Part shown: one piece after another, positions 1 to 64,000 of the stretch
How positions within the stretch are numbered: position 1 is the stretch's first letter
Layout: every line of letters starts with the position of its first letter
Program-made: the position numbers and the translations under genes
Notes under the pieces: generated by a model
The model's input: the letters and a program-made list of their open reading frames with translations, nothing else
Databases searched by the model: none
What the model was told of the DNA's origin: nothing
DNA from: Escherichia phage MN04
DNA: 64,000 nucleotides
Sequence record: MT129654.1
Direction: 5' to 3' (one strand)

Positions 1-1097
1 AAGACTTTGTAATCCAAGAAACCGATAATGTTTCGATGGCATTTACTCCTTCTCCGGACGGGTTCCGTCAACTGACGTATGTAAACAATATCCATACTAA
101 GAACGGTGGTCACCACGTTGAATGTGTGTTTGATGATATCTGTGAGCACCTTCTGCCTGGTATTAAAAAGAAATATAAAGGAATCGAAGTAACTAAGGCT
201 CGTGTTAAAGAATGCCTTACTATGGTAATGTTCATTCGTGATATGAGCAATATGCGTTTTGATTCGCAGACTAAAGAGCGATTAACCTCTCCGTTTGGCG
301 AGATTCGTAACCATATCCAAATTGATGCTAAGAAAATTGCAACGGCTATTCTTAAGGTCGATGGGTTGATTATGCCTATCGTCGAAGCCGCTTTAGCACG
401 TAAACTCGCTGCCGAAAAAGCCGCCGAAACAAAAGCTGCTAAGAAAGCTTTGAAAGCCAAGGTCCATAAGCATATTAAAGCCAATATGTATGGCAAAGAT
501 GCTGATACGACTTTATTCCTTACGGAAGGTGATTCTGCAATGGGTCCTTTCATTGAAGTTCGTAATAAAGACCTCCAAGGTGGTTATCCGTTACGCGGAA
601 AGGTTATGAATACCTGGGGTATGACTGCTGCTGATATCATGAAGAACAAAGAATTGTTTGATATCTGTGCAATCACTGGACTGGTTATTGGTGAACCTGC
701 AGATAAAACCAACTATCGTAATATCGCTATCATGACTGACGCCGATGTGGATGGTACTGGTTCGATTTATCCTTCGTTATTAGCTTTCTTTAGTCAGTGG
801 CCGGAATTGTTTGAACAGGGACGAATTCGTTTCTGTAAGACTCCTGTAATCATTGCTCAGGTTGGTAAAGAACAGGAATGGTTCTATGATGTACCTAGTT
901 ATACCAAAGCTAAGGACTCTCTACCAAAACATTCCATTCGATATATTAAAGGTTTAGGTTCTCTTGAGAAAGCTGAATATCGTCGAATGATTCAAGACCC
1001 TAAATTTGATGTGGTTCAATTACCTGAAGATTGGAAAGAACAGTTCGAAATGCTCCTAGGGAATGACCCACAGCTGCGTAAGGCTTGGATGTCATAA
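1..1097 (+). CDS. 39: DNA topoisomerase II large subunit (GyrB-like, unsplit 39+60 form), 5'-truncated at window edge
   Basis: Reading frame open from window start; TOPRIM motifs EGDSA and IAIMTDADVDGTGSIYPSLL; C-terminus resembles T4 gp60 end; sits upstream of rIIA. Confidence 0.85.
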   Translation, partial: DFVIQETDNVSMAFTPSPDGFRQLTYVNNIHTKNGGHHVECVFDDICEHLLPGIKKKYKGIEVTKARVKECLTMVMFIRDMSNMRFDSQTKERLTSPFGEIRNHIQIDAKKIATAILKVDGLIMPIVEAALARKLAAEKAAETKAAKKALKAKVHKHIKANMYGKDADTTLFLTEGDSAMGPFIEVRNKDLQGGYPLRGKVMNTWGMTAADIMKNKELFDICAITGLVIGEPADKTNYRNIAIMTDADVDGTGSIYPSLLAFFSQWPELFEQGRIRFCKTPVIIAQVGKEQEWFYDVPSYTKAKDSLPKHSIRYIKGLGSLEKAEYRRMIQDPKFDVVQLPEDWKEQFEMLLGNDPQLRKAWMS

Positions 1098-1139
1098 TAA
1101 ATACGTACGGTACATGAGTACCGTATAAAAGGAGACTTT

Positions 1140-1301
1140 ATGAGAAAGTACTGGGTTACGCTCGTCACAGGTGAATATGGTTATCTCTGGACAGATACAC
1201 GTCCTCTTTTTGCAGAGTACGTTACTATCACAGTTGAAACATGGGACGGCGAAGTTTACCAAACCCGTGGTCAAGTTTATAGAGTCGATTCAAGCAACTA
1301 A
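1140..1301 (+). CDS. hypothetical small protein (53 aa)
   Basis: ATG with AAGGAG Shine-Dalgarno upstream; followed by terminator hairpin; below track size cutoff. Confidence 0.3.
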   Translation: MRKYWVTLVTGEYGYLWTDTRPLFAEYVTITVETWDGEVYQTRGQVYRVDSSN

Positions 1302-1304
1302 TTA

Positions 1305-1326
1305 AGGGCCGCAAGGCCCTTTTTTG
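1305..1326 (+). terminator. rho-independent terminator
   Basis: AGGGCC-GCAA-GGCCCT hairpin followed by TTTTTT. Confidence 0.6.
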
Positions 1327-1328
1327 GG

Positions 1329-1358
1329 GTTTACAACAGATTAAAAGTGTGATACGAT
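1329..1358 (+). promoter_or_regulatory. early-type promoter (GTTTAC -35, weak -10)
   Basis: GTTTAC + 17-nt spacer + TACGAT; precedes ORF at 1377. Confidence 0.3.
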
Positions 1359-1376
1359 TCTCTAAGAGGTGAGAAT

Positions 1377-1700
1377 ATGATTATGCAAGATAATAGTATA
1401 GTGAACACTGGCAACTTGGCTTTGTCTTTTATGGAGACCGCAATTCGCAATTGTAAAGACGAAGGAGTAGTGATTACAAGCGGCAAGGGACTAGAATATC
1501 TCAAGGCTGTAAAATCTATTGCCTTAAAGATTAAAGATAACCAGGCGCTCTCTCCTGTTGTCCAGGAAAAGGTTCTAGAGATATTGTATCGCCACAGAGA
1601 GCACAAAAGTACAATGGGTTCTATGAGAAGAATTCTGGCTGAACTAGGTTCTACCAGAGAATATGTTCAACATGAGGTAGTTAAAAATGACAAACTTTAA
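1377..1700 (+). CDS. hypothetical early protein (107 aa)
   Basis: ATG with AGAGGTGAG SD; downstream of early-type promoter. Confidence 0.4.
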   Translation: MIMQDNSIVNTGNLALSFMETAIRNCKDEGVVITSGKGLEYLKAVKSIALKIKDNQALSPVVQEKVLEILYRHREHKSTMGSMRRILAELGSTREYVQHEVVKNDKL

Positions 1701-1890
1701 AGTCAACATTGATTTGTTTGATAAAGCTGTCCACAAAGAATTCCGGCTAATCCAGAGATTTTTTGATATCAATGCAGCTGAAGATTTTAAAGAACGCTTT
1801 AAAGAAATCAGATATAAAATACTCAACGACATCGCTACTAAGGAAGAGCTCCTTGAAGTAGCAGATATTTTTAAACGTAACCTGAATTGA
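1687..1890 (+). CDS. hypothetical protein (rIIA.1 position)
   Basis: ATG-initiated ORF overlapping upstream stop; position immediately before rIIA. Confidence 0.4.
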   Translation: MTNFKVNIDLFDKAVHKEFRLIQRFFDINAAEDFKERFKEIRYKILNDIATKEELLEVADIFKRNLN

Positions 1891-1897
1891 GAAAAAT

Positions 1898-4108
1898 ATG
1901 ATTATTGAAACCGAAAAAGAACAAATCATTGGCAACGGCTCTAAGTCCACAGGATTTACTATCCAGGCTTCGCCTAAGGTCTTTAAAATTCTTTCATCAG
2001 ACCTTTATAGTAATAAGGTACGTGCCGTAGTTCGTGAACTAATTACCAACATGATTGATGCTCATATTCTGAATGGTAATAAAGAACGTTGGAAAGTACA
2101 GGTTCCTGGTAAGCTCGACCCTCGCTTTGTGTGCCGTGATTTCGGCCCAGGTATGAGCGATTTCCAGATTCGTGGTGATGAAAACGAAACCGGTTTGTAT
2201 AACTCTTATTTCGCATCATCTAAAACTGCTTCTAATGATTTCATCGGCGGCTTTGGCCTTGGTTCAAAATCTCCGTTCAGTTATACCGAAACGTTTAATA
2301 TTACCTCATGGCACAATGGCGAAGTTCGCGGTTATGTAGCTTATATGGATGGTGATGGGCCGCAGATTAAACCTACTTTCGTAGAACCTATGCAGCCAGG
2401 TGATAAAACAGGTATCGAAATCACGGTTCCTGTCGATGAAGAAGATTTCCGTAAGTTTGAAACTGAAGTTCGATATATCATGCGTCCGTTCATTGGACTT
2501 GGCGATGTTGACGGTGTTGAAGTTGATTATTTCCCTGAATTTGAAGACTACTATCCTGTAACCACTACAAATTATGGCAGCTTCGAACGTTCAGGACTTT
2601 ATGCAGTTTATGGTGGTATTGTTTATCCATTGGATTCTGCTTATAATAAAGGCACATGGATGCGTACTCGCCATGATGTAGTTTATATTAAGTTCCCTAT
2701 GGGTTCGCTGGATATTGCTCCGTCTCGTGAAGTGTTGTCTCTTGATAAACGTACGATGGAAAATATTGCAACCCGTATCGAAGCACTGGATGCAGTGGTC
2801 TTTAAAAACGATACACAAGAATGGGTTGAATCTGATAATCCACGCCATGTTTATCGCGACCTTTCTAACCTTGGTTACAGTGCTCGTGACTATCTTACCA
2901 AAAAAGGTGGGACTAGCCTGTTTACTACAGAAAAATTGACATATGAGAAATTATACCAACGTTACACACTTCAAAACGACCTTATTAATTTAGGTGTGGT
3001 TTACGAAATCGTTTCAGACCCACGTTTGAAACGAATTAAGCCGAGTGGTAATACTTCTTCGGTGGCAGGACTTAGTAGCCTATTAGGCATTAATAATAAA
3101 GAAATCCATATTGTTTATGATGATGAAAAGGGTCGTGTGCCACTAGTTCGAGGACTTTGGGCTCTGGCAATGGACAACAGTGCTTCGGCTAAGAAAATTG
3201 TTAAAGAGAACAATATTCCTAAATACGGAACCGACCTTATTTTTGTCGACCCAAATTCAATGCTGCAAATGCAACAACTTGAAAAGGTTAAAGAACTTTT
3301 TAAAGGTGACACTATTCATTTTTATAAAGTCTCTGAACTGAATAAAATTGTTAAGCCATGGATTCCGGTTACTGTCCGTTCATCAGAACCTCGTCCTAAA
3401 ACACCAAGTGCTTATCGTTGGTTCATTAAAGACGGACGTTGGCAACAAGAGACCTTGTACTTAACTGCTGCAGAAGCAGAAGAAATTACAGGGTACGTAT
3501 TGTTTGGTAGTCGTTCTGATATCATGGGAATGGACGAAGCTTATGGTATCTTTGACATCAACACCACTACCATGTGTCGTATGGCTAATTTGATTGGTGC
3601 TACCGAATTCCATATCATTCGTCCTCAAATTGCCAAAAAGATTAAAAAGTTAGGCCAATGTGAATGCTTGATGGAAACCACGTTAGAAGCTTATGCCCAA
3701 GCCTTAGACGAAGTAGATGTTGACGATTACCTTGGTAGTAACACCCGTGCAAGATATTATCTTGAAATCATTGCCAAGTTCCCTGAGCTAGGTTTCATGA
3801 CCAAGTATTTCAGTGATAAGCCGGTGTCTGAAGCATATACTCGTCTGAGCAATTTCTATGATATATTCCGTTATATGAATTTCCATGGCTATATCACTGA
3901 TGACAAGCTTTCAGTTATCAAGAAAATTTGTAACACGACGTTCTATACGTTAACCGAAAATGCTTCAAGTAACAATGATAAAATGACTATACAGTTTGAA
4001 TCTGATTACCATTTAGTTTCGGACTACATGTATCGTCGTGGAACATCCATTACCGAGGCTTCTGTAGCTCAAATCGTTAAATTCATGAAAGCCGTGGAAG
4101 CGGCTTAA
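1898..4108 (+). CDS. rIIA: rIIA membrane-associated protein (lysis-inhibition / rapid-lysis locus)
   Basis: 736 aa; N-terminal MIIETEKEQIIGNGSK...RELITNMIDAH ATPase-like region recalled for T4 rIIA; synteny. Confidence 0.9.
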   Translation: MIIETEKEQIIGNGSKSTGFTIQASPKVFKILSSDLYSNKVRAVVRELITNMIDAHILNGNKERWKVQVPGKLDPRFVCRDFGPGMSDFQIRGDENETGLYNSYFASSKTASNDFIGGFGLGSKSPFSYTETFNITSWHNGEVRGYVAYMDGDGPQIKPTFVEPMQPGDKTGIEITVPVDEEDFRKFETEVRYIMRPFIGLGDVDGVEVDYFPEFEDYYPVTTTNYGSFERSGLYAVYGGIVYPLDSAYNKGTWMRTRHDVVYIKFPMGSLDIAPSREVLSLDKRTMENIATRIEALDAVVFKNDTQEWVESDNPRHVYRDLSNLGYSARDYLTKKGGTSLFTTEKLTYEKLYQRYTLQNDLINLGVVYEIVSDPRLKRIKPSGNTSSVAGLSSLLGINNKEIHIVYDDEKGRVPLVRGLWALAMDNSASAKKIVKENNIPKYGTDLIFVDPNSMLQMQQLEKVKELFKGDTIHFYKVSELNKIVKPWIPVTVRSSEPRPKTPSAYRWFIKDGRWQQETLYLTAAEAEEITGYVLFGSRSDIMGMDEAYGIFDINTTTMCRMANLIGATEFHIIRPQIAKKIKKLGQCECLMETTLEAYAQALDEVDVDDYLGSNTRARYYLEIIAKFPELGFMTKYFSDKPVSEAYTRLSNFYDIFRYMNFHGYITDDKLSVIKKICNTTFYTLTENASSNNDKMTIQFESDYHLVSDYMYRRGTSITEASVAQIVKFMKAVEAA

Positions 4109-4122
4109 TCTAAGGAAATATT

Positions 4123-5091
4123 ATGTACAATATTAAATGTCTATCCGAATCTGAACAGGTTGAAATCGTTAAGTTATATATTTCTGGTAATTATACCCAA
4201 CAAGAACTAGCCGACTGGTATAGTGTATCAGTTGATACAATCCGCAGAGTTTTGAATAACCATAAAGAAGCAGGACAAGCACAAGTGGTTATTACCGGAA
4301 ATATTACGGTAACGGTTCCTAACGAGCCTCGTGTAGTTCCGGTTGAAGTTACTATTGGTGGCTCTCGTCCGGAAATTATCTGGAACGCCAGTTCTAAATT
4401 CGTATCCATCACTGAAGGTCGTACAGTATGGAATACTACTAATAAGAACAAACACTTTGATGCCATCGTACAGGCCCTTAAAGAATCCCGTTTTGATGAT
4501 GCGATTAAACTGATTTCCATTAAAGAAGCTGTTAAGGCTTTCGTTAAAGGTAACGTTCGTATTGAAGGTGGACGTCTGGTTTATCAAGGTATCGAATTGC
4601 GTTCAGGGTTGATTGACCGTATTATCACCTCAATGGAAAATGGCGAAGATTTTGAATTCTACCTGCCGTTCCTTGAGAATCTGTTAGAAAACCCAAGCGA
4701 AAAAGCTGTACAGCGTCTGTTCGACTTCCTGGTCGCGAACGATATCAAAATCACTGAAGACGGCCACTTTATCGCATGGAAAGTTGTTAATTCCGATTAC
4801 ACCGACTGCCGTACTGGTACGTTTGATAACTCGCCAGGTAAGCCAGTTAAAATGCCTCGTTCGCGTGTAAATGATGACGACGAAGTAACTTGTTCAAGTG
4901 GTCTGCACGTTTGCTCTCGTAGCTATATTGGTCATTTTGGTAACTCTAACTGTAAAGTAGTTTCATGCAAAGTTAACCCGCGTGATGTTGTTAGTATCCC
5001 AGTTGATTATGGTGATGCTAAAATGCGTGTATGTTATTATGAAGTTCTGGAAGACGTCACTGAACAGTTCGCAAACGAATACAAATACTAA
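4123..5091 (+). CDS. rIIB: rIIB protein
   Basis: 322 aa; N-terminus MYNIKCLSESEQVEIVKLY resembles T4 rIIB; directly follows rIIA. Confidence 0.9.
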   Translation: MYNIKCLSESEQVEIVKLYISGNYTQQELADWYSVSVDTIRRVLNNHKEAGQAQVVITGNITVTVPNEPRVVPVEVTIGGSRPEIIWNASSKFVSITEGRTVWNTTNKNKHFDAIVQALKESRFDDAIKLISIKEAVKAFVKGNVRIEGGRLVYQGIELRSGLIDRIITSMENGEDFEFYLPFLENLLENPSEKAVQRLFDFLVANDIKITEDGHFIAWKVVNSDYTDCRTGTFDNSPGKPVKMPRSRVNDDDEVTCSSGLHVCSRSYIGHFGNSNCKVVSCKVNPRDVVSIPVDYGDAKMRVCYYEVLEDVTEQFANEYKY

Positions 5092-5129
5092 ATCAATAAA
5101 CGGAGGCTCCGGCCTCCTAAGAGGAAATT

Positions 5130-5327
5130 ATGTTAGATTACCAAGCACGTGTAATTGATGAATATGCCCAACTGGTCTTGAAAATTAATGCACTTGAAGA
5201 GTTTATTAAAGGCGTCGTTTTTGAAACTCTTGATATCCGTCAACAAGGGTTACTGATTGCACAACTGGATGCAATGGGTGCATATGCTCATTGTTTAGAG
5301 GTTCGTATTTCTTATTTCGGTGAGTAA
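5130..5327 (+). CDS. hypothetical protein (65 aa)
   Basis: ATG 8 nt after GAGGAAA SD; preceded by GGAGGC hairpin. Confidence 0.35.
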   Translation: MLDYQARVIDEYAQLVLKINALEEFIKGVVFETLDIRQQGLLIAQLDAMGAYAHCLEVRISYFGE

Positions 5328-5328
5328 A

Positions 5329-5646
5329 ATGATTAATTTCATGAACGTCGGCGACGAAGATATCAAAGATAGTTATCTCCAAGGTAATCATGTGGCCGAT
5401 AAGGTTTATTGTGTGGATGTAATCAAATCTGATAAAGCTACAGGCCATCTTTTTGCAACAGATGTGATTTTCGATTCAGTTGAAAACCTTAAAAAATTAG
5501 ACCACAGTAAATTGAGTGAAAACTCTCGTATCTATTTTGGTAATGTTCACGTCGAAGAATTGTATATTGGTGGTGATTATGAATCCGTCAAATCCGGGAC
5601 TAGTTCGACTGTCGAAGATGCCGACATTTACCCTGAAGACATCTGA
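5329..5646 (+). CDS. hypothetical protein (105 aa)
   Basis: Track ORF starts at GTG 5320; first ATG at 5329 used. Confidence 0.35.
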   Translation: MINFMNVGDEDIKDSYLQGNHVADKVYCVDVIKSDKATGHLFATDVIFDSVENLKKLDHSKLSENSRIYFGNVHVEELYIGGDYESVKSGTSSTVEDADIYPEDI

Positions 5647-5659
5647 TTTAACGGGTGAA

Positions 5660-6136
5660 ATGAAGGTCAAGATTAAGGATACCGTATTGTATTCCTTAAG
5701 CCAGGACCCATCCCAAGATAAGAAAGAAGTATTGACTCGGTGTGTTATTGCAACGTATGCAGAGTACATGGTGGCTGATTGGTTGAAAGGATATGTCAAC
5801 AGTGGTCTGGAAGACCATGACGACCCTTATACCTACGCCTGGGACGTTTTAGCCCATCCTATGTACTGTGGACTACGTGTAGAGGTCAAGACCCACCAAT
5901 CTGATTCTAAGTGGATTTCCTGCACTACAGGATACTCAGGTGACTTCCCTTATGGAACAGGGATAAACCTAGGACCGCTCTTGAATCATAAAGTTGCAGA
6001 CTGTATAATTATATTCGACACTTCAGTAAATGAGGCAGGCGACGTCCTGTTCACTCCTAAGTTCTCTGGTGACAGAGAATCCATCAAAAAGCTAGTCCGT
6101 AAGAGTAATTACAACGGCTGGTATCTCGCCTTATAA
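5660..6136 (+). CDS. hypothetical protein (158 aa); occupies the T4 denB position but no nuclease motif verified
   Basis: First ATG in track ORF 5516..6136 with GGGTGA SD; positional inference only. Confidence 0.3.
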   Translation: MKVKIKDTVLYSLSQDPSQDKKEVLTRCVIATYAEYMVADWLKGYVNSGLEDHDDPYTYAWDVLAHPMYCGLRVEVKTHQSDSKWISCTTGYSGDFPYGTGINLGPLLNHKVADCIIIFDTSVNEAGDVLFTPKFSGDRESIKKLVRKSNYNGWYLAL

Positions 6137-6150
6137 TTTTAAAAATAAGT

Positions 6151-6180
6151 GTTTACATACACCATGGATGGTGTTACTAT
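6151..6180 (+). promoter_or_regulatory. early promoter cassette (GTTTAC, TACTAT-like -10, palindrome ACACCATGGATGGTGT in spacer)
   Basis: sigma70-like spacing; shared downstream core CCTATCAACTA. Confidence 0.5.
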
Positions 6181-6211
6181 CTTCCTATCAACTACATGAG
6201 AGGAAAACAAA

Positions 6212-6472
6212 ATGGATATCAAATTATATTACGCTAAACACAAAGTTACGGGTAAAGTTGTTGCCGCAATGTACGATGCATCAGGTGAAGATGTTATTAC
6301 GGAATTATCCCTTTCTAATTGTAGATTTCTTCGTCCTTTGATAGCGTCAAAAAAAGATTTACAAAAACTTATCGACGGTAAATTAGATAATGTCGATGAT
6401 ATAGATATCCATTATGAACTCCGCCATGCACTGAATGATGGGTTTATGGAAATAAAAGAGCTAGTATTATGA
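6212..6472 (+). CDS. hypothetical early protein (86 aa)
   Basis: ATG after GAGAGGAAAA SD, downstream of early promoter at 6151. Confidence 0.4.
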   Translation: MDIKLYYAKHKVTGKVVAAMYDASGEDVITELSLSNCRFLRPLIASKKDLQKLIDGKLDNVDDIDIHYELRHALNDGFMEIKELVL

Positions 6473-6562
6473 GTAGCAAAATGTGGTGCCTTATTTGGAT
6501 AGCCTGTATCCCAGTGATTTGCGTATGTTTTAGTTTATTGTTGTGGAAATTGGCATAAATCA

Positions 6563-6614
6563 GTATACATCTCCATTAGACATGATATTATAGACCTATC
6601 AACTAATGGAGATG
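6563..6614 (+). promoter_or_regulatory. early promoter cassette with long-range inverted repeat covering the SD
   Basis: GTATAC, 17 nt, TATTAT; arms CATCTCCATTAG 6568-6579 and CTAATGGAGATG 6603-6614. Confidence 0.5.
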
Positions 6615-6617
6615 ATT

Positions 6618-6728
6618 ATGAAAAACTTACTTAAAGCAATTTGGAACATGTTTGTGTTATTGGTTGTATTGAGCATTTTCCCAATAGTTTTTATGATTGA
6701 CCATGTACGTGTATTCTTTAACTTCTGA
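6618..6728 (+). CDS. hypothetical small membrane peptide (36 aa)
   Basis: ATG after GGAG SD; hydrophobic core FVLLVVLSIFPIVFMI; below track cutoff. Confidence 0.25.
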   Translation: MKNLLKAIWNMFVLLVVLSIFPIVFMIDHVRVFFNF

Positions 6729-6738
6729 GGAAAATATT

Positions 6739-6885
6739 ATGGGTAATCGAATTTATAAAGTAAAGTTGCATGGTAAAGTGATTACTACCGTTAGTTTTAA
6801 TTTTTATATCAGCGCTGACTGCGCCCGCGATATCCTCATCGAGGAAGGATATAGCGAATACATCCAAATTGAAGAAGTTCTTTAA
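6739..6885 (+). CDS. hypothetical protein (48 aa)
   Basis: ATG preceded by TGAGGAAAATATT cassette; track start 6697 is non-ATG. Confidence 0.3.
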   Translation: MGNRIYKVKLHGKVITTVSFNFYISADCARDILIEEGYSEYIQIEEVL

Positions 6886-6901
6886 TTCTGAGGAAAATAT
6901 T

Positions 6902-7126
6902 ATGAAACTTTTTAAAGATATCGCAGTTGGTGAAAAATTTGTCTTAGGTAATGGTCAACAATTGATTCGCATTTCTCCTTTAATGGATAATAGTGAGCGG
7001 CCCATTCGTACTGAAAACTGTTTGGATTATCCTTTTTATCAAAAGCGTTTTGCTATTGAAAATAATACCGAGTGTTTCACGGTTGATGAACTGATGGAAT
7101 TATCAGAAGAAGTCGACTCTGAATAA
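6902..7126 (+). CDS. hypothetical protein (74 aa)
   Basis: ATG preceded by TGAGGAAAATATT cassette; track start 6869 is TTG. Confidence 0.3.
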   Translation: MKLFKDIAVGEKFVLGNGQQLIRISPLMDNSERPIRTENCLDYPFYQKRFAIENNTECFTVDELMELSEEVDSE

Positions 7127-7140
7127 TTGAGGAAAATATT

Positions 7141-7485
7141 ATGTCTAAAGTATTTTTTGGTAATTCTAAAGTTATGTTCTTTGAGCAACTCAGTCTTAAA
7201 GAGGCATTGGCAGCCTTCAATCAAGAACTGGTTACTGGGTTAGATTCAAAAACTATGGCAAGTGCGGATTTCGTTTTCGTTCAAGACCCGGATACAGGGT
7301 TTTATCGATTCATCAAATTCCGTATGAGCATGGACCCTGACTATCGTAGTGCTTACTATGTGAGTTACGAAAATGTTATCGAAGAATTACGTGATACCTA
7401 TGGACGTGCTTTGAACCCACTGAATAAGGTTTATAATGCGTCCTTTTATACGAGCGGATTTATTTTAGAACAGCTACAAAAATAG
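7141..7485 (+). CDS. hypothetical protein (114 aa)
   Basis: ATG preceded by TGAGGAAAATATT cassette. Confidence 0.4.
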   Translation: MSKVFFGNSKVMFFEQLSLKEALAAFNQELVTGLDSKTMASADFVFVQDPDTGFYRFIKFRMSMDPDYRSAYYVSYENVIEELRDTYGRALNPLNKVYNASFYTSGFILEQLQK

Positions 7486-7513
7486 TTTACAACCTCGAGA
7501 ATCATGTTATAAT
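7485..7513 (+). promoter_or_regulatory. early promoter of ndd (GTTTAC, 17 nt, TATAAT)
   Basis: Perfect consensus hexamers; CGAGAA/TTCTCG inverted repeat flanks the -10. Confidence 0.6.
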
Positions 7514-7562
7514 GGTTCTCGTTGACTGGATAACAAAACATTAATCTACTGAGGAAATTGAT

Positions 7563-8012
7563 ATGAATACTTATATGACTCGCGGTAACGTTCTGTCTGC
7601 TGGTGCTACTACTGTTGCTTATGTTAAGAATGGCGAATACCAAAATGGTAAGCCTTCTAAAGAAATCTCAGCCCAGCCAGGCTTCTACTTCTTTGTTAAA
7701 GGTGAAGCAGATTCTCGTGTCGTAGCCGCTCGCTTTTATGTCGGCAACCAACGTTCAGCTCAAGGTCTTGATGGTATTGTGGCTAACATTCGTAAGAAAC
7801 GTTCGCAATCAGCTCGTACTATGGCTGTGAATGGTGTAGTGTATGAAGTTCTTTATGTACCTGCTTCTAAAATGAAACCACTGACTACAGGTTTTGGTAA
7901 GGGTCAAATTGCAATGGCTTTCACTCGCAACCATAGTTCCGACCTTCAGACCCTGGAAGAAATGAACCGCATGTTGGCTGATAACTTTAAATTCGTTCTG
8001 CAGGCTTACTAA
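7563..8012 (+). CDS. ndd: nucleoid disruption protein Ndd
   Basis: 149 aa; C-terminus [18 protein letters not shown]...[20 protein letters not shown] matches recalled T4 Ndd; TATAAT early promoter upstream. Confidence 0.85.
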
Positions 8013-8089
8013 TGAGCAATTTCCATAACGAACATGTGATGCAGTTCTATCGTAACAATCTTAAAACTAAAGGCGTCTTCGGACGCTAA
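8012..8089 (+). CDS. stp: Stp peptide (activator of host anticodon nuclease in T4)
   Basis: 25-codon [28 protein letters not shown], near-identical to recalled T4 Stp; start overlaps ndd stop (TAATG). Confidence 0.7.
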
Positions 8090-8099
8090 TGAGGAAAAT

Positions 8100-8261
8100 A
8101 TGATTATCCTAGTTTTTATTGAACTTATTATGGCTATGGTTTGTTCAGTTTGCTTCTTTTTAGGTGTATGGACCCCTGGTCCGGTATTCTTAAGTTTTCT
8201 GTTTATTGGCTGGGTTCTTTCTACTTTTGTCGGTTTACTTAAGACGATTAAAAATGATTAA
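8100..8261 (+). CDS. small hydrophobic membrane protein (ac-like by position)
   Basis: 53 aa, ATG after GAGGAAAA SD; sits between stp and gene 52 as T4 ac does; identity not verified. Confidence 0.35.
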   Translation: MIILVFIELIMAMVCSVCFFLGVWTPGPVFLSFLFIGWVLSTFVGLLKTIKND

Positions 8262-8394
8262 GAAAATCTTGGGCTACTCGGTAGCCCTTGCTGCTTTATT
8301 GGTAGCACTGTATTATGGAGTAATATTCGGTCTTATCCAAGTTGTGCTTTTTATTTCCGATGTTATTATGGTTATTCATTCACTAGTATGGTAA
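8254..8394 (+). CDS. small hydrophobic membrane protein (46 aa)
   Basis: First ATG within track ORF 8206 (TTG start); predicted transmembrane stretch. Confidence 0.3.
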   Translation: MIKKILGYSVALAALLVALYYGVIFGLIQVVLFISDVIMVIHSLVW

Positions 8395-8398
8395 AATT

Positions 8399-9778
8399 AT
8401 GGCTGATGTAATTGATACCCTTTTTAAACAATCCTTAGATGTTTACGATGATGCTTTTACTCGTCGTGACTTAAAAAGCATTATCGACAATGAAGCGCTG
8501 GCTTATGCAATGTATACTGTCGAAAACCGCGCCATTCCAAATATGATTGATGGCTTTAAACCTGTACAACGTTTTGTAGTTGCTCGTTGTCTTGATATGG
8601 CTCGTGGTAATAAAGAAAAATTCCACAAACTAGCTTCTATTGCAGGTGGTGTAGCCGACCTTGGATATCACCACGGTGAAGGTTCTGCTCAAGAAGCAGG
8701 TGCTCTGATGGCTAACACATGGAACAACAACTTCCCACTGTTGGATGGCCAAGGCAACTTTGGTTCTCGATTAGTTCAAAAGGCTGCAGCCTCTCGTTAT
8801 ATTTTTGCACGAATTGGAACTAATTTCGCAAAGGTTTATAAGGATACAGAATATGCTCCGGTTCATGCGGATGTCGAACATAAGCCACCAGCTTTTTATC
8901 TGCCTATTATTCCTACTGTTCTTCTTAATGGTATTTCCGGTATTGCGACTGGTTATGCAACTAATATTCTTCCTCATAGTTTTGATTCTGTTAAGAAAGC
9001 TGTATTGCAGGTTCTTCAAGAAAAACGCGTAACCAAGCCTAAGGTGGCTTATCCGGAATTCCGTGGCGATGTGGTTGAGATTGAACCAGGTAGTTATGAA
9101 CTACGAGGCACGTATAAGTTCACATCTCGAACCCAAATGCATATCACAGAAATCCCGTACAAATACGACCGTGAAACGTACGTGGCCAAGGTACTGGACC
9201 CTTTAGAAGACAAAGGGTATATCACGTATGATGACGACTGTGACGAGAATGGTTTCGGCTTCAAGGTTAAGATTCGTAAAGAATATGAATTGCCTACTGA
9301 AGAAAATAAGAAGCATGAAAAAATCATGAAGGACTTCGGGTTAATCGAACGTCGTTCGCAAAACCTGACCGTCATTAATGAGAAAGGTAAACTTAAGGTT
9401 TACGAAGATGTAGTTGAACTGATTCGTGATTTCGTTGAGGTCCGTAAGACCTTTGTACAAAAACGTATTGATGGTAAAATCATCGAAACCGAAGAAGCTT
9501 TCAAACTGGCATTGGCTAAAGCTACATTCATTAAAGATGTTATTGATGGTGTGGTGGTTATCCAAGGTAAGACCCGTAAAGTTTTAACCGAAGAATTGGC
9601 CAGCAATAAAGTCTACGGTGAATACGCTGATAAACTCGTAGCAATGAATATTTTCCATATCACGTCCGATGAAGCTAAGAAACTGGCTTTGGAAGCCAAG
9701 GCTAAGAAAGAAGAGCACCAATACTGGAAAACCACTGATGTTGTAACTGAGTATGTTAAAGATTTGGAGGCTCTATGA
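8399..9778 (+). CDS. 52: DNA topoisomerase II medium subunit (GyrA-like)
   Basis: 459 aa; N-terminal RAIPNMIDGFKPVQRFV GyrA-type motif; T4 gene 52 synteny. Confidence 0.9.
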   Translation: MADVIDTLFKQSLDVYDDAFTRRDLKSIIDNEALAYAMYTVENRAIPNMIDGFKPVQRFVVARCLDMARGNKEKFHKLASIAGGVADLGYHHGEGSAQEAGALMANTWNNNFPLLDGQGNFGSRLVQKAAASRYIFARIGTNFAKVYKDTEYAPVHADVEHKPPAFYLPIIPTVLLNGISGIATGYATNILPHSFDSVKKAVLQVLQEKRVTKPKVAYPEFRGDVVEIEPGSYELRGTYKFTSRTQMHITEIPYKYDRETYVAKVLDPLEDKGYITYDDDCDENGFGFKVKIRKEYELPTEENKKHEKIMKDFGLIERRSQNLTVINEKGKLKVYEDVVELIRDFVEVRKTFVQKRIDGKIIETEEAFKLALAKATFIKDVIDGVVVIQGKTRKVLTEELASNKVYGEYADKLVAMNIFHITSDEAKKLALEAKAKKEEHQYWKTTDVVTEYVKDLEAL

Positions 9779-9879
9779 GCCTTGGAGTCGAGTTCTTGTT
9801 ACTCTGTATCTTTGCTGTTATCCTAGGCCTGGCGACAGGCTTAGCTATAGGTTTAATAGCAGCCCACTTTAAAAAGTAA
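9775..9879 (+). CDS. hypothetical small membrane peptide (34 aa)
   Basis: ATGA overlap with gene 52 stop; hydrophobic; followed by terminator. Confidence 0.25.
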   Translation: MSLGVEFLLLCIFAVILGLATGLAIGLIAAHFKK

Positions 9880-9900
9880 GGAACCTTCGGGTTCCTTTTT
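9880..9900 (+). terminator. rho-independent terminator after gene 52 operon
   Basis: GGAACC-TTCG-GGTTCC hairpin + TTTTT. Confidence 0.6.
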
Positions 9901-9919
9901 GGGTTTAGTGCAAAAAAGT

Positions 9920-9948
9920 GTTTACATCTGCTTTAAACATGATACTAT
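9920..9948 (+). promoter_or_regulatory. early promoter cassette, repeat copy 1
   Basis: GTTTAC, 17 nt, TACTAT; contains TGCTTTA (MotA-box-like). Confidence 0.5.
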
Positions 9949-9975
9949 AGACCTATCAAATAAATGAACTGAAAC
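9927..9975 (+). repeat. 49-nt direct repeat, copy 1
   Basis: TCTGCTTTAAACATGATACTATAGACCTATCAAATAAATGAACTGAAAC identical to 10271-10319. Confidence 0.8.
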
Positions 9976-9996
9976 AAACAACCCGGAGATACAAAA

Positions 9997-10224
9997 ATGA
10001 AATTTAAAATCGAAAACGAAATCGTTAAAGCTAAAAATGCTCTGACTGCTAACAAACTGGTTGTAGATGGTATTGAATATGATATCTGTGGAGTTCGTGA
10101 AGAAAAACCCGGTGTTCTGACTTTCTTCACAATGATTTTTAAATTTAAAGGTGACACAGAATTCAAACAGTTTGATTTTGCCCCTGAAGACGAAATCGAA
10201 GTTCGTAATCTGAACATTAAGTAA
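9997..10224 (+). CDS. hypothetical protein (75 aa) flanked by duplicated promoter cassettes
   Basis: ATG after GGAGAT SD; bracketed by the 49-nt repeat at 9927 and 10271. Confidence 0.4.
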   Translation: MKFKIENEIVKAKNALTANKLVVDGIEYDICGVREEKPGVLTFFTMIFKFKGDTEFKQFDFAPEDEIEVRNLNIK

Positions 10225-10263
10225 GTACTTTATTAGAGCTCTTGAAAAAGAGCTCAAAATAAA

Positions 10264-10292
10264 GTTTACTTCTGCTTTAAACATGATACTAT
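10264..10292 (+). promoter_or_regulatory. early promoter cassette, repeat copy 2 (upstream of motA)
   Basis: Near-identical to copy at 9920. Confidence 0.5.
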
Positions 10293-10319
10293 AGACCTAT
10301 CAAATAAATGAACTGAAAC
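10271..10319 (+). repeat. 49-nt direct repeat, copy 2
   Basis: Identical to 9927-9975. Confidence 0.8.
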
Positions 10320-10329
10320 GGAGATTAAA

Positions 10330-10965
10330 ATGTCTAAAATTACTTATATCATCAAAGCTTCTGAAGACGCCCTGAATGAAAAAACCGCTTCAATCTTAGT
10401 ACATATCATCAAGCATAACTTCATCACTTCAGGCGAAGTCCGTGAAGCCCTGAGTGAACAATTTAGTGCAGCGGTAGTTAACTCTAACATTGGTGTATTG
10501 ATTAAGAAAGGATTCATCGAAAAATCTGGTGATGGACTGGTGGCTACGGGTGAAGCAATGGACCTAGTTCAAAAAGCTGCTGACCTGTTCGCTTCTGAAA
10601 ATGCTCCAGAGATGTTGGAAAAACGTAAAACTCGCAGTTCACGTGGTGTTACTCCTGAAATGGTAGTATTGGCTGGTGAAGTTAAATCTTTGTTAGAAGA
10701 CCGAATCGAGATTCGTGAAATCGCTGAAAACCGTAGCAATCTTGAAGTTCGATTCGCTAAACGTACCAACGGTATTCGTCAAATCGAAGTCCGTCGTGAC
10801 GGAATGATGCGTATCTTCGGTTATAATATGACCGATAAAGAAAAACAAGTGTTTACTTCCTTGAATCTTGATGTTAAGATTAAGACTGGTGGTAAGAATA
10901 CTTATATCGACTTCCAAAACGTATCATCTGAAGTTATCAAAACCGTAACCAACGCAATTATCTGA
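10330..10965 (+). CDS. motA: middle-transcription activator MotA
   Basis: 211 aa as in T4; N-terminus MSKITYIIKASEDALNEKTASIL and NSNIGVLIKKGFIEKSGDGL resemble T4 MotA. Confidence 0.85.
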   Translation: MSKITYIIKASEDALNEKTASILVHIIKHNFITSGEVREALSEQFSAAVVNSNIGVLIKKGFIEKSGDGLVATGEAMDLVQKAADLFASENAPEMLEKRKTRSSRGVTPEMVVLAGEVKSLLEDRIEIREIAENRSNLEVRFAKRTNGIRQIEVRRDGMMRIFGYNMTDKEKQVFTSLNLDVKIKTGGKNTYIDFQNVSSEVIKTVTNAII

Positions 10966-10979
10966 CTGAGGAAATTATT

Positions 10980-11309
10980 ATGAACAAGCTGAATATTGTT
11001 AATGAACTTCGTCGTTGTGCAGAACCTACTCAAGAAGGTTGGGATATTTGGTACCATGGCGCTTATCTCGGCACTATTGTTAAGATTAAAGCAGGTAAAT
11101 ACTTAATCATCCGTGGTGGTTCTGAAGCTTCTATGGGAATTCGTAAGAACTTTATGGCAGCCATCAGCACCTTTGTTCCAGCTGCTTATGAAGTCTATAA
11201 AGCCGACTACAAAGAATACCAGGAATCACAACCGGTTATTCGTTCAATTGGTGTTAATAAAGCTCAACAGAAAACTTTATGGCAACGTGTTAAAGGATGG
11301 TTCAAATGA
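10980..11309 (+). CDS. hypothetical protein (109 aa)
   Basis: ATG after GAGGAAA SD. Confidence 0.4.
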   Translation: MNKLNIVNELRRCAEPTQEGWDIWYHGAYLGTIVKIKAGKYLIIRGGSEASMGIRKNFMAAISTFVPAAYEVYKADYKEYQESQPVIRSIGVNKAQQKTLWQRVKGWFK

Positions 11310-11644
11310 TTCCGATGGAACTTAACTGGGACGGCGAAGGTCATTCCCTTAAATTGATTGAAGAACAGCGTAATGATTGGGACGAGCGTGTAGCTTTAGT
11401 AAACGGTATTAAGAAAATTTACCAACTCAACCTTCATATTGACAATGTTCATCTTGAATTTGGTATGCAGTTATTGCGGTTTCTTGAGATTATTTTTATA
11501 GAAAAGGTAAACATAACTTCGCATGGTGCTGGCCAATCGGTTGTTATTAAATTATCATCCTATTATAAAGGTGATTTAATTGAAACAGCCACCAAAATTC
11601 AAGAATTTGCTAAAGATAACGGCCATAAGGTGATTTTCAAATGA
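11306..11644 (+). CDS. hypothetical protein (112 aa)
   Basis: ATGA overlap with upstream stop (translational coupling). Confidence 0.35.
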
Positions 11645-12129
11645 ATCCATTAAAAGGTAAAGAATTATCCTTTAAAGACCGTATGGCTTTATTAGATAAA
11701 GCTCTTTCTCGTGAAACACCTGAAAGCTTAGCAGCTAAATTACGAGCCTATGGTGATTACACTGAATATTCGGAAGAGGATGTTTTGGAAGAGGTTCCTG
11801 AAATCTGTTGGCAGATTGCTCATTGGAACAACAATGAAAAATATCAGCGACGAATTGTGTGTGCAGCCAATCGCTTTAAGTTAAAAGACGGCGGGACTTT
11901 GGTTATTCCTGGCGCGCGTCATTATTCAAAAGATATGGCGGAAGTGCTTGACCAAGTAAGTGATAAACTTGTGTCAGAGCATGTTTGCGGTGATGACCAA
12001 GGATTTATCGACCAATACTCAAATTATTGGACTCGCGAAGAAGCAATGATTATTGCAACATATGCTAATCAAGTTCGTATTGAACGTGGTGGTAGTGAAA
12101 AAGAACTTTACTCTGAGGACCTTTACTAA
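11641..12129 (+). CDS. hypothetical protein (162 aa)
   Basis: ATGA overlap with upstream stop. Confidence 0.4.
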
Positions 12130-12410
12130 TGAATCTTAAACAACTCCAGATTGATGCAATCGAAGCCCATATCAACCATATTAAACGTCTGAATGTTATG
12201 GTGGAAGATAATTGGGGAACTTATGTCAACCAACCGGCTTGGGATGCATTAGATCATGAATATATAAAGAATATTAGTTCTAAGACAATTCATGGGAATA
12301 TGGAAGGGTTGAAGCCGTTCCTACGTGATATGTATATTGCAACTAATAAAGAAATTATCAGTTCTCTTGAATATCAATTAAGGAAATTACGTGAACAATC
12401 TTGTAGCTAA
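12129..12410 (+). CDS. hypothetical protein (93 aa); in the region where T4 encodes Arn, not verified
   Basis: TAATG overlap with upstream stop; positional inference only. Confidence 0.35.
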   Translation: MNLKQLQIDAIEAHINHIKRLNVMVEDNWGTYVNQPAWDALDHEYIKNISSKTIHGNMEGLKPFLRDMYIATNKEIISSLEYQLRKLREQSCS

Positions 12411-12499
12411 GCACGATTTCAATAAGGCTTCGGTCCATAAGGACAAGAAGAAAAATTTTAAAGAGTCCAAGCGTAAGCAGAAACATAAGGGTAAAGGGT

Positions 12500-12658
12500 A
12501 TGAGTCATAACTTAGAGAATACCGTAACAGGTATGCGTACGCGTGAGCAGGAGTGCTTTGAGGAATTCCTAGGAGCTGATTTTAAGTTCCAGGAACCTAT
12601 TGAAGAAATGTATCAGGAATATGTTAAAAAGAACGAAGAACATGTTTACAATCCATAA
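12500..12658 (+). CDS. hypothetical small protein (52 aa)
   Basis: ATG with AAGGG SD; below track cutoff. Confidence 0.25.
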   Translation: MSHNLENTVTGMRTREQECFEEFLGADFKFQEPIEEMYQEYVKKNEEHVYNP

Positions 12659-12672
12659 GGATATGTTATTAT
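12644..12672 (+). promoter_or_regulatory. early promoter of asiA
   Basis: GTTTAC, 17 nt, TATTAT. Confidence 0.5.
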
Positions 12673-12713
12673 AGCCTTATCAGATAATGTCGTACTGAAT
12701 TGAAGAGAATATT

Positions 12714-12989
12714 ATGACTAAAATTGAAATCGTTTCCGAAATTGCTACTATTGTTTCCATTTTGATTAAAACGGATTGTGAAGACATCATGCAACGCCGT
12801 GATGAGTTTATTGCCTTTTTGAATGAGTTGGGTATTCGTAATGAACATGGAAAGGAACTTAACGGTCTATCTTTTAATAAACTCTTTAAGTCTTTAACTG
12901 AAGATGAACGTGATACTCTTATTGAGCAATTTAATGAAGGGTATGAAGATATACACCGTTATCTAATGATGTATACCTCCAATTTTTAA
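12714..12989 (+). CDS. asiA: anti-sigma70 factor AsiA
   Basis: 91 aa; IVSEIATIVSILIK...FIAFLNELGI...LIEQFNEGYEDIHRYLMMYT closely resembles T4 AsiA. Confidence 0.85.
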   Translation: MTKIEIVSEIATIVSILIKTDCEDIMQRRDEFIAFLNELGIRNEHGKELNGLSFNKLFKSLTEDERDTLIEQFNEGYEDIHRYLMMYTSNF

Positions 12990-13639
12990 CGAGTTCGACC
13001 TAATGTCCTCCCGGCCTGACCACACATAGACGAAAGTCTAGGAAATCCTAAATCCGGTTTGATGTCATACCAGTATAATGATATCGAACCGGCATAGATG
13101 TTATCCAAATTAAAAAACGGACATGAAAACATATACGTGAAATGGGTTTTCTTCTTTGTAGGAAGGAACACAGTTTCTGTACTTGATTCAAAATAATTCC
13201 CGTTAACTCCCGCCATATACTCCACTGACGTTTTGTCAATCGGAAATCCTCCCGTATTTTTTGCGTCTACCGTTTCCGGTAATTTACCCTCATAAGCAAC
13301 CATGTCCACAAAATAATTCATGTTGGTTGGTCTAAAAGAATATATTGCTGTGAAGTCTGCGCCTGAAGAAGAATGCACTATTCGGAGCTGCTCGATAGCC
13401 GCAATTTTAAATCTATTGTCCTGGTCTTGTCTAATCATTTCAGTATAAGAGGCATAAGTTGTCTCTTTATAAAAGTTTAGAATATATTCGCCTTTATACC
13501 AAACCAGTGCCATAAAGAACAATAATATTACGACTAGGACCCGGGAAAAAACTACTTTCCCGGAAGAAGTATCTTTAAAAATTCTATCAAGAAGTCCAAA
13601 AAGTAGGTCTGATAATGAAAATCCTACTTTTGGTTCCAT
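12986..13639 (-). CDS. t: holin T
   Basis: 217 aa; N-terminal TM region plus large C-terminal domain; FVDMVAYEGKLP and CPFFNLDNIYAGSISLYWY resemble T4 holin; late promoter upstream. Confidence 0.9.
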   Translation of the reverse strand: MEPKVGFSLSDLLFGLLDRIFKDTSSGKVVFSRVLVVILLFFMALVWYKGEYILNFYKETTYASYTEMIRQDQDNRFKIAAIEQLRIVHSSSGADFTAIYSFRPTNMNYFVDMVAYEGKLPETVDAKNTGGFPIDKTSVEYMAGVNGNYFESSTETVFLPTKKKTHFTYMFSCPFFNLDNIYAGSISLYWYDIKPDLGFPRLSSMCGQAGRTLGRTR

Positions 13640-13657
13640 ACTTTTCTCCTTTAAAGA

Positions 13658-13665
13658 TATTTATA
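13658..13665 (-). promoter_or_regulatory. late promoter (TATAAATA) for holin t
   Basis: Reverse complement reads TATAAATA about 20 nt upstream of t start. Confidence 0.55.
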
Positions 13666-13681
13666 ATTTAATACTTTCGTA

Positions 13682-14455
13682 TTATAACCAAGAGCCGTAG
13701 ATAGTGCCTGTAGCGCCCCATGATGGGGCGGAACCGAATACTGCTCTACCAGGAGCACCACCACCCGACCTGGATAAGTTTTTACCCCATCCATCTCCGC
13801 CCCAACCTCCAGCATCACCGCCATTGCCTCCGCCGAATTGGGAAGTGTAACCGGCGCCACCTGGACCATCATAACTAGCATTGCCACCTGGCCAATTAAC
13901 ACCACCGCCGCCGAGACCAAATGGTCTGCCGCCACCGCCACCTGCTGTAGAATTTGCAGGCCAACTATTCTGTAATGATACGGCACCGCCGCCACCACCA
14001 CCGGAGGCTATCACACCATAATTCCAAATGCGAAGTCGCCCACCAATATCATTTTGGATTACGTCACCACCATTAGTGCCTGGGCTTCCATTTACGCTAC
14101 CATTACCACCTCGGCCCCACATATGAACACCACCATGAATATTCAAAGTAACATATTCGTTAGGGGTATCACCGTACATAAAGAACAACGGAACATCTTT
14201 AGTATATGATACTAAGTTGCCTGTGATATTAAACACTATAGGAGCACCGCCGGCTTCAAAACAACGGTCTCTAAACCATTGCCCGTTAAAGTTATGGTCG
14301 GCCCCAAGCGTGTGAATTACTTCAACAGATCGACCTATCATATTACTCATCCAAAAAGGAACACCCATTCTTAATCTTACGGCTGCTCCTGCCATCCAAG
14401 GGTCTCCAGTTTGTACCCTTGCAGACCATCCTACCCACGGTCCTTCAACTGCCAT
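13682..14455 (-). CDS. 38: gp38 receptor-recognising adhesin (T2-type, glycine-rich)
   Basis: Conserved [22 protein letters not shown] block followed by poly-Gly motifs; start set to ATG after GGAGG (track start is TTG); downstream of gene 37. Confidence 0.8.
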
Positions 14456-14486
14456 ATAAACCTCCAAGGGGCCTAAGCCCCTCTTA

Positions 14487-17400
14487 TTATTTTAACAATG
14501 ATTTAACTAAAGCTTTAAGTTCTTCAATCTCTGATTTCAATTCTGTTATTTCGGCAGTATGCTCATTGATTGCAGCTGTATTTAAACCAATTACACCGTT
14601 ATAGTTCAAACGAAGTAAAGCTTCACTATTAGGGTCACCTTCAACCAATTCAGGTAAAATAGCTTGAACTTCTTGGGCAATTAAACCAGCATTAGGTTCC
14701 CATTTCTGATTACCTTCCTCATCTAGGCCTCGCTTCTGCATATAAGTGTAACCGTTAATTTTAGAAAGCTTCTGAGAAGCATTTTCAAATTTAACAAGGT
14801 CTTTTTTAACGCGAATATCAGAACGAACATAAACATCACGGACATATGTAGAATAGGCATCACTTTGTTGGATTAAATGACCAAAAGAAATAATAGCCCT
14901 TCCTGTTTCGGTCCACAAAGCACCGGTGGTATCCCAAAGACCTTGATGGATATGGTAAGAGCTAGACCAAGATGCAATATGCATACCATTGGCAACCATA
15001 TTGATTCGGCCATCACCGCCGTGTGATAATCCTGTGTCATTATCACCAATAGCAATACTAGGAGAGCCTAATCCGTTAACAGTTCCAACACCAATGGCAG
15101 GAGTCTGGACTAAAGTCGGGGCGTAAAATAAACCGCTAGAGTGGAATTCGAAAATACCTACAGGACCGTCGCCACGCTCGGCATTACCTACTCGAATTAT
15201 CGCTTGTCCCCATGCTTGTGGAGTACGACGCATGCCTAATTCAACAGAAGTAGTATAACCCTGACCACTAATTACAGATCGGCCTTTAATAATGGGATAA
15301 TAACTGTCTTCACCCACACTACCAAACTCAAGGAAATAAGGTGCTTCTAAGCCCCATTGGTCACCCCATGCACCAGATTTATGTGCAATCCAGTTGGAAC
15401 CGTTCATATAAATACGGTCTCGGTTTACATTGAATACTGAAGCACCTTGTGGAGATAAAACAACCTCACCATTATGGGTGATATTAATACCACCTTGGGA
15501 TTGGAAGCTCCAGAAGGCTAAACCGTTATCAGCACCACCATTACCTACATACCAGTTATCAACACCACCTTTTTTACCCTTAACATAACCAGCTTCATCT
15601 GCCGGATAATCAATAACAATAGCGTCTGAATTGGTTTTAAGAGTTAAGCGGCCTGTCATTGTGTCCCCGCCTTTACCAACACGAGTATTCACCGCTGCGT
15701 CAAGGTTAGTAGCACCGCTATACTTGTTCCAAATAGAACCTGCAATATTACCATCAGTATTCATGAAAGCTGTACCGGCATATAAGCGGTTCTGAGCCAT
15801 GAAGTTACCTTCTTTGGTAAAGCGCCAATATTTTAATCCTGTAGCATCACCATCACCAAGCAAATCACCTTGAGCAACAATTCGATATTCACTTGTAGCT
15901 CGGTCCATACCTTGAGTAACAGTTACGTTCGAATCAATATTTTTCTGCTTAGTAATAGGGTAAAATGCTTGAGTTGCAGCATCGAGCGTTTGATATACCA
16001 GAGCTTTAGTCGTGTTCTGGTTGGCATAAGATGCACCGTTACTATTAGGGAATTCTAATGCACCATTACCCCTAAAATAAACCTGGTCTGCTTCTAAGTT
16101 AGGGATTTTAACCCGACCGGTGTCTAACATAATACTTAATGGGCGTAATGGACCCAATCCGCCACTTTCACCAGCATTAACATTGGTTGGGATAATATGT
16201 AGCTGGTCTTCTGAATTTCGAAAAATAACACCATACTTATCATTCCAAATACGAAGACCACTAGCAGCGCGGACTTTAATTTCATTGGAAACATATAGAT
16301 TGCGTTTTAAAGATGTATCTTGACTGACAGACAATCCTTCGACGATGTTCATCGTGCCGTTTAAATAAGATTCGACTTTACCTGCCGTATTTCGTTGAAT
16401 ATAGTGCATCCAGCCGGTAGCATCAGATGTTTCCAATACGTTTTTACGAGAACCACCTACCGTATTAAAAGTGTCACCCCAACCTTTGAGCTCTATATTA
16501 TCAACTGAACTATATCCTGAGGTACTTCCTTTAAAAAGCACAGTGGAAGCGTTACCACGACCGTCAATATTAACCGAACCACCACGGACTTCAACGTTAC
16601 CAGGAGTAACCAACAACCCACCATCAGTGTTAACGTTTGTTACACCTTTACCACGGAAATAATGGTGGTATTTACCACTCTGATGATAACCTAAAAGAGT
16701 CTGCCCATCACCAAAGCCGTTTTTATCATTAGTAGTATTAACAATAACTAATGGATAGTTTTGAGCTGTAGGAAGAATTAAATCAGAACCGTTGGTTGAA
16801 TAACCCGCAACTAACTGTTTAAGGCTTGTAACTTCAGTCGGAGTTGTAAGTAAAGTATAAGCTCCATTATTAACTGTATGGAACTGGCCGTCTTGTTTCC
16901 ATTTCAAACCTGTGTTATTGTCACCAAGAGCAATTGAAGCCGTCCCTAATTCAGAATATCCTTTAGGGCCACCTGGAAGACCTACAGAAATAGAATGACC
17001 GGCTTTCAATCCACCTGCCCAGTTAAACGACAAAATATAAGTGTCTAAGCCATCTCCGGAATACCAGGCTATTCCGTCATTAACATTAACTTCGTGGAAA
17101 ATACCTGCTCCTACAGCATTTCGCATAACACGGAGGTGGTTAATAGCCGTTTCGCTTTCTGCCAATGGAGTGTTATTTGATAATGAAGATATATCGTAAT
17201 CGCCGGCGGCTTTACCGTCGGTAATAACTTTATTAGTATAAATTATTGGAGATTTTACCGATGTTCCACCAGAAATAGATGGAGCATAAAATAAACCGTC
17301 ACCGTTGAATGCAAAAATATTAGATGTTGAATTAGTGTAATCCTGAACACGAACATTTAAGATTTGCTTGGTATCCCCAGCACGGTTTTGAGAATAAATT

Positions 17401-17801
17401 ATGCCTCTTTCACGCGCATCAGCCAAATCCTGGAATCGAACGTGGGTAGTTCCTGCACCCCGTACAAGAACTTCACCGTTATCTGTCATTAGGCGAGATT
17501 TTGCTGTGATATCACCATTTGCTGTTATACTTCCGGATGTCGTATAACTACCTGTTTGGGTAAAAGCACCCTTCAGGGCATAATCGCCGGTCTGGTTGTA
17601 GTTACCGTTATGAATAACGTTTCCGTCGATATTACCACCTTTAGCAAAGCCAAGGTCGATAATCGCTCCAGTGTCATCTTTGGTAAATAACAAACGGTCT
17701 TTTAAGTTAATAGCCAGCTCGCCTTCAGCCAACTGCGCTGGCGTAGGACGTACACCAGCTACTTTACTTCTTTTAAATTGTATCTGTTTTAAAGTAGCCA
17801 T
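14487..17801 (-). CDS. 37: long tail fibre distal subunit gp37 with C-terminal intramolecular-chaperone-like domain
   Basis: 1104 aa; synteny 34-35-36-37-38; C-terminal SDIRVK...GLIAQEVQ motif. Confidence 0.9.
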
Positions 17802-17809
17802 AATGCCTC

Positions 17810-18457
17810 TTAATAATAACCAAAATCTTGAATAGAATCTTTTTGAACAATCTGGTCAAAGCGAGGAACGTGTCCTGCACCAGAGGCCGGATTCCGTGAA
17901 ATAAAGTTAGGAGCCGCTAGCACTCCATCCATTATTTGCATGTCAGTATTATTTATTTGGACCTGTTTTGCGTTATCTACTAATGACAATCCAACTTGAG
18001 CTTTAGTAGGGGTGTTGCCTGGGCTGAATACGCGGCCTGATTCATCATATACTTGACGGAATAATGAATCACCCATTACGGTAAGACGTTTAGCCCCAAC
18101 TGTTGTATTTGGGTCAAATATCATAAACGGAGTACCATCTTCCGTTTCATATCCAAAAGCACCTTTAATACGGAAAGAAGCTGTGAACGGAGCCCCGCCG
18201 GTTCTTGCTCCTAATTTAATACCATATCCATTAGTATCATTAAAGGTCAAACCTTTTTCAAAATACACGTTGTTCTTATAATTACCGCCGTTAGCTTTTG
18301 AAACGAAATCGTTATCAACTGCTTGAGGTTTATTATACTCGGTGTAAACTTTATATGTTTTGTAAAGAAGGTCATTTGATACAGGCGTTAAGGGGAAATT
18401 ACCTTGGTGCCATAATACCGAACCTCCTGCTGTAGAACCTAATTTTAAATCTGCCAT
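17810..18457 (-). CDS. 36: long tail fibre hinge protein gp36
   Basis: 215 aa, size and position as T4 gp36. Confidence 0.8.
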   Translation of the reverse strand: MADLKLGSTAGGSVLWHQGNFPLTPVSNDLLYKTYKVYTEYNKPQAVDNDFVSKANGGNYKNNVYFEKGLTFNDTNGYGIKLGARTGGAPFTASFRIKGAFGYETEDGTPFMIFDPNTTVGAKRLTVMGDSLFRQVYDESGRVFSPGNTPTKAQVGLSLVDNAKQVQINNTDMQIMDGVLAAPNFISRNPASGAGHVPRFDQIVQKDSIQDFGYY

Positions 18458-18513
18458 TTTGAGTTTCCTTTGGGAGTTATAGCCTTTTATATATATTTAT
18501 GGCTGTAGAAAAC

Positions 18514-18537
18514 GAAAAAAAGGAACCCGAAGGTTCC
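18514..18537 (-). terminator. rho-independent terminator after gene 35
   Basis: GGAACC-TTCG-GGTTCC hairpin; T-run on minus strand. Confidence 0.55.
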
Positions 18538-19659
18538 TTAATATTTTTCTCTAAATTCAGCGACCCAAACCTGACCAGGTTTAGTGCCTGTTTTATCATA
18601 TAGCTGGGCTATGGTAGTACCCATATTTTTAGTTTCCGTACCAAAGTTCATACGAATACCGTTAACACCAAATTCAGCAGGTTTTGGCTGAGGTTCTGAT
18701 TCAGATATCTCACCGAACATAACATTTCGAACTCCGCCTTGGCCAGCCGAAGCTGTTTTTCTGGCATAAAGGGTAAAGTCTGTAGTACCTTCAGGAACCA
18801 TTACTACCCGTTCAAACGTCATCCATGCACCAGCAGGAACGTTGGAAGGAACGTCCATATTAACTGTCCCAGTTAAAGCACCTGAAGCATTAAAAAATCT
18901 AACAGACATCTGAGAAGTCCCGACGTCTTTTAAAGCCTGGTCGCACATCATTTGAAACTTAAGGTAAAAGAATTCACCTGGTTTCATATTATAATCTGTT
19001 AATGGGGTAGTAGGAGATTCGGTGGGAAATCGCTTAATTTCATCTCCCTCATTGCTTAGATAAGTGCTTTCGTCTTCAACAATTCTGACAGGATATCCTG
19101 TACCACCGACGTCGCTGATATCATCAAATACCACTTCTAATGGAGTAGAAACATCTTCGACAAGCACCCCATCATTATAAAGCACATGTTCCATTACTAT
19201 AGCATTCCTTCCCGAAACATAAAATGCTGAATAAGACGGCTCGAAGCGGTCTATTAGCCATTTAGATGGAAATGCGGTACTTCCTGCTGCATGGAACCAA
19301 TCGATAAGTTTTTGTGAAGCATTTAATCTACCGGAAGATACTAAACAAACTATTCTATTGGCTGGTATAGAATTTATATACGTTATAAAAGCTTCAGAAA
19401 TAACATCAAAATCTTTTGTAAAACTATAAGTTTTGTTAGCCACTATTTTGGGTTCAGCACTAACATCGATTTCTATAAGGTTTAATCCATTTTGAAAATT
19501 TTGGGAACCGAAGTTCCCATCTTGAAATTTAACATATGCCTTTGTGGTAGACTTAGTACAACTACCCGCTATACTAAGTTTATACCTTACGGCATTGTTT
19601 TCAGATAATGTAGGAACCTGGACATATCCTTGTCCAAATTCTGCCATAAATCTTTCCAT
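18538..19659 (-). CDS. 35: long tail fibre hinge connector gp35
   Basis: 373 aa (T4 gp35 is about 372 aa); position. Confidence 0.8.
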   Translation of the reverse strand: MERFMAEFGQGYVQVPTLSENNAVRYKLSIAGSCTKSTTKAYVKFQDGNFGSQNFQNGLNLIEIDVSAEPKIVANKTYSFTKDFDVISEAFITYINSIPANRIVCLVSSGRLNASQKLIDWFHAAGSTAFPSKWLIDRFEPSYSAFYVSGRNAIVMEHVLYNDGVLVEDVSTPLEVVFDDISDVGGTGYPVRIVEDESTYLSNEGDEIKRFPTESPTTPLTDYNMKPGEFFYLKFQMMCDQALKDVGTSQMSVRFFNASGALTGTVNMDVPSNVPAGAWMTFERVVMVPEGTTDFTLYARKTASAGQGGVRNVMFGEISESEPQPKPAEFGVNGIRMNFGTETKNMGTTIAQLYDKTGTKPGQVWVAEFREKY

Positions 19660-19667
19660 AATACCTC

Positions 19668-22600
19668 TTATTCAATCCACTCAAATTTAACGGATTTAGT
19701 GACCGGGTCAGGAATAATGCGAACGTTACCAATACGTAACCAATCAAGGATTGTAATGTTACCCATTGTAGCGTTATCAGCAGGCAATGCACCAACCTCT
19801 TCCGCAGAAGGAGGGTTATCTGCGGTATAGACCATAGAGAACGTAGTCCATGCGTTTTTATTTTTCTGCCAGGTGCGAGTATAACGAATAGTACCACCAT
19901 TCAATCCTGTAGGATAGCACACCCAATCCTGATAACATGAATCCAATGTATTACCAAACTGTGTTAACGTACCAGGATATTTAACTTCCTTATCACGAAC
20001 AGAATAATCAAACCAAGTACCACGTAATTTCTGACCTGATGTACCGAGAACTTCGTCACCAAAACTACCGTCTTCGTTACGATAACGAATAGCCGGGGAA
20101 CTAAATGCACCCGTTTCTGTCAACCAACCAGAAGCATTCCATATCTCATCAGAAACACCTGCAGGTTTAGTTTGGACCGTATCGATATTAACCTGACGTT
20201 TAGTTTTCATCGTCCAATAACCTGGGAACAGGTTAAATGTAGCCGAATCATTGATATCGACAGACCAGAAGCCAACTGTTTCTGCAGTAGGGGCCTGGGA
20301 TGCTAATGTAGGTTTAACACCAACAGAGCGGACGTATTTTTGAGCAACCAAACCATTGTTTGCCGATACTTGCCCTGTAGAAACGATAGTACCTGAAGTA
20401 GTTACGTTTTGCAATGAAGACAGAGCAGAAGCATTTAGTGTGGTTGTAGAAACACCGTTAGAAGTGGTTATACCTGTGATATTAGCATTCTTAGAAATAC
20501 TAATGGAACCACTATTAACAGCAAAGTCACCAGTCGTATTAAAGGTCCAGTAGGAAGATTCTAAAGAACCCGGCGATGGAAGATAATGTATTTTAAAATC
20601 ACGAGTTCCATCGTTTACAGTGCCTAAAGAGAATGTACCTTGCCCTAAACGTTGTTTAACAATAGGATGGAACTTGGCATCCGGGGTCGAATTTATCTCG
20701 GCAAAAATCGGAGCTAAAGTATCGCCTTGAGAGTTCCAAGTACCGGCACCTGACTGTGGTCCTACAAATTTAATAGATTTACCTGAGCTAACAGATACAT
20801 CATTTTTAAAAGTAGAATTCCCGGTTACTTCCAGAGAACCTAAAATAGTGTTGCCGGTAATATTAGCAGTACTAGAAGACACCAGAGGAGCCGCCAGGTT
20901 CAATTGTTTGGTCAGGATTAAAGAACCATTAACCGTTTGGTCGACGTCTCTACGAATGAACTGAAGTGAATCCAGACCATCCAATTTCTCGGAGTTCACA
21001 GCCGTAGCATTTATAGGTAAAAAGTTCTGTAAAGTTTTATTCATCTCGTAAGATGAAACCGCATAACCTGTTTTAGGATAGTTGGCTGCATTCAGAACAG
21101 TATCGTCGTTCTCATAAAGGCCTGTACCTGAGTTAAATTTAACACCAGAACCGGTAACTTTATTTCCTGAGTAAGTCAAAGCACCTTCGGTCAATTTAAC
21201 AAATCCACGACGAAGTGCAGTAGCTTCCCAAGTGGTTTCGGACTGTACTACATATTTTAAACCAGAAGGGCTTACAGCCAGAACTTTAGAAGTTCCTGCA
21301 GTGGTTTCGGTATTCGTTGCAACACGAATAATACCTTCAGAACTTTCAGTAGATTTTTTAGAGTGTAATTTCAAAGGAGTGATGATGGTTTTGTCATCAG
21401 TGCCAACATTGACTTCGGTCTGGGTAGCCAGACGAGCGGTACCACGTTGGGTCTCATTTGCTTCTCTAATATCTAGTGTATAATGGTTCCATAAGGTTCC
21501 TGATTCAATCAAACCGCTGGCTGCTGAGACAGAAGTTCTAGCAGTATCATTAAGTCTTGTTTTAATTTTCAACGGAGTTGAAATAACATTATCTAACGTA
21601 CCAGCATCAAATTCTGCTTGGGTTGCAATTCTAGCAATACCAGTCAATCCTTCCGTAGCTTTCCTGTCATTTAACGTTTTAGGCGTTACCGCACGAGTAT
21701 AATCTGTTCCAGTATCGGTCTCTACTTGCGTAGCAATTTCAATTAACCCTGTACGAGTATCAAGAGCCACACGGGCATGCAACGTTTCAGGAGAAACCGC
21801 ACTGTTAGCAAATCCGCTAGCAGACTGTCCAGTATTAACTTCTGACTGGGTAGAAAGATATACTGTACCTTGTTGGGCTTGAGTAGCTTTATATTGGTCA
21901 AGTGCTTTAGGAGAAATAACCAAATTGCCTACGTTCTTATTATAAACGTTAGTACCTACAGTGTCCCTAGCAGTCGCAGGAGTGGTGTCCACCGTAGAGG
22001 TATATTTTACAATACCTGAAAGACTTTCAGTGCCCTGGCGCGTCTGTAGCTTCTTAGGAGTAATAATGGTGGTATCGTCAACACCAGCATCAGTTTCCTG
22101 TTGCGTAGCAATTTCAGCTACACCACGACGAGTTTCGGTTGCAGTACGTTCGTTTAATTTCTTAGGAGAAATAATCAAATCGTCCTGGAATGCGAAGGTT
22201 GTGTCCTGGTTCACCTGAGCAGTAGTAGCAATACGAGCAATACCACGACGAGTTTCAGTGGCAACACGATTGGCTAAAGTCTGCGGAGTAATTGCAAGTT
22301 CTTTTTCAGGATTATTTTCATGGTCGACGTTTGCCTGGGTCTGAGACGCAAGGGCAATAACACCTAGACGAGCACGAGTTAAATCATCCTTAGAATCAAC
22401 ACGTTCTACCGTAGGAACGTTCTGAGCAACAACCCAATATTTACCACCTGTAGTGGTGTCTTCGATATAACTCAGTTCAATAACCGGGGTATAACTTATA
22501 TTACCATTAAAGGTCAATACATCATTCAACACCCATTCAGTATCTGGTGGATATTCAGAACGTTTAGGGAACTGGAGCAATTGAACCGAAGAAGCAATTT

Positions 22601-23717
22601 TATCACCTACAGCGGCCTTAATATTTACTGTCTGTGCTTTACGAAGATAGTTCAATGCGATTTTAATAGTATCGCCTTGTGCTACGCTAGTAGGTAAAGT
22701 GATGTTAATAGTTTGTGGAGTTGTGTTATTAGGACCAAAAACAATAATACTTTCGTTAGCCAAAAGTTCTACGTCATCACGAATAACACGCAGACGAGTT
22801 TGACGGTCACCGTCCCAAACATACCACATTTTTTCAACAGAGTTATAAACAAAGAATCCATCACCAGAGGTACGGAATTCCATGCTATGCTGGCCAGGCT
22901 TACCTAATGAAGATGACGCATCAAACGTTTCAACTACTAAATGGAACTTACTTCCAAGACCATCGATATCAACGGTTTTAACCATATCACCTTGGTTTGC
23001 ATACTTAGGAAGAGTAAATTTAATTACTGCACCTGAAGTATAACGACGTAAAACGTTATCACCTGCTTGAGCTTGGAACTGTGCAGTATTGGGCTCTACG
23101 CGAATACCACGTTCTTCGTTACCTGCTTCCCAGAAATGCCAAAGGCGGTTAGCAAAGATAAGCATGTTATAAGAAAAAGGCTTCGTAATTAAGGTCTCAG
23201 TAAACTGATTACCAAAACGAACAATTTTCTGGTTACCGCCACCAGGAGCAGAACTAGATTGGACCTTTATTTCGTTATAACCAACACGTCCACCGATATC
23301 TTTAATTACAACGGTATCGCCATCAGTAGGGTTCGGAGGCAGGGTAAATGTAGTAAAGCTAGCAGCAGAATCCACAGCAATATATTCACCGGAAGCCAGC
23401 TGGCGTGTAGGAGATGCTACGGTAATCCATTTAGGGTCAGTACGGGTAGCAGTCCAATAACCAGGTACAAAGGCTCCTGCTGGAGCATTGATATCACGTT
23501 GAGCAACCCAAATACGTTGGTCATGGATTACTGCAAACCCTTTCTTATATCCGCGCGTCTCGTCGTACGCCTGGATGGTGTTCTCATCTATAAAGAATTC
23601 AACGTTGACGCCATCATCTAATACATTGTAATCGGCTTTGGCAACATTGATAACTTTCTCGCCCGCAGCATCGAGTCCGGATGTAGCACGGAATGCAGGT
23701 TTTAAAATATCAGCCAT
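19668..23717 (-). CDS. 34: long tail fibre proximal subunit gp34
   Basis: 1349 aa; internal repeats ATETRRG(I/V)A(R/E)IAT; C-terminus PDPVTKSVKFEWIE; late promoter upstream. Confidence 0.9.
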   Translation of the reverse strand: MADILKPAFRATSGLDAAGEKVINVAKADYNVLDDGVNVEFFIDENTIQAYDETRGYKKGFAVIHDQRIWVAQRDINAPAGAFVPGYWTATRTDPKWITVASPTRQLASGEYIAVDSAASFTTFTLPPNPTDGDTVVIKDIGGRVGYNEIKVQSSSAPGGGNQKIVRFGNQFTETLITKPFSYNMLIFANRLWHFWEAGNEERGIRVEPNTAQFQAQAGDNVLRRYTSGAVIKFTLPKYANQGDMVKTVDIDGLGSKFHLVVETFDASSSLGKPGQHSMEFRTSGDGFFVYNSVEKMWYVWDGDRQTRLRVIRDDVELLANESIIVFGPNNTTPQTINITLPTSVAQGDTIKIALNYLRKAQTVNIKAAVGDKIASSVQLLQFPKRSEYPPDTEWVLNDVLTFNGNISYTPVIELSYIEDTTTGGKYWVVAQNVPTVERVDSKDDLTRARLGVIALASQTQANVDHENNPEKELAITPQTLANRVATETRRGIARIATTAQVNQDTTFAFQDDLIISPKKLNERTATETRRGVAEIATQQETDAGVDDTTIITPKKLQTRQGTESLSGIVKYTSTVDTTPATARDTVGTNVYNKNVGNLVISPKALDQYKATQAQQGTVYLSTQSEVNTGQSASGFANSAVSPETLHARVALDTRTGLIEIATQVETDTGTDYTRAVTPKTLNDRKATEGLTGIARIATQAEFDAGTLDNVISTPLKIKTRLNDTARTSVSAASGLIESGTLWNHYTLDIREANETQRGTARLATQTEVNVGTDDKTIITPLKLHSKKSTESSEGIIRVATNTETTAGTSKVLAVSPSGLKYVVQSETTWEATALRRGFVKLTEGALTYSGNKVTGSGVKFNSGTGLYENDDTVLNAANYPKTGYAVSSYEMNKTLQNFLPINATAVNSEKLDGLDSLQFIRRDVDQTVNGSLILTKQLNLAAPLVSSSTANITGNTILGSLEVTGNSTFKNDVSVSSGKSIKFVGPQSGAGTWNSQGDTLAPIFAEINSTPDAKFHPIVKQRLGQGTFSLGTVNDGTRDFKIHYLPSPGSLESSYWTFNTTGDFAVNSGSISISKNANITGITTSNGVSTTTLNASALSSLQNVTTSGTIVSTGQVSANNGLVAQKYVRSVGVKPTLASQAPTAETVGFWSVDINDSATFNLFPGYWTMKTKRQVNIDTVQTKPAGVSDEIWNASGWLTETGAFSSPAIRYRNEDGSFGDEVLGTSGQKLRGTWFDYSVRDKEVKYPGTLTQFGNTLDSCYQDWVCYPTGLNGGTIRYTRTWQKNKNAWTTFSMVYTADNPPSAEEVGALPADNATMGNITILDWLRIGNVRIIPDPVTKSVKFEWIE

Positions 23718-23749
23718 TTTATTTCCTTTTCGTTTTCAGGGTATAGAAC

Positions 23750-23757
23750 TATTTATA
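23750..23757 (-). promoter_or_regulatory. late promoter (TATAAATA) for gene 34
   Basis: Reverse complement reads TATAAATA about 35 nt upstream of gene 34 start. Confidence 0.6.
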
Positions 23758-23764
23758 GCAAAGT

Positions 23765-23793
23765 GTTTACTTCTTCCAGGGCCATGATATAAT
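23765..23793 (+). promoter_or_regulatory. early promoter of rnh
   Basis: GTTTAC, 17 nt, TATAAT. Confidence 0.6.
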
Positions 23794-23824
23794 AACCTTC
23801 TACACTAATTGGACAGAGGTTCAT

Positions 23825-24772
23825 ATGAACGATTTAGATTTTTTACTTCCTGAAGAAGACCAACAAAAAGATGGATTTTTACTCCTGGATTTCAGCCAAA
23901 TCATTATGGCGGCAGCCTTCCAAGAATTTGGTGAAAACGCTGGATTTCCTAAAGTAACAACAGCAATGCTTCGACATCTCGTCTTGAATTCAATCAAGAA
24001 AAACATTAAAGACTTTAAAAAACAAGGTTACAACCAACTAATCATTTGTGTTGATAACTCTAAATCAGGTTATTGGCGTCGTCGTTATTCTTCTTATTAT
24101 AAGAAAAACCGTGCTAAGGCACGTGACGAATCACCATTTGATTGGGAAGGCTTATTCACTGCAATGCATATTATTGTGGATGAGCTTGAACAAAACATGC
24201 CTTATATTGTTATGAATATCGACACAATCGAGGCCGATGACCATATTGCTGTATTGACTCGCATCCTTACGGCTTTAGGTCATCCTGTTATGATTGGCTC
24301 TTCTGATGGTGACTTTACCCAACTTCATAAATTCCCTGGTGTAAAACAATGGTCTCCAATGCAGAAAAAATTCGTCAAAACAAAATCTGGTGATGCTCTG
24401 CTTGATTGTGTGACCAAGGTTGTTAAAGGTGACCGCAAGGATAACGTTGCAAGTATTAAAGTTCGTGGTGATTATTGGTTGACAATGGTTGAAGGTGAAC
24501 GTACTCCTAGCACTCGTGCTAAGGAACTTGAAGCAATTGCTCTGAATTATTATGACCATGATATAATTAAAACACTTCTTACTGAGGAACAATATGAACG
24601 TTTCTGTGAAAACCAAATCTTAATTGATATGGACTTTATTCCAGATGATATTGTTGCTTTAATTACTGAAAGATATAATACGTATAACAAACCTTCGAAA
24701 TCTAAAGTTTATCCTTATTTCGTTAAATCAGGTTTGTCTAAACTAACTGCTACAGTAGCTGATTTTTATTAA
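23825..24772 (+). CDS. rnh: RNase H (5'-3' exonuclease / flap endonuclease)
   Basis: 315 aa; GYWRRRYSSYYKKNR, EADDHIAVL, SSDGDFTQLHK motifs match T4 RNase H. Confidence 0.9.
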   Translation: MNDLDFLLPEEDQQKDGFLLLDFSQIIMAAAFQEFGENAGFPKVTTAMLRHLVLNSIKKNIKDFKKQGYNQLIICVDNSKSGYWRRRYSSYYKKNRAKARDESPFDWEGLFTAMHIIVDELEQNMPYIVMNIDTIEADDHIAVLTRILTALGHPVMIGSSDGDFTQLHKFPGVKQWSPMQKKFVKTKSGDALLDCVTKVVKGDRKDNVASIKVRGDYWLTMVEGERTPSTRAKELEAIALNYYDHDIIKTLLTEEQYERFCENQILIDMDFIPDDIVALITERYNTYNKPSKSKVYPYFVKSGLSKLTATVADFY

Positions 24773-24782
24773 GGTGAATATA

Positions 24783-25052
24783 ATGGCTAAAGAAAAAGTG
24801 AAAGTTGAATTCAACCAAGAAGAACATGGTAATACCCTGGCCCAGTTGATTAAAACTGCTTCCGATACTAAATTAAAAATGGAAGCATATGGTGACGAAA
24901 TTAAAGATATCAAAGACCGTGCTAAGACTGAACTTGGTGTAGACGGTAAAATGTTTAACCAGCTGTTCTCCTTGTATCATAAAGGCACTCGTGAACGTTT
25001 CGAAGACGAAAAAACTGAAGTGGTAGAACTGTATGACACAATCTTTGAATGA
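24783..25052 (+). CDS. dsbA: dsDNA-binding late transcription protein DsbA
   Basis: 89 aa from first ATG (track start GTG 24774), same length as T4 DsbA; synteny rnh-dsbA-33. Confidence 0.7.
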   Translation: MAKEKVKVEFNQEEHGNTLAQLIKTASDTKLKMEAYGDEIKDIKDRAKTELGVDGKMFNQLFSLYHKGTRERFEDEKTEVVELYDTIFE

Positions 25053-25335
25053 TTTTGATGGAGCGGTTAATACCGCTTCTGAACCTGTCCATGTATTGGT
25101 AAACAAACAACAGAATGGCCTTGATATTGAGGCCTTTGTTGAGGCTGAAGGGTGTAGTTACCTCGAAGCGGCTACCGCATGGTTGGAAGAGAACAGCATC
25201 CCTGAAGGTAACTTTGCTCGTTATTTGCCTGCAGGAATTATTGATAAAATTATGAACGAGGCCATTGATGATAACTTGCTTCGTCCTTCAATGGCACGAA
25301 CGCAAAAAACTAATACTCTGGATTTCTTGTTATGA
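25033..25335 (+). CDS. 33: late transcription co-activator gp33
   Basis: 100 aa; C-terminus LLRPSMARTQKTNTLDFLL resembles T4 gp33. Confidence 0.7.
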   Translation: MTQSLNDFDGAVNTASEPVHVLVNKQQNGLDIEAFVEAEGCSYLEAATAWLEENSIPEGNFARYLPAGIIDKIMNEAIDDNLLRPSMARTQKTNTLDFLL

Positions 25336-25985
25336 TTAAGATTCGCATGCCACCAAACAATAACCGTATGGTGAATGGCAAGAGCGTATATTCACTATAC
25401 TTAATGCTCAAACATCACTTCAATGCCAAATACGACGTTATAAAATATAACTGGGTCATGCGAATCTCCGATACGGCTTACCAAAAACGTCGTGACAAAT
25501 ATTTCTTCGAGAAATTGAGTGATAAATACACTTTGAAAGAGCTTGCTCTTATCTTCATGAGTAACTTGGTGGCTAACCAAGACGCATGGATTGGCGACAT
25601 CAGTGATGCTGACGCCTTAGTCTTTTACCGAGAATATATCGGTAGACTTAAAAGAATAAAACAAGTTTTTGAGGACGATATCAAAAACATCTATTATTTC
25701 AGTAAGAAAGTGGAAGTTCAAGCGCTTTCTGAAATTTTTGATTATAATAAAAAAGTTAATTCGAGCTATATTTTTAAGCTCCTTCAATCGAATGTGATTT
25801 CATTCGAAACGTTTATTTTGCTTGATTCATTTATGGACATAATAAATAAACATGATGAACAGACTAACGATTTAGTGTGGTCTAAGTATTCGACTAAATT
25901 AAATGCTTATAAGAAAATCCTTATAATCGATAATTTAGAAGCTCGTAAATTGTTCATTGAAACTATCAAATCTTGCAAGTTTTAA
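25332..25985 (+). CDS. 59: helicase loader gp59
   Basis: 217 aa; DVIKYNWVMRISDTAYQKRRDKYFF and LVANQDAWIGDISDADALVFYREYIGRLK match T4 gp59. Confidence 0.85.
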   Translation: MIKIRMPPNNNRMVNGKSVYSLYLMLKHHFNAKYDVIKYNWVMRISDTAYQKRRDKYFFEKLSDKYTLKELALIFMSNLVANQDAWIGDISDADALVFYREYIGRLKRIKQVFEDDIKNIYYFSKKVEVQALSEIFDYNKKVNSSYIFKLLQSNVISFETFILLDSFMDIINKHDEQTNDLVWSKYSTKLNAYKKILIIDNLEARKLFIETIKSCKF

Positions 25986-26074
25986 TGCTTCAAATCAACT
26001 GTGTTAATATACTAACTCAATCTGTTAAAAACTGTCAATAAAATACAACTGCTAAATCTGCTAAGGTAAATAAT
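25986..26074 (+). promoter_or_regulatory. gene 32 5' leader (candidate autogenous translational operator)
   Basis: AU-rich unstructured leader before gp32 start; analogous to the T4 gp32 operator. Confidence 0.35.
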
Positions 26075-26980
26075 ATGTTTAAACGTAAAGACCCTTCCCA
26101 ACTGGCTGCTCAACTGTCTGCAATGAAAGGTGGTTCTTCTTTCTCTTCCGATGATAAAGCTGAATGGAAATTGAAAGATGACAATGGTGTTGGTACTGCG
26201 GTAATTCGTTTCCTACCTTCGAAAAACGAAGAAAATCCATCTCCATTCGTTAAGCTCGTTAACCACGGCTTTAAGAAAAATGGTCAATGGTACATTGAAA
26301 ACTGTACGTCTACTCACGGTGATTTCGATTCTTGTCCTGTATGTAAATACATGAACCAGAACGATACATATAATACTAATAACGCCGAATACAAACTGAT
26401 GAAACGTAAAACTTCCTTCTGGGCTAACATCCTTGTTATTAAGGATAGTGCAGTGCCTGCTAACGAAGGTAAAGTGTTTAAATTCCGTTTCGGTCAGAAA
26501 ATTATGGATAAAATCAACCAGATGGTTGAAGTTGATACTGATATTGGTGAAGTGCCGGTTGACGTAACATGTCCGTTTGATGGTGCTAACTTCGTACTGA
26601 AATCTAAGAAAGTTGGCGACTTCAAAAACTACGACGATTCCAAATTCATGGGTCAGTCTGAAATTCCTAACATCAATGATGAAGCTTACCAAGCTAAATT
26701 GATGGAAGAAATGCACGACCTTTCTAAACTGCTCGAGTTCAAATCCTTTGAAACTAACGAAGCCAAGTTTAAGAAAGTTGTTGGTACTGCTGCTCTTGGT
26801 GGTGCTGCCGCTAAAGCTTCTGCAGCTGCTGATAAGATTGGTGATGACCTGGACGCATTCAGTGCAGACCTTGATGCATATGATTCCAAACCGTCTACAC
26901 CGGCCCGTTCCACTACTCCTGAACCATCAGTAAGTCCTTCTGATGACGATGGTCTGGACGACCTGTTAGCTGGTCTATAA
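26075..26980 (+). CDS. 32: single-stranded DNA-binding protein gp32
   Basis: 301 aa; [36 protein letters not shown] and acidic C-terminal tail as in T4 gp32. Confidence 0.9.
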
Positions 26981-26997
26981 GTTATTGATTTATAATG

Positions 26998-27022
26998 GGA
27001 AGACTTCGGTCTTCCCTTTTTG
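26998..27022 (+). terminator. rho-independent terminator after gene 32
   Basis: GGGAAGAC-TTCG-GTCTTCCC hairpin + TTTTT. Confidence 0.65.
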
Positions 27023-27032
27023 GCATTTAATG

Positions 27033-27061
27033 GTTTACAATGCCTTTAAACATGATACTAT
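27033..27061 (+). promoter_or_regulatory. early promoter cassette
   Basis: GTTTAC, 17 nt, TACTAT, then TCCTATCAACTA. Confidence 0.5.
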
Positions 27062-27090
27062 AGTCCTATCAACTACATGAGGAAATAAAA

Positions 27091-27462
27091 ATGGAAATTG
27101 GTAAATTTTACGTATTAGACCCTGCTGCCAAAAAACAATTCATCGCTGGTAGTCCTGATGATAATTATAATTCGTGCATAGTAAGATTGTTGGAACAACA
27201 TGGCAATTCCTTCAAAGTCCTGGATATGAGTTATATTGAAGGTGATTATTTTGTTGAAAAAGTTGAAATGAAAGATGGCACCATCCTGAATAGTATGGGC
27301 GGTGCTGATGAGTACTTTGAACTCGGTGAATGGGAATTCTGTCACTTCCTGGAAGTTGATGGCGATGCTCCTGCCGTTGATACCCAAACTATCCATGTAC
27401 AGGTAAACCACAAAAATGCGGCAGAAGTTGTTGCCTTGATTAAAGCTACCTTTGGAATTTAA
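27091..27462 (+). CDS. hypothetical protein (123 aa), paralog A
   Basis: ATG after GAGGAAATAAAA SD; shares (E/D)EYFEL..E.EF..F motif with next ORF. Confidence 0.4.
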   Translation: MEIGKFYVLDPAAKKQFIAGSPDDNYNSCIVRLLEQHGNSFKVLDMSYIEGDYFVEKVEMKDGTILNSMGGADEYFELGEWEFCHFLEVDGDAPAVDTQTIHVQVNHKNAAEVVALIKATFGI

Positions 27463-27464
27463 AA

Positions 27465-27848
27465 ATGAAAATTGGTAAAAAATACGAACTTCGCCCTGAG
27501 TGTATCAAAGCTTTTATTAATATCACCCCTATCAATAATAATGATATGGTCGATATTATCCAAGAAAACGGCGGGTGGTTTGAAGTAAAGGATACAATGA
27601 CCACAGATGGGGATAAATTTGTAACTAAAATCAAATGTGCTAATGGCAAGATTTTTAGTGCAGATGGAACACTAGAGGAATATTTTGAATTGCATGAAGA
27701 TGAGTTCTATTGCTTCCGTGAATATGATGGACAAGATGAAGTTGACAAACCTGTTACTAAGACCGGCGTGACCCAAATCCATTGCATTGTCACTGAACAG
27801 AACGTCGACCAAATTATTGAACTTTTGCAAAAAACTTTTAAGGCCTAA
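27465..27848 (+). CDS. hypothetical protein (127 aa), paralog B
   Basis: Adjacent to paralog A, similar length and shared motif. Confidence 0.4.
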   Translation: MKIGKKYELRPECIKAFINITPINNNDMVDIIQENGGWFEVKDTMTTDGDKFVTKIKCANGKIFSADGTLEEYFELHEDEFYCFREYDGQDEVDKPVTKTGVTQIHCIVTEQNVDQIIELLQKTFKA

Positions 27849-27849
27849 C

Positions 27850-28110
27850 ATGACTAAAGATGATTTCCTGGATGCAGTAGAAAAAGCCAGTGAGAAATTT
27901 GAAGTGATGGGTGTACGAGTTCATAAAGACCGAAATTACGGCCTCGATATCCAAACGTATTCGTTATGGCTTGTAGGCGAACATAGTCTTGTAACCACCT
28001 TAGTTATGGGTGTTGATGCTCAACCCTTACTGGTTAAATTCAGAAGTATGGAAAAAGCTACCAAAGAAATGATTAAACTTGGTAAATGGCTTGATAAAAT
28101 TCAAAAATAA
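27850..28110 (+). CDS. hypothetical protein (86 aa)
   Basis: First ATG in track ORF 27787; overlaps upstream stop. Confidence 0.35.
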   Translation: MTKDDFLDAVEKASEKFEVMGVRVHKDRNYGLDIQTYSLWLVGEHSLVTTLVMGVDAQPLLVKFRSMEKATKEMIKLGKWLDKIQK

Positions 28111-28112
28111 AT

Positions 28113-28148
28113 GTTTACAAGGTCTATAGGCATGATACTATAGACCTA
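28113..28148 (+). promoter_or_regulatory. early promoter cassette with stem-loop around -10
   Basis: GTTTAC, 17 nt, TACTAT; AGGTCTATAG/CTATAGACCT inverted repeat. Confidence 0.5.
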
Positions 28149-28173
28149 TCAACTAACGAGTGAGGAAAATAAA

Positions 28174-28401
28174 ATGGCTAAGGTTAATATTGATATCGTT
28201 GATTTTGAATACACTTACGAAGTTATCCGTAATCGTTATCCTTCTTTGACTATGACTTATATCAAAGACACACAATTCTGTAGTATGCAAATTGAAGTCC
28301 AAGGTCCTCTTGAAGACCTTACCCGCTTTATGGCTGATGAATATTGCGATGGTATGCATGCTGAAGACGCTGAATTTTATATGGGCTTAATTCAAAAATA
28401 A
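28174..28401 (+). CDS. hypothetical protein (75 aa)
   Basis: ATG after GAGGAAAATAAA SD; own promoter cassette. Confidence 0.4.
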
Positions 28402-28403
28402 GT

Positions 28404-28440
28404 GTTTACCTAAGGCTATGGTAGTGATACTATAGCCTTA
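28404..28440 (+). promoter_or_regulatory. early promoter cassette with stem-loop around -10
   Basis: GTTTAC, 17 nt, ATACTA; AAGGCTAT/ATAGCCTT inverted repeat. Confidence 0.5.
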
Positions 28441-28459
28441 TCAATTTGAGGAGAATAAA

Positions 28460-28699
28460 ATGAAATTACAACGTGAATCAATTAAAGATTCTGAAGTTAA
28501 AGGCAAATGGTACTTCACAATCCAAGGTAACAATCCGGAAGCTCTGGAAAAAGCCGAACAAGCTTTGTGTGAAATGGGCTGGAAAGATGAGTGTGATGGA
28601 TGTCCTCTTTATGAAGATGGTAGCTCATCTGGTTTCTGGATTCACCATTCCGATGTTGATCAATTTAAAGCTGACTGGAAAGTCGCTAAGAAAGCATGA
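28460..28699 (+). CDS. hypothetical protein (79 aa)
   Basis: ATG after GAGGAGAATAAA SD; own promoter cassette. Confidence 0.4.
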   Translation: MKLQRESIKDSEVKGKWYFTIQGNNPEALEKAEQALCEMGWKDECDGCPLYEDGSSSGFWIHHSDVDQFKADWKVAKKA

Positions 28700-28709
28700 G
28701 GAAAATATA

Positions 28710-28954
28710 ATGCAAATTACTATAAATTTAAAAGAGTTTACTGGTACTGAAGCAGAATTAGATAGACTTTATAATAATACAGCATATGACGAATCCTTTT
28801 GGGTCAGGGACCGTTATGAAAACCTCCATAAGGTGTCTTTGGCCTGGGAGCAAGGCCGTGGTAATAATTATCGTTTTGTTAAGGGTGATATTTCCTATTA
28901 TAACCATCATGACATCATTTGGCCAAACGATATCACACATGTTGAGGTGCTATA

Positions 28955-28955
<1 letters not shown>
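28710..28955 (+). CDS. hypothetical protein (81 aa)
   Basis: ATG after GAGGAAAATATA SD; track ORF 28473 over-extends upstream. Confidence 0.35.
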
Positions 28956-30076
<1,121 letters not shown>

Positions 30077-30077
<1 letters not shown>

Positions 30078-30940
30078 TGAAACAATACCAATTTTTAATT
30101 AAAGATATCCTGGAAAATGGCTACGAAACCGACGACCGTACCGGCACCGGTACAATTGCACTGTTCGGTACTAAATTACGTTTTGATTTAACTAAAGGCT
30201 TTCCTGCAGTAACAACTAAAAAATTAGCATGGAAAGCCTGTATTGCTGAGCTCCTTTGGTTCCTTTCAGGTTCAACTAACGTTAACGACCTTCGTTTCCG
30301 TACTCACGGTTCATTAATTGACGGTAAAACTATTTGGGACGAGAATTATGAAAATCAGGCCAAAGATTTAGGTTATCATAGCGGTGAACTCGGTCCTGTA
30401 TATGGGAAACAATGGCGAGATTTTGGTGGTGTCGACCAGGTTGTAGAAATCATCGACCGTATTAAAAAGATGCCTAATGACCGACGTCAAATCGTATCTG
30501 CATGGAACCCGGCTGAAATCAACCAGATGGCTCTTCCACCATGTCATTGTTTTTATCAGTTCAACGTTCGTAACGGCCATCTTGACCTCCAGTGGTACCA
30601 ACGTTCGGTTGACGTGTTCTTAGGATTGCCATTTAATATCGCCTCTTACGCCGCTCTTGTGCATATTGTAGCTAAGATGTGTAATCTTATTCCGGGTGAT
30701 TTAGTGTTCTCAGGCGGCAATACGCACATCTATTCTAACCACGTTGAACAATGCCAAGAAGTATTGCGGCGTGAACCTAAAGAGCTTTGTGAACTGGAAA
30801 TACGGTATTGGCATAAAGATTTCCATGAGTGGACAACAGAACAACAGTTGGCTTGGGTTACCGGAATGATGTATCCTGAAGACTTCGTTCTTAAAGGTTA
30901 CGAATCACACCCTACTATTAAGGCTAAAATGGCTGTATGA
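30077..30940 (+). CDS. td: thymidylate synthase (intron-less)
   Basis: Start moved to ATG 30077 (track 30065 is TTG); MKQYQFLIKDILENGYETDDRTGTGT and PPCHCFYQFNV active-site region; ORF uninterrupted. Confidence 0.9.
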
Positions 30941-31001
30941 AAATTCAAATAATCTGTACTCTATTTTTGGTTATTATGGTCGGACTGAATTTGGTGCTAT
31001 A

Positions 31002-31295
31002 ATGAGAGTCTGTAGAGTTGTTAACAAGTATAAAGAAGATTTTGATGTCAATATCCAGCGTGGAACTATGTGGGGTAATCCATTTAAAGACGGTACCCGC
31101 GAGGAAAACATCAAGAACTTTAAAGAATACTTTATTGCTAAAATAAAATCGGGTGAAATTAAAAGAGAACATCTTGAAACCCTTAGAGGTATGCGAATAG
31201 CGTGTACCTGTAAACCTAAGGACTGTCATGGGGATGTGATAGCCCTGGTTGTTAACAAACTTTTCAAAGATACGTTCTCATTAGAAGACCTATAA
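31002..31295 (+). CDS. hypothetical Cys/His-containing protein (97 aa)
   Basis: ATG-initiated ORF; WGNPF and CTCKPKDCHGD motifs. Confidence 0.4.
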   Translation: MRVCRVVNKYKEDFDVNIQRGTMWGNPFKDGTREENIKNFKEYFIAKIKSGEIKREHLETLRGMRIACTCKPKDCHGDVIALVVNKLFKDTFSLEDL

Positions 31296-31361
31296 ATATC
31301 AGTCCATGCTTAACAGGTTCTATGATAGAATAATTGTAGAACCTAACATATTGAGGAAATT

Positions 31362-33617
31362 ATGCAAGTACAAAAGAGTAGTGGTGTATCCCAAGATTTT
31401 GACGCACAAAAAATTATTAAAGTTCTGACTTGGGGCTGTGAAGGAACCCAAATCGACCCCTATGAATTATACGAAGAAATCAAAACCCACCTTCGTGATG
31501 GTATGACTACCAAAGATATCCAAAATCTGACTGTTAAGGTAGCGGCCAACCTTATCTCGGTTGAAGAGCCTGACTATCAGTATGTTGCTGCAAAGCAATT
31601 GATGTTTGCACTGCGTAAAGAAGTTTATGGCCAGTTCGAACCACGTAGTTTTATCGACCATATTTCCTATTGTGTTAACGAAGGTAAATATGACCCTGAA
31701 TTGTTGTCTCGTTATTCTGCAGAAGAAATTACTTTCTTAGAATCTCATATCAAGCATGAACGCGATTTCGAATTGACTTATGCTGGCGCAATGCAGCTGA
31801 AAGAGAAATATCTGGTTAAAGATAAAACAACCGGTAAAATCTACGAAACTCCTCAGTTCGCTATCATGTGTATTGGTATGGCCTTACACCAAGACGAGCC
31901 GGGTAACCGTTTAGCACATATTATTCGTTTTTATGACGCTGTAAGTACTCGTCAGGTTTCGTTGCCTACTCCTATTATGGCTGGTGCACGTACTCCAACC
32001 CGTCAATTTAGTTCTTGTGTTGTTATTGAAGCAGGTGACTCACTGAAATCTATTAACAAAACTGCAAACTCAATAATTGAATACATTTCTAAACGTGCAG
32101 GTATTGGTATCAACGTTGGTATGATTCGTGCTGAAGGTTCTCGTATTGGCATGGGTGAAGTCAAACATACTGGTGTTATTCCGTTCTGGAAACATTTCCA
32201 GACTGCTGTTAAATCATGTTCACAAGGTGGAATCCGTGGCGGCGCTGCTACTGCTTATTATCCTATTTGGCATTTGGAAGTTGAAAATCTGCTCGTTCTG
32301 AAAAACAACAAAGGTGTCGATGAAAACCGTATTCGTCATATGGACTACGGAATCCAGTTGAATGACCTTATGATGGGACGTTTCGGTAAAAATGATTACA
32401 TTACCCTGTTTAGTCCTCATGAAATGGGTGGTGAGCTTTATTATTCTTATTTTGAAGACCAAGAACGTTTCCGTGAATTGTATGAAGCGGCTGAAAAAGA
32501 CTCTAGTATTCGTAAGAAACGTATTAAAGCACGCGACCTCTTCGAATTGTTTATGACCGAACGTTCAGGCACTGCACGAATTTATCCTCAGTTTGTTGAT
32601 AACACTAACAACTTCACACCATTTATTCGTGAAAAGGCTCCTATTCGCCAGAGTAACCTGTGTTGTGAAATTGCTATCCCGACTACCGATGTTAACAGTC
32701 CTGATGCTGAAATCGGGTTGTGTACTCTGTCTGCATTCGTATTGGATAACTTTGATTGGCAAGACCAAGACAAAATCAACGAACTTGCTGAAGTACAGGT
32801 ACGTGCACTTGATAACTTGTTAGACTACCAAGATTATCCTGTTCCTGAAGCTTTGAAGGCTAAGAAACGTCGTAACCTTGGCGTGGGTGTTACTAACTAC
32901 GCAGCATGGCTGGCAAGCAACTTTGCTTCTTATGAAGACGCAAACGATTTAACTCACGAACTGTTTGAGAGATTACAGTATGGACTTATCCGAGCATCAA
33001 TCAAGTTGGCCGAAGAAAAAGGACCTTGCGAGTATTATTCAGACACTAAATGGTCTCGAGGCGAGCTTCCTATCGACTGGTACAATAAAAAGATTGACCA
33101 AATCGCAGCCCCAAACTATGTTTGTGACTGGTCGTCGTTGCGGGAAGACTTGGCTAAACATGGCATCCGTAATAGCACATTATCAGCACTTATGCCATGC
33201 GAGTCAAGCAGCCAGGTTTCCAACTCTACCAACGGTATCGAACCTCCGCGTGGTCCAGTAAGTATTAAAGAATCTAAAGAAGGTAACTTCCGACAGGTAG
33301 TTCCTAATGTAGAACATAACCAAGGCCTTTATGATTATGCTTGGAGCCTCGCTAAGAAAGGTAATAAACCTTATCTTACCCAAGTAGCAATTATGTTGAA
33401 ATGGGTTTGCCAATCAGCATCAGCGAATACGTATTACGACCCTCAGAATTATGAGAAAGGAAAAGTTCCTATGTCAGTAATGCTTGATGACCTGTTATAT
33501 TTCTGGTACTTTGGTGGTAAGAACCTTTACTATCATAACACCCGTGATGGCTCTGGTACTGACGATTATGAAATCGAAACTCCTAAAGCCGATGATTGCG
33601 CAGCTTGTAAGCTTTAA
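31362..33617 (+). CDS. nrdA: ribonucleotide reductase large subunit NrdA
   Basis: 751 aa; ATP-cone N-terminus, SNLCCEIAIP, C-terminal DDCAACKL; matches T4 NrdA. Confidence 0.9.
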   Translation: MQVQKSSGVSQDFDAQKIIKVLTWGCEGTQIDPYELYEEIKTHLRDGMTTKDIQNLTVKVAANLISVEEPDYQYVAAKQLMFALRKEVYGQFEPRSFIDHISYCVNEGKYDPELLSRYSAEEITFLESHIKHERDFELTYAGAMQLKEKYLVKDKTTGKIYETPQFAIMCIGMALHQDEPGNRLAHIIRFYDAVSTRQVSLPTPIMAGARTPTRQFSSCVVIEAGDSLKSINKTANSIIEYISKRAGIGINVGMIRAEGSRIGMGEVKHTGVIPFWKHFQTAVKSCSQGGIRGGAATAYYPIWHLEVENLLVLKNNKGVDENRIRHMDYGIQLNDLMMGRFGKNDYITLFSPHEMGGELYYSYFEDQERFRELYEAAEKDSSIRKKRIKARDLFELFMTERSGTARIYPQFVDNTNNFTPFIREKAPIRQSNLCCEIAIPTTDVNSPDAEIGLCTLSAFVLDNFDWQDQDKINELAEVQVRALDNLLDYQDYPVPEALKAKKRRNLGVGVTNYAAWLASNFASYEDANDLTHELFERLQYGLIRASIKLAEEKGPCEYYSDTKWSRGELPIDWYNKKIDQIAAPNYVCDWSSLREDLAKHGIRNSTLSALMPCESSSQVSNSTNGIEPPRGPVSIKESKEGNFRQVVPNVEHNQGLYDYAWSLAKKGNKPYLTQVAIMLKWVCQSASANTYYDPQNYEKGKVPMSVMLDDLLYFWYFGGKNLYYHNTRDGSGTDDYEIETPKADDCAACKL

Positions 33618-33670
33618 TAAAATCTGATTATAATTGACTCATGGATGAGTCACTAACAAATGAGAATAAC

Positions 33671-34810
33671 ATGTCTACAGTTTTTAATACTACCCCAGTT
33701 GATGTTTTAGTCGAACCGATGTTCTTTGGTTCAGGATTGGGTATTGCTCGTTACGATATCCAACGTCATAAAGTATTCGAAGAGCTTTGTGAAAAGCAGT
33801 TGAGTTTCTTCTGGCGTCCAGAGGAAGTTAACTTGATGATGGATGCTGCCCAGTTTAATAAGCTTCCACAATTCCAACAAAATATTTTTACCAATAACCT
33901 GAAGTATCAATCACTTCTGGATAGTATCCAGGGACGTGCGCCGTCTGCTGCACTCCAAGCCTTGATTTCAGACCCTAGCCTTGATACTTGGGTGGCTACA
34001 TGGACCTTTAGTGAAACCATTCACTCTCGTTCGTATACCCATATCATGCGTAACCTTTATACAGACCCATCTAAGGTATTTGATGAAATTCTGTTAGATG
34101 AAGCTATCATGAAACGTGCTGAATCTATTGGTCGTTATTATGATGATGTTATTGAGAAAACCAGACTTTACCAGAATGCCTTAGAAGAATATCATGAGTT
34201 TAGCGAAGGCGTAAAACAGGCCAAATACGAACTAATGCGCTCTCTTTACCTCTGCCTGCATGTAATCAATGCATTGGAAGCTATTCGTTTTTACGTATCT
34301 TTCGCATGCACCTTTAACTTCCATAAGAATATGGAAATCATGGAAGGTAATGCTAAGATTATGAAGTTCATTGCACGTGATGAACAGCTTCACCTTAAAG
34401 GCACCCAATATATTATTCGTCAACTCCAGCTTGGTACTGATGGTGATGAATGGGTTAAAATTGCTCAAGAGTGCGAACAAGAAGCAGTTGATATTTTCAT
34501 GGAAGTTAACCGACAAGAAAAAGAGTGGGCTGCGCACCTGTTCAAAGACGGTACTTGCCCTGGATTAAATACTCAGAACATGGGTGCTTTTGTCGATTAC
34601 CTGACAGTTTCTCGTATGAAGCAATGTGGCTTACCATGTCCTATTACTGATGCTCCTACTCGCCATCCATATCCTTGGATTCGCGAATACCTGAACTCTG
34701 ATGCTGTACAGGCTGCTCCTCAGGAAGTGGAAATCAGTTCTTACCTTGTAGCACAAATTGATAATGATGTCGATGAAAAAGTAATGGCGTCATACAAGAA
34801 ATATTTTTAA
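33671..34810 (+). CDS. nrdB: ribonucleotide reductase small subunit NrdB (intron-less)
   Basis: MSTVFNTTPVDVLVEPMFFGS start as recalled for T4; in-frame ATG also at 33641; continuous ORF. Confidence 0.85.
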   Translation: MSTVFNTTPVDVLVEPMFFGSGLGIARYDIQRHKVFEELCEKQLSFFWRPEEVNLMMDAAQFNKLPQFQQNIFTNNLKYQSLLDSIQGRAPSAALQALISDPSLDTWVATWTFSETIHSRSYTHIMRNLYTDPSKVFDEILLDEAIMKRAESIGRYYDDVIEKTRLYQNALEEYHEFSEGVKQAKYELMRSLYLCLHVINALEAIRFYVSFACTFNFHKNMEIMEGNAKIMKFIARDEQLHLKGTQYIIRQLQLGTDGDEWVKIAQECEQEAVDIFMEVNRQEKEWAAHLFKDGTCPGLNTQNMGAFVDYLTVSRMKQCGLPCPITDAPTRHPYPWIREYLNSDAVQAAPQEVEISSYLVAQIDNDVDEKVMASYKKYF

Positions 34811-34837
34811 GGAATGGGGCTTCGGCCCCTTATTGCT

Positions 34838-35251
34838 ATGAAAGAAATCGCAGATGAATTTAGCTTTATCAAGTACGTTACACTGGAGCTCCAAACAGAT
34901 GCTACTATAGCCCCTATCACGGTTCCAAACAAACAAAATGTCATATATGCTATAGCGGTTGATGATATACTAGTCTACATCGGGAAGACTAAAAATCTTC
35001 GTAAGCGCATCAACTACTACCGAACAGCTATTAATCGTAAGGACCAAACGTCGGATTCGACCAAGTCCATTCTGATTCATGAAGCATTAATGGCTGGTAA
35101 AAAGGTAGAGTTCTATGCTAGACAGTGCTTTAATCTGTCGATGACTAACGAACTTGGAACTATGTCAGTTGAGACCATGTCTCTTGAAGAGCCAATGTTC
35201 ATAAAGAAATTTAATCCACCTTGGAATACCCAACATAGGATAAAGCAATGA
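34838..35251 (+). CDS. denA: endonuclease II (GIY-YIG family)
   Basis: MKEIADEFSFIKY...VIYAIAVDDILVYIGKTKNLRKRINYYR near-identical to recalled T4 EndoII; in-frame ATG also at 34814 inside a hairpin. Confidence 0.85.
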   Translation: MKEIADEFSFIKYVTLELQTDATIAPITVPNKQNVIYAIAVDDILVYIGKTKNLRKRINYYRTAINRKDQTSDSTKSILIHEALMAGKKVEFYARQCFNLSMTNELGTMSVETMSLEEPMFIKKFNPPWNTQHRIKQ

Positions 35252-36396
35252 TTGAATTATATGATAACTTGATGACTTTGGTTAAAAACTCGACTAAATC
35301 TAAGTTCTTCTTTAAAGACTTCCAGAGTGCTCTAGGAGTCAACTATCGCATCTTTAGTTATAACTATGCATCGTACAGCGATTGGTTGGAAGACGGCGCG
35401 CTAGAGTGCCGAGGCATTATGTTTGAAATGGACGAGAACGGTCCTGTACGTATCGCTGCTCGTCCTATGCAAAAGTTCTTTAATCTCGATGAAAATCCAT
35501 TGACTATTGGTTTGGATTTATCACAAGAAAATATCGACCTCGTAATGGCTAAGGAAGATGGTTCCTTGATTTCTACTTTCATGGACAGACAATATCTTTC
35601 TGTTAAATCTAAAGGCTCTATCCATTCGTCGATGGTACATGATTCTTTACGTTTCCTTCGACTCCCTGAAAACGAGGCCTTCGCTGCTCGTTTAGAAGAA
35701 ATTACTAAAGCAGGCTATACATGTAACCTCGAGTATGTTTCGCCTACTAACCGTATTGTGCTGGCTTACCAAGAAACAAACCTTATCTTACTGAACGTTC
35801 GTAATAACGAAACGGGTGAGTATATCCCTTACGCTGAACTGTTTAAAGATGGCGCTCTGCGTAAGCATTTGGTTAAAAGCTATGAACTCGCCGAAGGTGA
35901 TTTTGTTGACAATATCCGTAAACAAGAGGGTATTGAAGGCTTTATCTTTGTACTTAAAGATGGCACGTTCTTTAAACTCAAAACCGCTTGGTATAGCGCA
36001 CTGCATCATACCAAAGATTCCATTAACAATAACGAACGTTTATTTGAAGTTGTAGTGGCTGGTGGAACCGATGACCTCCGAGGTTTGTTCAGCACTGATT
36101 CATTTGCTATCGAGAAAATCAATGCATTTGAACGTACCCATTTAGACTACTTAGAACAGTCCTTGGCTTTGTTAGAAGCAGCATATTCCCAGCTCAAAGG
36201 CCGCGACCGTAAAGACTACGCTGTTACTGGTCAGTTAATCCTCAAAGACTTCCCAGGGCTGTTCTCTATTCTTATGCAGGCGTACGTAGACGGTATTAAT
36301 TATGATACGGTCGTGGACCAGATTAACTCTGTGTTCTTGAAAAATCATAAGGCCCAAATCCCTGAAAAATATTTGAAAGAAATTGTAATAGAGTAG
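35248..36396 (+). CDS. rnlA: RNA ligase 1 (gp63)
   Basis: 382 aa; YRIFSYNYASYSDWLEDGALECRGIMFEMDENGPVRIAARPMQKFFNL matches T4 Rnl1. Confidence 0.9.
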   Translation: MIELYDNLMTLVKNSTKSKFFFKDFQSALGVNYRIFSYNYASYSDWLEDGALECRGIMFEMDENGPVRIAARPMQKFFNLDENPLTIGLDLSQENIDLVMAKEDGSLISTFMDRQYLSVKSKGSIHSSMVHDSLRFLRLPENEAFAARLEEITKAGYTCNLEYVSPTNRIVLAYQETNLILLNVRNNETGEYIPYAELFKDGALRKHLVKSYELAEGDFVDNIRKQEGIEGFIFVLKDGTFFKLKTAWYSALHHTKDSINNNERLFEVVVAGGTDDLRGLFSTDSFAIEKINAFERTHLDYLEQSLALLEAAYSQLKGRDRKDYAVTGQLILKDFPGLFSILMQAYVDGINYDTVVDQINSVFLKNHKAQIPEKYLKEIVIE

Positions 36397-36447
36397 TTTA
36401 CATCTCCTCATGATGTGTTAGTATAGACTTACCAACTAATGAGGAGA
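36396..36447 (+). promoter_or_regulatory. early promoter cassette of alc with SD-covering inverted repeat
   Basis: GTTTAC, 17 nt, TAGTAT; arms TCTCCTCAT 36403-36411 and ATGAGGAGA 36439-36447. Confidence 0.5.
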
Positions 36448-36454
36448 AAACAAA

Positions 36455-36955
36455 ATGAATATGCAAATGATTACCAACGAAATGGTTGTTAAAGCTTTTG
36501 GTGACTCTACTGACGGTATCCAAGTTTTTAAAGGTTCTCGTGCAGTAGGTTATCTAACCGATCTTCGTGTTACTTTAGCTAAAAATGCTAAAAAGAAAAT
36601 TAAGCAAAAAGAATACTCTACCCGTTATGCAGAAGAAAAGCGTGAAGCCATGCCCGAAGCTGTTAACTCTATGGTTGAGTTTCTCCAAAACAACCTTTCT
36701 AAGTATGATGCTGAGGTATTCATTAATATTAGCCAACCTAATGTCAAAATCGCAGGAATCACTTTCTATTTGATTTGCGACCCATTAAGCGATAAGTTTA
36801 ATCGCCTTGGCATTTCGAGCCCTTACCATACCGCTGAAGAATTGTGCGTGATGTTCGAAACGTATAAAATCCAGTGTGAAAACCCTAAAACGGTTCTTAT
36901 CAACTCCCTGTCACGTGATGACATCATCGAGATTATTACTAAATGTCTAAATTAA
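36455..36955 (+). CDS. alc: probable Alc (host transcription unfolding/termination factor)
   Basis: 166 aa (T4 Alc 167 aa); located between rnlA and spanin genes as in T4; sequence not independently verified. Confidence 0.5.
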   Translation: MNMQMITNEMVVKAFGDSTDGIQVFKGSRAVGYLTDLRVTLAKNAKKKIKQKEYSTRYAEEKREAMPEAVNSMVEFLQNNLSKYDAEVFINISQPNVKIAGITFYLICDPLSDKFNRLGISSPYHTAEELCVMFETYKIQCENPKTVLINSLSRDDIIEIITKCLN

Positions 36956-37296
36956 GTATTTACCTTTTAGCTGGAGCCATTGCAGTAGGTGCTTACGGTT
37001 TTATTTCGTATCAATCGAGCCGTATTGATACATTAACCGAAGAACTGAAAACAACCCAGCAAACGGCTAAACAGAACGCTGAAGCTGTAGAGGACCTTCG
37101 TGGTCAATACTCTGATATTGAATTCCGTACTACTGAAATGAATGCCCGAATGGATAAAATTAAGGCAGAAAATGAAAAGCTCCGTAAAGATTCGAAGAAG
37201 GCGCACGTGGTGGCAAGTAAGCCAGGATTGGTCGAAAAACAAATCAACAAGTCCTTCGATTCCTTTACCCAAGACTTCAGGAGCATCACAGAATGA
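36943..37296 (+). CDS. i-spanin (inner-membrane spanin, pseT.3-like)
   Basis: 117 aa; N-terminal TM helix IYLLAGAIAVGAYGFI then coiled-coil region; overlaps downstream lipoprotein gene. Confidence 0.6.
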   Translation: MSKLSIYLLAGAIAVGAYGFISYQSSRIDTLTEELKTTQQTAKQNAEAVEDLRGQYSDIEFRTTEMNARMDKIKAENEKLRKDSKKAHVVASKPGLVEKQINKSFDSFTQDFRSITE

Positions 37297-37583
37297 TTAA
37301 ATTGACTGCTGTAATGTTATCTATTGGCTTGTTAGTTGGGTGTGCCCAGGATGTTCCTGTAGCGCCTAAACAACAACTCCACCCTTCATGGCCGCAACCT
37401 ATTGCCGAACATAATGTTAAATGGCAGGTTAAGGTAATCGACGGTAAGGCCTGGGTTGGTATGCCATTTGAAGACTCGCAAGAACACCGAATTTGGTTGA
37501 ACGACGTAAAAAGATATGTACAAGACCAGAAATCTATGTTATGTTATTATCGTTCTGGACTAAAAGAGGAGAAGTGCAAATGA
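37293..37583 (+). CDS. o-spanin (outer-membrane lipoprotein spanin, pseT.2-like)
   Basis: 96 aa; signal peptide with lipobox LLVGC; ATGA overlap with i-spanin. Confidence 0.65.
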   Translation: MIKLTAVMLSIGLLVGCAQDVPVAPKQQLHPSWPQPIAEHNVKWQVKVIDGKAWVGMPFEDSQEHRIWLNDVKRYVQDQKSMLCYYRSGLKEEKCK

Positions 37584-37686
37584 TTGAAGCCTGTATCGAT
37601 GGGTGGGATGTTTTTAAATTCGGTGCTGCATGTTTTTGCTTTGGCATCGTGTTCAGCCTGTGTATGAATGGTATTTTTGGGAAGTA

Positions 37687-37721
37687 GTTTACAAACTCTT
37701 GGGAGCAGAGTATAATGCTCC
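37687..37721 (+). promoter_or_regulatory. early promoter cassette
   Basis: GTTTAC, 17-18 nt, TATAAT; GGAGCA/TGCTCC inverted repeat flanking -10. Confidence 0.5.
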
Positions 37722-37750
37722 TACGGATTATAAAAATTGAGGAAATTATT

Positions 37751-38229
37751 ATGACTTTACGTGATAACAGTTTTGTAGCTAAGCCTGAATACATTTCAGG
37801 TGTTAAATCGCCCGCATTACAAAAGCTCCTAAAACTAGGGTCCTGTGCAAGTACACCACTTGAAAAGAAGGCAACTTTCGATTTTGCTTGGGCTATTGTG
37901 GACGGTATTGATGTAGTAAGACAGGTAACTTTTTATGCTCCAGGGTCTATTGAGCCTTCGCAGATTATTAATTTGAATGGAAGTAATTATATTACCATCC
38001 AACAGTGGTATCGTATGATGCGCCCAGTTTGGGAATACCCTGAATTCATTGAAGAGTACAATGAAAAAGAACGTATTCGTGAATTGGTGAAAAGTTTTGA
38101 ATACGCGGCTAAACGCCATGGCCAAATGCAATCCGCAGTAACTCTCGGCGATGTTCCTGAAAGTGTTGCTTATGAATCCGGTAAAACCCTTAAAACCTGC
38201 CGTGAAGAACTTTATAAGGAGCTTGGTGT

Positions 38230-38233
<4 letters not shown>
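37751..38233 (+). CDS. hypothetical protein (160 aa)
   Basis: First ATG with GAGGAAATTATT SD; track start 37715 non-ATG. Confidence 0.35.
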
Positions 38234-39433
<1,200 letters not shown>

Positions 39434-39434
<1 letters not shown>

Positions 39435-39631
39435 TGAATAATATCGAAAAGATTTTTCGTACAATCGAAGAAATTGAAAAACGTAAATGCTTTTTCTTCG
39501 GCGTGTGGCCTTTAACTGATGGACGTATTGGCCTGGATGTTATGGACTATAGAGATGAAGACAGGGTCGATGGTGGTATTTTTAAATCAGCGCCAGAACT
39601 CCTTGCCTTCTTGGAAAAACATTATGTATAA
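39434..39631 (+). CDS. hypothetical protein (65 aa)
   Basis: TAATG overlap with pseT stop; track start 39404 lies inside pseT. Confidence 0.3.
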
Positions 39632-39839
39632 CAAACACCATGAAGTTGAAGAAGAAGCTTATAAAGAGCTTCAGAAACTGGTAGGGCTTAATATGTCTCC
39701 TACCCTCATTAACTCTCTAGCAGCTCTCCGTAACGATTTGAATGAACGTTACAAAGGTGAGTACTATGTTGAGTTCGTTCCTCTGACTGAAGTCGTTGAC
39801 CGGTTTATTGTTAACGTGAAGGTCCATACAGTACACTGA
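39624..39839 (+). CDS. hypothetical protein (71 aa)
   Basis: First ATG of track ORF 39519; overlaps upstream stop. Confidence 0.3.
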   Translation: MYNKHHEVEEEAYKELQKLVGLNMSPTLINSLAALRNDLNERYKGEYYVEFVPLTEVVDRFIVNVKVHTVH

Positions 39840-39846
39840 GGTAATT

Positions 39847-40125
39847 ATGTTCCCTACTTATTCTGAAATTGTTAAAGTAGTTTTTAGTCAGATTGTATCT
39901 GATTACCTATACGAACCTGTCGACACGTCGATTGAATTAAAAGTGCACGGACGTTTGTCTGCTATTCTGGAAATCATGTTCCCAGATGCAGTTGATGCAA
40001 TCACTGTCCAACTCACGACTGGTGCAGCATTTGCAATTGTTCCATTTAAAATTGATGACCACATTTTGGCTATTTCATGCAAAATGGACTTCCAGAAACA
40101 AACGGTAGTTGTCGAAGCAATTTAA
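39847..40125 (+). CDS. hypothetical protein (92 aa)
   Basis: ATG-initiated ORF. Confidence 0.35.
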   Translation: MFPTYSEIVKVVFSQIVSDYLYEPVDTSIELKVHGRLSAILEIMFPDAVDAITVQLTTGAAFAIVPFKIDDHILAISCKMDFQKQTVVVEAI

Positions 40126-40127
40126 GT

Positions 40128-40165
40128 GTTTACATCATGGTAGGACTGTGGTATAGTAGTCCTAC
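40128..40165 (+). promoter_or_regulatory. early promoter cassette with stem-loop
   Basis: GTTTAC, 17 nt, GTATAG; GGTAGGACT/AGTCCTACC inverted repeat. Confidence 0.5.
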
Positions 40166-40187
40166 CGAAACAAATGAGGAAATCGAA

Positions 40188-40742
40188 ATGAGCAAGTTCT
40201 TTGAAGAGCGTAAGTTTTATAAGTTCGGTAGTGAATACACTAAAAACAAATTCACTAATAACGGCGCTTATGGCCTCAATACAGCTTTTGCCAAGTATGT
40301 AGGTATGAATCCGTTTGAAGTTGAAATTGATTACCATAATGGGCGTGAACGTGTAAGCCGAATTCGTGTATATGACGAGATGATGTTTGTCGACCCTAGC
40401 AAAATCACAGGTAATCCTGATGATGCAAATGCTGTTCTTTTTAATTCCTCAGGCTTTTTTGGCCATGAATTCGATTACTTTATTGAAGTGGTACGTCCAC
40501 TGGCCTCGGTGAGTATTCCTGAAAATGGTGGACCTAAACAGGTAAAAGCCACTGCGGATTGGAAAGTGCTTATCGTTAAAAATGGTAAGATTGAAGTTCA
40601 TTCTCGCCATAACACAAAGGAACAAGCCGATCGTCAGGCTGAAGAGCTTTTGACCAGTTCGTTCCAACAAGTGTGTTATATTGTTAAAGGCGACGTTATT
40701 CAAGCTACCACTACCAAACAACTTAAGTTGGAGACCATCTAA
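40188..40742 (+). CDS. hypothetical protein (184 aa)
   Basis: ATG after GAGGAAATCGAA SD, downstream of promoter at 40128; track start 40077 non-ATG. Confidence 0.4.
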   Translation: MSKFFEERKFYKFGSEYTKNKFTNNGAYGLNTAFAKYVGMNPFEVEIDYHNGRERVSRIRVYDEMMFVDPSKITGNPDDANAVLFNSSGFFGHEFDYFIEVVRPLASVSIPENGGPKQVKATADWKVLIVKNGKIEVHSRHNTKEQADRQAEELLTSSFQQVCYIVKGDVIQATTTKQLKLETI

Positions 40743-40975
40743 TGCTGAGCGAACAACCTATTACTGTAGAGCAGTTTCAAGTTAAAGTTAAAGAATTTGC
40801 TCAGGCCCTGATTAATAAGGTTTCTGTACGTTTTCCTGATGCGACTCTGCGAGTAATCCAGGAATCACCACGTGCGGTATTGGTTATCGTTAATCCTAAA
40901 AATGGCGGCCAGATTACCCAGTTAAAACTTGGTTCTGATGGTCTGGTCGAAGCGCAGCGAGTGTTCGTAGAATGA
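40742..40975 (+). CDS. hypothetical protein (77 aa)
   Basis: Overlaps upstream stop. Confidence 0.35.
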   Translation: MLSEQPITVEQFQVKVKEFAQALINKVSVRFPDATLRVIQESPRAVLVIVNPKNGGQITQLKLGSDGLVEAQRVFVE

Positions 40976-41517
40976 AAGCAAGCACATACCTTCAGATTGC
41001 CTATCTGATTTCTCAGGAATCAAAATGTTGTTCATGGAAAGTGGGCGCGGTTATTGAAAAGAATGGCCGCATTATTTCTACAGGGTATAATGGTTCTCCG
41101 TCTGGCGGTGTTAACTGTTGTGACCATGCAGTGGAACAGGACTGGACTCGTGTTGTGTATGACCCAGCACGAATGACCCATAAATCGATTCTTCTTAAAG
41201 AACATCGTATGGCTCATGCCGCATGGTCATCCAAAAATGAAATCCATGCCGAACTGAATGCTATCCTGTTCGCAGCTCGTACAGGAAGTTCTATTGACGG
41301 CGCTACGATGTATGTGACACTGTCCCCGTGTGCAGATTGTGCTAAGTCTATTGCGCAGTCCGGAATTAAAACTCTGGTTTATGCTGAACTCTATGACCGA
41401 AATCCTGAAGGATGGGATGATATCCTCCGTGAATCAGGCATCGAAGTTATCCAGTATAACCGTACTGGTCTCCGTTCTCTGAACTGGGAATCAATTCAAA
41501 ACTATTGTGGTGAATAA
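40972..41517 (+). CDS. cd: dCMP deaminase
   Basis: 181 aa; cytidine/dCMP deaminase zinc motifs HAELNAI and TLSPCADCAK. Confidence 0.85.
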   Translation: MKASTYLQIAYLISQESKCCSWKVGAVIEKNGRIISTGYNGSPSGGVNCCDHAVEQDWTRVVYDPARMTHKSILLKEHRMAHAAWSSKNEIHAELNAILFAARTGSSIDGATMYVTLSPCADCAKSIAQSGIKTLVYAELYDRNPEGWDDILRESGIEVIQYNRTGLRSLNWESIQNYCGE

Positions 41518-41750
41518 TGAAATTTCGATTAGTGAAGTTTTCAGGTCTGAATTCAAAAGGTGAAAGCTTAGTAGCCTATTCGGTAGAATACAAAAAGTAC
41601 TTTTTCTCTCGATGGAAATCGTACTATAAATCTGAGTGGGTCTATGCCAACATGAAATACAAAACGGTGCCTATTCTTGATAATTGCCATAGCCTACTAA
41701 GAGCTCTAAAAGAGCGTAATGCAACCACTATTAAAACTATTCTGGAATAA
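41517..41750 (+). CDS. hypothetical protein (77 aa)
   Basis: Start overlaps cd stop. Confidence 0.35.
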   Translation: MKFRLVKFSGLNSKGESLVAYSVEYKKYFFSRWKSYYKSEWVYANMKYKTVPILDNCHSLLRALKERNATTIKTILE

Positions 41751-41752
41751 TT

Positions 41753-42052
41753 ATGATTTTAACTGAACAAGAAACTATTCGACTCCGTGAAAAAGCCAAG
41801 ACTATTCTGTCTGTAGGTACTCACGAAGTTCTGTTTGAAAAGGCGGATGGTAGCGTTCGTCGTATGACTTGTACTCGCGACCTGGACCTTCTCCCGTATA
41901 AAGAAATTCAAGCACCGGGCCCAGAAGCTAATAAAGAACCGGTTAATTATATTCGTGTATTTGATACCAAGGTTAATGACTGGCGTTCATTCCGTTTCGA
42001 TAAACTGATTTCTATTAATGGGCTTCAGACTGAAACTCTGCTTGTCCTGTAA
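41753..42052 (+). CDS. hypothetical protein (99 aa)
   Basis: ATG-initiated ORF. Confidence 0.35.
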   Translation: MILTEQETIRLREKAKTILSVGTHEVLFEKADGSVRRMTCTRDLDLLPYKEIQAPGPEANKEPVNYIRVFDTKVNDWRSFRFDKLISINGLQTETLLVL

Positions 42053-42110
42053 TATGCTTTAAGAATAGCGTGTTATTATTAATCTATCAACAAAACAACA
42101 TGGATTAAAT

Positions 42111-42434
42111 ATGGAACTTCCTATTAAAGCGGTCGGAGAATATGTTATTCTCGTTTCCGAACCAAAACAAGCTGGTGATGAAGAAACTACTGCATCTGGT
42201 ATCGTTATTGGCAAACTTCATCAAGGTGAAATCCCTGAACTTTGTGAAATTTATTCTGTAGGACCTGATGTCCCTGAAGGTTTTTGTGAAGTAGGTGATT
42301 TGACTCCACTTCCTGTTGGTAAGATTGCTAACGTGCCACATCCTTTAGTTGCATTGGGTATTAAACAGCCTAAAGAAATTAAACAGAAATTCGTTACCTG
42401 TCACTATAAAGCTATTCCGTGTCTTTATAAGTGA
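42111..42434 (+). CDS. 31: co-chaperonin gp31 (GroES-like, capsid folding)
   Basis: 107 aa; [15 protein letters not shown]...[32 protein letters not shown] matches T4 gp31. Confidence 0.9.
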
Positions 42435-42442
42435 TATAAATA
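42435..42442 (+). promoter_or_regulatory. late promoter motif TATAAATA upstream of rIII
   Basis: Exact T4 late consensus just after gene 31 stop. Confidence 0.4.
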
Positions 42443-42580
42443 ATAATATGGATTGGCTGCCGGACTAGTTAGTTAACCGGAGAATCCTAAGCGGTGGACT
42501 ACAACTGAGAGACTTGCCGAAAGGAAGTGAAATTCAGAAGAACATGTCCACCAATCTTTATCTCGAATCGAGAATTTAAA

Positions 42581-42829
42581 ATGAACAAACATCTGAATCA
42601 CGCTCTTGAACTGCAACGCAACGCTTGGAACAACGGTCACGAAAACTACGGCGCATCTATTGATGTTGAAGCCGAAGCACTGGAAATCCTGCGTTATTTC
42701 AAACATCTTAATCCGGCTCAGGCTACTCTGGCTGCTGAATTGGAAGCAAAAGATGAACTGAAATATGCTAAGCCTTTGGCTTCAGCAGCTCGTAAAGCAG
42801 TACGTCATTTTATTATTACCCTGAAGTAA
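42581..42829 (+). CDS. rIII: rIII lysis-inhibition accessory protein
   Basis: 82 aa from ATG 42581, same length as T4 RIII; MNKHLNHALELQRN start; track start 42527 non-ATG. Confidence 0.75.
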   Translation: MNKHLNHALELQRNAWNNGHENYGASIDVEAEALEILRYFKHLNPAQATLAAELEAKDELKYAKPLASAARKAVRHFIITLK

Positions 42830-43183
42830 AATCGAGGAGCCGTCGAACTGTCTGATTAATGATTTGCGAATCATTATAGTTTTAAGACCCCCGGCAGTTT
42901 TACGGTGTACCTCTTGAATGGTATTTTATAGCGGCAAGTGCATGCTACCCCGAGGTGATGGCCAATCGGGAGTACGCCTCAAGGCCTATATATCCATCAG
43001 TATATATCTTATCCTCGAGAAATCGAACCCGGAACCTTTAAGCTAACGGTGTGCAACAGATAAGAGCTATGATGACGAGGTTTACGGTTATCCTGTCGTT
43101 AAATATCTAAAACCTATGTTCCCCTTGAGGGCTTGCGCAGGCAATGCCAATAAGTCCTGCATCCTAATTTAAGAGATTTAAAA

Positions 43184-43345
43184 ATGGCTAAGAAAGAAGT
43201 TAAAGTAGTTGACGGAACCTCTAAACGCGCTGGTTACAAGCGTGCGTCTAACAAGCGTATCAATCAGGTAGTTGATAAGCTTCAAGCTCGTGCTCGTGCA
43301 GTATTGCGTGCAGATGCTGCTTGCTTCGGTAAAGTTATTGCATAA
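43184..43345 (+). CDS. hypothetical small basic protein (53 aa)
   Basis: ATG after AAGAG; Lys/Arg-rich; followed by strong terminator; below track cutoff. Confidence 0.35.
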   Translation: MAKKEVKVVDGTSKRAGYKRASNKRINQVVDKLQARARAVLRADAACFGKVIA

Positions 43346-43350
43346 GTTAT

Positions 43351-43378
43351 GGGACTCTTCGGAGTCCCATTTTTGTTT
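43351..43378 (+). terminator. rho-independent terminator
   Basis: GGGACTC-TTCG-GAGTCCC hairpin + ATTTTTGTTT. Confidence 0.65.
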
Positions 43379-43396
43379 CTAAATCTTTAAAAAAGG

Positions 43397-43460
43397 GTAT
43401 ACATCTCCAGTAGGCATGATACTATAGACATGTACCAAATAATACGAAAACAAACTGGAG
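43397..43460 (+). promoter_or_regulatory. early promoter cassette with SD-covering inverted repeat
   Basis: GTATAC, 17 nt, TACTAT; arms CTCCAGT 43405-43411 and ACTGGAG 43454-43460. Confidence 0.5.
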
Positions 43461-43470
43461 AATAAAATGA
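43431..43470 (+). repeat. 40-nt direct repeat (leader/RBS cassette), copy 1
   Basis: TGTACCAAATAATACGAAAACAAACTGGAGAATAAAATGA identical to 43837-43876. Confidence 0.8.
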
Positions 43471-43799
43471 AAACTGTAAACCTGAATGCATCTGTTAAAG
43501 CTAAATGTTTCAACGGTGAATATCAAGAAACCATGTGGGTCCTGACTGCAGTTGAAGGTGATATCATCGAAGTTGAAACAACTGAAGGTATGGGTACTGA
43601 TTTCACATTTACCATCGAGCTTCACAACTTCTTTACAGGTTGGATTTATGAACTGAAAACTGTAATTACTGGTCGTATTGAAGAAAACAAAATTGGTGAA
43701 TTCTATTACGTTAATGCCCGTACACGTGCTGAACGTCTGATTGCTCAGATGAAAAAAGTTGGTAAACTTGATATGAAAAATTGGAATGTTGTGAAATAA
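43467..43799 (+). CDS. hypothetical protein (110 aa)
   Basis: ATG after CTGGAGAATAAA cassette, copy 1 of 40-nt repeat. Confidence 0.4.
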   Translation: MKTVNLNASVKAKCFNGEYQETMWVLTAVEGDIIEVETTEGMGTDFTFTIELHNFFTGWIYELKTVITGRIEENKIGEFYYVNARTRAERLIAQMKKVGKLDMKNWNVVK

Positions 43800-43802
43800 A
43801 TG

Positions 43803-43842
43803 TTTTACTTTGGTACAGGTTGTGTTATTATAGACCTGTACC
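43803..43842 (+). promoter_or_regulatory. early promoter cassette with stem-loop
   Basis: TTTTAC, 17 nt, TATTAT; GGTACAGGT/ACCTGTACC inverted repeat. Confidence 0.45.
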
Positions 43843-43876
43843 AAATAATACGAAAACAAACTGGAGAATAAAATGA
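43837..43876 (+). repeat. 40-nt direct repeat (leader/RBS cassette), copy 2
   Basis: Identical to 43431-43470. Confidence 0.8.
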
Positions 43877-44238
43877 ACTACATCAACTTCGAACGTAAAT
43901 ATGTTTCTAACGGTATCGCTGGTTCTTCTGAAGTTATTTGTCTGTGGAAACACAACAACGGCACAGTGTGCGAAATCGAACAGTGCATGACTCCTAACTA
44001 CGTTTATATGCGCTTTGAAAATGGTATCACGGTTTCAATCACTATGGAAGGTTCTACTTTTAAAATCGCTTTGGATGATGATTTCCGTCAACGTGATTTA
44101 GGTACCCATCCTTGCTGGAACGGTGATAATCGTAAGCTTCTGGTTAAAACCTGGATTCGTCACATCCTGAGCAACCGTGCTAAACCTGAACACCTGGAAG
44201 CAATCTTTGATGTAGTTCTGAATGAATTTGATATCTAA
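43873..44238 (+). CDS. hypothetical protein (121 aa)
   Basis: ATG after identical 40-nt leader cassette, copy 2. Confidence 0.4.
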   Translation: MNYINFERKYVSNGIAGSSEVICLWKHNNGTVCEIEQCMTPNYVYMRFENGITVSITMEGSTFKIALDDDFRQRDLGTHPCWNGDNRKLLVKTWIRHILSNRAKPEHLEAIFDVVLNEFDI

Positions 44239-44279
44239 TCTTAAAAATGGAGGCTTCTGCCTCCTTTGAGGAAAATATT

Positions 44280-44567
44280 ATGTTTATGACCACTTATTTC
44301 GATACTCGTAAAAATTTCTGTGAAGTTGTCTTCTCTAAGGCAGGTAAAGATGTTCCTGCTGACAAACAGCCTACTCGTGAATCCATTAAGGCCTATGCTG
44401 ATGTGGTTTGTCCAGTAGAATTCCGTACAGTCAATGGTCGTGACACCCTAGCAATCACTAAGCTCAACCGCGATATTAACATCGACCCAAGTGTCGCCCG
44501 CGAAGTCAATACTTCTGACATCTACGGCGGTAATGTTAAATCACATGGATTCCAGATGAGGTTCTAA
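44280..44567 (+). CDS. hypothetical protein (95 aa)
   Basis: ATG after TTTGAGGAAAATATT SD; track start 44247 lies inside an upstream hairpin. Confidence 0.35.
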   Translation: MFMTTYFDTRKNFCEVVFSKAGKDVPADKQPTRESIKAYADVVCPVEFRTVNGRDTLAITKLNRDINIDPSVAREVNTSDIYGGNVKSHGFQMRF

Positions 44568-44761
44568 TGCAACTATTCTTATCACAAACCGTTCAGTTAA
44601 AAGGTGTAGGTATTCCTGGTATGATTTCAAAGGTTTTACCTGCTTTTAAATTGGGTAATGCTACTATTAAAGAAGCCTACACGGTCCTATGGGTCGATGG
44701 CACTGAAGACGTTCGCATGGGTTCTGAATTGTCTGTAATCAAATGTTTGAAGCGAGGATAA
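44567..44761 (+). CDS. hypothetical protein (64 aa)
   Basis: TAATG overlap. Confidence 0.3.
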   Translation: MQLFLSQTVQLKGVGIPGMISKVLPAFKLGNATIKEAYTVLWVDGTEDVRMGSELSVIKCLKRG

Positions 44762-44762
44762 T

Positions 44763-44978
44763 ATGGTCAAGAAACTGATTCAGAAATTGTTAGGTACGGA
44801 AATGGTTGAAGTGACTTATCGTGTGACTGATGTTTCTCCTCATACGGCGGACCATTTAGAACCTTATATCATGACAATTAAAATGCCTAAACATGACGGT
44901 GGTTTATCCATTGAAGACCGACTGCCGGGTTATGGTTATTGGGCTGATGTTGAAATTATAAGTGTCAAAGATGTCTGA
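44763..44978 (+). CDS. hypothetical protein (71 aa)
   Basis: ATG-initiated ORF. Confidence 0.3.
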   Translation: MVKKLIQKLLGTEMVEVTYRVTDVSPHTADHLEPYIMTIKMPKHDGGLSIEDRLPGYGYWADVEIISVKDV

Positions 44979-45429
44979 GTTAGAAATTAGAAGTAACTTT
45001 CCGTGGCCATCATGTGCATTAAGTAACTTTGCTAAATGGCCTTTCGTTATGGATGGTATCCAATTTGGTGGACTTGAAGGATTCCTCCAAGGATGTAAGG
45101 TGAAAAATGTTGAACAACAAAGACGTATATTTAGGATGTCCGGGTTGGACGCGCAAAAAGCTGGACGAGCTTATGCTAGGGCTCAGGACCGTGGCACGTT
45201 GTTCTGGCTTGGAACCCCGTTTTCAAGATATTCCGAAGCGTGGAAAGAGCTTTACGAAAGTGCGTATTTTGAAGCAGCGCTCCAGAACAAAGGATTCCGA
45301 GAAGCTTTACAAGCCACTAAAGGTAAGGTTTTAAAGCATTCAATGGCAAGCCACCTCAAAGAATGTGATACAATACTAACTGAAAAAGAGTTTATCGACA
45401 TCCTAAACAAATTGAGAGATTTATTATGA
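44971..45429 (+). CDS. NADAR / YbiA-like domain protein (putative ADP-ribose or N-glycoside hydrolase)
   Basis: LSNFAKWPFVMDGIQFGGLEGFLQGCK resembles the YbiA/NADAR signature (FSNFAAWPI..DG......E..FQA.K); track start 44962 is GTG. Confidence 0.55.
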   Translation: MSELEIRSNFPWPSCALSNFAKWPFVMDGIQFGGLEGFLQGCKVKNVEQQRRIFRMSGLDAQKAGRAYARAQDRGTLFWLGTPFSRYSEAWKELYESAYFEAALQNKGFREALQATKGKVLKHSMASHLKECDTILTEKEFIDILNKLRDLL

Positions 45430-46064
45430 AACCAGTTATCTTAACAGATATCGATGGAGTATGTTTAAGTTGGCAGTCCGGCTTGCCTTATTTCGCACAG
45501 AAATATAATTTGCCTTTAGAACATATTTTGAATATGATTCAGGACGAACGTTTCTTATCTCCAGGTGAACTGTTTAATTGTGACGACGAATTAGGCGCAC
45601 GTTTAATTGAGAAATATAATCAGTCGGATTTTATTCGTTATCTGTCCCCTTACATGGACGCATTAAAACACATCAACAAGCTCAAAAAAGACTTCGATTT
45701 TGTAGCCGTGACTGCGCTAGGCGACTCAATTGATGCCCTGCTGAATAGACAATTCAATTTGAATGCTTTGTTCCCTGGCGCATTCAAGGAGATTCTGATG
45801 TGTGGTCATTCAGAATCAAAAGAAGACCTGTTCATAAGAGCTAAAAATACGTACGGCAAACGCATTAAGTTTTATGTTGACGATTTGGCTCACCACTGTG
45901 ATGCTGCATCTAATATTCTCATGGATATCCAAGTTTATTGGTTAGCCCGTGGTGAACGCGACTTTAAACCTAATTTAGCCGTAAAGGTTAATTCATGGGA
46001 CGATATCGCAGCAATCGAATCCCTTCGTAATAATGCAGCCGTTGAATGGATTGCACGAGGTTAA
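45426..46064 (+). CDS. HAD-superfamily hydrolase (putative nucleotidase/phosphatase)
   Basis: Motif I ILTDIDGV, motif II VAVTA, C-terminal K...YVDD; ATGA overlap with NADAR stop. Confidence 0.5.
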   Translation: MKPVILTDIDGVCLSWQSGLPYFAQKYNLPLEHILNMIQDERFLSPGELFNCDDELGARLIEKYNQSDFIRYLSPYMDALKHINKLKKDFDFVAVTALGDSIDALLNRQFNLNALFPGAFKEILMCGHSESKEDLFIRAKNTYGKRIKFYVDDLAHHCDAASNILMDIQVYWLARGERDFKPNLAVKVNSWDDIAAIESLRNNAAVEWIARG

Positions 46065-46065
46065 T

Positions 46066-46329
46066 ATGTTTGTTGTTCATACTATTACTGATGGAATCCC
46101 TAAATCCCATGATTATGGAAACTTTAGACAATTCCTTCGATTGAATCCTGTATATTTCCAAGCCAAAGATGAAGATATCTTTATCCAATGTGTTCGGCGT
46201 GGATTTATGTATGTTACTGAATATGATATTAAAGATAAGCGTATTATATCGTATCACAAAACTTTAAATGAGCTTTTAGATGAAGTAGCTTATAATAGAA
46301 GTACACAAACTGTAAGGACGGTAAAATGA
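46066..46329 (+). CDS. hypothetical protein (87 aa)
   Basis: First ATG of track ORF 46033. Confidence 0.35.
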   Translation: MFVVHTITDGIPKSHDYGNFRQFLRLNPVYFQAKDEDIFIQCVRRGFMYVTEYDIKDKRIISYHKTLNELLDEVAYNRSTQTVRTVK

Positions 46330-47849
46330 TTTTAGATATTTTAAACGAAATTGCTTCTATTGATTCTACTAAAGCTAAAGAAGCTATTATTGCTCGTGAA
46401 AAGGATAACGAGCTTCTGAAACGTGTATATCGTATGGCTTATACCCGTCGTTTGAACTATGGTATTAAAAAGTGGCCAGAACCTGGATTTACGTCTCAAT
46501 CCTTTGGTATGATTACACTTGAAGACCTTCTTGATTTCGCTGAGTTCACATTAGCCACCCGTAAGATTACGGGTAATGCTGCTATTGAAGAGCTTGCTCA
46601 AATTATTGCTGATGCTAAGGGTCCTGACGCTGAGGTATTACGTCGCGTAATGATGCGTGACCTTGAATGTGGTGCATCGATTTCTATTGCTAACAAGGTT
46701 TGGAAAGGTTTAATCCCTGAACAACCTCAAATGTTGGCTAGTTCTTATGATGAAGATTTGATTAAGAAAAATATTAAATGGCCTGCGTTCGCCCAATTAA
46801 AAGCTGACGGCGCCCGTTGTTTTGCTGAAGTTCGTAACGATGGCGTAACATTCCTTACTCGTGGTGGTAATGAATACCAAGGGCTTAATCTTTTGGCGGC
46901 TGAATTAATGGCCATGACCGAAGAAGCTCGACAGCGCCATCCTAATGGTGTTATGATTGATGGCGAATTAGTTTACCACACTCCTAAAGTAGAACCTAAA
47001 GCATCTAATGATTTGTTTAGTATGTTTGATGAGGAACTTCCTGAATTAAGTAAAGCCAAGGAATTCCAAACCGTAGCCGATCGTTCTACTTCAAACGGGT
47101 TGGCTAACAAGGCTCTTCAAGGAACTATTACTCCAACCGAAGCAGCAGGTATGGTGTTACAGGCGTGGGATTATGTCCCATTGGATGTCGTATATTCCGA
47201 AGGTAAAATTAAAGGCGATAAGTATGATGTACGCTTTGCAGCCTTAGAACTTATGGTTGCTCATAATGTCGTATTGCATGGTACAACGCGTGTTGAAGCT
47301 ATCGAAAACCAATGGGTTAATAATCTTGACGAAGCTAAAGTCGTTTATAAGAAATATGTCGACCAAGGCCTGGAAGGTATTATCCTTAAGAACATGGACT
47401 CCTACTGGGAAAACCGCCGTTCTAAGAATCTTATCAAGTTCAAAGAAGTAATCGATATCGCTTTAGAAGTGGTAGGTTATTATGAACACTCGAAGGACCC
47501 AAACAAACTTGGTGGTGTCGAGCTAGTATCACGGTGTCGTCGAATTACATCTGACTGTGGTTCAGGCTTTAAAGATACTACCCATAAGAAAGATAAATCA
47601 GGTAAAAAGGTATTGATTCCATTAGAAGACCGTCCTGATTTAGACCGTGAACTTCTTATGAAACAAGCCCGTGAAGGTAAATTGATTGGACGTATTGCTG
47701 ACTGTGAATGTAATGGTTGGGTTCATTCTAAAGGACGTACTGATACTGTAGGTATTTTCCTTCCAATTATTAAAGGTTGGCGTTTCGATAAAACAGAAGC
47801 TGATACATTTGAAGATGTATTTGGTGATTGGTCTCAAACTGGACTATAA
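46326..47849 (+). CDS. 30: ATP-dependent DNA ligase
   Basis: 507 aa; MILDILNEIASIDSTKAKEAII start; adenylation motif AQLKADGARC; EGIILKN; matches T4 ligase. Confidence 0.9.
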   Translation: MILDILNEIASIDSTKAKEAIIAREKDNELLKRVYRMAYTRRLNYGIKKWPEPGFTSQSFGMITLEDLLDFAEFTLATRKITGNAAIEELAQIIADAKGPDAEVLRRVMMRDLECGASISIANKVWKGLIPEQPQMLASSYDEDLIKKNIKWPAFAQLKADGARCFAEVRNDGVTFLTRGGNEYQGLNLLAAELMAMTEEARQRHPNGVMIDGELVYHTPKVEPKASNDLFSMFDEELPELSKAKEFQTVADRSTSNGLANKALQGTITPTEAAGMVLQAWDYVPLDVVYSEGKIKGDKYDVRFAALELMVAHNVVLHGTTRVEAIENQWVNNLDEAKVVYKKYVDQGLEGIILKNMDSYWENRRSKNLIKFKEVIDIALEVVGYYEHSKDPNKLGGVELVSRCRRITSDCGSGFKDTTHKKDKSGKKVLIPLEDRPDLDRELLMKQAREGKLIGRIADCECNGWVHSKGRTDTVGIFLPIIKGWRFDKTEADTFEDVFGDWSQTGL

Positions 47850-47850
47850 T

Positions 47851-48021
47851 ATGAAAGCTTATTTAGAAACAATTGTTGTAACAAACGCAAATAACACTGC
47901 GGCCTCTCAAATCATCCTAGAGTTTGAGGATGAAATAGCTTTTGCCGATTTTAAAGACGTGTTTGACGGCTATGAAAAAGGCCCGACATTCGAAGTATAT
48001 CGTACGTTGCTACCACTTTAA
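47851..48021 (+). CDS. hypothetical protein (56 aa)
   Basis: First ATG after ligase stop; followed by hairpin terminator. Confidence 0.3.
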   Translation: MKAYLETIVVTNANNTAASQIILEFEDEIAFADFKDVFDGYEKGPTFEVYRTLLPL

Positions 48022-48039
48022 GGCCTTCGGGCCTTTTAT
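48021..48039 (+). terminator. terminator-like hairpin after ligase operon
   Basis: AGGCC-TTCG-GGCCT + TTTTA. Confidence 0.45.
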
Positions 48040-48041
48040 GG

Positions 48042-48049
48042 CATAAATA
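48042..48049 (+). promoter_or_regulatory. possible late promoter variant (CATAAATA) upstream of alt
   Basis: 7/8 match to TATAAATA, 23 nt before Alt start. Confidence 0.3.
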
Positions 48050-48071
48050 CGGTTATTAAAGAGGAATTATT

Positions 48072-50159
48072 ATGACCGAACAATTAAATGAAGTGTTTGA
48101 GTCCGAAGGCACCCTGCCTACTGTAAACTTAAACCCAAAACTTAAAGTACCCCAGATTTGGAAGATTGGCGACGCCGAATCCCAATTAGTTGCTCGTATG
48201 GTATCTTATGCCTCTGAAGGCGATGCTATTAAACAGGTTAAATTAGGTGATAAATATGCCCACGTTATTTTGATGAGTTTATCAGCTAAAGGTACTCCAG
48301 CCGAACTTAAAGGTGGATTAGGCCCTACTCCTATTGATGCTATTAATACCATTTTCGACGTAGTATTCGAACAAGTTAAAAAGCTTCGTATGGATGCTGT
48401 GATGTTCCGTTTTCCAACCAAGAAAATGAAAGGACAAGGACCTATTGTCCAACGGATTATCCAACGTTTGGTAGCACAGAAAACCGGTGGACGTTTTAAA
48501 GTAGTTCCAGCCATGTACCAATTTACCGGTAAACATACTTATATCCTAGTAGTTCGTAAACAAGCTGATATCGAAGATATCAAAGGTATGCCTGGAATTA
48601 ATGCCGAATTATATACTAAGGTAGATTCTGATGTTGGTGAAGTTTATATTTCTAAAAAAGAAGGCGCTCAGGTTACTAAAGAAACCGCTATTGCCGGCAG
48701 TATTGCTAAAGTTGAAGAACGTCGCACTGATAAAATGGTTATAACCAAGACTAAGATTTCTCGTCGTGCGATTGCGGCAAGCCAGTCATTAGAAGCAGAC
48801 CGTAATGAAGGTGAATTATTTCAGAAATATGAACAAACTGCCAATGAGTTCAGTGCGCCTGCTACGGCGGAATTAATTCCACAAGCAGCCGAAGTTGAAT
48901 TATCATTATCATCCGAAACAGCTAAGGATAAGCTGGCTACGGCTATTGATTTTAAAATTTATAATACTATGGATGATTCATTTAAATTTGCGGATGAAGT
49001 TTCTTACGGTGATAAAATTAACTCTTCTTTAGAAAAATTTGTCAAAAAAATTAAAAATGAAAAAACCACGTCAGTTAAAGCTTTAGCCGCCTTTGTTGAA
49101 GCTGCTAATGAAATCGCAGAATCTATTAAAAGTGATTGGTTTGAAGATTATAGAAAAGACAATTTCCATTTGGAAAAAGAGATATTGAATGAAAACAGTG
49201 AAAGAGTATGGAAACAACGTAAGTCTTCATTCTTGTCTAAGATAATGTATACATACGCTATAGAATCAACTAGAGAAATTCTTAATATAACAACATCTCG
49301 AGACCCTAAACAATATACACTTGCAGAAAAACGAGCTATCAGAGAATACGCCTCTTCAGCTTATATTGATATTAACAATGTCCTTCTTGGCCGTTATAAA
49401 CCGGGCTTTTATGAAGTTTTGGACGAAAGCGAAGTTAAACGTGCTATTGATGGAATGGATTCTGCCTTTAAAAATGGTGACCGTTTACCTGAAGGAATAA
49501 TGGTTTATAGAGCACAATCTTTGCGCGCGCCTATCTACGAAGCATTAGTTAAAAATAAGGTATTCTATTTTAGAAACTATGTTTCAACCTCATTGGCTCC
49601 AATCATTTTTGGTGGCTTTAAAGAGAATGCGGCTATTGGTCTTGCTTCCGATGATGTTCGAAAAGAATTAAACATTGATAATAATGACGAAGGCGTTACC
49701 ATCTCTGCTAGTCAAGTGCGTACACATATGTATGCGCCGGATCAAATCCGTGTTGATGTTGGCTGGGCTATTAGTGGCGCTCATAAGGTTAACGTGATTT
49801 ATCCTGGCCAATTAAGCATGCATGCCAACGAAAAGGAAATAATTTTACCACGCGGGCTACTTGTAAAAATAGATAAAATCGTGGATGCATCAGCCAATAC
49901 TGGTTCTGGGGCGGTTTCTAACAATAAATTTATTCAAGCTGAAGTTATGACATCAGATGAGCTTCAAGAATCTGTAGTGTATGATGGTGACGTACTAATG
50001 GAAACCGGTGAGTTGGTCGTATACCAAGATGACTTCGATACTTCCGAAAGCCCTGTATCTTTTGATTCATTTGTTAAATCTACACGGTTTGACGTACTGC
50101 CTCTTTTGGCTTCATGCATAGACCTCTATGGCATACCAGAAAAATTCATCCAAGGGTAA
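48072..50159 (+). CDS. alt: Alt-like ADP-ribosyltransferase, copy 1
   Basis: 695 aa; locus between gene 30 and gene 54 as T4 alt; C-terminal R/S-x-S/E-x-E signature: VYRAQSL, YVSTSL, EKEIILPRG. Confidence 0.75.
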   Translation: MTEQLNEVFESEGTLPTVNLNPKLKVPQIWKIGDAESQLVARMVSYASEGDAIKQVKLGDKYAHVILMSLSAKGTPAELKGGLGPTPIDAINTIFDVVFEQVKKLRMDAVMFRFPTKKMKGQGPIVQRIIQRLVAQKTGGRFKVVPAMYQFTGKHTYILVVRKQADIEDIKGMPGINAELYTKVDSDVGEVYISKKEGAQVTKETAIAGSIAKVEERRTDKMVITKTKISRRAIAASQSLEADRNEGELFQKYEQTANEFSAPATAELIPQAAEVELSLSSETAKDKLATAIDFKIYNTMDDSFKFADEVSYGDKINSSLEKFVKKIKNEKTTSVKALAAFVEAANEIAESIKSDWFEDYRKDNFHLEKEILNENSERVWKQRKSSFLSKIMYTYAIESTREILNITTSRDPKQYTLAEKRAIREYASSAYIDINNVLLGRYKPGFYEVLDESEVKRAIDGMDSAFKNGDRLPEGIMVYRAQSLRAPIYEALVKNKVFYFRNYVSTSLAPIIFGGFKENAAIGLASDDVRKELNIDNNDEGVTISASQVRTHMYAPDQIRVDVGWAISGAHKVNVIYPGQLSMHANEKEIILPRGLLVKIDKIVDASANTGSGAVSNNKFIQAEVMTSDELQESVVYDGDVLMETGELVVYQDDFDTSESPVSFDSFVKSTRFDVLPLLASCIDLYGIPEKFIQG

Positions 50160-50162
50160 ATA

Positions 50163-52286
50163 ATGGAAAATTTAAACGAAGTTTTTGATAGTGATTCCGC
50201 TAAAAACTATCCAGTAACAAATCTTAAGCCGGGCTCCGGTATCCCACAGATTTTCTCTATCCAAGCACCAGGTAACGATAACCTGGTTGCTCGTATGGTA
50301 TCTTATGCGTCTCAAGGAGACGCTATTAAAATGGTTAAGCCAGGCGACAAATATGTCCATGTTATTTTAATGAGTTTGTCGAGCAAGGGTGCTCCAGCCG
50401 AACTCAAAGGTGGTCTTGGTTCCGACCCACTTGGTGCATTGAATACTATTTTTGATACGATATACGAACAAGTAAATAAACTTAAAATGGATGCGGTTTT
50501 GTTCCGTTTCCCTACCAAGAAAATGAAAGGTAAGGGCCCTACTGTTCAGCGTGTATTAGCTCGTTTGGCGATGGCACGTACCGGTGGTAAGTTTAAAGTT
50601 GTCGATGATATGTTCCAGTTTAGTGGTAAACATACATACGTTCTTTTAGCACGTCGTGGCACTAATATCGAAGATATCAAGGGTATGCCTGAAATTGATG
50701 CGGACCTTTATACCAAGGTTGAGTCTAAAGTCGGTGAAGTTTATGTTTCTAAGAAAACCGGCCAGGCCGTAAGTAAGGTCGAAGCCGTAGCGGCATCTAT
50801 TGCACAGGTTGAAGAGAAACGTACCGATAAGGCTGTTATCTCTCGTACTAAAATTTCCCGTCGTATGGCTGCAGCAGCGCAGTATTCTACTGCCGAACCT
50901 GAAACTTTATCACCTAAAGAATTGCAGGTTTATAACGAGTTTGAAGCTTCTGTCCCTGTTCACTCGGCCGAAGGCCCTGAGAACGAAGGTATTGAGCAGA
51001 TTAGTCAGAACTTTAAAAAAGGTGCTATTACTAAAATGCGTCAGGCCTCTCAGTTTAAATCTAAGAGTGAGGACCTTGCCAACTTTAGATACACCATTGC
51101 TCTCACGCACGCTTTAATGACTGATAGTAAATTTAAACTAAATTATGCTAATAGAGATAAACAAGGGTTTGAAATTTACTCTAATAATATGGCATTTTTT
51201 AATACGGAAGTCGATAGACTTTTAAGTGGCCTTTCTCAAATCAATACTACCAATAGTCTGGATATTATTAAGAGAATTGTTAATAACCTGAGTGCCCGTT
51301 TTCAGGGGTCTCCTTCAGAGAAAGCATCCCGAATTGCTTTCGCTATGGAAGCCGTTTATAAACTGATTAACGATTCTATTAGCGATGCATATGCTTATTC
51401 AGGCGAGCTCATTAAACCTAAGGGCTTGACCAAAGACGAAAGTAATGCCATTATTGAATATTGTGCGGCTGAATATGCTCCTATGAACTTATTCCTTTTA
51501 GGTAAACCTGAATCCGAAAACAATACAACAGCTATTAAATTGATTAAGGATTTAGACTCAGCATTTACCAAGGGTATTAAACTTCCTAAGGGTACTATTT
51601 TGTATCGTGGTCAGGATTTACCATACAAAATTCTGCGCCATAATATTGATAACAAAACATTTTACTTTAAGAACTTTGTGTCCGCTTCATTAAAGCCTAA
51701 TATCTTTGGCGAATTTGGTAAAAATTATATGGCCCTCGACAACCAAGCAGTTTTTGTTGGCGATGAAGGTTCTTTATCCTCCGCTGATGAGTTGTTTAAA
51801 TTAGCCAGTGGTAGTTCATCTGATGTAGGCGAAGTTGATGATGAAGAGGTAGAATGGGAAGAAGACGAGTTCGGTAATCCAATTGCACCTGAAGGCCCTG
51901 CAGACAGGATTGCTGAAATCGGTATGGTTATTCGAGGTGCTGAAGCAGTTAAAGTTATCGCTCCTGGTGACCTTACAGAATATTCCGAAGAAGCAGAAAT
52001 TATCCTTCCGCGAGGATTATTGTTGAAGGTTGATAAAGTAGCGGCTTTTGCTATGAATGATAGAGTATCTCACAAATACCTTATGGAAGCTACAGTGACA
52101 TCTCCTTCAGAACTCAGTGGGTCCGTTTACGATGGTGACCATCTGATGGAAACCGGTGAAGTTAAATTGATGAATGGGTTTAAAGAATTCCTAGTTTCAG
52201 AATCTGTTTCAGAAAGTAATGAGGCTATGGAAATCCTTGCTGCATCTTTGGACATCTCTTCTTTACCAAATAAATTCAAAATGTAG
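50163..52286 (+). CDS. Alt-like ADP-ribosyltransferase, copy 2 (divergent paralog)
   Basis: 707 aa; N-terminal region clearly homologous to copy 1; ART signature LYRGQDL, FVSASL, EAEIILPRG; central region unrelated. Confidence 0.7.
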   Translation: MENLNEVFDSDSAKNYPVTNLKPGSGIPQIFSIQAPGNDNLVARMVSYASQGDAIKMVKPGDKYVHVILMSLSSKGAPAELKGGLGSDPLGALNTIFDTIYEQVNKLKMDAVLFRFPTKKMKGKGPTVQRVLARLAMARTGGKFKVVDDMFQFSGKHTYVLLARRGTNIEDIKGMPEIDADLYTKVESKVGEVYVSKKTGQAVSKVEAVAASIAQVEEKRTDKAVISRTKISRRMAAAAQYSTAEPETLSPKELQVYNEFEASVPVHSAEGPENEGIEQISQNFKKGAITKMRQASQFKSKSEDLANFRYTIALTHALMTDSKFKLNYANRDKQGFEIYSNNMAFFNTEVDRLLSGLSQINTTNSLDIIKRIVNNLSARFQGSPSEKASRIAFAMEAVYKLINDSISDAYAYSGELIKPKGLTKDESNAIIEYCAAEYAPMNLFLLGKPESENNTTAIKLIKDLDSAFTKGIKLPKGTILYRGQDLPYKILRHNIDNKTFYFKNFVSASLKPNIFGEFGKNYMALDNQAVFVGDEGSLSSADELFKLASGSSSDVGEVDDEEVEWEEDEFGNPIAPEGPADRIAEIGMVIRGAEAVKVIAPGDLTEYSEEAEIILPRGLLLKVDKVAAFAMNDRVSHKYLMEATVTSPSELSGSVYDGDHLMETGEVKLMNGFKEFLVSESVSESNEAMEILAASLDISSLPNKFKM

Positions 52287-52315
52287 TTTACAACACCACA
52301 AGGATGTGGTACTAT
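52286..52315 (+). promoter_or_regulatory. early promoter cassette
   Basis: GTTTAC, 17 nt, GTACTA; CCACA/TGTGG inverted repeat in spacer. Confidence 0.45.
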
Positions 52316-52343
52316 TACCTTACACAAACATGAGGAGAACATT

Positions 52344-52634
52344 ATGAAATCTACATTCCGCTTTAACGGTCAAGAACTGGTAGTTGAAAACGTTATCCCT
52401 GCTTCTGAAGAGTTCGACAGTGCAGTCGGTAATGAATTACGTCGAGTTTTCGGCGAAGACAAACAGTTCGACTTACGCCCGGTTGAAAATTTTTCACAAC
52501 CTGAACAAACTGAAAATATCTTTAATGGTGTAGTAACCGGTCAGCTTGAATCTGAAGCTCCTATTTCTATTACGGTCTTTGTTAAAAAGCAGCCATTAAT
52601 GACCGCAGCAGGTTTTATCTCGTTCCGTAAATAA
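52344..52634 (+). CDS. hypothetical protein (96 aa)
   Basis: ATG after GAGGAGAACATT SD; own promoter cassette; terminator follows. Confidence 0.4.
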   Translation: MKSTFRFNGQELVVENVIPASEEFDSAVGNELRRVFGEDKQFDLRPVENFSQPEQTENIFNGVVTGQLESEAPISITVFVKKQPLMTAAGFISFRK

Positions 52635-52640
52635 ACCCCT

Positions 52641-52668
52641 AAAGGAGAGCGTAAGCTCTCCTTTTTTG
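52641..52668 (+). terminator. rho-independent terminator between convergent units
   Basis: GGAGAGC-GTAA-GCTCTCC + TTTTTT. Confidence 0.6.
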
Positions 52669-53622
52669 TTATAACAACCTGGATATTCCATTATTAATAG
52701 CACGCCCACCAAATGTATTAACCAATCCGGTCAATCCACTAGAAGCTCCTGAAAGTCGGCTTAATTTAGCTACAGAAGCACTTAATGAGTTACTCTCACT
52801 TATACCTGCTACGCCTTTAAGGACTTTATCTTCCAGCCATTCATAAGCAGCTTGTTTACCAACTGCACCTGTCTGCACACTTCTATAAGCAAATGTAACA
52901 TCAAACGAAGCAATTTGGTTATCACCATCATAGGATAATTCCGGCGATGAAACACTAACAGGAACACATCCATTAAGCATTACCACCGTATGTGGCAATC
53001 CATTACGAGAATGAAGGTTGACTTGGATGTCAGCTTCAACATCTTCAGGCAATGCTCTTAATTGTGTAATAGGGTCTTGGACACTATTGACCCAATCATT
53101 AAAAGCACGGTAGTTGGCAGCTTCAGAATCCATACGGAAGCTTAATACCAATGGGGAATATTCTCTTCCGGTAATTTTGATATTAGGCGAGTTGTGGTTC
53201 AAATCCATTTCATAGTTCAAAGTATTATCCGGAATTTTAACGGCATGGACTAAAAGACCTGCCGTAGGATAAGCCATATTGAAAAAATCCATAAGATAAG
53301 TCCCGACTTCAAACTCACCTAGTAAGCTCTGCACAACCCTGGATGACATAGCTCCAATCAGATATTTACTTATGCCGGACTTACGAATCAACTTCTGAGT
53401 GCCCGCTGTCACTAATGTCGTAACACCTTGGGTTAAATCTCCTTGGGTAATTCCAAACAAATCGGTATTCAACGGGATATTGTTAAATAAAGCTCCACCG
53501 AACTGGTCGAGGAGCGCTTGGGATTTAGAAGAAGGAACTGTAGCAAATACTACACTAAACAGGTTATTCCTTTGTAGGTCAATATTAATTGCCTGGTTTT
53601 GAAATTCTTGTAAAGTATACAT
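52669..53622 (-). CDS. 54: baseplate tail-tube initiator gp54
   Basis: 317 aa; MYTLQEFQNQAINIDLQRNNLFSVVFAT and LVLSFRMDSEAANYRA resemble T4 gp54. Confidence 0.8.
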   Translation of the reverse strand: MYTLQEFQNQAINIDLQRNNLFSVVFATVPSSKSQALLDQFGGALFNNIPLNTDLFGITQGDLTQGVTTLVTAGTQKLIRKSGISKYLIGAMSSRVVQSLLGEFEVGTYLMDFFNMAYPTAGLLVHAVKIPDNTLNYEMDLNHNSPNIKITGREYSPLVLSFRMDSEAANYRAFNDWVNSVQDPITQLRALPEDVEADIQVNLHSRNGLPHTVVMLNGCVPVSVSSPELSYDGDNQIASFDVTFAYRSVQTGAVGKQAAYEWLEDKVLKGVAGISESNSLSASVAKLSRLSGASSGLTGLVNTFGGRAINNGISRLL

Positions 53623-54716
53623 TAGAATCCTTCCGTATAAAGTGAGCCGCGGTTCAAAGTAATGATTTCACGGAAAGTAACTTCTAAACTAAACGTGGAT
53701 GGTAAGTTAGGAGCAATAGCCAAACCATTAAAATGTCCGTCGGGAGTTTTATCAAATCGTATACTTTGGATTTGGCACGGTCCGAAAATATCTTCACGTC
53801 CGTCATATGAACTTGTATTACCAAAGTTTCGAATATACCAAATAGTTGGGTTACTTACCACAATAACATTAGAAAGGAAACTTGTGATACCTTCTCCTAA
53901 TAGCTTGCCGTCAAAGTTATCAATAGCTTCTTTTTTAAACGTAGAACGGTACCATGTATCAATCTTCTCTTTTAATTCGCCGGCAAAGGCAGAGTTGCCT
54001 GTTTCACCATAAGAATAGTAATTAAAGATTTCGTATATTTTAATAATCTGAATAAGGTCTTGGGCGTTTCTAGGGGTCATTTCCCAAGTGAATACCTTAG
54101 TACGGTTATCCGGTCCTGCATACATACTACGTGCGGTAGTGTATATTTGCTCACCGGAATCGGCCATTACACCGTTAGTTACAGATTCCAATGCGCCAAA
54201 TACAGCAGTACTGGCAACGTTACTCAAAATACCTGTAGCAGTACCACCACCTTTAGTAATTAATGATTCGCCTACATCATTAAATTTATGCGTAACCGAA
54301 TCAACATCAGATTTGGAACGAGGGAGCAAAATATTGGCTAAAGCCTGGCTATCAAATTTAACTCCTTTAGAGTTGTTACTAAACAAGTTTTTAACAGCAC
54401 TGAACCCTCCAGTATTACCGGTAAGTTTACCTGCAGCTTTTGAAAACTTTTTGGTCATTTGGCTCGAGCGGTCGTTACGTAAATCAGGTGATACGCGAGA
54501 GCTAAAATTATATGCCGTAAAAAGTAATCCATTTTTATATAAATCGTTTAACACCATATCTGTAGAGGTATCATTGCCCGAGGCCCTTTCGGCTGGATAC
54601 TGGGCAGTTACCGTAGTTTGGGCCGGTTTAGCTTTAGATTGGCCCGCGGAGGTTTTTGAACCTCCTTTAAATAAGGAGGCTACGTCAATGTCAATTTCTT
54701 TTACTTTCATTATCAA
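53622..54716 (-). CDS. 48: baseplate tail-tube junction protein gp48
   Basis: 364 aa (T4 gp48 364 aa); synteny 29-48-54. Confidence 0.8.
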   Translation of the reverse strand: MIMKVKEIDIDVASLFKGGSKTSAGQSKAKPAQTTVTAQYPAERASGNDTSTDMVLNDLYKNGLLFTAYNFSSRVSPDLRNDRSSQMTKKFSKAAGKLTGNTGGFSAVKNLFSNNSKGVKFDSQALANILLPRSKSDVDSVTHKFNDVGESLITKGGGTATGILSNVASTAVFGALESVTNGVMADSGEQIYTTARSMYAGPDNRTKVFTWEMTPRNAQDLIQIIKIYEIFNYYSYGETGNSAFAGELKEKIDTWYRSTFKKEAIDNFDGKLLGEGITSFLSNVIVVSNPTIWYIRNFGNTSSYDGREDIFGPCQIQSIRFDKTPDGHFNGLAIAPNLPSTFSLEVTFREIITLNRGSLYTEGF

Positions 54717-54718
54717 TC

Positions 54719-56455
54719 CTAATTAACTTTAGTAGCTTGACGCATACCAGGAGCAGGAGTGGAAGACTGTGGTGGTAAATTATAACTAGTCTTACTCGTT
54801 TTCTTGATATTCGTTTGCTGATTTATTTGAGTTGGAGCTTGCTGACTATATTTAGCATTTTCCTTTGCTCTCATTTGCTCGTCAACCTTTTTAACCTGGG
54901 TATTTTCAGGAGATTCCGCTACAGAAGCAGGTTTAGGCTTTTCAGCTTCATTAAATTTCTCTAAAGATTTATTCATCTTATCAAGTAATTGCTGAATATT
55001 AAGGTCCTTAGGTGCTCCACCTTTAGCCATAATAGGGTCAGCCAATTGTTTCTCTATATCCGCTTTATATGCTTTAGCATTTTCGATATCTTTAGAATCA
55101 GGCTTCATTATATTATCGGCGGTTTGGGTTAAACGAATAATATCAGCCTGGGCTTTATCACGTTTCTTAAAATACTCTAAACGTTCTTCTTCAGGGAGGT
55201 CACGGAAGCTTGTGTCAATTCCACCAGCGCGTAATTGGTCGGCTTGTTCTTTAGTAAGGTTACCGTATTTCTCTGCCTGGTTTATAAGCTCAGGTTTACC
55301 CTTATACTTCTTATTCATTTTCTCGGCTGTTTCTAAAGCCTCAGCTGAACGTCTATCATGGTATTTGGCTACTTTAGTTTGGTCTTCGTCATCTAAAGTG
55401 GCTCCGGTATTTTGTTGATACGACATTAAAGCGGATGCCTCTACGTTTTCAGCCAAATCACCCATACCTGGTATTTTACTTAAAATAGCAGAAATCAATT
55501 TAGAAATACCGAGCATTAACAGCTGTGCCATATTTTTGGTAAGATTAACCATACCGCGAATAATAGCTTCTGCCAGACCTAGCCAATTTCTTTCGCTAAA
55601 CATAGCTTCAGCATTCTTGGCCCATGTCATTAATCCTTCAAGTAACGGACCCCACTCTTTAAACTTATCGTTAAATTTTTTCCATCCTTCATTAAATTGG
55701 TCCATGAAATATTGGAAGTATACGCGAATAGCATCTATACCAAATATTAAAAGGGCCAGGCCTGCTGCCAGTTTAGCGGCTTCTGCAGCAGCAGTAATAG
55801 TATACTTAAAAAGCATACCTGAAATTCTATCAGCGACGCCTATAGAAGCTTTAAATCCTTTTTCGGTTATTTTTGTAAGGGCTTCGATTTTATCGGAAAG
55901 AGAAGACTTATCACCTTCTTTACCTTCATCCGAATTTTTAGGAGGCTCTGGTACAAATTCAGCGTCAGGTTTATTATCTTCAGGCGGAAGAATATCTTCA
56001 ATAACAGCAGGGACTTTAGGAGTTTCAGCCTTAGGTTCTTCAGGAATAGAGTCTTCAATAACCTTTAATGAGCTCCCTTCCGGCGGAATAGAAATACCAG
56101 AGAATTTAGCCTCCAACATATTAGAAAGCTTATTAATCTTTTCGTTTAATGCATCCGAAAGAGCTTTAGATTGTTGGGTTTGTTCTGATATAGCTTCGGC
56201 TGTTAATTCTGTTCCGGCGACAACATCTTGAACACTTTTATCTACTCGGTCTATAGAATTAATAATCTGATTAGACTTTGTTTCAACAACTTCAGAGAGC
56301 AATTCAGACGCCGCCTGGGTTTCTGATAAAGCTTCTGTTATATTTCCTAATTCGTCGTTCTGGGTTTGGGCTAGCGCCTCAGCACGACGCTGAGGAGCCA
56401 TTTCTTCAATCAGTTTATTGCGACGAAAACTATTCTGATTAGATTCATTCTTCAT
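54719..56455 (-). CDS. 29: baseplate hub / tail length tape-measure protein gp29
   Basis: 578 aa; extended coiled-coil-like composition; synteny. Confidence 0.8.
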   Translation of the reverse strand: MKNESNQNSFRRNKLIEEMAPQRRAEALAQTQNDELGNITEALSETQAASELLSEVVETKSNQIINSIDRVDKSVQDVVAGTELTAEAISEQTQQSKALSDALNEKINKLSNMLEAKFSGISIPPEGSSLKVIEDSIPEEPKAETPKVPAVIEDILPPEDNKPDAEFVPEPPKNSDEGKEGDKSSLSDKIEALTKITEKGFKASIGVADRISGMLFKYTITAAAEAAKLAAGLALLIFGIDAIRVYFQYFMDQFNEGWKKFNDKFKEWGPLLEGLMTWAKNAEAMFSERNWLGLAEAIIRGMVNLTKNMAQLLMLGISKLISAILSKIPGMGDLAENVEASALMSYQQNTGATLDDEDQTKVAKYHDRRSAEALETAEKMNKKYKGKPELINQAEKYGNLTKEQADQLRAGGIDTSFRDLPEEERLEYFKKRDKAQADIIRLTQTADNIMKPDSKDIENAKAYKADIEKQLADPIMAKGGAPKDLNIQQLLDKMNKSLEKFNEAEKPKPASVAESPENTQVKKVDEQMRAKENAKYSQQAPTQINQQTNIKKTSKTSYNLPPQSSTPAPGMRQATKVN

Positions 56456-56966
56456 TTAAGATATCCATGATTTTAAGCAATCCTTTAATAGGACCATTAG
56501 GACCAGGGATAGCTACAGTAGAAGTTATATCGTCGGCCCATGTAGCAACAAAGGCAGGCATATCCAGAAAATCTGGTACATCGTCCCCAAGGTAAAGGGA
56601 TTGTAATACACTATCAACAGGACCAAATGTTTGGAACGGTTCATGTGATTTAAATTTAAATGTTTTACCTTGGAATTGGAATTCAAGACGTTGGCAGATA
56701 TAAAGGTCATTTAAGTTATACGTAAACCCATCCTTAGTTACCTTTTCTTTTAACCGTCCGTTGAATTCTAAAAGATGAAGAGCAGCGAAATCGGTTTCGG
56801 CTGCAGTTAAACCCTTATAAATGGAACTCATTAATATATGAAGAGCTTTATAAGGGTCTTTTTCATCTTTAACCAATTTTTGGTGTTTAAGACCCAATTT
56901 AGGAATGGAAATCTCTTTATCACCCAGCGTTATTTTCTTGATCGGGAGTATCAGTTTTAAGTTCAT
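56445..56966 (-). CDS. 28: baseplate hub distal subunit gp28
   Basis: Start set to internal ATG with GAAGG SD (173 aa; T4 gp28 177 aa); first ATG 57008 possible. Confidence 0.65.
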
Positions 56967-58089
56967 TTTTAACCTTCGGTGGCTCTTCAATCTTAATAGG
57001 CTTACCATTAGTAAACATATAAAGGTTTGTAATTGATGTATTGTTACTCACTTCATGAATAACTTCGTCTACATAAAAATCGTATTGGAATTGGTTTTTA
57101 GGGTCATAGAAGTTAATCTTATCACCCGGAGTTAATTCAAAGTTCCCGTATACCTTGCAATGTGCGTACCCATCATACTGGGCCATTGTAACTAATCTAT
57201 CAGCTTCTTCAAATCCGTTTCGGTAGGTATAATCGGAATATCCGCCTGAACGAGAAACCAATATACTGTTTTGTCCATCACCAAAAGTAATTCGTGTAGC
57301 GTTTTTATCTAAGAACGAATGGGCGTATACTGTAGCATTTTCGTACGGTTTTCGGGTATGTTGGTTAGCTTTAGTTAACCACTCAAAATCAAATGCAATA
57401 GGAGTATCCATATCTTGGACGTATTGGCCTATTAAACGAGGCTCACCAACCACAAAATTGATAGGCTCTTGATTAACCATAAATTCGTAGTCCATGATAG
57501 AAATACCATCTATATCTTCCCAGACAAATACAAATTTATCAGATTCAACAGCCATACCTACTTCTCGCACAAATTCCATATATCTGTCCATTGAATCACA
57601 CCAAGGAACGTTAGGAACGTAAACGTTTATTCCGTTCAAAGGAGGAGCAAGTAATGGGCGGTCTTGATAAATAACCCCAATCATTTCGGTTAATGTTTCT
57701 TGAACGCTAGGGAAGAACATACGTCCGAATTTAAGATTTTCTAAAAAGTGGATAGGGGCGAGTTGTATTGTTATGATATTGTCGCCCTTAGAATCCACCC
57801 CTACTGCAAAGTGTTTACTTCCGTAAATTCTTGATTGGGTACGTTCCGAGTTGGCATTCTTAACAGAAACTTGGATAATTTGTTCACCATCCATTTTAGT
57901 ATGAAGGTTTTTTGCATCATAAAACTGGAGCAATCCTTCATTATTACCATAAAGACCATCTCGCATTGTTAGGGTAGTAAATGTCGCGCCTAGTTCAACA
58001 AAACGATGCTCTAACCAGGCGTCATAATCTTCGTAAAGGCGTATACTAATATTAGGAAAGCCTTCACGCTGCATAGTTTTTGAACTCAT
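56920..58089 (-). CDS. 27: baseplate hub subunit gp27
   Basis: 389 aa; [49 protein letters not shown] matches T4 gp27. Confidence 0.85.
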
Positions 58090-58838
58090 TTCTTAAGGTC
58101 CTTTTCAACCAAAGACAAAGCAATACCACGTTCGATTGGAATCATCTGCATAATGCTTTCTAATGAATAGTTGTTCTTTACCAGTAAATGGTTTATTTGG
58201 TAAAATAAAAATATCTCATCCGGATTGACTATAAGTTTAAACACTTCTAAAATGTCAGTGTATGTAATTGTTCTACGATTACAGCACCCATATTTGAGCT
58301 CGAAATGAATAGGGCTTGTTTGTTTGACTATATCCTCTAAAGTAGATAAGTCTATAGCATCTATTACGGCTAACTGGTCTTCTTCAGAAAGGTCTGTCCA
58401 GTTATAAACCCCATTTTCATCTTCTACTGACTGGAGGGTATTCAAAATCAATTCAGATTTATCATGATATTCTATTTCAGGGAATTTGAATGTCAATTTC
58501 AAGCCGGCCACTTCAATTGTAGGGTTAACTAACTTGGTCTGCTTCAAATTGAATAAAACTTGTCTATCCTTTTCACACTTACTGCAAGTGTATCGGATAG
58601 GAATTTTGGTCTTGCCGAGAGATGACGTATACAATTCAATAAACATGTATGGGCGCCATGACACAGGGTACTCACCAAAGTATTCTTCCAGTAACTCATC
58701 TAAAATTTGTTTTTGCTCTTCAGGTGATTTATTATTCATATCATTTCGAATCAAAATAAAATCACGATAATCAGCTACTGTAAAAGGTTTAAATCGGTGG
58801 ACTCCATCAGGCATTTCGCAACGTACTATATTAGCCAT
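58086..58838 (-). CDS. 51: baseplate hub assembly catalyst gp51
   Basis: Start moved to ATG 58838 with AGAGGA SD (250 aa; T4 gp51 249 aa); track start is TTG; Cys-rich. Confidence 0.7.
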
Positions 58839-58858
58839 AGGGTATCCTCTTATTGATG

Positions 58859-58870
58859 TATTTATAAATA
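58859..58870. promoter_or_regulatory. overlapping divergent late promoters for gene 51 (minus) and gene 26 (plus)
   Basis: TATTTATAAATA contains TATAAATA on both strands (58859-58866 minus, 58863-58870 plus). Confidence 0.6.
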
Positions 58871-58888
58871 AGCTTAAAGGAGAAGACA

Positions 58889-59512
58889 ATGAATTATACT
58901 TTTGACGTAAAAATTAAAAACAAGACCATAAAATGCAGAGCATTTACCCTCAGAGAGTATAAGGACTTGCTCCAAGCTAAATTAGAAGACAGAATAGAGC
59001 CCTTTATCAATGAACTCATTTTGAATTGCACAGATGCTCGTGGTTTAAACAAGCAAGAATCTGAGCTCCTGGTGATAAACCTGTGGGCCCATTCACTAGC
59101 TGAAGTGAATATAGAACGTGAGTGGGTTTGTAGTTGTGGTCGCTCACAGATTGTCCCTATGACGTTAACTCGCGCTACATTAGGTAAAGAGCCTGATATT
59201 ATTAAGGACTTCGGCAACTTTAAAATAGTGTTCAGATATCCTAAGCTCTTTGAAGACAAAAATAGGGCTATGATGGTTGCAGGATGTATCGATTATATTT
59301 TAACTTCTGCAGGCGAAAAGCTTCTTCTTTCTGATTTAAGTGATGCGGAACTAGACGACCTTTATTCTGTGATAACGGAAAAAGATGTAAAAGAAATTTA
59401 TGATGCTCTAGTCGCCCCTAAGCCTATTTTGGCCATACCTATTTCTTGTGAATGTGGTGAGCATACCGTCCACGTTATTGAGGGACTTAAAGAGTTCTTT
59501 AAGGTGATGTAA
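58889..59512 (+). CDS. 26: baseplate hub subunit gp26
   Basis: 207 aa (T4 gp26 208 aa); ATG after AAGGAGAAG SD and late promoter TATAAATA. Confidence 0.75.
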   Translation: MNYTFDVKIKNKTIKCRAFTLREYKDLLQAKLEDRIEPFINELILNCTDARGLNKQESELLVINLWAHSLAEVNIEREWVCSCGRSQIVPMTLTRATLGKEPDIIKDFGNFKIVFRYPKLFEDKNRAMMVAGCIDYILTSAGEKLLLSDLSDAELDDLYSVITEKDVKEIYDALVAPKPILAIPISCECGEHTVHVIEGLKEFFKVM

Positions 59513-59901
59513 TGAATATCGATAAAATGTATTCAGATTTAGACCCTGAAATGAGGACGTCTTGGAATAGAGACGTCGCTAAAGCTACAGGGGCCCGTGC
59601 AGTAAAAAATAGTTTGTTAGGCATTATTACTACTCGTAAGGGTTCTCGCCCTTTTATGCCTGAATTTGGTTGTGATATCAGTAATCAACTATTTGAGAAT
59701 ATTACCCCATTAATCACGGATACCATTAAGCGTAATATAGTTTCCGCTGTGCGGAACTTCGAACCTAGAATTTCTGCTCTTGCCGTAGGCGTTACCCCTG
59801 TTTATGATGACAACTCTATTATAGTAACCGTCCAGTTTAGTATTGTTGATGACCCAGATACATTAGAGCAAATTAGAATCCAGATCTCACAGAGTGGTTA
59901 A
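59512..59901 (+). CDS. 25: baseplate wedge protein gp25 (lysozyme-like fold)
   Basis: 129 aa; LLGIITTRKGSRPFMPEFGCD and VRNFEPRI match T4 gp25. Confidence 0.85.
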   Translation: MNIDKMYSDLDPEMRTSWNRDVAKATGARAVKNSLLGIITTRKGSRPFMPEFGCDISNQLFENITPLITDTIKRNIVSAVRNFEPRISALAVGVTPVYDDNSIIVTVQFSIVDDPDTLEQIRIQISQSG

Positions 59902-59959
59902 TTGCTGTTCAAATGAATAGTGTATAATGGTCCTATGGTTATTACACAGGAAACATGCG

Positions 59960-60394
59960 ATGAGTAAAGAGATTGAATATAAATTGGAATCATTCCAAGA
60001 TGCATTAGATGAAGATTTAAAGATTGATGGGACTCGTTTACAGTATGAAGTACAGAACAACGTTTTGCTGCACAGCAAATGGCTAAGGCTGTATACGAAT
60101 TGTAAGAAAGAGATAATGCGATTAGAAATCCAGAAAAAGACCTCTCTTAAGAAGCGATTAGATTTCTACACGGGACGTGGAGAGCCTGGTGATGAGGTTT
60201 GTATGGACCAATACGAGAAGTCAGAATTAAAGACTGTAATGGCCGCAGATTCTAGCGTGATTAAAATAGATACATCAATCCAGTATTGGGCTTTATTACA
60301 GGACTTTTGTAGTTCGGCACTTGATGCTATTAAGGCGCGAGGTTTTAACCTTAAGACCATGCATGAGATGAGACAATTTGAGGCTGGCAAATAA
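59960..60394 (+). CDS. uvsY: recombination mediator UvsY
   Basis: 144 aa from ATG 59960; TRLQYEVQNNVLLHSKWL and LQDFCSSALDAIKARGF match T4 UvsY. Confidence 0.85.
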   Translation: MSKEIEYKLESFQDALDEDLKIDGTRLQYEVQNNVLLHSKWLRLYTNCKKEIMRLEIQKKTSLKKRLDFYTGRGEPGDEVCMDQYEKSELKTVMAADSSVIKIDTSIQYWALLQDFCSSALDAIKARGFNLKTMHEMRQFEAGK

Positions 60395-60492
60395 TGAGAC
60401 GTACTAAAAATACCAAACCCATTAAAGTAGATGCCGATAAGATGAAACTTCTCCAAGAATTCATTAATGCCGCTTTAGCAAGTAATAAATAG
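60394..60492 (+). CDS. hypothetical small protein (32 aa)
   Basis: TAATG overlap with uvsY stop; below track cutoff. Confidence 0.25.
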   Translation: MRRTKNTKPIKVDADKMKLLQEFINAALASNK

Positions 60493-60520
60493 ATATGTAA
60501 GTTAAACTAAGGAGACAATC

Positions 60521-60688
60521 ATGTCAGATAAGATTTGCGTTGTCTGTAAAACTCCAATCGATGCTGCATTGGTTGTTGAAACAGAAAAAGGCCCGGTTCA
60601 TCCGGGTTCATGTTATAATTACGTTCAAAGCATGCCTGTTACGGAAAACACTGAAGAACAGCTGAACGAAACACAATTATTACTTTAG
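60521..60688 (+). CDS. hypothetical small Cys-containing protein (55 aa)
   Basis: ATG after AAGGAGA SD; CVVC motif; followed by terminator. Confidence 0.35.
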   Translation: MSDKICVVCKTPIDAALVVETEKGPVHPGSCYNYVQSMPVTENTEEQLNETQLLL

Positions 60689-60718
60689 TCTAGTGTGTAT
60701 AGCCATTTTATGGTTATT

Positions 60719-60746
60719 GGCCCTTCCGAAAGGTTGGGCCTTTTTT
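60719..60746 (+). terminator. rho-independent terminator between uvsY unit and uvsW.1
   Basis: GGCCC...GGGCC hairpin + TTTTTT. Confidence 0.55.
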
Positions 60747-60748
60747 GT

Positions 60749-60976
60749 TTAGAAATCTTCCTCTTCCTCGTCGTCCATCGACTCCAATTCAGCTCTCTTA
60801 CCAGCCAATGCATCACGCACGCTAATATCGTCCGAATCACGAAGTTCAGCTTCCTTACTACGAGTTTTGTAATACTTCTCTAATTCCTCCAGACCTTCCA
60901 TGGTCTGACAGGAACTAATTTTAGACATGAAGCTCTCGATAGAGGCTTCATAGATAACTTCTTTAAAGGACTTCAT
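60749..60976 (-). CDS. uvsW.1: UvsW.1 small protein
   Basis: 75 aa acidic C-terminus; immediately downstream of uvsW as in T4. Confidence 0.6.
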   Translation of the reverse strand: MKSFKEVIYEASIESFMSKISSCQTMEGLEELEKYYKTRSKEAELRDSDDISVRDALAGKRAELESMDDEEEEDF

Positions 60977-62469
60977 AAATCCACCTGTTTCATTACGTAA
61001 TTAAATTTCTCGTCAGCATAACGTTGAATACGTTCTAAGGCATGTTTTAATGCATAATTCAAATGAACATATTTCTTTTTAGCATTTGCTGATTTAGGCT
61101 TAACGCCCATGTCGTCTATAATGTCCCAAACTTGTGCTGTTGATTTAGAAGCATGTTTACGGAGTACACGACCAATTGTCTGGAGTACAATGATTTTGGA
61201 TTTTACCGGATGAGCAAATACAACATGATGAAGGTTCTTAACGGAAATACCAGTAGAGAACACACCATAACTTGCCACAACAATAATACCCTTACCATTT
61301 TCCGCCATTACTTTCAGAGCATTACGCGTTTCGGTATTAACTTCACCTGATACGTAATAAACTTCTTTATGTTGCTCTTTAACCATTTCAAAAAGAGTTT
61401 TACCGTGTTCGATGTTTTTAAACATCAGGAATACGTTCTCTTCTTTCTTAGCGAGTTTAACAGCTAAATTAGCAACCCATTTATTACGACGAGTAGCCTT
61501 AGTAATGACCTTTATTTCTGATTGGTAATCTTTACCTTTCATCTTAACAGTGAATTCATCCGGATAACGAAGGAAAATACTGTTGATTTTAAGGTCTGTA
61601 ACCTGTCCTTCTTCCATTAACTGTGAAGTGGATACTGGCTTAAACACATCACCAAACAAACCCATATACTGCATTAAATTGGCTTTACCATCTTTTAAAG
61701 AACCGGACAAACCGAATTTAAACATACAATTGGTTAGGCCTTCGATGATGGTAGAAATTGATTTACCTGTCGCCAAATGGCATTCGTCGTTCATAAACAT
61801 ACCAAACTGAGCAAACCATTCTTTAGGTTGTTTAATAGCCGTTTGATAAGTTGAAACATAAATCATTGCATCGGAATCACGAGCAGTACCTGAACGAATA
61901 CCAAGCATAGCATCTTTAGGGAACAAACGATAATCAATGAAGTCATTAATCATCTGGTCGACAAGTGCAGTAGTAGGAACTAAGATAAGAATTTTACCTT
62001 CATAGTTCTCAACGTAATATCGACTAAGGAGCGCCTGAATCAATGATTTACCTGCAGATGTAGGTAAATTCAGAATTGCACGACGTTTTGTCAGACCGTT
62101 GTATACGGCTTCATTCTGATACCAATGTGGCTCAATCTTGGTAGAACCTGAATAAATCTCTTGTGAAGCTACCCATGAGTCAAAATCTTCACGTGAAATA
62201 TCTTCTTGTTCAAGAATTCGTGGGTCTATCCAAAGAGAGTATTCAAACTGGTCAGCGAATTTTTTAATTTGTGGGACTAGACCATACGGGAGTTTACGGT
62301 TATAATCTAGAAGACGAATTCTCCCATCCCATTGCCCGTAACGGTATTTAGGGTTAAATTTATATCCATCAGCTTCAAAGCTGAAATAGTCTCTGAGTTC
62401 GTAGAAGGTGGATTCATCACACTCAACACGAACATGACTAAAATTATCAAAATGTACTTGAATTTGCAT
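60973..62469 (-). CDS. uvsW: RNA-DNA and DNA-DNA helicase UvsW
   Basis: 498 aa; Walker A LPTSAGKS; DECH box MNDECHL; matches T4 UvsW. Confidence 0.85.
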   Translation of the reverse strand: MQIQVHFDNFSHVRVECDESTFYELRDYFSFEADGYKFNPKYRYGQWDGRIRLLDYNRKLPYGLVPQIKKFADQFEYSLWIDPRILEQEDISREDFDSWVASQEIYSGSTKIEPHWYQNEAVYNGLTKRRAILNLPTSAGKSLIQALLSRYYVENYEGKILILVPTTALVDQMINDFIDYRLFPKDAMLGIRSGTARDSDAMIYVSTYQTAIKQPKEWFAQFGMFMNDECHLATGKSISTIIEGLTNCMFKFGLSGSLKDGKANLMQYMGLFGDVFKPVSTSQLMEEGQVTDLKINSIFLRYPDEFTVKMKGKDYQSEIKVITKATRRNKWVANLAVKLAKKEENVFLMFKNIEHGKTLFEMVKEQHKEVYYVSGEVNTETRNALKVMAENGKGIIVVASYGVFSTGISVKNLHHVVFAHPVKSKIIVLQTIGRVLRKHASKSTAQVWDIIDDMGVKPKSANAKKKYVHLNYALKHALERIQRYADEKFNYVMKQVDL

Positions 62470-62483
62470 GTCTAATTCTCAGT

Positions 62484-62505
62484 TATAAATATAACTATAT
62501 TTATA
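62484..62505. promoter_or_regulatory. divergent late promoters for Inh-like gene (plus) and uvsW (minus)
   Basis: TATAAATA at 62484-62491 (plus) and reverse complement at 62498-62505. Confidence 0.5.
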
Positions 62506-62524
62506 CACCAACAAGAGACTAATT

Positions 62525-63196
62525 ATGGATACTCAATATATTGAAGAGCTTCGTGCACTCGAAGATAAAAAAGAAGCTAAAGCTAAGTTAATCGAATACG
62601 GCGAACAGTTCGGTTTAAAACTTAAGAAAACCCGTTCGTTTGATAATTTGATTATCGATATCTCTGAAGGCCTTAAAGCCTTGGCTGACGAACCACTCCC
62701 AGAAACCGAAGGTTTGTCTATTTCTGATTTGATTGATGCTGCTGACGAACTCACCGGTGATAACGATTTTATCGAAGGTGCAGAACCAGCTAAAGAAGAA
62801 GCAACCCTGTTGTTCGATGCTCCTGAGGCGGTTGTTGAAGTAATAGAGGTAGCCGAACTTCCTAAGGTAGAGATTATTGAAGAGGATGCCCCATTTGTCG
62901 AAGAGAAATTCAAAGAGGCTGTAGCCAAGGTTATTGAATCGGAAAAACCTGTGTTCTCTTTACCCGAAAACTTCAGTCCTAATCTTTTGCTTATCGGTAA
63001 GAACCCTGGATTCTGTACTGTTCCATGGTGGATTTATCAGTGGATTTCTGAGACTCCGGATTGGAAAGAACGTCCAACTGCTTTCCCACATCCTACTGCA
63101 CACCAAACACTATTCAGCTTGATTTATTACATCAATCGTAATGGGTCTGTTCTAATACGAGAAACTCGTAACTCATCTTTTGTCACTTTAAAATAA
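62525..63196 (+). CDS. acidic protein at the T4 inh position (possible prohead protease inhibitor Inh)
   Basis: 223 aa; located between uvsW and hoc; late promoter upstream; identity not verified. Confidence 0.4.
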   Translation: MDTQYIEELRALEDKKEAKAKLIEYGEQFGLKLKKTRSFDNLIIDISEGLKALADEPLPETEGLSISDLIDAADELTGDNDFIEGAEPAKEEATLLFDAPEAVVEVIEVAELPKVEIIEEDAPFVEEKFKEAVAKVIESEKPVFSLPENFSPNLLLIGKNPGFCTVPWWIYQWISETPDWKERPTAFPHPTAHQTLFSLIYYINRNGSVLIRETRNSSFVTLK

Positions 63197-63205
63197 GGGT
63201 TTATT

Positions 63206-64000
63206 ATGGCTTATACCGTATCTATTGCTCCTTTGGCGGCTACGGCCGTTATTGGAGCAACAACCAATTTCACTGCGACCGGTTCCGGTGCTGCAGCTGA
63301 AGGTACCGAATCATTTGTCTGGACCGTTGATGGCGTTCCTCAATCTTCTGTAACTGCAGCAATGGCTTATGTCGCTGTTGGTCCAGCAGGCAGTAAGACT
63401 ATTAAAGTTGTTGCAACTACCACTCCGGCAGACGGTGAACCGGAAACTGCTGAGGCTGAGACAACTTTAACTATCCAGAATAAAACAATGTCAGGTGTTT
63501 CTATTACATTAACCCCAGAATCAATTAATGTTCCTGAAGGAACTCCGGCTTCTTTTAAAGCTACTGTAGCCGGTGCGCCTGCTGGTGCTACTTTTGCCTA
63601 TTCTTGGAAGAAAGACGGTTCTCCTGTAGTTGGCACCACGGATACTTTAGCAATCGACACAAGCGCCGAAGGTTCCCAGTTAATTGAAGTTTCTGTTGTT
63701 GTATCTGCTACAGATTATAACCAGGCAACTGTCACAAAAACTGGTAATGTAACAGTCACAGCTAAAGTCGCACCAGTTCCAGATGGTGAATTACCTTACG
63801 TTCATCCATTGCCAGTACGCAATTCAGCTTATATCTGGTGCGGATGGTGGGTTATGGATGAAATTCAGAAAATGACTCTTGCCGGACAAGACTGGAAAAC
63901 TGATGACCCAGATAGCCCGTATTATTTGCACCGATATACACTTCAAAAAATGATTACCGATTATCCGGAGGTTGATGTACAAGAATCTCGTAATGGTCGA
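63206..64000 (+). CDS. hoc: Hoc outer capsid decoration protein (Ig-like domains), 3'-truncated at window edge
   Basis: Ig-like repeats; PYVHPLPVRNSAYIWCGWWVMDEIQKMT and DWKTDDPDSPYYLHRYTLQKM match T4 Hoc capsid-binding domain. Confidence 0.8.
   Translation, partial: MAYTVSIAPLAATAVIGATTNFTATGSGAAAEGTESFVWTVDGVPQSSVTAAMAYVAVGPAGSKTIKVVATTTPADGEPETAEAETTLTIQNKTMSGVSITLTPESINVPEGTPASFKATVAGAPAGATFAYSWKKDGSPVVGTTDTLAIDTSAEGSQLIEVSVVVSATDYNQATVTKTGNVTVTAKVAPVPDGELPYVHPLPVRNSAYIWCGWWVMDEIQKMTLAGQDWKTDDPDSPYYLHRYTLQKMITDYPEVDVQESRNGR

Follow-up and report, generated by a model that had tools for sequence, protein, structure and literature searches.

Structured RNAs borne by phages or found in metagenomes include many orphan motifs, which are defined by conserved sequence and compensatory changes, are non-coding, lie on the same strand as the flanking genes and still await the assignment of a function; they are held in Rfam as 'motif' families. 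In T-even phages, T4 rnaC and rnaD (species 1 and species 2 RNA) give structured RNAs of 119-139 nt and lie in the tRNA cluster, while the leader of the gene 32 mRNA contains an autoregulatory operator folded as an H-type pseudoknot. PeSL cassettes, multi-copy elements made of a terminator hairpin and an early promoter, are documented in T4-type genomes (PMC2839356, PMC4122927), where this mobile non-coding DNA occupies variable regions and the borders of gene gain and loss. Among four-way-junction RNAs, the SAM-I and Mn2+ (yybP-ykoY) aptamers are closed by a P1 helix and combine invariant junction and internal-loop nucleotides with covarying peripheral stems. The hairpin ribozyme and twister-sister are small RNAs with a perfect four-way junction, in which the arms bearing the conserved internal loops are adjacent. 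Four-way-junction ribozymes are often found in mobile or viral RNA.

The locus studied here lies in a 64-kb window (the whole stretch of DNA that was analysed) from a JS10/JS98-like Dhakavirus, a T-even-type phage of E. coli. Over 1 kb, the sequence around it is 99.1% identical to that of phage JS10, whose record annotates gene 31, rIII and 30.9 there, and the region 42830-43183 (hereafter the island) is exactly the spacer from rIII to 30.9, two genes of the + strand. We consider it highly probable that the island is a chain of independently folding, single-copy RNA modules on the + strand, in which module B is an autonomous domain (Table 1). Modules A, E, the small hairpin and hairpin F are common to T4, and B is without counterpart there. 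On the comparisons below, what appears to be new is the B family, absent from T4 and set in a conserved structured spacer.

Table 1. Features of the rIII-30.9 region, in window coordinates
Feature	Position	Strand	Evidence or remark
Late promoter TATAAATA upstream of rIII	42435-42442	+	Alignment with T4 and other phages
rIII CDS (82 aa)	42581-42829	+	PHROG 1457, lysis inhibition accessory protein, E=5.6e-43; JS10 annotation
Module A, long interrupted hairpin	42834-42913	+	RNAalifold, 17 variants
Module B, four-way-junction RNA, 141 nt	42929-43069	+	Covariance model, covariation
P1 of B	42929-32/43066-69	+	Nucleotides flanking the conserved core
P2 of B	42933-35/42984-86	+	Conserved internal loop AAGUGCAU/CUCAAG, 13-bp extension
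P3 of B, 7-bp hairpin	42987-93/43000-06	+	RNAalifold
P4 of B (UCUUAUC/GAUAAGA)	43007-13/43059-65	+	Encloses P4a, P4b and GCAACA
P4a of B, GAAA loop	43015-18/43023-26	+	Inside P4
P4b of B	43027-31/43047-52	+	Inside P4
Invariant GCAACA of B	43053-58	+	Inside P4
Module E, H-type pseudoknot	43069-43115	+	Alignment, 19 variants
S1 of E, AUGAC/GUCGU plus GG/CC	43072-76/43095-99 plus 43079-80/43092-93	+	
S2 of E, GGUU/AACC	43086-89/43111-14	+	A-rich loop connects S1 and S2
Small hairpin, CCC-CUUGA-GGG then CUUG	43121-43135	+	Pairing kept; contains CCTTGAGG
Hairpin F, GCAGG...CCUGC, loop CAAUGCCAAUAAGU	43137-43160	+	Just upstream of the 30.9 ribosome-binding site
Gene 30.9 (53 aa, basic)	43184-43345	+	PHROG 1427, E=6.5e-26; JS10 annotation
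Intrinsic terminator, end of the rIII-island-30.9 unit	43349-43370	+	9-bp stem and T run

The initial annotation had described the region as a GC-rich island devoid of ORFs of at least 60 aa on either strand. The second part holds: the longest ORF within 42830-43183 has 42 aa (+ strand, 42918-43046), and the gap really extends over 42830-43421 because 30.9 itself is only 53 aa long. The first part holds only weakly against the window, since a GC content of 43.5% compared to 39.4% places the island at the 90th percentile of 354-nt windows, but not against its flanks, which have nearly the same composition (rIII 43.4%, 30.9 44.4%). The 'GC island' is mostly the central 141 nt, the only part to reach 48%.

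This central part is module B. RNAalifold analysis of 21 distinct sequences gave a perfect four-way junction with 0 unpaired junction nucleotides, and the covariance model of B scored 170.7 bits at 42929-43069, its only hit in the window, and had no hit in T4 or in distant T4-like phages. In an alignment of 25 distinct homologues, mostly close relatives with the decisive variation coming from about 8 divergent lineages, 99.1% of the cells are paired and 28 of 43 pairs show changes on both sides; the alignment was fitted to a model from the same sequences, which somewhat inflates these figures, but the gap to the controls is still large, as none of 500 shuffles reached this level of covariation and sliding the partners by 1-3 columns left 24.7-42.5% of the cells paired and 2-6 double-change pairs. 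P1 covaries (UAGC/GCUA, AAAC/GUUU, AAUC/GAUU, GUAG/CUAC), P4 is also found as UUUCAUC/GAUGAGA, UUCUAUC/GAUAGAA and UUCGUG/CACGAA, and P4b, invariant elsewhere, reads ACCUG/CAG.GU in place of ACCCG/CGG.GU in Citrobacter phage Citrof4. G-U pairs outnumber A-C combinations by 49 to 1, which indicates selection on the structure as RNA of the + strand, on which the genes also lie. The structured-RNA reading of the initial annotation is thereby borne out: folding with covariation across related phages revealed + strand structures with compensatory substitutions, and these extend over the whole spacer.

The folding energy of B alone is unremarkable (z=-0.52 for the single sequence), so that the case for it is comparative only and thermodynamics alone would miss it. 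Folded as a single sequence, the whole island is likewise not more stable than its shuffles (z=-1.00 and +0.62 for the two strands). About 50 nucleotides of B are invariant and are concentrated in one internal loop and one inner junction. The P4a tetraloop varies (GAAA, GUAA, UAAA, UAAU) and is not strictly GNRA, hence a tertiary contact is unreadable from it. A candidate UGCA/UGCA pairing that would join the 5' loop to the 3' junction is broken by variants and was rejected.

B constitutes a new RNA family. Like the orphan motifs it is a phage-borne, non-coding RNA on the strand of the flanking genes with its function still to be assigned, but unlike them it matches no Rfam 15 family. The covariance-model scan suggested by the initial annotation returned 0 matches, both over the whole window at gathering thresholds and over 42400-43450 at E<=10 (4227 families). 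B is similar in size to rnaC and rnaD, which unlike it belong to the tRNA cluster; when the T4 tRNA/rnaC/rnaD region was searched with the B model and filters off, the top score was 8.6 bits (E=0.23) and fell outside the annotated rnaC/rnaD. ARAGORN reported 0 tRNA or tmRNA in the window, and by eye the P3 loop shows no conserved U33-like position. As for group I introns, no Rfam intron model matched and no coding sequence is interrupted by B; known group I cores are larger than 141 nt.

Sequence searches were restricted in their yield to phages and a few contigs. For B, blastn against 5,426 E. coli genomes returned nothing and the matches in plasmids were all attributable to chance, and its most conserved 19 bases (the 19-base core) had 0 exact matches in 185,579 bacterial and archaeal species genomes; neither the E. 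coli genomes nor the 19-base-core scan revealed a host RNA that B would mimic by sequence similarity. An exact-pattern search with the same core matched 15 metagenome contigs (1 by chance, L061), and when viral contigs were scanned with a degenerate pattern, every match outside the known clade was a chance one. The searched literature contained neither the sequence nor a description of B, the 10,000 candidates of a 2023 catalogue of viral structured RNAs lying outside that comparison; for RNA features at rIII/30.9, only a citation of a 2003 Biologija paper turned up. None of the records examined annotates B as an RNA. T4-type phages are among the best-studied viruses, yet in these records and this literature B has no Rfam family, annotation or match; it was likely overlooked because T4 itself lacks it. 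Several likenesses noticed by eye were rejected, as their pairings conflict with the covariation or they have no model or blast match: a minus-strand tRNA T-arm (GGTTCGAT), a hammerhead core (UGAUGA...GAAA), a kink-turn or C/D box in module E, SAM-I (UCUUAUC/GAUAAGA, ACCCGG.AACC), RNase P and 16S helix 27 (GGGAGUACG..CAAGG).

To describe the mosaic structure of the locus, we defined modules A (42830-42925), B (about 42929-43069) and D (43067-43183), together with module C of Klebsiella and Erwinia phages, and mapped them onto 33 loci round rIII. The arrangements are A-B-D in the window, A-D in T4, A-x-D, D alone, C-B (Klebsiella, Serratia), B-C (Erwinia) and C alone. Using blastn, the island matched 996 phage records, only 178 of which cover at least 80% of it; T4 gives a two-piece match of 94.5% with the middle missing, and Klebsiella, Serratia and Erwinia phages match in the middle only. 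More distant T4-like phages have no island, and in one lineage 30.9 directly follows rIII. The proposal of a mobile insertion is therefore supported by the alignment with T4-like genomes: relative to T4 the central 141 nt are inserted, and in other phages the same element occupies a different locus. This element is no 'remnant', being intact and more conserved than the adjacent genes.

Conservation is higher in the non-coding modules than in the genes on either side. Between the window and T4, identity is 92.7% for A and 88.2% for D, compared to 78.6% for gene 31, 83.5% for rIII and 66.8% for 30.9; between the window and a Klebsiella Jiaodavirus, it is 92.9% for B and 72-73% for the genes. These values show strong purifying selection on B and to a constraint stronger than that on the adjacent genes.

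Taken alone, B is found in 410 phage records, 161 of them from Klebsiella and 130 from Escherichia phages; further carriers are phages of Shigella, Enterobacter, Yersinia, Salmonella, Citrobacter, Serratia, Erwinia, Edwardsiella and others. It is absent from T4, from many Tequatroviruses and from the closest Pseudotevenvirus relatives of Citrof4. In some Tequatroviruses, the B copy is 100% identical to that of the Dhakavirus while the flanking modules are several percent apart, and the order of B relative to module E or other modules varies between genera. Within the Tevenvirinae examined, B consistently precedes 30.9 and shares its strand. In Yersinia phage JC221 and in Citrof4 (Pseudotevenvirus), it is located after the uvsY cluster and before the convergent uvsW, as divergent, full-length copies (102 and 91.5 bits) followed only by hairpins and a terminator, with no gene in between. 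No 30.9 homologue was found near B in JC221 by tblastn, and none is annotated beside B in Citrof4. The covarying P1 of its own, the changing module order and the uvsY-uvsW locus establish the autonomy of B, which is an accessory and mobile RNA domain that moves between phages and loci. In one Klebsiella phage, the B copy is broken and partly inverted.

We then considered how the island is transcribed. The late promoter upstream of rIII is invariant in the alignment of the window with T4, Klebsiella, Erwinia and Edwardsiella phages and is likely the start of a single transcript running across the island; for T4, rIII has been reported with early, middle and late promoters (PMC9409239). A consensus scan found no promoter-like or terminator-like sites in 42830-43183. 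Since in addition a terminator follows 30.9, the island should be transcribed as part of the rIII-30.9 RNA, which we infer likewise from the way the genes are oriented, from the late promoter upstream and from the G-U pairs, which are specific to one strand. The promoter proposed in the initial annotation (GTTTTAC at 42897-42903, 17 nt, GTATTT at 42921-42926) is present as letters but scores 8/12 in its best register, below the scan threshold of 9, and its -35 element forms the 3' side of a stem in module A that covaries.

Two pairings had also been pointed out. The 8-bp hairpin TAATGATT-TGCG-AATCATTA is real, though displaced by 2 nt (42857-42876); by our estimate, chance would produce about 0.03 such hairpins in 354 nt, and it covaries in relatives (UAUCGAUU/AAUCGAUA). 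The long-range complementarity between CCTCAAGG (42977-42984) and CCTTGAGG (43123-43130) does exist as two 8-mers, but pairing between them stands at chance level (about 1 complementary 8-mer pair expected in 354 nt by our own estimate) and is not conserved: it is lost in relatives, and of the two 8-mers T4 has only the second. Our results support the general interpretation given in the initial annotation, most of whose specific cues were the wrong ones.

What B does can be approached from the position of its invariant nucleotides. Their concentration in loops and junctions, and the maintenance of the same form in two unrelated gene contexts, one of which has no downstream gene, suggest a self-contained RNA with a binding function. 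We therefore favor a model, with a probability of roughly 0.45, in which B specifically binds a conserved partner and is a passenger in the mRNA. The island would be a transcribed spacer of the rIII-30.9 operon, built of independently folding single-copy modules, from which B might be excised at the base of P1; the partner could be a protein, an RNA or a small molecule of the host or the phage, and B may act, for example, as a decoy, sponge or scaffold, with no control of the neighbouring gene. Processing and binding we infer from the architecture and conservation just described. B is more conserved than the surrounding proteins, yet dispensable and mobile; counter-defence and host-takeover functions often show the same pattern. 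A further-reaching proposal, which we regard as tentative and rather doubtful, is that B is the first member of a new ligand-binding or catalytic RNA class in virulent T-even-type phages, a horizontally spread accessory gene free of protein. In that case B could be a decoy or sponge of a host defence or RNA-metabolism factor, a new riboswitch-like sensor or a new self-cleaving ribozyme. Many of the carriers infect Klebsiella, E. coli and Enterobacter and were isolated for therapy, and because B is a defined 141-nt fold with clear borders, the question is directly testable.

An unlikely alternative, though the one that survives best, is that B works in cis as a processing or stability device, either a new self-cleaving ribozyme or a specific entry or stop signal for an RNase, separating the rIII and 30.9 parts of the transcript or fixing the 3' end of the RNA from the uvsY operon. 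B is in every case found within a co-directional transcription unit, or at the end of one, and between cistrons; its compact P1-closed architecture with invariant loop and junction nucleotides is that of small ribozymes, known examples of which are common in phage intergenic DNA. It shares with the hairpin ribozyme and twister-sister the perfect four-way junction, the arms with conserved internal loops and the small size, but its loop-bearing arms (P2 and P4) are opposite, and neither these two models nor any other Rfam ribozyme family matches at E<=10. No cleavage site can be inferred from the sequence. T4 and many relatives have the same operon without B, and the lineage in which 30.9 directly follows rIII (L047) does without any spacer.

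The architecture of B would also suit a riboswitch-like or protein-operated leader controlling the translation or read-through of 30.9, as aptamers are typically built as multi-helix junctions with a closing P1 and conserved nucleotides at the junction, and the covarying, aptamer-like fold expected of riboswitches is present. Because B is always upstream of 30.9 in Tevenvirinae, it could have a cis role there, and 30.9, a small basic protein, might bind RNA. We judge this reading clearly improbable. In the window, 117 nt and three other modules separate B from the start of 30.9, and these intervening modules differ in Klebsiella, Serratia and Erwinia phages. B shares with the SAM-I and yybP-ykoY aptamers the junction closed by P1, the invariant nucleotides gathered in junctions and internal loops and the covarying peripheral stems, but no covariance model of such aptamers matches it; B has neither a conserved expression platform nor a consistent downstream gene, no conserved alternative pairing with P1 was seen, and a constant 5'-leader position with a platform overlapping P1 is lacking. 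The uvsY-uvsW context, with B in JC221 and Citrof4 lacking both a 30.9 homologue and any gene before the terminator, and the variable spacing weaken it further, as does the presence of 30.9 without B in T4.

The remaining readings are largely excluded. That the island acts at the DNA level, as a replication origin, recombination hot spot or nuclease target with its inverted repeats functioning as DNA, is very improbable: phages gain, lose and exchange modules in this spacer, and B occurs in the uvsY-uvsW region of Pseudotevenvirus-type phages (T4 has an origin associated with uvsY), but the pairs tolerate G-U and not A-C, in module E (41:3) as in B, which is expected of + strand RNA and not of duplex or cruciform DNA, and the invariant single-stranded blocks and the pseudoknot have no obvious DNA meaning. 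Equally remote is a PeSL-type promoter-terminator cassette that mediates gene shuffling. The modules are, like PeSL, mobile and non-coding, lie in a variable region and mark borders of gene gain and loss, and the promoter-like hexamer pair might be taken for the promoter. They are however single copy and free of the PeSL consensus: B has one covariance-model match in 64 kb, the rest of the window holds no repeat of any part of the island, and 42830-43183 contains no terminator hairpin followed by an early promoter, the hexamers reaching only 8/12 in the scan. A true terminator and early-promoter unit lies just downstream (43349-43452), where the terminator is followed by a copy (43388-43452) of the early-promoter repeat family D1, present in 8 copies in the window. 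Finally, a decayed or overlooked small protein gene, which is the least probable reading despite the short ORFs overlapping B (42 aa in the window) and the hypothetical proteins called there in some GenBank records, is contradicted by annotated ORFs that disagree in strand and frame between phages, by 11 homologues that have no ORF in common and whose longest B-overlapping ORFs differ in strand, frame and ends, by the frequent 1-2-nt indels of the B alignment and by substitutions that fall as compensatory pairs. With no ORF, frame or strand common to the relatives, the decayed gene with frameshifts that the initial annotation had named as its refutation is excluded.

The modules shared with T4 (A, E, the small hairpin and hairpin F) we regard as probable housekeeping elements of the messenger; for A, E and F, the likely tasks are mRNA stability, processing and the translation of 30.9. 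Module A has a single-sequence fold with z=-2.43 and shows compensatory changes in all 3 stem segments: CCGU/ACGG becomes CCAU/AUGG, AACUGUC/GGCAGUU becomes AAUUGUC/GACAAUU, and at the apex, which is the 8-bp hairpin mentioned above, UAAUGAUU/AAUCAUUA becomes UAUCGAUU/AAUCGAUA. Within its outer pairs GAGG/CCUC lies an invariant GGAG, which closely follows the rIII stop codon. The hairpin would close off the rIII cistron, and the GGAG could, as a motif match, be a RegB cleavage site; RIII is known to modulate RegB via S1 (PMC9409239). The rIII-30.9 spacer of T4 holds conserved RNA structures as well (the GGAG hairpin, the pseudoknot and further hairpins), which may bear on mRNA control linked to RegB, S1 and RIII.

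Module E, present in every island examined including that of T4, resembles the gene 32 operator as an H-type pseudoknot in a T-even mRNA leader, here that of 30.9; its sequence differs. S1 is 5-7 bp long and 93% paired, and two of its pairs show 10 and 7 double changes. S2, formed by the loop and the downstream AACC stretch, is 75% paired and varies as UAGUAGUU/AACUACUA and CAAGGUU/AAUCUUG. The covariation score was reached by 0 of 500 shuffles. A small leader ORF starting at the AUGAUG of E was rejected, its length and frame differing between phages. Together with the hairpins that come after it, the pseudoknot would lead into 30.9. The small hairpin keeps its pairing in the variants CCUC-UUA-GAGG, CCC-UAU-GGGG and CCC-UUCGA-GGG. 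Hairpin F, which the scan did not call as a terminator, covaries as AACUGG/CCAGUU in one lineage (L037) and as GGGAGC/GCUCCC, with a 60-nt insertion, in Klebsiella phages. Beside B at the uvsY-uvsW locus of Citrof4, we found a related small hairpin that ends in CAUG and not CUUG (GUACCCCUUGUGGGGCAUGG). Judged by eye only, the JC221 island, where 30.9 is missing, also seems to contain an E-like sequence.

A second RNA island was found in the uvsY-uvsW spacer of Yersinia phage JC221 and Citrobacter phage Citrof4, where it spans 330-800 nt. Both islands hold module B (the 141-nt four-way-junction RNA) together with a small hairpin, GUACCC...GGGG, whose end in Citrof4 is CAUG and not CUUG, and both are closed by a bidirectional terminator. 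The JC221 island additionally contains an element resembling the pseudoknot module E and a GGUGAnnnGCUACC..AGUGC element.

Some phages carry, instead of module B, a third cassette at the junction between the long hairpin of module A and module E; its stem covaries (CAGA/UCUG to CAGC/GCUG). We also observed that module B is broken in Klebsiella phage vB_KpnM_17-11, with the 5' two-thirds in place and the 3' part close by in inverted orientation, which is due to a rearrangement or else to an error in the assembly.

Upstream of rIII, the leader 3' of the late promoter contains a long covarying stem, GGUGGAC...GUCCACC in MN04 versus GGUAGUC...GACUACC in T4. Downstream of gene 30.9 lies a unit resembling PeSL (promoter-early stem-loop) cassettes, in which a terminator is followed by an early-promoter repeat. 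The two copies of a promoter/ribosome-site block share 95% identity.

Elsewhere in the window, further stretches free of ORFs of 60 aa were detected, along with diverged direct repeats at a spacing of 2097 nt. Identity between the repeats is 75% over 283 nt and 83% over 95 nt, and they resemble coding sequence duplicated in tandem.

Coordinates of the features (window positions unless a phage locus is named)
Feature	Position	Location
uvsY-uvsW RNA island	L067 500-1335; L086 1286-1620	JC221; Citrof4
Third cassette CUAUCACGUGUCAGAAAAAGGUUAUCUGUCUAAGCCGUGGUUGG	L023 ~1848-1896; L028 1750-1795	A/E junction
Module B pieces	L068 898-1001 (+) and 1066-1122 (-)	Klebsiella phage vB_KpnM_17-11
Late promoter TATAAATA, invariant	42435-42442	gene 31-rIII spacer (42435-42580)
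PeSL-like unit	43349-43452	3' of 30.9
Terminator of unit	43349-43370	3' of 30.9
Early-promoter repeat, one copy of 8-member family	43388-43452	after terminator
Promoter/ribosome-site block, 55 nt	43417-43471 and 43823-43877	
Stretches of at least 120 nt without a 60-aa ORF	6473-6696, 8013-8205, 9779-9921, 12411-12713, 60457-60694	both strands
Direct repeats	48189-48659 and 50286-50756

Follow-up and report, generated by a model that had tools for sequence, protein, structure and literature searches.

The block of five small ORFs at positions 43387–44978 of the window (the whole analysed stretch of 64,000 nt from Escherichia phage MN04, MT129654.1) raises two questions: what these genes are, and what it means that the first two of them stand behind nearly the same leader. 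The original prediction had described a variable block of unknown ORFs lacking any recognisable motif, driven by duplicated leader cassettes and located in the position of the T4 30.x region. The evidence obtained here concerns the identity and orthology of the genes, the repeat, promoter-like sequences, hairpins, and breakpoints among relatives. Over 3.3 kb, the nearest matches were phage NC-G (99.3% identity) and JS98 (98.9%), and we assign the window to a JS98-like Dhakavirus of the T-even type. The JS98 annotation names genes 30.9 through 30 in the order found in the window, and T4 holds the matching genes 30.9–30.1 upstream of its DNA ligase gene with order and strand unchanged, at 43–93% protein identity per gene pair, which bears out the placement in the 30.x region. 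By homology and position, the five ORFs are identified as orthologues of T4 30.8, 30.7, 30.6, 30.5, and 30.4, in T4 order and with protein identities of 45–93%. All five have PHROG families and two (30.8 and 30.7) have Pfam families of their own, PF06019 and PF06919, so that they can no longer be called ORFs without recognisable motifs; the strongest family match in the locus reached E = 1e-65. NCBIfam gave no match for any of nine proteins, and no relevant literature was found under the accession number or the UniProt or Pfam names. The 30.9 orthologue lies directly upstream of the block. An antisense ORF of 145 aa (43422–43859, minus strand) was rejected as a gene and had no family match.

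Features of the 30.9–30 locus, in window coordinates
Feature	Coordinates	Strand	Evidence
30.9 orthologue, 53 aa, Lys/Arg-rich	43184..43345	+	JS98 annotation; phrog_1427 E=6.5e-26; 62% aa identity to T4 gp30.9
Predicted intrinsic terminator hairpin GGGACTC-TTCG-GAGTCCC with T-run; stem-loop part of first cassette	43349..43376	+	terminator scan; fold -16.2 kcal/mol, z=-5.1
Putative early promoter P30.8: -35-like GTATAC (43397-43402), 17-nt spacer, -10 TACTAT (43420-43425), AT-rich tract upstream	43397..43425	+	read from sequence
Repeat copy 1: -10 box, expected transcription start (~43432), A-rich unstructured 5'UTR, GGAG Shine-Dalgarno (43457-43460), ATGA	43417..43471	+	repeat search, fold, GGAG positions
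30.8 orthologue, 110 aa, T4-type allele	43467..43799	+	Pfam PF06019 Phage_30_8 E=2.8e-48; 78% aa identity to T4 gp30.8
Putative early promoter P30.7: -35 TTTTAC/TTTACT, 16-17 nt spacer, -10 TATTAT	43803..43831	+	promoter scan
12-bp stem-loop (TTGGTACAGG...CCTGTACCAA) with P30.7 -10 box in loop; stem-loop part of second cassette	43809..43845	+	fold -18.8 kcal/mol, z=-4.7, 0/200 shuffles as good
Repeat copy 2: -10 box, predicted transcription start, 5'UTR, GGAG (43863-43866), ATGA	43823..43877	+	repeat search, fold, GGAG positions
30.7 orthologue, 121 aa	43873..44238	+	Pfam PF06919 E=4.7e-52; 93% aa, 86% nt identity to T4
GC hairpin after 30.7 (core 44249-44264), short U-run only, then GAGG Shine-Dalgarno of 30.6	44240..44270	+	fold -15.0 kcal/mol, z=-3.8
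30.6 orthologue, 95 aa	44280..44567	+	phrog_2153 E=8e-49; 84% aa identity to T4
30.5 orthologue, 64 aa; start overlaps 30.6 stop (TAATG)	44567..44761	+	phrog_1690 E=5.7e-29; 66% aa identity to T4 gp30.5
30.4 orthologue, 71 aa; 8-nt overlap with 30.3 start	44763..44978	+	phrog_2042 E=6.3e-35; 45% aa identity to T4
30.3 / adfN orthologue, 152 aa, NADAR	44971..45429	+	Pfam PF08010 E=2.1e-65; 85% aa identity, 152 aa as in T4 AdfN
30.2, 30.1, 30 (DNA ligase)	45426..47849	+	chain continues via ATGA or near-abutting junctions

The Pfam matches of the first two proteins span their entire profiles: 163.4 bits against a gathering cut-off of 25 for Phage_30_8 (positions 1–124 of 124) and 175.2 bits against 27 for Phage_T4_Gp30_7 (positions 1–118 of 118). 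BLASTP found no similarity between the 110-aa and the 121-aa protein, in line with the earlier view that the two are unrelated. Homologues of 30.8 occur in 1039 phage records, and an exhaustive search with gp30.8 retrieved only 19 clusters among 1.84 billion representatives. These are small phage-type proteins bar one repetitive protein of 866 aa, which we judged to be a spurious repeat-summed match. The structure model of gp30.8, built from three usable sequences, is poor (pLDDT 49). For gp30.7, the AF2 model (pLDDT 85.7) predicts a seven-stranded beta-sheet and three C-terminal helices; a fold search with it gave no match outside its own family and no fold relative of known function.

The genes 30.6, 30.5, and 30.4 have nearly the same lengths as in T4 and keep their position between 30.7 and 30.3. 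The start of 30.6 was set at 44280 because both the PHROG profile and the JS98/T4 annotation place it there; a 106-aa reading from 44247 is an over-extension, the profile beginning at its residue 12. In fDHCT2 and PSD2002, 30.4 is present as two tandem paralogues. As had been described, these three small ORFs are followed by the NADAR gene, here matched to Phage_30_3 (AdfN). None of the three has a cassette of its own, and they run through ATGA, TAATG, and similar junctions into 30.3, 30.2, 30.1, and the ligase gene, so that the claim of a cassette-driven block narrows to 30.8 and 30.7. The AdfN orthologue has the Phage_30_3/NADAR domain and, by its T4-like length, an intact C-terminus; in RB69, a version shortened by 15 residues has no activity (PMC11257639). 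Sequence searches found no PDB relative for it. The 30.2 product (212 aa, compared with 278 aa in T4) has an N-terminal DIDGV motif and weak HAD-type matches only, namely NT5C (E = 0.1, below the cut-off) and the 5'(3')-deoxyribonucleotidase 2jao (E = 0.19).

The perfect 40-nt repeat at 43431–43470 and 43837–43876 was recovered exactly as predicted and extends to 55 nt at 95% identity, with a spacing of 406 nt. It was found twice in the 64-kb window even when up to three mismatches were allowed (0 expected, 100 shuffles). Each copy reaches from the -10 box to the ATG of its ORF (43467 for 30.8, 43873 for 30.7), with GGAG beginning at 43457 and 43863, six nt ahead of the start codon, and the description as a promoter/leader/ribosome-binding-site cassette therefore holds. 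Another near-identical cassette pair in the window (9911–9975 and 10255–10319) lies on either side of a 75-aa ORF. The last 15–20 nt or so of the leader (GGAGAATAAAATGA) are common to 30.8 and 30.7 in T4 and VR7 and recur at an early gene at 28450. Outside Dhakavirus (T4, VR7), the 30.8 and 30.7 leaders diverge upstream of the ribosome-binding site, which in T4 is all that the two have in common; identity from the -10 box to the ATG is, as far as the compared sequences tell, specific to Dhakavirus.

Both genes have promoter-like hexamers upstream. Those of P30.8 occupy the position of the GTTTAC-N17-TAGTAT hexamers upstream of T4 30.8 and are kept across Dhakavirus, where the -35 reads GTGTAC in some. 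The -35 GTATAC agrees with GTTTAC at five of six positions and the -10 box fits the consensus; these hexamers went uncalled in a generic sigma-70 scan, and a weak dyad around the -10 box is not significant (z = -1.3). P30.7 agrees with the TTTACW-N17-TAYWAT consensus of T4/PST and has conserved counterparts in T4 and VR7; the 76 nt surrounding it have matches in 819 phage records. The arms of its hairpin, GGTACAGG/CCTGTACC, are also found in T4 and VR7. Of the early promoters of the window, 6/17 have a hairpin across the -10 box, which is an enrichment (permutation p = 0.0002); we rejected the idea of a new promoter class, such hairpins already being part of a published description (see below). 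No MotA box and no late-promoter motif were found within 42800–47900. T4 and VR7 also have the terminator after 30.9, as does every Dhakavirus locus that was read. At the hairpin after 30.7, the terminator scan makes a call on the minus strand only, and T4 and VR7 have other stem sequences but retain a hairpin at the same place; it is probably a weak attenuator or mRNA-end stabiliser. The T4 cluster thus has the same layout as the window: 30.8 and 30.7 each follow promoter-like hexamers, and a terminator stands behind 30.9 and a hairpin behind 30.7.

In their sequence features, both cassettes with their stem-loops fit the published promoter-early stem-loop (PeSL) elements, a kinship that the original prediction had missed. 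Among the features that define PeSLs are stem-loops over the -10 box, a 3' end with a Shine-Dalgarno sequence and the ATG, and crossovers that fall between this ATG and the -10 box (Arbiol 2010, PMC2839356; Comeau 2014, PMC4122927). Measured against the T4/PST promoter consensus TTTACW-N17-TAYWAT, P30.7 fits and P30.8 reads GTATAC-N17-TACTAT. The P30.7 hairpin encloses the -10 box and the terminator hairpin (43349–43370) lies in the upstream region of P30.8, so that the layout is that of PeSLs: an AT-rich tract, an early promoter, a stem-loop that either precedes this promoter or overlies its -10 box, a Shine-Dalgarno sequence, and the start codon of the downstream gene. The setting is alike as well: non-essential, variable early genes with insertions, deletions, or replacements between close relatives alongside, here a replacement in IME08 and a deletion in JS10, AnYang, and CUA3, and crossover zones between the -10 box and the ATG. 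The first PeSLs to be reported, those of RB49/phi1, have stems with G/C tracts and promoters that match the sigma-70 consensus almost perfectly; those of T4/PST and nt-1/KVP40 were added later. Experiments in RB49/phi1 demonstrated circles that arise when such cassettes cross over between the -10 box and the ATG (PMC2839356, PMC4122927). The neighbouring copies in the window differ from the original PeSLs in being unusually alike (40 nt perfect). Arbiol 2010 (PMC2839356) mentions JS98 once and JS10 never, and the 30.8–30.7 locus is absent from its discussion. The shuffling elements of the T-even internal-protein (IP) loci, as the citing papers describe them, are also comparable, since small host-interaction genes that can be exchanged lie there between T4-type early promoters that have AT-rich stem-loops (Repoila et al. 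1994, cited in PMC2839356 and PMC4122927); that locus is a different one, and IP proteins are packaged in the head and injected, with nothing to suggest the same for gp30.8 or gp30.7. The locus reveals no new kind of element or mechanism.

Comparison with relatives places breakpoints in the cassettes. The 30.8 ORF of IME08 has 92% nt identity to that of the Gaprivervirus VR7 and 50% to that of the window, whereas the leader before it is 98% identical to the window and the second repeat and 30.7 are 97–100% identical. IME08 is thus identified, from these identities, as carrying a Gaprivervirus-type 30.8 allele. One breakpoint of this inter-genus swap can be put at the leader/ATG, the other within the promoter that follows. 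The two allele classes of 30.8 share about 40% protein identity, and both occur within Dhakavirus. JS10, AnYang, and CUA3 lack 43430–44266 (30.8 and 30.7), the deletion beginning right after the -10 box. A simple repeat-to-repeat excision was rejected for JS10 because the right end lies after the 30.7 hairpin, outside the repeat copy, and 16 nt from another generic leader stand at the junction. Loss of 30.8 alone, the simple product of recombination between the copies, was found in none of the about 40 Dhakavirus-type records among the matches listed. The predicted variability therefore stands within the genus, as allele swapping, deletion, and paralogue gain, and does not extend to gene order, which is conserved from T4 to Dhakavirus.

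Whether these breakpoints say anything about the cassettes depends on why the two leaders are identical. They may be kept for expression only, for matched early translation of 30.8 and 30.7, and have no special role in recombination, with breakpoints falling there since only intergenic junctions are viable. The leader would suit such a task, being A-rich and unstructured (-0.7 kcal/mol, z = +1.1) with a GGAG Shine-Dalgarno sequence and a 3' end shared with T4, VR7, and the early gene at 28450, and the missing deletion of 30.8 alone would agree with it. We nevertheless regard this as unlikely: the divergence of the leaders outside Dhakavirus means that expression does not need them to be identical, the swap in IME08 and the deletion in JS10 each have an end inside a cassette, and crossover circles have been obtained from such cassettes in RB49/phi1 (PMC2839356, PMC4122927). 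Cassette breakpoints could still reflect only which recombinants survive and not where recombination is favoured. Far less probable is that the leader serves as a post-transcriptional control element for the joint shut-off of both genes, either as a target of RegB or as a translational repressor site. The endoribonuclease RegB cuts GGAG in early T4 ribosome-binding sites, and GGAG is the Shine-Dalgarno sequence in both copies; recognition of GGAG needs 4 nt, however, and not 40–55 nt of identity, the leader has no stable fold, and no Rfam family (nor tRNA) was found within 42700–44400. Such control would complement the recombination-cassette explanation rather than compete with it. An assembly artefact or very recent private duplication beside chance reading frames, for which the small size of the ORFs and nothing else speaks, is already refuted and retains practically no probability, given both copies in every Dhakavirus-type record among the matches listed (about 40, RefSeq duplicates included) and in 8/8 such loci with cassettes read directly, the strong family matches of the ORFs, the detection of the T4 proteins by proteomics, and an antisense frame that is without a family.

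We conclude that the block is most probably the orthologue, in a JS98-like Dhakavirus, of the T4 early accessory cluster, in which PeSL-type cassettes drive 30.8 and 30.7 and supply homology for exchange, and whose products are small early host-interaction factors. Each of the two genes would be transcribed from its own T4-type early (sigma-70) promoter, the two in tandem, and the terminator after 30.9 would shield the block against transcription coming from upstream. Two further hairpins are predicted, a strong one around the -10 box of P30.7 and a weaker one after 30.7. The repeat would reach from the -10 box over the transcription start, a 5'UTR of ~35 nt that is A-rich and unstructured, and GGAG to the ATG; with this repeat in common, the 30.8 and 30.7 mRNAs should start with the same leader and be translated equally well right after infection. 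The genes 30.6, 30.5, and 30.4 may be transcribed by read-through from P30.8/P30.7, in a chain with adfN, 30.2, 30.1, and the ligase gene. The cassettes would act as portable homology by which the phage recombination system swaps or removes the enclosed genes and leaves their neighbours undisturbed. From the features described we infer the transcription starts, the read-through, and the causal role of the cassettes in recombination, as well as the functions considered next for the products of 30.8, 30.7, 30.6, and 30.4.

The T4 literature is the source for early expression, for dispensability, and for what 30.5 and 30.3 do. T4 30.4–30.8 are classed as early-RNA/early-protein genes, with their proteins detected by proteomics, and 30.1–30.9 were non-essential in transposon sequencing. 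T4 30.5 binds the host polyphosphate kinase Ppk and activates bNACHT11, and T4 30.3 is AdfN, an anti-DarTG1 factor (PMC11257639). Both agree with the earlier suggestion that such genes act in host takeover or anti-defence. The window orthologues (66% identity for gp30.5, full-length 85% for AdfN) lie downstream of the same promoters and may act likewise, the functions having been shown for the T4 proteins only; these functions say nothing direct about 30.8, 30.7, 30.6, and 30.4. The products of these four genes are most likely binders or inhibitors of host or defence proteins, a proposal drawn from neighbourhood and analogy because gp30.7 has no fold relative of known function and the gp30.8 model is poor. 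Two outcomes had been named as speaking against the original prediction, namely ORFs lacking expression or conservation and ORFs all matching characterised T4 30.x proteins. The ORFs are conserved and their T4 orthologues expressed; they do match T4 30.x proteins, most of which have no known function.

A more far-reaching reading, speculative and in our view rather unlikely, is that the identity of the Dhakavirus cassettes is actively maintained, by gene conversion or selection, and makes 30.8 a plug-in slot for deeply diverged alleles (about 40% identical; T4-type and Gaprivervirus/Mosigvirus-type) that pass from one T-even genus to another. In that case, both gp30.8 and gp30.7, the latter unusually conserved, would be new proteins of anti-defence or host takeover, the allele class matching particular host factors. 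At the strength of the main conclusion, the locus provides a clean natural example of small early gene exchange at promoter/leader cassettes in T-even phages. Early in T4, dispensable, widely conserved, and uncharacterised, gp30.8 and gp30.7 share an operon with AdfN and the Ppk-binding gp30.5 and are candidates for anti-defence or host-factor screens.

The 3.3 kb around the block of five small ORFs (43387-44978) matched 737 T-even phage records in all and showed identities of 99.3% with phage NC-G and 98.9% with Escherichia phage JS98, a Dhakavirus (Straboviridae, Tevenvirinae). The annotated order in JS98, on the same strand, is 31.2, 31.1, 31, rIII, 30.9, 30.8, 30.7, 30.6, 30.5, 30.4, 30.3, 30.2, 30.1, and 30 (DNA ligase), and gene content and order are identical in T4; the original prediction thus placed the block correctly in the T4 30.x region. 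The block is transcribed from the plus strand of the window. The preceding gap between rIII and 30.9 (42830-43183, 354 nt) aligned poorly to T4 (55%, many gaps) and contained an early-promoter-like site at 42899, and neither a convincing ORF nor a tRNA or Rfam match was found in it.

Contrary to the original prediction, in which the ORFs lacked a recognisable motif, Pfam, PHROG, and identity to T4 proteins identified them as T4 orthologues. ORF 1 (110 aa) belongs to Phage_30_8 (E = 2.8e-48), ORF 2 (121 aa) to Phage_T4_Gp30_7 (E = 4.7e-52), and the first gene 3' of the block to Phage_30_3 (E = 2.1e-65), and each of the nine proteins encoded by 30.9 to 30.1 matched a PHROG family of unknown function. 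No similarity was detectable between the 110-aa and 121-aa proteins. The start of 30.6, the first of the three further small ORFs, is at 44280 rather than at an ATG further upstream (44247). Homologues of gp30.8 occur in 1039 phage records, and the family is restricted to T4-like phages, as a search of 1.84 billion representative proteins yielded just 19 clusters of it. In phage ESCO10 (OM386655.1), the 30.8 orthologue is labelled 'putative ABC transporter ATP-binding protein' and its neighbours also carry unlikely names, which looks like an annotation error. With 86% DNA identity to T4, the highest of the region at this level, and a protein identity exceeding those of gp31 and ligase, gp30.7 is conserved beyond its essential neighbours, a sequence pattern that points to strong constraint or recent inter-genus exchange.

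Features of the 30.x region in the window, with RNA fold values and protein identities to T4
Feature	Position	Strand	Observation
40-nt repeat, copy 1	43431-43470		ends in ATG of 110-aa ORF
40-nt repeat, copy 2	43837-43876		ends in ATG of 121-aa ORF
P30.8 -10 box, TACTAT	43420-43425	+	55-nt copy 1 starts at this box; -35-like GTATAC 17 nt upstream, preceded by AT-rich tract
P30.7 -10 box, TATTAT	43826-43831	+	55-nt copy 2 starts at this box; TTTTAC/TTTACT promoter, generic scan agrees
Strong intrinsic terminator	3' of 30.9		z = -5.1
12-bp stem around P30.7 -10 box	43809-43845		-18.8 kcal/mol, z = -4.7
GC hairpin, poor U-run	3' of 30.7		z = -3.8
gp31			80%
30.9			62%
30.8			78%
30.7	43873-44238		93%
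30.6			84%
30.5			66%
30.4			45%
30.3			85%
30.2			54%
30.1			43%
Ligase (30)			62%

The perfect 40-nt repeat before two unrelated ORFs was as originally described, and so was its nature as a leader cassette. It occurs at exactly two places in the window, even with up to three mismatches allowed, and none is expected by chance. The similarity extends over 55 nt with 95% identity (43417-43471 versus 43823-43877, spacing 406 nt). Cassette anatomy was read from the window sequence alongside T4 and seven relatives. Past the -10 box, both copies have the expected transcription start, an A-rich leader of ~35 nt, and GGAG, with the ATG six nt on. The leader is nearly unstructured (-0.7 kcal/mol, z above +1, RNA fold), and the repeat region had no match to an Rfam family. 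The 16-nt ribosome-binding region of 30.8, GGAGAATAAAATGAAA, has an exact second occurrence at 28450-28465, before another early gene.

Promoter-early stem-loops (PeSLs) of T4-type phages were described by Arbiol et al. 2010 (PMC2839356) and Comeau et al. 2014 (PMC4122927). They consist of an AT-rich tract, early promoter (T4/PST consensus TTTACW-N17-TAYWAT), stem-loop, Shine-Dalgarno sequence, and ATG, with the stem-loop usually in the spacer or across the -10 box, although an upstream position is possible. PeSLs cluster among non-essential variable genes, and recombination between two of them deletes, inserts, or swaps the enclosed ORFs, with observed circle junctions between -10 and ATG (PMC2839356, PMC4122927). 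Both window cassettes match these features and are PeSL-type elements, an already published kind of element that the original prediction had not named. In six of the 17 candidate early promoters of the window, the spacer and the bases just past the -10 box are perfectly complementary over 6 bp or more, versus a 6% rate in mismatched promoter pairs (permutation p = 0.0002). A second near-identical cassette pair (65 nt, 94%, 344 nt apart; 9911-9975 and 10255-10319) encloses a 75-aa ORF (9997-10224) in the same architecture as at 30.8. Given these promoter hairpins and the second pair, the repeat of the block is a local case of the described genome-wide pattern. Inverted repeats with arms in the -35/-10 spacer and just past -10 were seen at promoters starting at 7486, 12645 (picked by eye, outside the 17-candidate set), 28114, 28405, 37688, 40129, and 43804 (+), the stem-loop position of Arbiol 2010 (PMC2839356). 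Early promoters at 9921, 10265, 27034, 28114, and 43417 share CATGATACTATAG(A/T)CCTATCAA past the spacer, as does the JS10 junction (locus L002, 1815-1845).

The cassette precedes both 30.8 and 30.7 in all Dhakavirus-type records among the matches listed and in all eight loci read directly (window, JS98, IME08, VR5, IME540, fDHCT2, QL01, and PSD2002). In T4 and Gaprivervirus VR7, the two leaders are alike in the ribosome-binding site only, and thus the long leader identity arose in the Dhakavirus lineage. Two 30.8 allele classes with ~40% protein identity exist, one grouping with Tequatrovirus and the other with Gaprivervirus and Mosigvirus. The 30.8 ORF of IME08 has 50% DNA identity to the window and 92% to VR7, while its promoter and leader are 97-98%, its second repeat 100%, and its 30.7 97% identical to the window. 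Homology ends at 43473, just past the ATG, and resumes at 43804, at the -35 of P30.7; read from sequence, the IME08 30.8 is a cassette-bounded allele swap. JS10 lacks 43430-44266, from just past the P30.8 -10 box to just past the 30.7 hairpin, so that 30.6 would be driven by P30.8, with a short, different leader in between that is of the generic CATGATACTATAG(A/T)CCTATCAA type and not the 30.7 type. AnYang and CUA3 share this junction. No genome with 30.8 alone removed, the simplest two-copy recombination product, was seen among the matches listed, which hints weakly at a natural benefit of gp30.8. In VR5 and QL01, an additional gene of 96-98 aa lies between 30.6 and 30.5 (loci L005, 1779-2069, and L009, 1676-1972), and its C-terminus is gp30.6-like (FQMKY versus FQMRF). 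In fDHCT2 and PSD2002, 30.4 is accompanied by another, diverged paralogue (loci L007, 2186-2398, and L010, 2131-2343); the block therefore also grew by tandem duplication. The terminator 3' of 30.9 in PSD2002 reads GGGACTC-CGAA-GAGTCCC versus GGGACTC-TTCG-GAGTCCC in the window (43349-43370), which, with the stem unchanged, looks like a hairpin-loop inversion.

The cassettes had been predicted to drive all five ORFs, which holds for 30.8 and 30.7 but not for 30.6, 30.5, and 30.4, members of a cassette-less chain. From 30.6 into ligase, neighbouring genes overlap or adjoin one another (TAATG, ATGA, an 8-nt overlap, 1-nt gaps), and no MotA-box or late-promoter motif was found in 42800-47900. We infer that 30.6, 30.5, and 30.4 would be expressed by read-through from P30.8 and P30.7 and may be translationally linked to adfN (30.3), 30.2, 30.1, and ligase. 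In T4, 30.4 to 30.8 are early at RNA and protein level (PMC9697503 supplement), and 30.1 to 30.9 are non-essential on E. coli K-12 by transposon sequencing (bioRxiv 10.1101/2025.11.20.689424 supplement). Among the triggers of the bNACHT11 immune sensor is T4 30.5, which binds the polyphosphate kinase of the host (bioRxiv 10.1101/2024.12.17.629029). The suggested anti-defence context is upheld by neighbouring 30.3, which in T4 is AdfN, a NADAR enzyme countering DarTG1 (PMC11257639). No functional literature was found on 30.8, 30.7, 30.6, or 30.4. The confident gp30.7 model has a seven-stranded sheet against three C-terminal helices and no informative structural neighbours. From operon context and analogy, these four proteins are taken, with low confidence, to be small early factors that bind or inhibit host or defence proteins.

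The observed repeat and ORF layout is confirmed, and the original reading stands for region, leader cassette, and defence setting, with the revision that the ORFs are T4 orthologues, two of the five cassette-driven, and the cassettes of PeSL type. The locus is nothing categorically new, but it clearly illustrates allele exchange bounded by cassettes.

Follow-up and report, generated by a model that had tools for sequence, protein, structure and literature searches.

An AdfN-type NADAR gene and a predicted HAD phosphatase gene upstream of ligase in Escherichia phage MN04

Two overlapping open reading frames of Escherichia phage MN04 (MT129654.1) appear to encode a NADAR-type protein and a HAD hydrolase, which raises the question of whether the pair works jointly against host defence or consists of unrelated neighbours. 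The window analyzed here is the whole 64,000-nucleotide stretch. The reading that we prefer, at a probability of roughly 0.85, is that these genes are adfN and an independent HAD phosphatase gene, brought together by an inherited block and not by joint work against DarTG1.

Gene order and the adfN-30.2 junction

The window is 99% identical in DNA sequence to JS98 and NC-G, in which genes 30.3, 30.2, 30.1 and 30 are annotated. By this comparison, the source phage is a JS98-like Dhakavirus (T4-type), and the ORF pair is T4 genes 30.3 and 30.2. The relevant features are as follows.

44763 to 44978, plus strand: gene 30.4 (context), 71 aa; phrog_2042, E = 6.3e-35, and JS98 annotation
44971 to 45429, plus strand: adfN (gene 30.3), 152-aa NADAR-fold protein; Pfam PF08010, E = 2.1e-65, with published function for the T4 orthologue
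45426 to 45429, plus strand: ATGA junction, the 30.2 start over the adfN stop, read from the sequence
45426 to 46064, plus strand: gene 30.2, 212-aa HAD subfamily I protein (helical C1 cap), predicted Mg-dependent phosphatase

The adfN gene runs from an ATG at 44971, overlapped by 8 nt by the end of 30.4 with its stop codon, to a TGA at 45427-45429. Gene 30.2 runs from an ATG at 45426 to a TAA at 46062-46064. The 4-nt ATGA overlap of the pair, which the preliminary description had pointed out, is also present in T4 and JS98; RB69 is without it, and adfN is truncated there. The description was equally accurate in placing the pair upstream of ligase (46326-47849) and a few kb from Alt-like genes, which are two tandem paralogues (48072-50159 and 50163-52286) at a distance of ∼2.6 kb from 30.3. 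Its term “variable block” does not suit the region. The block 31, rIII, 30.9 to 30.1, 30, alt is syntenic across T4, JS98, RB69 and MN04, and on that comparison the part upstream of ligase is a conserved accessory block rather than a hypervariable one.

Every junction in the chain 30.6-30.5-30.4-30.3-30.2-30.1-30 is either an overlap of 1-8 nt or a gap of 1-2 nt. Given that the whole chain is joined in this way, the ATGA overlap is no proof of coupling and was set aside as a sign of a functional link. A scan for promoters and terminators detected nothing convincing at the boundary of 30.3 with 30.2. The adjacency of the two genes would follow from their common membership of a tightly packed, co-transcribed and vertically inherited accessory block upstream of ligase.

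The 30.3 product and its relation to known NADAR proteins

The first ORF had been described as NADAR-type, and the proposed checks by profile search and structure prediction bore this out. The product matched PF08010 (Phage_30_3) with 219.1 bits, far above the cut-off of 36 (E = 2.1e-65), over residues 12-150. Residues 17-43 read LSNFAKWPFVMDGIQFGGLEGFLQGCK, and the signature SNF...E..[FY].Q..K is common to AdfN and Escherichia coli YbiA. The proteins from MN04 and T4 are both 152 aa long and align at 85% identity, gap-free and in the same numbering, with 23 substitutions that cluster at residues 55-65 and 125-152. Some homologues match PF08010 and PF08719 alike. Three residues were invariant in 36 homologues and are encoded in MN04 by the following catalytic codons.

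45076 to 45078, plus strand: E36
45097 to 45099, plus strand: K43
45337 to 45339, plus strand: H123

In a single-sequence search of the PDB, AdfN gave a marginal match to YbiA (E = 0.77), and its match to NCBIfam TIGR02464 (riboflavin intermediates N-glycosidase) reached 14 bits (E = 0.036) against a cut-off of 73.7. Marginal single-sequence matches of this kind, obtained for AdfN and gp30.2 from these two sources, made profile and fold searches necessary. With an AdfN profile, YbiA was the sole match among PDB sequences. The AF2 model of AdfN (pLDDT 94.8) represents a full-length protein with a C-terminal helix at residues 138-151, and its Foldseek matches in the PDB were NADAR structures only: YbiA (2B3W, E = 3.4e-5, TM 0.67), PnNADAR-ADPr (8BAU, E = 6.5e-3) and the Geobacter lovleyi NADAR (8BAT, E = 0.11), with no other PDB entry at E < 1.

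Within the NADAR fold, the last-strand residue distinguishes the branches, being His in phage proteins, Glu in YbiA and Asp in DarT-linked proteins (PMC11125620). H123 directly follows a short strand (residues 120-122) in the AdfN model and, from this position, would correspond to the last-strand His of phage NADARs. The MN04 30.3 product is a member of the phage NADAR / gp30.3 (AdfN) subfamily. DarG1, the NADAR antitoxin of DarTG1 (G. lovleyi protein, 8BAT), resembles it in fold, in the catalytic Glu and Lys and in the removal of ADP-ribose from DNA guanine, an activity known for AdfN from T4. The two differ in the last strand (Asp in DarG1, His in MN04 AdfN) and in setting, the MN04 gene being an orphan without a DarT partner; their similarity is very low, at 16-19% in fold alignments.

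Membership of the YbiA branch itself would make gp30.3 an N-glycosidase of riboflavin-pathway intermediates and not a DNA repair enzyme. The TIGR02464 match and the rank of YbiA as best structural match are in keeping with such a role, but that TIGR02464 score is far under the cut-off. Moreover, YbiA belongs to another subfamily with a different physiological role, and phage NADARs form their own, with His for the YbiA Glu (PMC11125620), a His that the MN04 protein has. Since the T4 orthologue also removes ADP-ribose from DNA and the phage needs it on hosts with DarTG1, a riboflavin-type role is extremely improbable.

The anti-DarTG1 function of gp30.3 is already known from T4. The protein was identified as AdfN, a DNA ADP-ribosyl-guanine glycohydrolase through which T-even phages escape DarTG1 (Johannesman et al., Nat Commun 2025, PMC11825919), and its in vitro activity was also reported by Cihlova et al. 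(Toxins 2024, PMC11125620). Purified T4 AdfN alone cleared ADP-ribose from DNA in dot blots, protection of phage from DarTG1 was seen in plaque assays, and the mutants E36A and K43A and a truncation of the last helix established that these residues and the helix are required (PMC11825919). RB69, whose adfN of 414 nt encodes a 137-aa product without the C-terminal helix, is consequently DarTG1-sensitive. In T4 transposon sequencing under DarTG1 (HIDEN-SEQ Data S6), 30.3 had a log2 fold change of -7.25 (adjusted p = 0); under DarTG2 it was unaffected. The reversal of DarT-type guanine ADP-ribosylation that the preliminary description advanced as a counter-defence role is therefore the published function of the T4 orthologue.

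The T4 protein corresponds to that of MN04 in length, in E36, K43 and H123, in the C-terminal helix, in its position between 30.4 and 30.2 and in the ATGA junction. It differs in being encoded by a Tequatrovirus gene; the MN04 allele is from a Dhakavirus, and we infer its activity and anti-DarTG1 role from the gap-free identity to T4 AdfN, the catalytic residues and the predicted fold. On this basis, the host DarT1 toxin would ADP-ribosylate guanines of phage DNA, and AdfN would hydrolyse the ADP-ribose-guanine bond so that the base is restored, ADP-ribose is released and replication proceeds. Two other T-even proteins act against DarT toxins and have folds and mechanisms unrelated to those of AdfN. 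T4 AdfM, the Tk.4 macrodomain directed against DarTG2, targets thymine-linked ADP-ribose, and T4 AdfA neutralises DarT1 by proposed toxin binding, thus blocking the toxin and not repairing DNA.

Control of ADP-ribosylation inflicted by the phage itself had also been suggested, and gp30.3 would then regulate or reverse modification by the Alt paralogues or by ModA/ModB. The short distance to the tandem Alt genes would suit such a role, as would the involvement of NAD-derived ADP-ribose in both activities. T4 Alt, ModA and ModB modify proteins, and annotation records RNA polymerase as an Alt target. By contrast, NADARs target guanine-linked ADP-ribose in nucleic acid (PMC11825919, PMC11125620). 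The proximity to Alt reflects conserved T4 synteny, and in T4, 30.3 has no fitness effect and is dispensable unless DarTG1 is present. Neither gp30.3 nor gp30.2 was found to be linked to control of phage-inflicted ADP-ribosylation, and we consider this role of gp30.3 very unlikely.

The first gene is to be labelled adfN (anti-DarTG1 NADAR), a label that predicts DarTG1 resistance of this JS98-like phage and is useful for host-range prediction. A further ORF in an alternative frame, 30.3' (45107-45334), is annotated in T4. It is open in MN04 and T4, but JS98, at 99% identity, has it disrupted and more distant homologues lack it; for these reasons it was treated as a chance ORF.

gp30.2 and its relation to the NT5C family

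The HAD motifs attributed to the second ORF were also found as described: residues 5-12 are ILTDIDGV, and residues 148-153 are KFYVDD. The protein matched phrog_420 (E = 2.4e-70), and the four HAD motifs map as follows.

45447 to 45449 and 45453 to 45455, plus strand: motif I (DxDx[TV]), D8 and D10
45711 to 45713, plus strand: motif II (T/S), T96
45819 to 45821, plus strand: motif III (K), K132
45879 to 45884, plus strand: motif IV (DD), D152-D153

Across 37 homologues, D8, D10, G11, K132, D152 and D153 were invariant and T96 was near-invariant (at least 90%). Among 45 distant relatives, D8, D10 and K132 remained invariant and D153 was conserved in at least 90%. In the predicted structure (pLDDT 94.5), strands 1, 2 and 4 of a Rossmann-like HAD core carry the motifs at their ends. 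A helical insert (residues 16-86) forms a cap after strand 1, and a fold search with this model returned HAD structures exclusively. HAD phosphotransferases use an Asp two positions after the nucleophile as acid/base, a residue that dehalogenases are without; in gp30.2 this position is the invariant D10. These features indicate that gp30.2 is a genuine HAD-superfamily phosphatase, by prediction, in which Asp8 would be the nucleophile and Asp10 the acid/base beneath a helical cap.

The NT5C family was the top weak specific sequence match. gp30.2 scored 12.9 bits (E = 0.1) against Pfam NT5C PF06941, below the cut-off of 24.8, and its matches to PDB cdN had E = 0.093 with a profile and E = 0.19 with the single sequence. 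NT5C is also the commonest Pfam family among the remote relatives (23 of the 45), and when a gp30.2 HMM was run over the fetched loci, the best matches after the orthologues were two Pfam-NT5C proteins. The near-invariant W16, an aromatic residue eight positions past the nucleophile, aligns with the aromatic, base-stacking F18 of cdN. The NT5C enzymes (cdN 2JAO/6G2N and mdN 4MUM) have the HAD core, the DxDGV/T/K/DD motifs and the helical C1 cap in common with gp30.2. They differ in that identity is about 15-18%, the gp30.2 cap is longer and the activity of gp30.2 is a prediction. gp30.2 thus appears to be distantly related to the NT5C 5'(3')-deoxyribonucleotidases.

The substrate is most probably a small phosphorylated metabolite. 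Because the family grades into NT5C 5'(3')-deoxyribonucleotidases, a (deoxy)nucleoside monophosphate is the candidate that we tentatively prefer. A non-nucleotide substrate such as a sugar phosphate, phosphoglycolate or pyrophosphate is possible, though we do not favour it: specific sequence matches are led by NT5C throughout, this Pfam family also recurs most often in the remote relatives, and W16 occupies the position of the base-stacking cdN residue. A full-text literature search for gp30.2 gave no results, and nothing relevant was found in the literature on phage deoxyribonucleotidases in anti-defence. PADLOC, the models of which cover defence and not anti-defence, gave no matches for AdfN or gp30.2. 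The annotation of the second gene changes from “hypothetical” to “HAD-family phosphatase, NT5C-like,” and the significance of these assignments extends little beyond annotation.

Linkage of the two genes and the T-even dependence of AdfN

The preliminary description regarded the pair as a functional module. As a two-enzyme system, gp30.2 would dephosphorylate the AdfN product (ADP-ribose or a phospho-ribosyl remnant) or would be the T-even helper. Consistent with this, the genes adjoin with the ATGA junction in T4, JS98 and MN04, are immediate neighbours with no overlap in a T4-like phage of Acinetobacter and lie near one another in KP27, where two small ORFs separate them. Phage records carrying 30.3 and 30.2 are similar in number (1510 and 1447, respectively), but shared descent among the T4-like phages accounts for this co-distribution. 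The type of overlap is generic along the gene chain.

Helper activity has some grounds, in that T4 AdfN is fully effective only in T-even infection and cannot replace DarG1 in uninfected cells (PMC11825919). A phage partner for AdfN is accordingly possible, and RB69, in which ectopic AdfN works, carries 30.2. The T4 transposon data argue against gp30.2 as this partner. In contrast to 30.3, gene 30.2 was neutral under DarTG1 (log2 fold change of -0.12, p = 0.61, 71 TA sites; HIDEN-SEQ Data S6), although this was one pooled assay with one DarTG1 plasmid in rich medium, from which a modest contribution of 30.2 could escape. Gene 30.2 was likewise neutral under DarTG2, and the idea that gp30.2 is the missing T-even cofactor of AdfN was dropped as the leading one. 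Taken with the sufficiency of purified AdfN for clearing ADP-ribose from DNA, the published T4 data suggest that gp30.2 is not needed for DarTG1 protection and do not support the pair as a module.

The distribution of the genes beyond the T-even phages gives a mixed picture. In KVP40-like phages, the gp30.2 orthologue is located by ligase and the NADAR gene elsewhere, so that the two are unlinked. HAD genes are absent from the vicinity of several phage NADARs, and NADAR genes without a nearby gp30.2 were found in the jumbo and other phages examined. Using the gp30.2 HMM, no orthologue was detected within 5 kb around NADAR in KVP40-like, Ralstonia, Erwinia and Vibrio 2.058.O phages, nor in four metagenomic phage contexts. 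In Vibrio phage 2.058.O, the “HAD-like” gene close to NADAR encodes an unrelated HAD protein. A module of the kind described is, on balance, distinctly improbable.

The relocated NADAR gene of the KVP40-like Vibrio phages is followed immediately by a different, canonical NT5C-type HAD gene, an arrangement that also counts in favour of joint function, and one metagenomic phage has a non-orthologous NT5C gene 2.7 kb from NADAR. The KVP40-like recurrence could hint at a real link between NADAR proteins and nucleotidases. That it marks such a partnership, with gp30.2 tied to AdfN under other conditions, perhaps by clearing ADP-ribose-derived phosphates or nucleotide immune signals, is unlikely, and independence of gp30.2 from AdfN is the reading retained here.

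The data point away from gp30.2 as the T-even factor for AdfN; the role could instead fall to gp30.4 or to an essential gene. Gene 30.4 was the second and only other significant gene in T4 under DarTG1 (log2 fold change of -1.79, adjusted p = 0.014), a signal most simply read as polarity on adfN. gp30.4 is T-even-specific, with homologues among the fetched loci in T4 and JS98 only, and RB69 annotates one; it might be a T-even-specific helper of AdfN.

In T4, 30.3 and 30.2 are both non-essential on K-12. Most T4-like phages retain gp30.2, although it proved dispensable under every condition tested.

Genes 30.3 and 30.2 and their setting

Re-reading of the sequence placed both open reading frames exactly where the preliminary description had put them, together with their motifs and the overlap by which they are joined.

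44971-45429, + strand: ORF1 (adfN), ATG at 44971 and TGA at 45427-45429; 152 aa, N-terminus MSELEIRSNF; LSNFAKWPFVMDGIQFGGLEGFLQGCK is residues 17-43 as read from the translation
45426-46064, + strand: ORF2 (gene 30.2), ATG at 45426 and TAA at 46062-46064; 212 aa; ILTDIDGV is residues 5-12 and KFYVDD residues 148-153
45426-45429, + strand: ATGA, uniting the start of ORF2 and the stop of ORF1 in one tetranucleotide

Family matches beyond chance were obtained for both, ORF1 with PF08010 (Phage_30_3; E = 2.1e-65) in Pfam and ORF2 with phrog_420 (E = 2.4e-70). Across window 44000-47000, identity is 99% to JS98 and NC-G, Escherichia phages of the genus Dhakavirus (Tevenvirinae). The annotated order in JS98 is 31, rIII, 30.9, 30.8, 30.7, 30.6, 30.5, 30.4, 30.3, 30.2, 30.1, 30 (ligase), alt.1 and alt; because this annotation names the genes in order, ORF1 corresponds to gene 30.3 and ORF2 to 30.2. 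Gene order in T4 and RB69 is essentially the same, RB69 having no annotated 30.5. A strong terminator-like hairpin (43349-43370, + strand; 9-bp stem with five G-C pairs, followed by a T-run) lies directly 3' of 30.9 and is probably the upstream boundary of the transcription unit for the 30.8-30 chain.

The 30.3 product as AdfN

ORF1 is adfN, a gene that has already been characterised and published. Resistance of T-even phages to DarTG1 was mapped to gene 30.3, which was renamed adfN, for anti-DarT factor NADAR (Johannesman et al., Nat Commun 2025, PMC11825919). In that work, the RB69 allele was found to carry a frameshift that removes the last 15 residues and leaves the phage DarTG1-sensitive; rescue was impaired by E36A, K43A and C-terminal truncation of AdfN, and purified AdfN-T4 removed ADP-ribose from DarT1-modified DNA. 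That T4 gp30.3 is a guanine-ADP-ribose hydrolase was demonstrated independently by Cihlova et al. (2024, PMC11125620), who also take a last-strand histidine as the defining feature of phage NADARs. In the HIDEN-SEQ Tn-seq preprint (10.1101/2025.11.20.689424), 30.3/adfN was conditionally essential only on the DarTG1 host. The central proposal of the preliminary description, a NADAR enzyme of counter-defence against DarT, was thus correct and already in the literature.

The window protein aligns with T4 gp30.3 along its full 152 residues without gaps at 85% identity, and residue numbering therefore transfers. It retains E36, K43 and H123, none of which varies among 36 aligned homologues with identities as low as 35%. 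Profile searching bore out the NADAR assignment, with PF08719 (DUF1768) found alongside PF08010 in some homologues. The AlphaFold model (pLDDT 94.8), in which residues 138-151 form the C-terminal helix, had only three meaningful fold matches in the PDB, all NADAR structures: 2B3W (YbiA), 8BAU (Phytophthora NADAR with ADP-ribose) and 8BAT (Geobacter lovleyi NADAR). The same three were reported for T4 AdfN (PMC11825919). YbiA was the only PDB sequence match to the AdfN family profile. A YbiA-type role in riboflavin metabolism is unlikely, as TIGR02464 scored 14 bits where the cut-off is 73.7 and the last strand carries the histidine typical of phage NADARs. Window AdfN has every defining feature at the level of sequence and structure; from the T4 orthologue, we infer that it would share the enzymatic activity and the phage phenotype.

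A 75-codon frame within adfN (45107-45334, + strand, +1 frame) is the counterpart of 30.3' as annotated in T4. The frame is uninterrupted in the window and T4, is broken in the 99%-identical JS98 (longest ATG-ORF, 53 codons), has no equivalent in KP27 or other distant homologues, and is probably not a real gene.

The 30.2 product as a predicted HAD phosphatase

No Pfam family matched gp30.2 above threshold, the best being NT5C (E = 0.1). Over 194 residues, the window protein shares 75% identity with T4 gp30.2. The JS98-type protein (212 aa) is without the C-terminal tail of T4 gp30.2 (278 aa; T4 locus L002:3475-4311), a Pro/aromatic-rich extension of ∼70-130 residues that is present in many other homologues and highly variable in length and sequence. 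The HAD motifs D8-x-D10-G-V, T96, K132 and D152-D153 are invariant or nearly so in 37 homologues. They lie at the ends of strands 1, 2 and 4 in the structural model (pLDDT 94.5), which has a helical C1 cap inserted at residues 16-86, and the HAD assignment made at first reading is upheld by these four motifs and this fold.

By single sequence and by profile, the top genuine PDB match was cdN, and the near-invariant W16 aligns opposite cdN F18, which we take from cdN/mdN structures to be the base-stacking residue. An exhaustive profile search yielded 1227 cluster representatives at E <= 1e-3; among 45 remote members sampled, Pfam matches were to NT5C in 23 (best E = 4.2e-10), the generic Hydrolase family in 11 and HAD_2 in 7. 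The NT5C 5'(3')-deoxyribonucleotidases are consistently the most specific sequence-level signal. On the motifs, the model and this signal, gp30.2 is predicted with high confidence to be a HAD phosphatase, ordinary but uncharacterised, and with moderate confidence to be an NT5C-like nucleotidase.

Relationship between 30.3 and 30.2

The two genes had been proposed to form a counter-defence module, which T4 genetics contradict, and the evidence speaks against one, at least where DarTG1 is concerned. The published T4 Tn-seq data (HIDEN-SEQ Data S6) weigh most: log2FC under DarTG1 was -7.25 for 30.3 (28 TA sites, adjusted p = 0) compared with -0.12 for 30.2 (71 TA sites, p = 0.61). Purified AdfN is, moreover, active on DNA by itself. 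Both genes were neutral under DarTG2 and non-essential on the K-12 host. The ATGA overlap, read earlier as translational coupling, is uninformative because every junction from 30.6 to ligase is a 1-8-nt overlap or a 1-2-nt gap; RB69 lacks the 30.3/30.2 overlap only because its adfN is truncated. The tallies of phage records for 30.3 and 30.2 are similar (1510 and 1447) and their host genera match, as expected from shared descent within T4-like phages.

AdfN-T4 is fully effective only during T-even infection, and Johannesman et al. suggest a requirement for a further T-even protein (PMC11825919). The T4 Tn-seq data argue against gp30.2 as this putative helper. Besides 30.3, only 30.4 was significant under DarTG1 (log2FC -1.79, adjusted p = 0.014).

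44763-44978, + strand: window orthologue of gene 30.4, small and restricted to T-even phages; 8-nt overlap between its stop and the start of adfN

The simplest explanation of this signal is a polar effect of insertions on adfN, but gp30.4 could be the helper. Among the fetched loci, homologues were found in T4 and JS98 only; RB69 annotates one.

The preliminary description had also pointed to nearby Alt-like ADP-ribosyltransferases.

48072-50159, + strand: Alt-like ADP-ribosyltransferase, 695 aa
50163-52286, + strand: Alt-like ADP-ribosyltransferase, 707 aa

These tandem paralogues (41% identical to each other) do lie 2.6 kb downstream of adfN, and the T4 and RB69 regions examined hold one alt gene. 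Nothing connects AdfN to Alt/Mod protein ADP-ribosylation, and T4 30.3 has no phenotype unless DarTG1 is present.

Beyond the T-evens, the picture of linkage is mixed. The homologues adjoin in an Acinetobacter T4-like phage, and in Klebsiella KP27 two small ORFs lie between them. KVP40-like Vibrio phages retain the gp30.2 orthologue beside ligase (L009:3983-4576) and have the NADAR gene elsewhere, and no gp30.2 relative was found near NADAR in jumbo and several metagenomic phages. One observation speaks for a link: the relocated KVP40-like NADAR gene is followed at once by a different, canonical NT5C-family HAD gene and then a calcineurin-like phosphoesterase gene.

L005:5007-6998 (Vibrio phage VH1_2019): NADAR beside NT5C-family HAD and calcineurin-like phosphoesterase
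L015:784-5021 (one 100-kb metagenomic phage): NADAR with NT5C gene 2.7 kb upstream and metallophosphoesterase directly downstream

Such placement may simply reflect siting among nucleotide-metabolism genes, but it lends some support to a weak NADAR-nucleotidase association, a reading of low probability. A Thg1-family gene lies near NADAR in two other metagenomic contexts (L010:7115-8468 and L014:4566-5411); the two genes are adjacent in one contig and ∼4 kb apart in a 308-kb contig, with a NUDIX hydrolase between them.

Follow-up and report, generated by a model that had tools for sequence, protein, structure and literature searches.

The window analysed here, i.e. a 64,000-nt stretch of Escherichia phage MN04 (MT129654.1), contains two complete open reading frames (ORFs) of the + strand, altA and altB, that lie 3 nt apart. 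They are preceded by the DNA ligase gene (46326-47849) and alt.1, and followed by alt.-3 and gp54 (52669-53622, minus strand). This is the genomic position of the Alt family (ligase/alt.1 on one side, alt.-3/gene 54 on the other, behind a late-promoter-like box). The following features were identified:

47851-48021, + strand: alt.1 homologue, a small conserved ORF 5' of the alt genes (alt.1 in the JS98 annotation; Pfam PF24647 Phage_blade, 8e-22; PHROG 1976)
48022-48037, + strand: terminator-like hairpin (GGCC-TTCG-GGCC, then TTTT) immediately 3' of alt.1, a putative terminator read from the sequence
48042-48049, + strand: late-promoter-like box CATAAATA, probable promoter of altA and altB as judged from alignment with T4 and T6
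48058-48065, + strand: Shine-Dalgarno-like AAAGAGGA of altA, read from the sequence
48072-50159, + strand: altA (copy 1), 695-aa Alt-family ADP-ribosyltransferase (ART) with a mosigvirus-type cassette (ORF; PHROG 802, 1e-257; Pfam PF03496, 1.3e-28)
48072-48092, + strand: altA N-terminal propeptide MTEQLNE, with a predicted prohead-protease site L-N-E7/V-F (alignment with ITE-6 of T4 Alt)
48093-48776, + strand: altA basic alpha/beta N-terminal domain, aa 8-235, pI 9.65 (region identities, profile search)
48777-49946, + strand: altA exchangeable cassette, aa ~236-625, i.e. helical middle region and ART core (drop of DNA identity vs JS10)
49509-49838, + strand: altA catalytic residues R480 (49509-49511), S505 and S507 (49584-49592), E587 and E589 (49830-49838), from motif mapping
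49962-50156, + strand: altA C-terminal site L-Q-E633 and 62-aa propeptide-like tail (alignment with the LTE-619 gp21 site of T4 Alt)
50163-52286, + strand: altB (copy 2), 707-aa Alt-family ART with a cassette of the T6 second-copy type (ORF; PHROG 802, 9e-251; Pfam PF03496, 7.4e-18)
50163-50873, + strand: altB N-terminal propeptide (MENLNE6/VF) and basic N-terminal domain, aa 1-237, pI 9.65
50874-51422, + strand: altB middle region with predicted helices, unrelated in sequence to the altA middle
51423-52097, + strand: altB ART domain, with R482 (51606-51608), S507 and S509 (51681-51689), E610 and E612 (51990-51998)
51804-51917, + strand: acidic insertion in the altB ART domain, aa ~548-585 (...SSSDVGEVDDEEVEWEEDEFGNP...), of low model confidence (pLDDT)
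52119-52121, + strand: altB codon 653, GGG (Gly), where the alignment of homologues places the conserved Glu for C-terminal processing
52344-52634, + strand: alt.-3 homologue (DUF5498), conserved 3' neighbour (Pfam PF17602, 4e-34; alt.-3 in the JS98 annotation)

The hairpin core GCCTTCGGGC is invariant across T4, T6, Bp7, KIT01 and a mosigvirus. The box CATAAATA, with 23 nt separating it from the downstream altA ATG, matches the T4/T6 late-promoter consensus TATAAATA column for column and at the same position, the first base differing, and is found identically in Bp7, KIT01 and the mosigvirus. No box comparable to CATAAATA was found upstream of altB. The 3-nt gap, the lone late-promoter-like box and the conservation of both hairpin and box suggest that altA and altB are probably one late operon.

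The two proteins align end to end by BLASTP with 41% identity (E 2e-151). Identity reaches 65% over the N-terminal ~235 aa, drops to 7-12% across the middle (aa ~236-415) and rises again to 37-38% in the C-terminal part. Between the middle regions no homology was detected (BLASTP E > 10; hhalign probability 0.35%). Both match Pfam PF03496 (ADPrib_exo_Tox), and PHROG 802 ('Alt-like RNA polymerase ADP-ribosyltransferase') covers residues 1-694 of AltA and 1-707 of AltB. A C3/VIP2/iota-type ADP-ribosyltransferase fold was predicted in the C-terminal half of each (AF2 models with a pLDDT of 82 for AltA, low beyond aa ~633, and 79.6 for AltB), with the R, S-x-S and E-x-E motifs intact (VYR480AQSL, YVS505TS507L and E587KE589IILPRG in copy 1; LYR482GQDL, FVS507AS509L and E610AE612IILPRG in copy 2). 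Across 68 homologues, LPRG, both Glu and the first Ser never vary, and at least 90% have the Arg; in T4 Alt, the E577A substitution abolishes catalysis (PMC11404850). AltB carries S-A-S where S-T-S is usual, which is still S-x-S. Its acidic insertion (pLDDT <50 at aa 552-564 and 573-577) lies between S-x-S and E-x-E, which are spaced by 101 aa in AltB vs 80 in AltA and 78 in the second Alt of T6.

The Alt-specific ~230-aa N-terminal domain is colinear with T4 Alt in both copies, and a profile search with it retrieved 70 clusters among 1.84 billion representatives, all of them Alt-like proteins carrying the domain at the N-terminus. AltA and AltB thus share one build: an [L/I]-x-E propeptide, a basic alpha/beta domain of ~230 aa, a helical middle of ~180 aa, an R-S-ExE ART of C3/VIP2 type and a tail of ~55-62 aa. 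They are paralogous full-length proteins of the T4 Alt family. A first-pass annotation of this DNA, made from its letters, had described two adjacent ~700-aa ORFs between ligase and gene 54, with homologous N-termini, unrelated centres, an ART signature in both C-termini and a possible late promoter before copy 1. Coordinates, flanks, all the motifs it quoted and each of these points held up, as did the ART fold on the pairwise alignment and structure prediction that it had proposed.

T4 Alt (gpAlt) is a NAD+:arginine mono-ADP-ribosyltransferase that travels in the phage head, is ejected with the DNA and modifies host proteins, RNA polymerase alpha at Arg265 among them. Its resemblance to the MN04 copies extends to full-length colinearity, the R-S-ExE motif, the N- and C-terminal [L/I]-x-E sites (the C-terminal one being altered in AltB) and the genomic and late-promoter position. 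Identity to T4 Alt amounts to 42-46% in the N domain (46% for AltA), 12-25% in the middle and 39-54% in the ART core, and the targets known for T4 Alt cannot be transferred to AltA or AltB.

Purifying selection on both genes is strong. Within each type, dN/dS was 0.03-0.07 in every region; for altB it was 0.03-0.06, and its ART domain accumulated 0 to 3 non-synonymous vs 17 to 28 synonymous changes. At the predicted N-terminal processing site, both copies carry L-N-E, whose Glu is found in 132 of 133 homologues, as is the Phe of the following V-F. The C-terminal [LIV]-x-E of Alt homologues aligns with LTE-619 of T4 Alt, which was mapped together with ITE-6 by mass spectrometry (PMC5694885), and other T4-like phages have been found to carry Alt homologues in their virions. 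This C-terminal site reads L-Q-E633 in AltA and L-S-G653 in AltB, the last position being Glu in 131 of 133 homologues and encoded by GAG in JS98 and JS10 altB. AltB maturation may therefore differ, Gly replacing a near-universal Glu at a predicted site.

Region-wise comparisons revealed that the N-terminal domain and the C-terminal tail/propeptide track the phage lineage. In contrast to these parts, the internal cassette (middle plus ART core, aa ~240-625 of AltA) occurs as discrete types common to several genera and is swapped by recombination at conserved junctions. AltA and JS10 AltA are 98% identical in the N domain, 33-36% in the middle, 60% in the ART and 95% in the tail. DNA identity drops from 94-100% to 34-64% over ~48790 to ~49925, with sharp breakpoints at ~48762-48792 and ~49932-49950; JS98-type and JS10-type dhakaviruses differ by a replacement of the altA cassette. 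The JS10 AltA ART is 94% identical to that of the first Alt of T6, whereas the N domains of the same pair share 46%. The AltA cassette is of the mosigvirus Alt type (67% identity in the middle, 80% in the ART) and that of AltB is of the T6 second-copy type (44-45% and 57-58%); neither is of the T4 type, which sits in the second slot of Bp7. The AltB N domain is 86-99% identical to those of the non-first-slot copies of KIT01, JS10 and Bp7, which bear four different cassettes. More generally, one N-domain cluster combines with five core clusters, and of 924 pairs whose N domains share at least 90% identity, 242 have cores that share at most 50%. Two cassettes of one type were found together in none of the six multi-copy loci examined.

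The locus is close to that of coliphage JS98 (EF469154 / NC_010105), with 99.3% DNA identity and 31 nt differences over 4,215 nt. AltA is 100% identical to JS98 Alta, and AltB differs from Altb by 3 aa; the 31 nt differences include E653G in altB and a changed upstream ATG. Megablast with the locus matched 55 phage records, nine of them with a coverage of at least 80%. JS98, JS10, IME08 and other dhakaviruses have essentially the same locus with the same neighbours (ligase, alt.1, alt.-3, gp54), JS10-type phages having a different altA cassette. Conservation of AltB in JS10 reaches 99%, and the AltB cluster at 90% identity comprises 59 member sequences.

The names alta and altb are annotated in JS98 (since 2007), JS10 and IME08, and Alt duplications are on record for 44RR (PMC1524935) and for JS98, Bp7, Ac42 and ZZ1 (PMC4177764, published in 2014). 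Of 1,221 phage records that encode Alt, about half have at least two copies. In T6, two full-length copies (NC_054907 gp200 / gp201) lie in tandem at the same position with the same 3-nt gap; KIT01 and LHE83 have three copies, and T2 and RB68 have two Alt matches each, as far as match counts tell. The T6 N domains are tequatrovirus-specific (42-46% identical to those of dhakaviruses), and the first T6 copy has the JS10-type cassette, unlike MN04 altA. In moonvirus CF1 the second copy is split, and krischvirus ECD7 carries an ORF with only the ART.

The tandem alt pair is thus real, but it is already annotated, common in T4-like phages and mostly ordinary. The novelty implied by the first-pass annotation falls away, and the copy-number survey it suggested points largely to the common two-copy state that it had itself named as evidence against its reading. 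Its suggestion that no two-copy Alt arrangement is known to be characterised fails for annotation and publication and stands for biochemistry, as no biochemical characterisation of any second Alt copy was found in the searchable literature. Likewise, T4 does have one intact alt where MN04 has two, but it also retains the initial 350 nt of a second alt of T6 type, 96.6% identical but frameshifted, after which ~1.7 kb is deleted. On this sequence comparison, the single alt of T4 is derived, alt.-1/alt.-2 being what frameshift and deletion have left of a T6-type second copy. Finally, duplication followed by divergence is too simple an account of the two paralogues, each cassette type having closer relatives in other genera than in the neighbouring copy.

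We propose, with a probability of roughly 0.8, that this is the alt locus of a JS98-like dhakavirus, a T4-like coliphage, and encodes two functional Alt paralogues that are co-transcribed late, packaged in the head and injected, most likely with different host targets. Both genes would be transcribed late from the CATAAATA box 5' of altA, and their products would become part of the prohead core and be processed by the prohead protease. Ejected with the DNA, AltA and AltB would then mono-ADP-ribosylate arginines of host proteins from NAD+ at the very start of infection. As their target-facing parts differ completely (unrelated middles, ART cores 37-38% identical, different loops between S-x-S and E-x-E), the two enzymes most likely act on different sets of host proteins, although these sets could overlap heavily, T4 Alt being promiscuous. 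If the targets do differ, the phage would inject a two-member effector repertoire for host takeover and/or counter-defence.

Arginine need not be the acceptor. One or both proteins might act on another substrate, such as nucleic acid by RNAylation in the manner of T4 ModB, or chiefly as counter-defence against specific host immune proteins, and not as modifiers of transcription. We regard this as possible but doubtful. In characterised C3/VIP2/iota-type toxins, arginine specificity goes with E-x-E, as opposed to Q-x-E, and both MN04 copies have E-x-E. Nevertheless, the R-S-E clade of ARTs includes enzymes with other substrates, ModB among them (PMC9503650). Evasion of Mokosh type I requires T4 Alt, which also modifies MazF, and cassette exchange across genera fits the pattern expected of arms-race effectors.

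It is less likely still that both copies share one main target (RNA polymerase alpha, as for T4 Alt), the duplication merely adding injected dose or robustness. The common catalytic motif and architecture, the similar N domains and the ~40 copies of T4 Alt per head, so few that dose could matter, would agree with such redundancy. Unrelated middles and distant ART cores argue against it, as do the separate lineages kept across genera (altB with the second alt of T6, altA with mosigvirus Alt), the purifying selection on each copy and the absence of same-type cassette pairs from the six loci. In addition, one Alt variant does not replace another against Mokosh: in a Mokosh type I strain, plating was restored by the Alt of T4 and not by that of Bas37 (bioRxiv 10.1101/2025.11.20.689424). 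Decay or catalytic death of one copy, most likely altB, toward the T4 alt.-1/alt.-2 state, or its retention only as a structural core component, is highly improbable: the second slot can be lost, as T4 shows, CF1 and ECD7 carry reduced copies and MN04 altB has E653G and S-A-S, but its 707-codon ORF is intact, all catalytic residues are there, constraint extends to the ART domain and the protein is conserved in JS10 and across its cluster.

Two functional Alt paralogues with most likely different host targets, the reading we prefer, would follow the same logic as the T-even internal proteins (IPI, IPII, IPIII and relatives), in which a conserved head-targeting/processing part is fused to an injected body that is highly variable and presumably follows host defences (PMC3012670, PMC9026906). 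What is conserved in MN04 Alt comprises a 230-aa domain and a C-terminal propeptide, vs ~10 residues in the internal proteins, and the variable part of Alt, unlike theirs, remains within one enzyme family, the ARTs. The locus also resembles, by analogy only, bacterial polymorphic toxins (e.g. the ARTs Tre1-like 6drh and Lmo0066 8za7). No immunity gene was found 3' of the variable module, altA being followed after 3 nt by altB and then by the conserved alt.-3, and no small ORF varied with cassette type in JS10, KIT01, Bp7 or T6. Polymorphic toxins exchange a C-terminal domain and use a secretion system, whereas the alt cassette is internal with its C-terminal tail kept, and Alt would be delivered by ejection from the phage head, as for T4 Alt. 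Both nevertheless combine a conserved delivery region with exchangeable catalytic modules at conserved junctions.

The two adjacent ORFs of about 700 aa called by the first-pass annotation are real, and every sequence motif quoted for them is present:

48072-50159, + strand: altA, the first copy, an ORF of 695 aa.
50163-52286, + strand: altB, the second copy, an ORF of 707 aa.

From the altA stop to the altB start the sequence reads TAA-ATA-ATG. The locus order is DNA ligase, alt.1, altA, altB, alt.-3, then gp54 and gp48 on the opposite strand, i.e. both flanks first described, ligase on one side and gene 54 on the other, were recovered. AltA and AltB align end to end with 41% identity (BLASTP, E 2e-151), both match PHROG 802 ('Alt-like RNA polymerase ADP-ribosyltransferase') along the full protein and also Pfam PF03496 (ADP-ribosyltransferase exoenzyme; 1.3e-28 for AltA and 7.4e-18 for AltB), and PF26846 is listed for them in database records. 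Identity amounts to 65% over the N-terminal ~235 aa (hereafter N domain) versus 7-12% in the middle region (aa ~236-415), and to 37-38% in the ADP-ribosyltransferase (ART) part. No homology between the two middle regions was detected (hhalign probability 0.35%; BLASTP E > 10), in agreement with the N-terminal homology and unrelated centres initially noticed; fast divergence of copies, at a level that profile methods would detect, was therefore dropped as an explanation of the middle regions. Pfam scans gave no match for the isolated N domains and sub-threshold noise only for the middle regions (E 0.06-0.4, far under curated cut-offs), full-length AltA and AltB had no matches among PDB sequences using phmmer, and the N-domain profile retrieved only noise from PDB (E ~1).

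This two-copy arrangement, which the first-pass annotation did not know as characterised, is in databases and in print already and is widespread. The 4,215-nt alt region is 99.3% identical to that of Escherichia phage JS98 (genus Dhakavirus), whose record has named the genes 'alta' and 'altb' from its deposition in 2007 onwards; annotations of JS10 and IME08 include this pair too. AltA is exactly JS98 AltA, and AltB differs from its JS98 counterpart by three residues. In print, a full-length alt duplication was reported in 44RR and T4 alt.-1/alt.-2 were described as paralogous fragments of alt (Nolan et al. 2006, PMC1524935), while Alt was found duplicated in Ac42, JS98 and Bp7, with three Alt-like genes in ZZ1 (Jin et al. 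2014, PMC4177764); alt goes without mention in Petrov 2010. A tblastn survey of 50,697 phage records using the C-terminal 285 aa of AltA was positive for 1,221 records, in 1,802 separate places, with at least two places in 29 of 60 positive records sampled at even spacing. Since the tandem pair is part of the known, annotated gene set of JS98-like phages and loci with several alt copies are frequent, the two-copy finding as such is of little import.

Copies of alt in other phages.
T6: two full-length tandem copies, 697 and 685 aa (locus opened).
T2 and RB68: two places each (match counts only).
Bp7: alt and alt' (locus opened).
KIT01 and LHE83: three copies each (loci opened).
Moonvirus CF1: one copy and a split second copy (locus opened).
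Krischvirus ECD7: one copy and an ART-only ORF (locus opened).
Mosigviruses: one copy (locus opened).

The start of altb in JS98 (6089-6094 of its locus, L001) reads ATGATGGAA, and the JS98 annotation uses the first ATG. At 50160-50165 the window reads ATAATGGAA, in which the second ATG is the sole available altB start; JS98 altb probably begins one codon downstream of its annotated start.

T4 had been taken as having a single alt, and it does keep one intact copy, but the stump of a T6-type second alt remains behind it. In the 421 nt 3' of T4 alt, a 96.6% match to the first 350 nt of T6 alt2 was found. Compared directly (T4 locus L003 4553-4973 against T6 locus L004 5598-7658), this alt.-1/alt.-2 stump carries a frameshift near codon 56 relative to the T6-type second alt and then resumes 20 nt short of the T6 alt2 stop. 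Given this remnant and the implied deletion of ~1.7 kb, the single copy of T4 is a derived state.

AlphaFold2 models of AltA and AltB, made from a 68-sequence alignment, reached mean pLDDT values of 82 and 79.6, respectively, and both match ARTs of known structure in their C-terminal domains. Catalysis is assigned to R480, S505-T-S507 and E587-K-E589 in AltA, and to R482, S507-A-S509 and E610-A-E612 in AltB; across the 68 sequences no variation occurs at the first Ser, at either Glu or in the LPRG that comes next, and the Arg is kept in at least 90%. The E577A variant of T4 Alt is catalytically dead (PMC11404850), and E577 corresponds, within one numbering position, to the second Glu of the E-x-E motif. 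The ART signature first read in both C-termini is thus backed by structure prediction as well as by intact motifs, and the assignment of AltA and AltB as ARTs is well supported. Values of dN/dS lie at 0.03-0.07 within each type for all four regions of altA and altB; both genes are under selection, and neither copy is decaying. On these values and the intact motifs, altB as an incipient pseudogene was rejected.

Region-by-region comparison of 13 Alt proteins from six phages revealed that the N domain tracks phage genus and slot (position of the gene in the tandem). N-domain identity is 95-98% among dhakavirus slot 1 copies, 86-99% among dhakavirus non-first-slot copies, 100% for T4 Alt versus T6 alt1, and 42-46% for dhakavirus versus tequatrovirus. 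The middle and ART parts, together termed cassette, form discrete types that cross genera.

Cassette types among the 13 Alt proteins, with identities of middle and ART parts.
Type I: window AltA, KIT01 alt1, mosigvirus Alt; middle 67%, ART 80%.
Type II: JS10 AltA, Bp7 alt, T6 alt1; middle 67%, ART 94%.
Type III: T4 Alt, Bp7 alt'; middle 59%, ART 79%.
Type IV: window AltB, JS10 AltB, KIT01 alt3, T6 alt2; middle 44%, ART 58%.
Type V: KIT01 alt2; partnerless among the 13 proteins, clustering with the homologue P0007 in a set of 133.

DNA identity of the window versus JS10 is 94-100% up to ~48790, 34-64% up to ~49925 and 90-100% beyond, and finer mapping placed the breakpoints at ~48762-48792 (aa 231-241) and ~49932-49950 (aa 621-626). 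The same high-low-high pattern was obtained for T4 versus T6 alt1. Among the 133 homologues, one N-domain cluster is joined to five core clusters and another to four, the T4-type core is found behind three different N clusters, and cores are at most 50% identical in 242 of the 924 pairs whose N domains are at least 90% identical. The type III cassette occupies slot 1 in T4 and slot 2 in Bp7, and none of the six multi-copy loci examined held two cassettes of the same type. AltA and AltB represent effector types that are old and distinct, with horizontal exchange of the effector segment. Duplication followed by divergence, as initially put forward, is therefore an incomplete account.

The maturation of T4 Alt provides a frame for these junctions: six N-terminal residues are removed at ITE-6 and 63 C-terminal residues at LTE-619 (PMC5694885), both cuts being made by the prohead protease gp21 and mapped by mass spectrometry (PMC5694885; review PMC9026906). 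The N-terminal site aligns with L-N-E7/V-F in AltA and L-N-E6/V-F in AltB (slash, predicted cut), its Glu being kept in 132 of the 133 homologues, and the C-terminal site aligns with L-Q-E633 of AltA. Only a few residues separate the 3' recombination breakpoint from the C-terminal processing site downstream of it, and the exchanged segment therefore approximates what is the effector portion once the protein has matured. The C-terminal tail is 95% identical between window AltA and JS10 AltA; judging from these alignments, the C-terminal propeptide stays with the phage lineage. The N domain has a pI of 9.65 in both AltA and AltB, the remainder of each protein being acidic, and such a basic domain would fit a protein embedded in packaged DNA.

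We propose, at somewhat less than even odds (about 0.45), that the T4-like alt locus is a multi-slot cassette system, in which a lineage-specific delivery scaffold carries interchangeable effectors, making up a non-redundant set of injected ARTs. The head-delivery scaffold would consist of the basic N domain and the C-terminal propeptide. Middle-plus-ART cassettes, of numerous discrete types, would move between genera and between slots 1 and 2, recombining at conserved junctions, and through this exchange each phage would hold a combinatorial set of ARTs hitting different host takeover or immune targets, e.g. MazF or Mokosh. No description of a cassette architecture of alt was found in the searchable literature. 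As a weaker addition, the N domain, GNAT-like in topology and with an invariant Gly-rich loop, may do more than direct packaging.

A role of the N domain as a general delivery module for other enzyme classes was rejected as a rule, since a profile search covering 1.84 billion representatives placed it almost exclusively on ART proteins. A few metagenomic proteins, P0171 (1142 aa) and P0172 (541 aa), carry it without a Pfam-recognisable ART: the former has degenerate ART-like motifs and a ~500-aa extension, and the C-terminal half of the latter is unrecognised.

In some dhakaviruses, a third tandem alt lies between the A and B copies (KIT01, L002 5092-7137; LHE83, L008). The cassette of this KIT01 middle copy is at most ~22% (middle) and ~42% (ART) identical to those of the other 12 proteins, its partner P0007 being metagenomic. 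The N domain of this middle copy groups with those of the non-first-slot copies (86-92% identity). Window positions 51804-51917 (AltB aa ~548-585) encode an acidic, low-confidence insertion (...SSSDVGEVDDEEVEWEEDEFGNP...) between S-x-S and E-x-E, which is dhakavirus-specific and lacking in T6 alt2 despite the same cassette type. It falls in a portion of the fold by which substrate choice is shaped in C3-like toxins.

Extrapolating from T4 Alt, AltA and AltB would be synthesised late, incorporated into the prohead core, trimmed by the prohead protease and ejected along with the DNA, and would mono-ADP-ribosylate host proteins on arginine; no relevant result came from a literature search on virion proteomics of dhakaviruses. 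AltA and AltB probably have different target sets, because their middle regions are unrelated, their ART cores are 37-38% identical, and the stretch from S-x-S to E-x-E differs in spacing and composition, including the AltB acidic insertion. That Alt variants cannot stand in for one another is supported independently by T4 Alt, which is required for evasion of Mokosh type I and for which Bas37 Alt is no substitute (2025 preprint, bioRxiv 10.1101/2025.11.20.689424). If cassette types correspond to different host targets, alt typing could help to explain or predict the host range of therapeutic T4-like phages and likewise inform on their counter-defence capacity. Engineered cargo might also be packaged on the natural scaffold that the conserved N domain may provide together with the C-terminal propeptide.

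The possible late promoter before the first copy kept its standing as a candidate, with the following signals:

48022-48037, + strand: hairpin GGCC-TTCG-GGCC and T run, 3' of alt.1.
48042-48049, + strand: late-promoter-like box CATAAATA, after the hairpin and followed by the Shine-Dalgarno-like AAAGAGGA and the altA ATG.

The position of hairpin and box is conserved in T4, T6, Bp7, KIT01 and a mosigvirus, and the canonical TATAAATA stands at the equivalent position in T4 and T6. Exact TATAAATA boxes across the window show no excess over chance (9 observed, 7.1 expected), so that the promoter call is based on positional conservation and not on motif enrichment. No box like CATAAATA was found before altB, and co-transcription of altA and altB from one late promoter would be the simplest reading. 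The terminator-like hairpin GGCCTTCGGGCC directly followed by the late-promoter-like box (48022-48049) keeps its position upstream of alt in three genera. This pair recalls composite stem-loop and promoter units, reportedly proposed as agents of module shuffling in T4-like phages (PMC4122927).

Codon 653 of altB (52119-52121) aligns with the gp21 site LTE-619 of T4 Alt and is GGG (Gly), at the Glu of the [LIV]-x-E found in 131 of the 133 homologues. JS98 and JS10 AltB have GAG there, the window differing from JS98 by one A-to-G. This strain-specific E653G might prevent the C-terminal trimming of AltB or move the cut; together with the cassette model and the derived single copy of T4, it is what the analysis contributes. 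An L-M-E is located 9 residues downstream of position 653.
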